Virus genome (UHGV): UHGV-0200595
DNA: 22,035 nucleotides
Direction: 5' to 3' (one strand)
Origin: a virus
The notes beneath the pieces are model-generated. The model searched no databases and was not told where the DNA came from. It worked only from the letters and a program-made list of their open reading frames with translations. The position numbers and the translations under genes are program-made. This document shows positions 1-22,035 of this stretch, piece after piece; position 1 is the stretch's first letter; each line of letters starts with the position of its first letter.

Positions 1-6792: not shown

Positions 6793-7044
6793 GTGATTCC
6801 GTATCAAAAAGTTGAGTCTCTGGCTGCGTGCCGTATGACACCGCAGCAGATAGCCGATGCTCTCGATATCGACCTGGATGAGCTGAAACAGGATCGGGAA
6901 TGCCTCGGAAAATTTTATAAGTACATCAGAAAAGGAAGAGCCAAAGGCGAAGCCGAACTGAGGGCTGCGCTGTTCAAGCGTGCCCGGAAAGGCGATGCCT
7001 TTGCCCTGCGCGAATTACTCAAGGTGGATAAAAATCAGGACTAA
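6793..7044 (+). CDS. Small hypothetical protein, possible HTH DNA-binding (83 aa)
   Basis: GTG start 6 nt after AGGGGG SD; basic, helical sequence upstream of terminase small subunit; an internal ATG is an alternative start. Confidence 0.4.
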   Translation: MIPYQKVESLAACRMTPQQIADALDIDLDELKQDRECLGKFYKYIRKGRAKGEAELRAALFKRARKGDAFALRELLKVDKNQD

Positions 7045-7047
7045 CTG

Positions 7048-8127
7048 ATGAGCAGACAGGACTGGGTTGCATTGCGGCAGGAGTACATCGCTGAATACAC
7101 CCGATCCGGCATATCCCAGGAAGAATGGTGTAAAGCGAAGGGATTAAATTACAACACTGCTCGCCGCTACCTGAAAAAACCAACCAATGATACGCAAACC
7201 GAAGTGCGCAAAACTGCGCAAAAAGGTGCGCAAAAGAAAACTGCGCAAACTGCGCAAAAGCGAACCGACAAAACAGGGAAGAAAAAATCCAGAGTGATGG
7301 TTTCTCCCGTTGCAGAAAACGACCAGGAAATTTCATTCGATCCCGATGAATTCGGCATTTCAGACCAGCAGGCGAAGTTTGCGATGCTGGTTGCTCAGGG
7401 TAAAAACCTCATCGAAGCATACCGCCTGGCTGGGTATAAATCTGAGGGGAATGCGGCGAGCGCCGGGGCAAGCCAGTTATTAAGAAATACTAAGGTTTAT
7501 CGCGCCATCTCCTGGTTCCGTAATCAGTACCAGAAACGTTACACCGCTGACCTCGATTTACTGGTGGGCCAGCTTATGTCCATTGTCATGGCTGACCCGA
7601 ACGAACTGGCACAATTTCGGCGTGTTAACTGCCGTTATTGTTGGGGTGAAAATCACCTCTATCAGTGGCGTGATATAGAGGAGTTCGACAAAGCCGCAGA
7701 GAAGGCCAGCAAGGACGGTAAGCCTGTGCCTGAGTACGGTGGCCTCGGATTCGTTGATAACGCCATACCCAATCCGGACTGCCCGAAATGCTGCGGTGAG
7801 GGGCGGGGTGAAATCCATATTGCCGATACCACCATGCTTGATGGCGATGCGCGACTGCTTTACGCCGGGGCTAAGTACGGGAAATTCGGCGTCGAAATAC
7901 TGATGGAGGACAAGGGTGCAGCGCGCCGCGAACTTCTGAAGTATCTGGCGACGGTGAAAAAAACGTTGCCGGAAAATGGTGAAGGATCTGCAAATACGGA
8001 TCTGGATGATGAATGGAAACGCCTTCGCAATGAAAAACTGCGCACCGAGATTGAGAATCTCAAGAAAGGCGCTGGTGGCGCTATCCCGATTGAAACATCA
8101 ACGATGAGCACTTTATTCGGAAAATGA
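7048..8127 (+). CDS. Terminase small subunit (Terminase_2/P27-like core) with N-terminal HTH, basic TAQK-repeat linker and Cys4 zinc-ribbon-like motif (359 aa)
   Basis: ISDQQAKFAMLVAQGKNLIEAYRLAGYKSEGNAASAGASQLL matches small-terminase family pattern; CRYCWGE...CPKCCGE; stop overlaps terminase large subunit start. Confidence 0.7.
   Translation: MSRQDWVALRQEYIAEYTRSGISQEEWCKAKGLNYNTARRYLKKPTNDTQTEVRKTAQKGAQKKTAQTAQKRTDKTGKKKSRVMVSPVAENDQEISFDPDEFGISDQQAKFAMLVAQGKNLIEAYRLAGYKSEGNAASAGASQLLRNTKVYRAISWFRNQYQKRYTADLDLLVGQLMSIVMADPNELAQFRRVNCRYCWGENHLYQWRDIEEFDKAAEKASKDGKPVPEYGGLGFVDNAIPNPDCPKCCGEGRGEIHIADTTMLDGDARLLYAGAKYGKFGVEILMEDKGAARRELLKYLATVKKTLPENGEGSANTDLDDEWKRLRNEKLRTEIENLKKGAGGAIPIETSTMSTLFGK
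7205..7260 (+). repeat. Short tandem repeat (about 5 copies of TGCGCAAA-like unit) inside the terminase small subunit gene
   Basis: Repeated ctgcgcaaa units encode the KTAQKGAQKKTAQTAQK low-complexity linker. Confidence 0.7.
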
Positions 8128-9539
8128 CCTCGATTAACCCAATCTTTGAACCGTTCATTGAGGCGCATCGCTACAAAGTCGCCAAGGGAGGCCGGGGTAG
8201 CGGTAAGTCATGGGCTATTGCAAGACTGCTGGTTGAAGCATCGCGTCGACAGCCGGTACGCATCCTGTGCGCTCGTGAACTGCAAAACAGCATCAGCGAC
8301 TCGGTAATCCGCTTGCTTGACGACACTATAGTGCGTGAAGGGTATTCGGCAGAGTTCGAAATACAGCGTTCTATGATTCGCCATCTCGGAACCAATGCTG
8401 AATTCATGTTCTACGGCATCAAAAACAACCCGACGAAAATTAAATCGCTCGAAGGTATTGATATTTGCTGGGTGGAAGAAGCAGAAGCGGTAACGAAGGA
8501 ATCATGGGATATCCTGATACCAACCATCCGCAAGCCGTTCTCTGAAATATGGGTGAGCTTTAACCCGAAGAACATCCTCGACGATACCTACCAGCGATTC
8601 GTCGTAAATCCTCCAGATGATATTTGTTTGCTGACGGTTAACTACACCGACAATCCTCACTTTCCCGAAGTTCTCCGGCTGGAGATGGAAGAGTGCAAAC
8701 GCAGAAATCCGACACTGTATCGTCATATCTGGCTGGGTGAGCCGGTAAGCGCAAGTGATATGGCAATCATCAAACGTGAATGGCTTGAAGCTGCAACCGA
8801 TGCACACAAGAAACTCGGATGGAAAGCGAAAGGCGCGGTTGTTTCTGCGCATGACCCATCAGATACAGGGCCAGATGCTAAAGGTTACGCGTCCCGCCAC
8901 GGTTCGGTTGTTAAGCGGATTGCTGAAGGTCTGTTGATGGACATCAACGAAGGCGCTGACTGGGCTACATCGCTGGCTATTGAAGATGGCTCAGACCATT
9001 ACTTGTGGGATGGCGATGGCATTGGTGCTGGTCTTCGCAGGCAGACAACTGAAGCGTTCTCCGGCAAAAAAATTACCGCAACGATGTTCAAGGGTAGCGA
9101 GTCGCCATTCGATGAAGATGCACTATATCAGGCCGGAGCATGGGCCGATGAAGTCGTGCAGGGTGACAACGTTCGCACTATTGGTGATGTGTTCCGCAAT
9201 AAGCGAGCGCAATTTTATTACGCGCTGGCTGACAGGCTGTATCTGACATATCGGGCGGTTGTCTACGGTGAGTATGCAGACCCCGACGACATGCTGAGTT
9301 TCGACAAAGAAGCGATAGGCGAGAAGATGCTGGAGAAGCTGTTTGCAGAACTGACGCAGATTCAGCGCAAATTCAATAACAACGGGAAGCTGGAGCTTAT
9401 GACTAAGGTCGAAATGAAGCAGAAGCTCGGTATTCCATCTCCTAACCTGGCTGATGCACTGATGATGTGTATGCATTGCCCTGAGCTGGCAGCGCAACCT
9501 GACTATTCCAGTTACTCAATTCCTTGTGGTGTAGGTTGA
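8124..9539 (+). CDS. Terminase large subunit, PBSX-type (471 aa)
   Basis: N-terminal Walker A KGGRGSGKS, ICWVEEAE Walker B-like; size and position typical. Confidence 0.9.
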   Translation: MTSINPIFEPFIEAHRYKVAKGGRGSGKSWAIARLLVEASRRQPVRILCARELQNSISDSVIRLLDDTIVREGYSAEFEIQRSMIRHLGTNAEFMFYGIKNNPTKIKSLEGIDICWVEEAEAVTKESWDILIPTIRKPFSEIWVSFNPKNILDDTYQRFVVNPPDDICLLTVNYTDNPHFPEVLRLEMEECKRRNPTLYRHIWLGEPVSASDMAIIKREWLEAATDAHKKLGWKAKGAVVSAHDPSDTGPDAKGYASRHGSVVKRIAEGLLMDINEGADWATSLAIEDGSDHYLWDGDGIGAGLRRQTTEAFSGKKITATMFKGSESPFDEDALYQAGAWADEVVQGDNVRTIGDVFRNKRAQFYYALADRLYLTYRAVVYGEYADPDDMLSFDKEAIGEKMLEKLFAELTQIQRKFNNNGKLELMTKVEMKQKLGIPSPNLADALMMCMHCPELAAQPDYSSYSIPCGVG

Positions 9540-9540
9540 T

Positions 9541-11739
9541 ATGGCAGAAAAAAAGATGACTGAATGGCATCGCAGAGTGCTACGCAACTTCGATAAAGCC
9601 TGGTCAGCAACGCAGGATATGCGAAAACAAATTGTCACGGCGCAGCGATTTGTCAGGGTATCCGGTGCCCAGTGGGAGGGCAGTACTAATGCGGGATATT
9701 CTTTTGATGAGGGGCGATTTGAGCATTACCCGCGCTTTGAATTGAATAAAATTGCTCGTGAGTGTGATCGCATCATTGGCGAGTATCGCCAGAACCGTAT
9801 CAGCGTTAAATTCAGGCCGAAGGATGATAAAGCGTCAGAAGCATTGGCTGAGAAGATGAACGGTAAGTTCCGCGCCGATTATCAGGAAACATCCGGTGGA
9901 GAGGCGTGTGATAACGCGTTTGATGATGCTGTAACGGGGGGATTTGGCTGCTTCCGTATGTGTGCTGACTACGAAGATGAGATGGACCCGAGTAATGAGC
10001 AGCGACGCATCAGCCTTCTCCCTGTTTACGACCCAGCGACATGCGTCTTCTTCGATCAGGACAGCAAGCAATATGACCGCTCTGATGCTATGTGGGCTAT
10101 GGAAATGTTCTCCATGACGCCCAAAGCGTTCGAGGCTGAGTATCCTGATTCCATCGCTGCGAGTCTCTCACGTGACGACACTGGCACACAATATGACTGG
10201 TCGACACCAGATGCTATTTATGTTGGGCGCTATTACGAAGTTCGTATTGAGAAGGTCAGGCTCACCGCATGGCGCAACACGGTTAGTGGAGAAACGGCAA
10301 TCTATGATGAGGAGCAAATCAAAGACATTGTCGATGAGTTAACTGATGGTGCTTTTGAAATAATTGGTGAGCGCACGGTGAAGAAACGCCGTGTCTATTG
10401 CGGCCTACTGTCAGGTGCTGAATGGCTGGATGAACCCAAGCGTATCCCAGGTGAGCATATCCCACTTATTCCGGTCTATGGTCGCCGCTCATTTGTTGAT
10501 AATCAGGAGCGCATTGAAGGTCATGCAGCAAAAGCGATGGATGCGCAACGTCTTGAGAACCTGATGGTTTCCATGATTGCAGATAACGCTACCCAGGCTG
10601 GCGGCGATGGTATCCCTATCGTGGATGTTGATTTTATTCCTGGTCCTTTAATGAATCACTGGGCAGAGAGGAATAAGAACAGGCCAGCTGTTCTACCCAT
10701 GACCAGTAAGAAGGACAAAAACGGAGCAATTATTTCACAGGCTCAGGTAGCCGGATGGACTCCTCCAACTCAGATGCCTCCTGCTCTTGCCGGACTGTTG
10801 CAGTACACCGGGACAGCTATTCAGCAAATTACAGGTGCGTCGCAGCTTGAGAACATGCCGAGCAACGTTGCTACCGATACCGTTGATAGCATCTTTAACC
10901 GGATGGACACGCAGTCCTATATCTACATGGACAACATGGCTAAATCCATGCGCCGCGCTGGCGTCGTGTGGCTTTCTATGGCGCGTGAAGTCTATGGCAG
11001 CGATACGCCGATGCGTATCGTTAATGAGGACGGCAGCGATGATGTGGCACTGATGACTGGCGAAGTGGTTGACCGCCAGACAGGGCAGGTTATTGCGCTA
11101 AATGACCTGTCGCATGGCAACTATGAAGTTACTGTCGATGTCGGTCAGTCATTCGCCACTCGCCGTGATGCGACAGTTAAGTCGTTACTTTCCATGCTGT
11201 CACTTATTCCGCCAGGAACACCGAAACATGACCTGGTGTCTTCCATGATTCTCGACAACATGGATGGCGAGGGTATTGATGACCTGAAAGAGTTCAACCG
11301 AAATCAGTTGCTTCTGTCTGGCGTTATTAAGCCACGAACACCCGAAGAGCAGCAAATGGTTGAACAAGCCAGACAGCAACAGGCAAGCCAGCCTGACCCG
11401 GCAATGTTGGCTGCACAAGGTCAGTTCCTTGCAGGACAAGCGGAATTGCAAAGAGCGCAGAACGAACAGGCAGCCATTCAGGTTAAAGCATTCCAGGCTC
11501 AAACAGATGCACAGGTTGCAGCGGCAAACGTTGTGAAAATCCTTGCATCTGCCGATAGCCAGCAGAAGTCTGATATCCGTGAGGCTCTGAAACTCCTCGG
11601 ACAGTTCCAGCAACAGCAAGGAGACAATGCCCGTGCTGATGCAGAGCTTGTTTTGAAGGGGCAGGCACAAGGGCATGCACAGCGCATGGATATCAGCAGC
11701 ATCCTGCAAAAAACCACGCATCAACAACCACAGCAGTAA
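9541..11739 (+). CDS. Portal protein, P22 gp1-like (732 aa)
   Basis: Clear similarity along the length to my recollection of P22 portal, including C-terminal PDPAMLAAQGQFLAGQAELQRAQNEQ and DNARADAELVLKGQAQGHAQRMDISSILQ barrel segment. Confidence 0.9.
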   Translation: MAEKKMTEWHRRVLRNFDKAWSATQDMRKQIVTAQRFVRVSGAQWEGSTNAGYSFDEGRFEHYPRFELNKIARECDRIIGEYRQNRISVKFRPKDDKASEALAEKMNGKFRADYQETSGGEACDNAFDDAVTGGFGCFRMCADYEDEMDPSNEQRRISLLPVYDPATCVFFDQDSKQYDRSDAMWAMEMFSMTPKAFEAEYPDSIAASLSRDDTGTQYDWSTPDAIYVGRYYEVRIEKVRLTAWRNTVSGETAIYDEEQIKDIVDELTDGAFEIIGERTVKKRRVYCGLLSGAEWLDEPKRIPGEHIPLIPVYGRRSFVDNQERIEGHAAKAMDAQRLENLMVSMIADNATQAGGDGIPIVDVDFIPGPLMNHWAERNKNRPAVLPMTSKKDKNGAIISQAQVAGWTPPTQMPPALAGLLQYTGTAIQQITGASQLENMPSNVATDTVDSIFNRMDTQSYIYMDNMAKSMRRAGVVWLSMAREVYGSDTPMRIVNEDGSDDVALMTGEVVDRQTGQVIALNDLSHGNYEVTVDVGQSFATRRDATVKSLLSMLSLIPPGTPKHDLVSSMILDNMDGEGIDDLKEFNRNQLLLSGVIKPRTPEEQQMVEQARQQQASQPDPAMLAAQGQFLAGQAELQRAQNEQAAIQVKAFQAQTDAQVAAANVVKILASADSQQKSDIREALKLLGQFQQQQGDNARADAELVLKGQAQGHAQRMDISSILQKTTHQQPQQ

Positions 11740-11829
11740 TTAACCCATAACGTGCAATGGCTGTCTTTATGAGGCCGGGCACCCTATTGCCTTCCGATGG
11801 GCTGAACATCGAGTAAACAGGGGTAACAA

Positions 11830-12723
11830 ATGGACCAGATGGCAGAAAACACACCAGAAGTTGAAATCGAAACCGACACGTCAGAGCAGATCCCTGACGA
11901 TGTTGAACTGGCTGAAGAAGTCGAAACAGAAGATGACGGTGAGTCCTCCGGCGATGATGCAGAGGAAGTTGCTGAATCTGATGACGACGAATCAGAGCAG
12001 GAATTCTACTTTGGTGACGAAAAGCTGGATTCGCCAACCAGCGAGGATGGGGCAGGGCATGGACTGGTAAAACATCTGCGCAGGACGATTAAAGAGAAAG
12101 ACCGTGAGCTAAAAGAGCTAATGCGTCAGTCTCAGAAACCCGTCGAGCAGCAGCCGGTAATCACTCAACCACCGCGAATGCCAAAAATGGATGATGAGGA
12201 CATCGGTTTCGATGAAGAACTCTACCAGCAACGCATGGCTAAGTGGGCAGAGGACAACGGCAGATACCAGCAACAGGAGATGGCCCGTAAGCAGCAGGAA
12301 CAGGCGTTTCAGGCTGCCTATCAGGACCGGGTATCTAAATATCAGCAACGAGTAAAGAGCCTCAAAGTTCCCGGATATCAGGAAGCTGAACAGGCCGTGC
12401 TTGATGAAATACCTATCGAGACACAAAACGCGATCCTGTTTGAGTCAGAAAAGCCGGAAATCGTTGTTCTGGCACTTGGTCGCAACGCTGAACTGCGCAA
12501 GCAACTGGCTGAAGCCACCAACCCCGTAGCAATTGGTCGTCTGCTGGAACGTATCGAATCGAAAGCCAGAATCATGCCAAAAGCAAAAACCGCAGCCGCC
12601 ACAACCCCGACAGTCAAGGGGAGCAACGGCGCACTTATTAATAACCTCGACAAACTGAAAGCCAGGGCGCGAGAAACGGGGGACTGGACGCCGTATTTCG
12701 CCGCTAAAAAGGCAAAAAAATAA
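11830..12723 (+). CDS. Scaffolding protein, P22 gp8-like (297 aa)
   Basis: Highly acidic N-terminus, helical Q/E/K-rich body, basic C-terminus; located between portal and coat genes. Confidence 0.75.
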   Translation: MDQMAENTPEVEIETDTSEQIPDDVELAEEVETEDDGESSGDDAEEVAESDDDESEQEFYFGDEKLDSPTSEDGAGHGLVKHLRRTIKEKDRELKELMRQSQKPVEQQPVITQPPRMPKMDDEDIGFDEELYQQRMAKWAEDNGRYQQQEMARKQQEQAFQAAYQDRVSKYQQRVKSLKVPGYQEAEQAVLDEIPIETQNAILFESEKPEIVVLALGRNAELRKQLAEATNPVAIGRLLERIESKARIMPKAKTAAATTPTVKGSNGALINNLDKLKARARETGDWTPYFAAKKAKK

Positions 12724-12741
12724 CTTATCGGAGCATTAAGC

Positions 12742-13995
12742 ATGGCTAACCAATTAGTAAAAGATCTGGAGATCATGTTCGAAAACTACATTGAAGGCTT
12801 TGAGGCCGCCTGCGTAGTTTCCCGTAACGCTAAAAAATTCCGCCCCGGTGATACTGTAATGCAGCGGGCCGGTGATGTCCTGTATCGTCCTCAGCATTAC
12901 CACATGAATATTGAGGAAGGTCTGGACCTCAGCGGCAAAACACCCACCGCGCTGGTTCAGCGTTTGGTTCCTTCTGTGTTCAAGGAGCCGAAAAACATTC
13001 TGTACACTCTGGATGCACGTGAAATGCGCGACCCTGAACATAAAACAGAGGCTGGTCGTGCTGCTGGTATGCGTCTTGCTGCACAGATTGACTCTGACAT
13101 TATCTCCATGGTCACGCAACGTGCTACCAACGTGCTTTCGATGGCAGACTCAACTACAGGTACGCAGGGGCGTGATTTGTGGAACTGTGCGGCTGGTATT
13201 GATGCCATTATGACAGCAATCGGTGTACCGCAGGGTATCAACCGTCGCTCTTTCTGGAACCCCTTCAACTACAAAGACCTTGCTGGCGAGCTTGGTCACC
13301 GTGCATACGCACAGGGCACAACCCTGACTGCTTATGAGAAAGCGCAGATTCCTCCCGTTGCGTCCTTCGATAGCTACAAGACCGATATTTCTGGTCGAGT
13401 TCCGAAGGGTACAGCAACTTCCCTGACGCTGGCGGCTGAACCTGCGCACAAGGTTGAAGCGAAAGATGCCAACGATATGCCAGTGGACAACCGACAGGGG
13501 ACCATTACGGTATCTGCTGAAGGTTTGCAGGTTGGCGATGCGTTTACCATTGCAGGGGTGAATTCCGTACACCAGATCACTAAAGATACCACCGGGCAGC
13601 CGCAGGTATTCCGCGTTCTGGCAGTTAGCGGAACGATGGTAACTATCTCCCCGAAAATTCTGCCGCCTGACAACGCGGATGTCGCCAGCCGTCCATATGC
13701 CAACGTTGATGCTAACGCGGCAAGTGGCGCAGCAATCACCATTCTCAACAAGAACGCAGCACCTGCTAACCTGTTCTGGGCTGACGGTTCTGTTGAACTG
13801 ATGTACGGCAAACTGGCGTTCCCGACTGGTCAGGGGCCGCAGGTAATGACAGCAACCACTGAGCAGGGAGCAACGCTGATCATGTCTTACGCTTTCGACC
13901 ACATCAAAGGCGTAACCACAGCACGCTTCACTACCCTGTACGGTTGCTCTGTATTGGTCCCTGAATACACGGGCATCGTTATTGCCGGGCAGTAA
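12742..13995 (+). CDS. Major coat protein, P22 gp5-like (417 aa)
   Basis: Position, size, and local similarity to P22 coat (PYANVDANAASGAAITILNKNAAPANLFWADGSVEL); followed by a strong terminator. Confidence 0.8.
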   Translation: MANQLVKDLEIMFENYIEGFEAACVVSRNAKKFRPGDTVMQRAGDVLYRPQHYHMNIEEGLDLSGKTPTALVQRLVPSVFKEPKNILYTLDAREMRDPEHKTEAGRAAGMRLAAQIDSDIISMVTQRATNVLSMADSTTGTQGRDLWNCAAGIDAIMTAIGVPQGINRRSFWNPFNYKDLAGELGHRAYAQGTTLTAYEKAQIPPVASFDSYKTDISGRVPKGTATSLTLAAEPAHKVEAKDANDMPVDNRQGTITVSAEGLQVGDAFTIAGVNSVHQITKDTTGQPQVFRVLAVSGTMVTISPKILPPDNADVASRPYANVDANAASGAAITILNKNAAPANLFWADGSVELMYGKLAFPTGQGPQVMTATTEQGATLIMSYAFDHIKGVTTARFTTLYGCSVLVPEYTGIVIAGQ

Positions 13996-14000
13996 TCTTA

Positions 14001-14022
14001 ATGGGGCTTCGGCCCCATTTTT
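14001..14022 (+). terminator. Rho-independent terminator after coat gene (7-bp stem atggggc/gccccat, UUCG-type loop, T-run)
   Basis: Perfect inverted repeat with ttcg loop followed by ttttt; probably partial, to set coat vs downstream stoichiometry. Confidence 0.65.
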
Positions 14023-14036
14023 ATTGGGAGAAGACA

Positions 14037-14225
14037 ATGGCACGAACAATGCTCTACAAGCCTGGCCGCATGATTACCTGCGGTCAGTTGGCTGTCGATT
14101 ACATCATTGTGGATGATGACGAAGTTAAATCTCATCTGAAAAAAGGGTGGGTGAGGACCCCTGAAGAAACCACTGCGAAGCAAAAAGACGCGAAGGCAGA
14201 AGAAGATGGCAAAAACAAAGGGTGA
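14037..14225 (+). CDS. Small hypothetical protein (62 aa) between coat and gp4 genes
   Basis: GGGAG SD then ATG at 14037; 3' end overlaps gp4-like start by 20 nt; P22-like phages carry a small ORF at this position as I recall. Confidence 0.4.
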   Translation: MARTMLYKPGRMITCGQLAVDYIIVDDDEVKSHLKKGWVRTPEETTAKQKDAKAEEDGKNKG

Positions 14226-14670
14226 TCTCGTTCTTAAGGCTTTGCGAAAAGCTGGGCTTTACTCAGAGACAACGGTGACGCTTGCTGAACCACAGGATAT
14301 CAGCAATGCGTTGATTGACCTGGAAGACATGATGGCTGCATGGCAGGCAAATGGCATTGAGCTTGGGTATAATTTTGCCCCGGATGACGAAAAACCAACG
14401 CCTCACGATGAGTCAGGACTACCTGCATGGGCTTACGAGGGAGTCTCACTTAAACTGGCCGTTCAAATGTGCATTGACAACGTTATCGTGCCTTCCGACA
14501 TCCTCCTGACCGCAGCCGACAATGCCTACCAGACAATATGTATTTCACTTACCACTATCCCCTCTCTTGCACGCCGTAGCGATATGCCACGAGGTGCTGG
14601 CAACAAAGGCGCTTTTGCCAGAAATGAGTTTTACAACGAATGCAAAACGCCTGGCACGCGAGGTGACTAA
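14206..14670 (+). CDS. Head-completion / tail accessory factor, P22 gp4-like (154 aa)
   Basis: N-terminus MAKTKGDLVLKALRKAGL...EPQDISNALIDLEDMMAAWQ parallels P22 gp4. Confidence 0.8.
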   Translation: MAKTKGDLVLKALRKAGLYSETTVTLAEPQDISNALIDLEDMMAAWQANGIELGYNFAPDDEKPTPHDESGLPAWAYEGVSLKLAVQMCIDNVIVPSDILLTAADNAYQTICISLTTIPSLARRSDMPRGAGNKGAFARNEFYNECKTPGTRGD

Positions 14671-16098
14671 ATGCCGGTTCAGCAATTACCTCTGATTAAG
14701 GGAACGGGGAAAGACTTTGCCGAAGCTGATTACATTGATGCCATTCCGGTCAACATGCTGGCAACTCCCAGAGAACTCCCCAGCGCAGCCGGATACATGC
14801 GCTCTTTCCCGGGAATAAAGAAACGCGCGGATGTTGAGGGAAAATCAAGAGGAGTTATTTACAACACCAGAGAGAACATTCTCTACCGTGTTCTGGGGGG
14901 CCGTGTCTATCGCGGGGAAAAAATCATCGGCTATGCACAGGGGGCCGGACGTGTGTCGCTGGCGTGCAGCGCCACCAGTCAGGCGGTCGCCGCTAATAGT
15001 GAAATGATTTTGTTTCGCTATGACGGCACAGTGAAGTGGCTGGAGAACTGGCCGGAGAAAGAGGACGGTGTTGAATATGCCCAGTATGAAATTGGCTCTG
15101 TAAGGGATATCTGTCGTGCCGGGGCCCGGTATGTGTGGATTAAAGATGGCTCTGACCTGTTTGGGGTGACAGACCTGGAGGATGAGTCACACCCTGACAG
15201 ATTCCGGCCATTTTACCGGGCAAACTCTCAGCCTGATGGCATAAGGGCGGTTGCGGAGTGGAAGGGGTTTATTGTCTGCTTTGGTTCATCAAGTATTGAG
15301 TATTTTTCCCTGACAGGGGCGACGGGGGCCACCTCACCGCTCTATGTGGCAAATAACTCCCTGACAGTAAATAAAGGTATTGCCGGGACACACTGCAAGG
15401 CACCGTTCGCCGGGGCGTATGCATTCATCAGTAGCGCTGCCTCTGGCCTGCCGTCCGTTTATCTTGTTGATGCGGGGCAGTTGCAAAAAATAGCCACTCC
15501 GACGATTGAAAGGGTGCTGAGGGGGTACACAGCTGATGAGCTGGCAACGAGCTCGCTTGAGTCCTTAAGTCTCGACGCTCACGAGTTACTGATAATGCAT
15601 CTGCCGCGACACACCCTGTGTTATGACATGAGTGCGAGTCAGAACGGGCCGCAATGGTGCCTTCTAAAAAGTGGCGTCGGTGATGATGTGTATCGGGGTA
15701 TTGATTTTCACTATGACGGAAGTGCCATCACGGTAGGGGATAAACAGCTGCCTGTCCTGGGAGAGTTAAGTTTTGATATTTCATCGCAGTACGACTCGCC
15801 GACAGAGCACCTGTTATTCACCCCCATGATAAAGGTTCCTGACAAAAGACTGTTCGATTTTGAGGTGGAAGCCATAACCGGCTTTACCGGAGATGATGAA
15901 AGATTTTTCCTTTCCACGACTTTTGACGGACTCACTTTCGGGCGGGAGGTGATGGTTCCCTACAGCCGCAGGCACCAGTATGACAGACGGATAAGGTGGC
16001 CGCGTATCGGCCGGGTCAGGCGAAACGTTGGCTTTAAGCTCAGGTTCGTGTCGCTGGCACCTTTATCTGTCTCGGGTTGTACCGTAAGGATTGAATGA
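14671..16098 (+). CDS. Tail accessory factor, P22 gp10-like (475 aa)
   Basis: Strong similarity to P22 gp10 throughout (MPVQQLPLIKGTGKDFAEADYIDAIPVNMLATP; DLEDESHPDR; GFIVCFGSSSIEYFSLTGAT; FDISSQYD; HLLFTP). Confidence 0.9.
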   Translation: MPVQQLPLIKGTGKDFAEADYIDAIPVNMLATPRELPSAAGYMRSFPGIKKRADVEGKSRGVIYNTRENILYRVLGGRVYRGEKIIGYAQGAGRVSLACSATSQAVAANSEMILFRYDGTVKWLENWPEKEDGVEYAQYEIGSVRDICRAGARYVWIKDGSDLFGVTDLEDESHPDRFRPFYRANSQPDGIRAVAEWKGFIVCFGSSSIEYFSLTGATGATSPLYVANNSLTVNKGIAGTHCKAPFAGAYAFISSAASGLPSVYLVDAGQLQKIATPTIERVLRGYTADELATSSLESLSLDAHELLIMHLPRHTLCYDMSASQNGPQWCLLKSGVGDDVYRGIDFHYDGSAITVGDKQLPVLGELSFDISSQYDSPTEHLLFTPMIKVPDKRLFDFEVEAITGFTGDDERFFLSTTFDGLTFGREVMVPYSRRHQYDRRIRWPRIGRVRRNVGFKLRFVSLAPLSVSGCTVRIE

Positions 16099-16619
16099 TG
16101 GCGAACGAGAAACTACTGACAGATTTTCCACTTTTTAACGGCCAGTTAACCCCCTCCATGCTGCCGGGAAACTTTACGGCCAGTTATCGGCTCCATGTTC
16201 TGACGCAGGCAGACCACTCTCAGTCATCCTCTGAGTTTCTGCGATTTGTCGCCAGAGAAACCCATGATGCGCAGGTGGTCAATGATGAACAGGATAATTC
16301 TATCGCTGCGCTACAGGAAGACTATGTCTCGAAGTCAGCAGAGGAGACGCAGCGTATAACCTCATCTCTGGATGTGGGCGGAGAATATCTTGTTAAGGGA
16401 CAAAAAGTGGTGGGGCCGCGGGATACCGGCTGGCGCGCATCCATTGGAAAAGCATCAAAGGCCGGAATCAACGGGAGCACTACTTATACGGTCGGAACAA
16501 GCTACTCGCAGTCACAGGTTCAGGCTATTGCGAAAGGTCTGGAAGAGTTGCGGCAGTGGGCCGTGGCTATACAGACAGCGATGGGGGCGGCATCCGGTCA
16601 CGGGCTGATTAACGAATGA
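16095..16619 (+). CDS. Tail needle protein, P22 gp26-like (174 aa)
   Basis: VVNDEQD, LQEDYVSKSAEETQ, SQVQAIAKGLEEL match gp26 N-terminal and coiled-coil motifs; shorter than P22 gp26 as I recall it. Confidence 0.8.
   Translation: MMANEKLLTDFPLFNGQLTPSMLPGNFTASYRLHVLTQADHSQSSSEFLRFVARETHDAQVVNDEQDNSIAALQEDYVSKSAEETQRITSSLDVGGEYLVKGQKVVGPRDTGWRASIGKASKAGINGSTTYTVGTSYSQSQVQAIAKGLEELRQWAVAIQTAMGAASGHGLINE

Positions 16620-22035: not shown

Follow-up and report, generated by a model that had tools for sequence, protein, structure and literature searches.

To our knowledge, pac sites have been determined experimentally for only a handful of phages. In phage P1, the cleavage sites within pacA lie between groups of four and three TGATCA/G hexamers, located at about codons 65-117 and read in two frames. 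Synonymous mutation of these hexamers lowers the titre of wild-type P1 about 9-fold (PMC10028697). The small terminase (TerS) of Stx2 phages (VT2-Sakai / 933W-type) has four YGATCA hexamers in its linker codons at 12-bp spacing; this hexamer is P1-like and contains a Dam site. DNA recognition by TerS has nevertheless been called elusive and controversial, and the solved TerS structures are of proteins of 15-21 kDa (PMC9611059). Among them are the SF6/SPP1 G1P-type proteins (2CMP, 3ZQQ, 4ZC3) and Sf6 gp1 (140 aa; 3HEF, 4DYC).

The window analysed here is the whole stretch of 22,035 nucleotides from the virus genome UHGV-0200595. It contains a small terminase gene, terS, in the following context:

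5056..5931, + strand: protein with a ParB_N domain (Pfam PF02195)
5903..6775, + strand: glycosyltransferase of the TAGT family (Pfam PF20691)
6793..7044, + strand: 83-aa helical protein with a GTG start, the fixed upstream neighbour in the enterobacterial clade
7048..8127, + strand: terS, composite small terminase (TerS) of the Terminase_2 family, ATG start, 359 aa
8124..9539, + strand: terL, large terminase (TerL) of the Sf6/P22 type (Terminase_3, E = 1.6e-40; TIGR01547, E = 2.2e-121)

The gene terS lies directly upstream of terL and is coupled to it, the TGA stop of the former sharing ATGA with the ATG of the latter (overlap 8124-8127), and all relatives examined have the same arrangement. 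TerS matches Pfam Terminase_2 (PF03592; 44.2 bits against a cutoff of 26.1, E = 3.7e-11) and PHROG 51, 'terminase small subunit' (E = 9.6e-62), and is further supported as a small terminase by the names of its homologues and by fold matches to small terminases. The Terminase_2 annotation of this family is already known: the family is very large, and hundreds of genomes list its members under the name 'terminase small subunit'. DNA about 78% identical with the same gene layout is present in 852 of 5426 complete E. coli genomes (~16%), and prophages of the family with this locus also occur in Salmonella, Citrobacter, Klebsiella and Serratia. The main new result is that the repeat inside terS is a conserved array of palindromes, located where P1 pacA has its pac hexamers.

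A preliminary description of this DNA had called the protein unusually large. That is correct in comparison with P22, Sf6 (2.6 times the length of the 140-aa gp1) and the solved TerS only; in its own clade (351-378 aa) a length of 359 aa is typical, all of the best 120 homologues having 327-378 aa and most of them 363-364. P1 PacA, at 397 aa, is large as well. The parts of TerS and the sites within its gene are as follows:

7048..7182, + strand: module 1, PacA-like three-helix HTH, aa 1-45 (from PacA homology and predicted helices)
7183..7341, + strand: module 2, basic low-complexity linker, aa 46-98 (predicted disordered)
7191..7256, no strand assigned: TGCGCA palindrome array, candidate pac recognition site, with five exact copies and one degenerate copy
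7342..7590, + strand: module 3, Terminase_2 HTH (aa 99-146) and long core helix (aa 148-181)
7603..7833, + strand: module 4, Cys4 zinc-ribbon-like insertion, aa ~186-262 (from conserved cysteines)
7630-7641 (C195, C198) and 7780-7791 (C245, C248), + strand: CxxC knuckles
7834..8070, + strand: remainder of the core (beta-strands and helix, aa 263-305), variable spacer (306-316) and C-terminal helix (317-341)
8074..8082, no strand assigned: mosaic crossover in G-G-A codons (GGTGGCGCT), from a three-way alignment
8074..8124, + strand: module 5, Sf6 gp1-type tail GGAIPIETSTMSTLFGK, aa 343-359, a putative TerL-docking peptide

The extra N-terminal HTH, the repeat-encoded low-complexity linker, the Terminase_2 core and the CxxC...CxxC motif that had been read from the sequence are all borne out. 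The N-terminus of TerS aligns with PacA of phage D6 at 33% identity over 81 aa (E = 6e-11) and, more weakly, with residues 18-60 of P1 PacA at 35% identity over about 43 aa (E = 7e-4); past the N-terminus no similarity to either PacA was found, the rest of PacA being unrelated. The N-terminal HTH of Stx2-phage TerS is 42-44% identical, and TerS residues 11-56 also match the HTH of IS66 TnpA (NF047593, E = 2.2e-6). In the structure model this HTH consists of helices 6-20, 24-31 and 35-41 (pLDDT 88-97), with a putative recognition helix at NYNTARRYL. The module is missing from most members of the TerS family. It is tethered to the Terminase_2 HTH and core by a basic linker predicted to be disordered (pLDDT 42-74, with some segments below 50), in which whole AQK-type units have been gained or lost among relatives.

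Exact copies of TGCGCA start at 7205, 7215, 7227, 7242 and 7251, all within 52 bp, and a degenerate copy, TACGCA, lies at 7191; the 22 kb hold no other TGCGCA cluster. The sequence TGCGCAAA occurs five times at 7205-7258, against 1.6 occurrences expected across the whole 22-kb window, and its total count was matched by none of 100 shuffles. The first copy is read as gTG-CGC-Aaa (V-R-K) and the remaining ones as xxT-GCG-CAa (x-A-Q). Among relatives, the hexamer is used in two reading frames in the window's own clade (248/42) and in three in a second clade, clade 2 (265/65/35), and the encoded peptides differ by frame (A-Q, V/L/M-R or C-A). Proteins of clade 2 are only ~35-40% identical, and the exact TGCGCA is kept. 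The number of exact copies per gene is 4-6 in the close clade, 1-6 in the second clade and 4-10 in a third lineage, so that the repeat does vary in length among relatives, as had been proposed.

When the sequence was recoded synonymously with the window's own codon usage, the mean number of copies was 0.28 against the five observed, and none of 200,000 recodings reached five. Diversity at third codon positions is 0.054 in the hexamers and 0.220 elsewhere (p = 4e-4), and in clade 2 it is 0.047 and 0.362, respectively (p = 1.5e-6); both p-values are optimistic because the sequences tested are related. Synonymous third positions in the hexamers are 4-8 times less variable than elsewhere, and third positions of adjacent K/Q/E codons reach 0.43-0.51, compared with 0-0.15 in the hexamers. 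The array copies are conserved as DNA, not as peptide. What had been described as a KTAQK linker arising from a tandem repeat is indeed low in complexity and encoded by a repeat; it is, however, a DNA-level element and not merely a slippage-prone peptide linker.

The array is like P1 pac in that TG..CA palindromic hexamers follow just after the HTH codons, with an irregular spacing of 7-15 bp and in more than one reading frame. It differs in the central dinucleotide, which is CG in TGCGCA and AT in the P1 hexamer, and P1-type Dam gating is inapplicable to TGCGCA because the motif lacks GATC. The layouts differ too: in P1, the 4 + 3 hexamers flank an IHF site and the cut, whereas the window has a single cluster, a looser second group ~170-200 bp downstream being found only in clade 2. 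Finally, the body of TerS is a Terminase_2 core with Cys4 and its partner a TerL of the Terminase_3/Sf6 type, in contrast to the PacA body and PacB of P1; the C-terminal body of Stx2-phage TerS is likewise not a Terminase_2 core with Cys4.

Since the N-terminal HTH is homologous to PacA and the position of the array matches that of the P1 pac hexamers, the array is most likely a pac-like site at which packaging of the phage genome would start. TerS is built from exchangeable modules, among them a PacA-type HTH and an Sf6-type tail, and we consider it probable that its gene carries its own pac-like site in the TGCGCA array. Terminase_2 small terminases are ring oligomers of 8-12 subunits built by the helical core. 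TerS would form such a ring, as its solved relatives do, and its flexible N-terminal HTHs would bind the TGCGCA copies within terS on concatemeric phage DNA. TerS bound in this way would mark the pac site, and its tail would recruit the Sf6-type TerL, which would cut nearby and begin headful packaging into a P22-like head. Our literature searches brought up no relevant work that links TGCGCA with terminase or extends P1-type hexamer pac sites to a general scheme; such work may still exist.

Within one core lineage, the cores are 61-71% identical and the N-terminal modules only 24-25%. Three types of HTH are found, each with its own motif:

HTH type A (n = 30+): motif TGCGCA, 4-10 copies
HTH type B (n = 15): motif GTTCGC/GCGAAC, up to 5 copies
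HTH type C (n = 7): motif GTACGCA, 4-5 copies

The motif of another type was never found, except for one stray TGCGCA among the seven type-C genes. The best reading of this pattern is that HTH and array together constitute a swappable packaging-specificity cassette; the two make up one contiguous piece of ~210 bp, and packaging specificity would therefore move as a unit. The co-variation of HTH and motif could also reflect linkage, not recognition, because the two are physically adjacent. Counting P1 and the Stx2 phages, there are at least five apparent specificities: TGATCA/G (P1), YGATCA (Stx2 phages), TGCGCA, GTACGCA and GTTCGC/GCGAAC. We judge the chances evenly balanced that a general rule applies, namely that a large class of TerS carries a portable cassette, in which the HTH is followed by its cognate site in its own linker codons. 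Several copies of the site would be present, not all of them in the same reading frame. A further version of the rule, in which recognition of TGCGCA would be gated by modification of the GCGC core in replacement of the P1 Dam gating, appears improbable; the modifiers proposed are the co-transcribed pair of ParB_N protein and TAGT glycosyltransferase or the N6_N4 methylase fragment of the phage.

If the array is the pac site, it would provide a pac prediction readable from sequence for a family present in ~16% of complete E. coli genomes, and similar predictions for Stx phages. If the general rule is true, sequence by itself could reveal where the pac site lies in thousands of prophages. Such predictions bear on generalised transduction, on the design of packageable phagemids and on re-targeting by cassette swap.

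The array might instead be bound by a reader other than the N-terminal HTH, such as the 83-aa protein, the ParB_N protein, the Terminase_2 HTH or a host factor. TerS does have a second HTH, and ParB proteins bind palindromic sites. The ParB_N, TAGT, small-ORF and terS genes stay together as a conserved cassette of four; prophages of E. coli, Salmonella and Serratia have them in the same order, with stop codons that overlap start codons. As for the small ORF, its N-terminus is HTH-like, it matches a TerS PHROG in part, and its place beside terS is fixed (80/80 close relatives). Its 83-aa form is the correct one, not the 69-aa form given for some relatives, because the first 14 residues are conserved in homologues. 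Against another reader, 80 clade-2 loci keep the array with no ParB, TAGT or small ORF (0/80 each), and the small ORF adjoins TerS genes of types A, B and C alike; the ParB_N protein and the small ORF were rejected as array readers on these grounds. Furthermore, family members that consist of the core only have neither linker nor array, and hexamer arrays are present in P1 PacA and Stx2-phage TerS, which have nothing but the N-terminal HTH in common with this protein. A different reader is thus unlikely. The same observations leave the idea that the small ORF is a split-off DNA-recognition component unsupported, and hhalign detected no similarity between it and this TerS (probability 0.3%). 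It is possible that it serves as an accessory of TerS.

Every array type has self-complementary or inverted copies, those of types B and C including inverted copies too, and hairpins in RNA or DNA are therefore possible. The segment 7185-7275 has a predicted RNA fold of -24.2 kcal/mol (z = -2.57), and none of 200 shuffles was as good. The palindromic motifs could accordingly act in mRNA or single-stranded DNA, with hairpins that tune translation or stability of terS or the TerS:TerL ratio. Structure alone, however, would permit compensatory changes, and every copy retains one and the same hexamer even between deeply diverged lineages. Where the starts of neighbouring copies are 7 bp apart, as some are, the two lie too close together to pair, and in the homologous P1 system experiments have defined the site as DNA that is bound by protein. 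A role as hairpins seems improbable to us in comparison with the pac-like site.

It is very improbable that the repeat is a slippage-prone microsatellite in a tolerant low-complexity linker, whose DNA motif has no function of its own. A weak tandem repeat is reported by TRF at 7205-7259 (period 9-12), copy number varies by whole units and the linker is predicted to be disordered, all of which a microsatellite would explain. It would not explain why the same hexamer is placed in two or three frames to encode different peptides, why codon choice is far from chance for the peptide and synonymous sites are conserved, or why the exact hexamer is kept across lineages ~35-40% identical and switches with HTH type. 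Peptide-level selection on KTAQK was ruled out by the multi-frame reading, the recoding test and the synonymous-site conservation. We also rejected the notion that FspI-type restriction sites are maintained here as a cluster for their own sake: there is no rationale for it, and the motif switches with the HTH type.

Beyond the linker, TerS is like the SF6/SPP1 G1P-type proteins in its Pfam match, its place upstream of terL and the fold of its Terminase_2 HTH, which superposes on theirs at 1.5 A. At about 2.5 times their length, it has in addition an N-terminal HTH with its linker, a Cys4 insertion of ~75 residues in the core, a C-terminal helix and a foreign tail. Residues 107-306 cover positions 4-134 of the 141 in the Terminase_2 profile, which means that ~70 residues are inserted in the core.

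TerS has cysteines at positions 28, 195, 198, 245, 248 and 249. In 123 aligned TerS sequences at 27-91% identity, C195, C198, C245, C248, G250 and G252 are invariant, and R196, G200, Y205, Q206, G231, G232, G234, P241 and P246 are conserved in at least 90%. The four cysteines are present in 129-141 of 150 TerS representatives. The model places a strand before the first knuckle (188-193) and another after the second (253-258), both at pLDDT 97-98. The two knuckles are separated by 46 residues that include a helix, an arrangement not typical of compact zinc ribbons. Fold and sequence searches of the PDB gave no match covering the Cys4 region, which is absent from all solved TerS. Most likely the Cys4 element binds zinc and would rigidify the insertion at the far end of the core helix. 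The motif had been noted as a feature of this protein; it is present but not peculiar to it, being invariant in a superfamily that falls into more than 1200 clusters when grouped at 50% identity and whose members mostly have ~250 aa and no N-terminal extension. The insertion defines a large TerS class, including those of phages F116 and Bcep22, that has no solved structure. We found no relevant literature on zinc-containing phage TerS; such work may still exist. The zinc fingers of herpesvirus pUL28 are the only zinc sites that the reviews we read describe for a terminase recognition subunit (PMC9611059). No sequence or fold relationship between pUL28 and TerS was found, and the likeness is one of analogy only.

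Identity to relatives falls to 0.24 at aa 301-315, and the end of the protein is of different origin. The last 17 residues of TerS are almost identical to those of Sf6 gp1 (GGAIPIETSTMSTLFGK vs GGAIQIETSPMSTLFGK), matching the C-terminus of chains 3HEF and 4DYC. Only the last 17-35 residues align; the other 342 have no detectable similarity to gp1, and DNA recognition must therefore differ from that of Sf6. Sf6 shares the 4-bp terS/terL overlap, and terL is 92% identical in DNA to Sf6 gene 2. In the three-way alignment the window tracks a relative with the family body (L003) before the junction and Sf6 genes 1/2 after it, and the 92%-identical DNA match to Sf6, HK620, CUS-3 and Sf101 begins at 8074-8077, so that the junction coincides exactly with the start of the tail. 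The alignments indicate that recombination within the G-G-A codons (8074-8082) brought in the tail along with the Sf6-type terL. The preliminary description had missed both the Sf6-type tail and the mosaic junction.

Deletion of the tail of P22 TerS abolishes its association with TerL (PMC9611059). Across 154 loci, tail type corresponds to TerL cluster with zero exceptions (110/110, 40/40, 3/3 and 1/1). This suggests that the tail engages the cognate TerL and would adapt TerS to whichever TerL lies downstream. Because cassettes swap on a constant core and tails match TerL, DNA recognition and TerL docking appear to be separable modules of TerS. The composite make-up and size of the 359-aa ORF, and a 3' end that differs in origin from the body, could suggest that the ORF is artefactual, the product of a frameshift, of two fused genes or of a chimeric assembly, but this has next to no probability: the frameshift or sequencing error considered earlier is excluded by full-length orthologues, which the 852 E. 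coli genomes and hundreds of protein clusters contain, two independent assemblies have the exact hybrid protein and another one a 94% variant, and the junction is in frame, at a shared GGNGGCGC microhomology.

A lone, conserved TGCGCA also lies at 8039-8044, in the part of terS that encodes the C-terminal helix and ~790 bp downstream of the array, and 52-54 of 55 close relatives have a TGCGCA near nt 960-990 of terS.

The small terminase gene terS lies at 7048..8127 on the + strand and encodes a protein of 359 aa (TerS), its stop codon overlapping the start codon of the gene downstream (ATGA, 8124-8127). TerS matches the Pfam profile Terminase_2 at 44.2 bits (threshold 26.1) and PHROG 51 'terminase small subunit' with E = 9.6e-62; residues 107-306 span just positions 4-134 of the Terminase_2 profile, so about 70 residues are inserted. 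The ORF, the Terminase_2 match, the cysteines, a repeat and an upstream 83-aa ORF were all found where a preliminary description of the gene had placed them. The window comes from a P22-like phage and is its late region.

Gene order in the window
NinB, YbcO nuclease, Q antiterminator
short N6_N4 methylase fragment (2154-2660, 168 aa), then HicB (2723-3154, minus strand)
holins and endolysin
ParB_N protein and TAGT glycosyltransferase (5056-6775), 83-aa ORF (6793..7044), TerS
Sf6-type TerL, P22-type portal

In the methylase-like ORF, the match to the N6_N4 DNA methylase profile is confined to the C-terminal half (PF01555 positions 121-210; PHROG 6952). Just 5' of this ORF are the gene for the Q antiterminator and, at ~2136-2157, a terminator-like hairpin followed by a T-run. 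The HicB-like antitoxin, which has an RHH domain, sits between this fragment and the lysis genes.

TRF detects a weak repeat at 7205-7259, in the linker codons of terS. It consists of an array of the palindromic hexamer TGCGCA, with TGCGCAAA at 7205, 7215, 7227, 7242 and 7251 and a degenerate TACGCA at 7191 that is TGCGCA in close relatives. TGCGCA occurs 18 times in the 22 kb, and the array is its sole cluster. The codons of the first copy are gTG-CGC-Aaa (V-R-K) and those of the others xxT-GCG-CAa, where the preceding residue varies (T, G, N, S, P) and its third base is always T. A second clade of relatives (clade 2, L083-L162), about 35-40% identical overall and with the same N-terminal HTH type, again has TGCGCA 5-6 times, in all three frames (A-Q, L/M/V-R, C-A). 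The repeat had been described as potentially length-variable, and it is: copy number is 4-6 in clade 1 (close relatives with the 83-aa ORF), 1-6 in clade 2 and 4-10 in a third lineage, with the copies spaced irregularly at 7-16 bp. When the peptide was recoded with the window's codon usage, a mean of 0.28 hexamers was obtained against 5 observed, and none of 200,000 recodings reached 5. Third-codon-position diversity among 55 unique genes is 0.054 inside the hexamers versus 0.220 elsewhere (p = 4e-4); the corresponding values for 74 clade 2 genes are 0.047 and 0.362 (p = 1.5e-6), with K/Q/E codons adjoining the hexamers at 0.43-0.51. Judged from these sequences, the constraint on the repeat acts at the level of DNA or RNA, not of the peptide.

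Over its N-terminal 81 residues TerS shares 33% identity with the PacA protein of D6, a P1-like phage (E = 6e-11), and residues 21-63 match residues 18-60 of P1 PacA (E = 7e-4), including ...N(T)ARRYL.... The P1 pac site is a 161-bp site within pacA with seven hexamers subject to Dam methylation, and synonymous hexamer mutations make the titre of wild-type P1 about 9-fold lower (PMC10028697). According to the P1 genome annotation, the pac cleavage sites and an IHF site are flanked by four TGATCA and three TGATCA/G hexamers, which occupy codons ~65-117 of pacA, right after the HTH, at spacings of 7-15 bp. Like the array in the window, they use two frames: A[TG ATC A] (M-I) and xx[T GAT CA]x (D-H or D-Q). 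The TerS of the Stx2 phage VT2-Sakai shares the HTH of the window's TerS at 42-44% identity, and directly after this PacA-like HTH its gene (L165, orf49, nt 1630-1690) has four YGATCA at 12-bp spacing, encoding IDHEIDHKTDHEIDH. These copies appear to be a P1-type pac candidate of Stx phages that contains Dam sites and has gone unrecognised. The TGCGCA array with its PacA-like HTH, in turn, resembles a pac recognition cassette of the P1 kind, but of new specificity. The array is a probable pac site on the grounds of homology, position, conservation and co-variation, not of biochemistry.

The co-variation comes from a third set of 80 loci of one core lineage (L178-L257), which differ in their N-terminal HTH type; the motif scored in nt 100-340 of terS changes with this type.

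HTH types in the third lineage and their motifs
Type A, n = 30 plus ~13 variants: TGCGCA, 4-10 copies
Type B, n = 15: GTTCGC (twice), then GCGAAC (2-3 times, inverted orientation), up to 5 copies
Type C, n = 7: GTACGCA in two frames, then the inverted copy TGCGTAC, 4-5 copies

Arrays other than type A are found, for example, at nt 1620-1700 of L202 and at nt 1640-1720 of L214. A search for cross-type motifs among the three types found one exception only, a stray TGCGCA in the type C genes (n = 7). In A-versus-B pairs the core is 61-71% identical and the N-terminal module just 24-25%. The simplest reading is that HTH and array would be a co-inherited recognition cassette, with the HTH as its putative reader. 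Linkage alone could also yield the co-variation, because HTH and array are physically adjacent.

A role of the array through RNA hairpins is a minor alternative to its role as a pac site. Owing to the self-complementarity of TGCGCA, two RNA hairpins between adjacent copies are predicted at 7185-7275 (-24.2 kcal/mol, z = -2.57), to which the strict sequence identity among all copies is a poor fit. In supercoiled DNA the same segment could form cruciforms. A lone TGCGCA at 8039-8044, about 790 bp downstream of the array in the codons of ...EKLRTE... in the C-terminal helix, is kept in place in 52-54 of 55 close relatives. A distal half-site is one possibility for it, a simple conserved L-R codon pair the other. 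In clade 2 (e.g., L093), up to three further TGCGCA copies form a looser second group at nt ~330-420 of terS, ~170-200 bp downstream of the main array and within the structured Terminase_2 HTH/core region, a layout reminiscent of the two-part P1 pac site.

The preliminary description called TerS unusually large. This holds against structurally characterised phage TerS protomers, which are 15-21 kDa (PMC9611059), and fails within the family, where the best 120 related protein clusters are 327-378 aa long, mostly 363-364. Of 5426 complete E. coli genomes, 852 contain DNA about 78% identical with the same small-ORF and TerS layout, annotated 'terminase small subunit', as do a few deposited phages. 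A frameshift as the origin of the 359-aa ORF is excluded by this recurring layout and the 120 clusters of similar size. TerS is thus beyond the structurally known size range, yet ordinary in its annotated family. Among 1.84 billion representatives, 1795 relatives were found (1268 with E < 1e-10). The core is ancient and widespread and the N-terminal ~100 residues are an add-on, because most relatives are ~240-260 aa long and match just residues ~104-310.

The 83-aa ORF had been proposed as a split-off or accessory DNA-recognition component. It exists and is conserved, N-terminus included, in 76 clusters of 83-88 aa from Enterobacterales, ending 6 nt 5' of terS in 80/80 close loci. No Pfam domain was found in these clusters; the model is confidently all-helical (pLDDT 90.7), searches by fold and sequence found no informative relatives, and PHROG 309 'terminase small subunit' is matched in part (E = 1.2e-16). 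It is an unlikely partner of the array: the array is independent of ParB, TAGT and the small ORF, since all three are missing from 80/80 clade 2 loci, which keep it. The small ORF is also found alongside type A, B and C genes, and is neither required for the array nor specific to one array type. The ParB_N-TAGT-ORF-TerS cassette, with overlapping stop and start codons, occurs in E. coli, Salmonella and Serratia prophages, with at least three different TerL types downstream (Serratia, Salmonella). Directly upstream of the small ORF, TAGT is a TET-associated-type glycosyltransferase (PF20691) whose relatives NCBI names 'GREB1-related'; the annotated ORFs of the window include no TET/JBP gene. 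Through the ParB_N-TAGT pair, packaging could conceivably be linked to DNA modification, although this is speculative.

An AF2 model of TerS built on 123 diverse sequences has a mean pLDDT of 85.5.

Segments of the TerS model
aa 6-41: three-helix N-terminal domain, pLDDT 88-97
aa 64-98: disordered segment, pLDDT <50-70
aa 99-146: HTH domain, pLDDT 96-98
aa 148-181: long core helix, pLDDT 82-98
aa 186-262: Cys4 region, pLDDT 97-98
aa 263-305: strands and a helix, pLDDT 94-97
aa 306-316: variable spacer, pLDDT 57-67
aa 317-341: helix, pLDDT 57-86
aa 343-359: floppy tail, pLDDT 50-55

Foldseek agreement is limited to the HTH, and no PDB match, by fold or by sequence, covers the Cys4 region. TerS has cysteines at 28, 195, 198, 245, 248 and 249; C28 and C249 are not general in the family. 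The Cys4 motif singled out in the preliminary description is present, but not as a trait of this locus: C195, C198, C245 and C248, together with G250 and G252, do not vary across an alignment of 123 sequences with 27-91% identity to TerS, where R196, G200, Y205, Q206, G231, G232, G234, P241 and P246 are at least 90% conserved. The four cysteines occur in 129-141 of 150 representatives, and nowhere is the family better conserved than in this element. The motif, CRxCxG..YQW...GGxG(F/Y)...PxPxCPxCxGEG, is found in cultured phages including F116, Bcep22, BcepIL02, BcepMigl, DC1, BcepB1A, PEp14, Parlo, LASTA and Rac-SA53, in proteins all annotated TerS, none with a solved structure. The predicted ligand is likely zinc; for zinc in terminase recognition subunits, reviews name herpesvirus pUL28 only (PMC9611059). 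'Small terminase' is the correct name for the gene, and its size and Cys4 motif are family traits, not peculiarities of the locus.

TerS is a clear natural chimera, its last 17 residues exchanged to suit an Sf6-type TerL. After a common ...EIENLKKGAGG, relatives have alternative tails; among those compared, the ending IPIETSTMSTLFGK, which matches the C-terminus of Sf6 gp1, is present only in TerS and P0001, a 94%-identical hybrid variant. DNA identity of 92% to Sf6, HK620, CUS-3 and Sf101 starts at 8074-8077 and extends through terL. The crossover was mapped by three-way alignment to GGTGGCGCT/GGAGGCGCA, which are the G-G-A codons (8074-8082). In a set of 154 loci, tail type and TerL cluster co-vary with zero exceptions (110/110, 40/40, 3/3 and 1/1). 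The C-terminus of P22 TerS is known to act in TerL association (PMC9611059). Because the co-variation agrees with this role, we infer that the tail is an adaptor pairing a foreign recognition body with the resident motor. A 24.4-kb metagenome scaffold and an independent Logan assembly encode the identical protein, and a third assembly encodes P0001, on a 1.7-kb contig (L176, Logan ERR11042563). On this contig the genes called 5' of terS encode 43 aa and 65 aa, and a gap of 113 nt precedes terS, as against the usual 83-aa ORF ending just before it.
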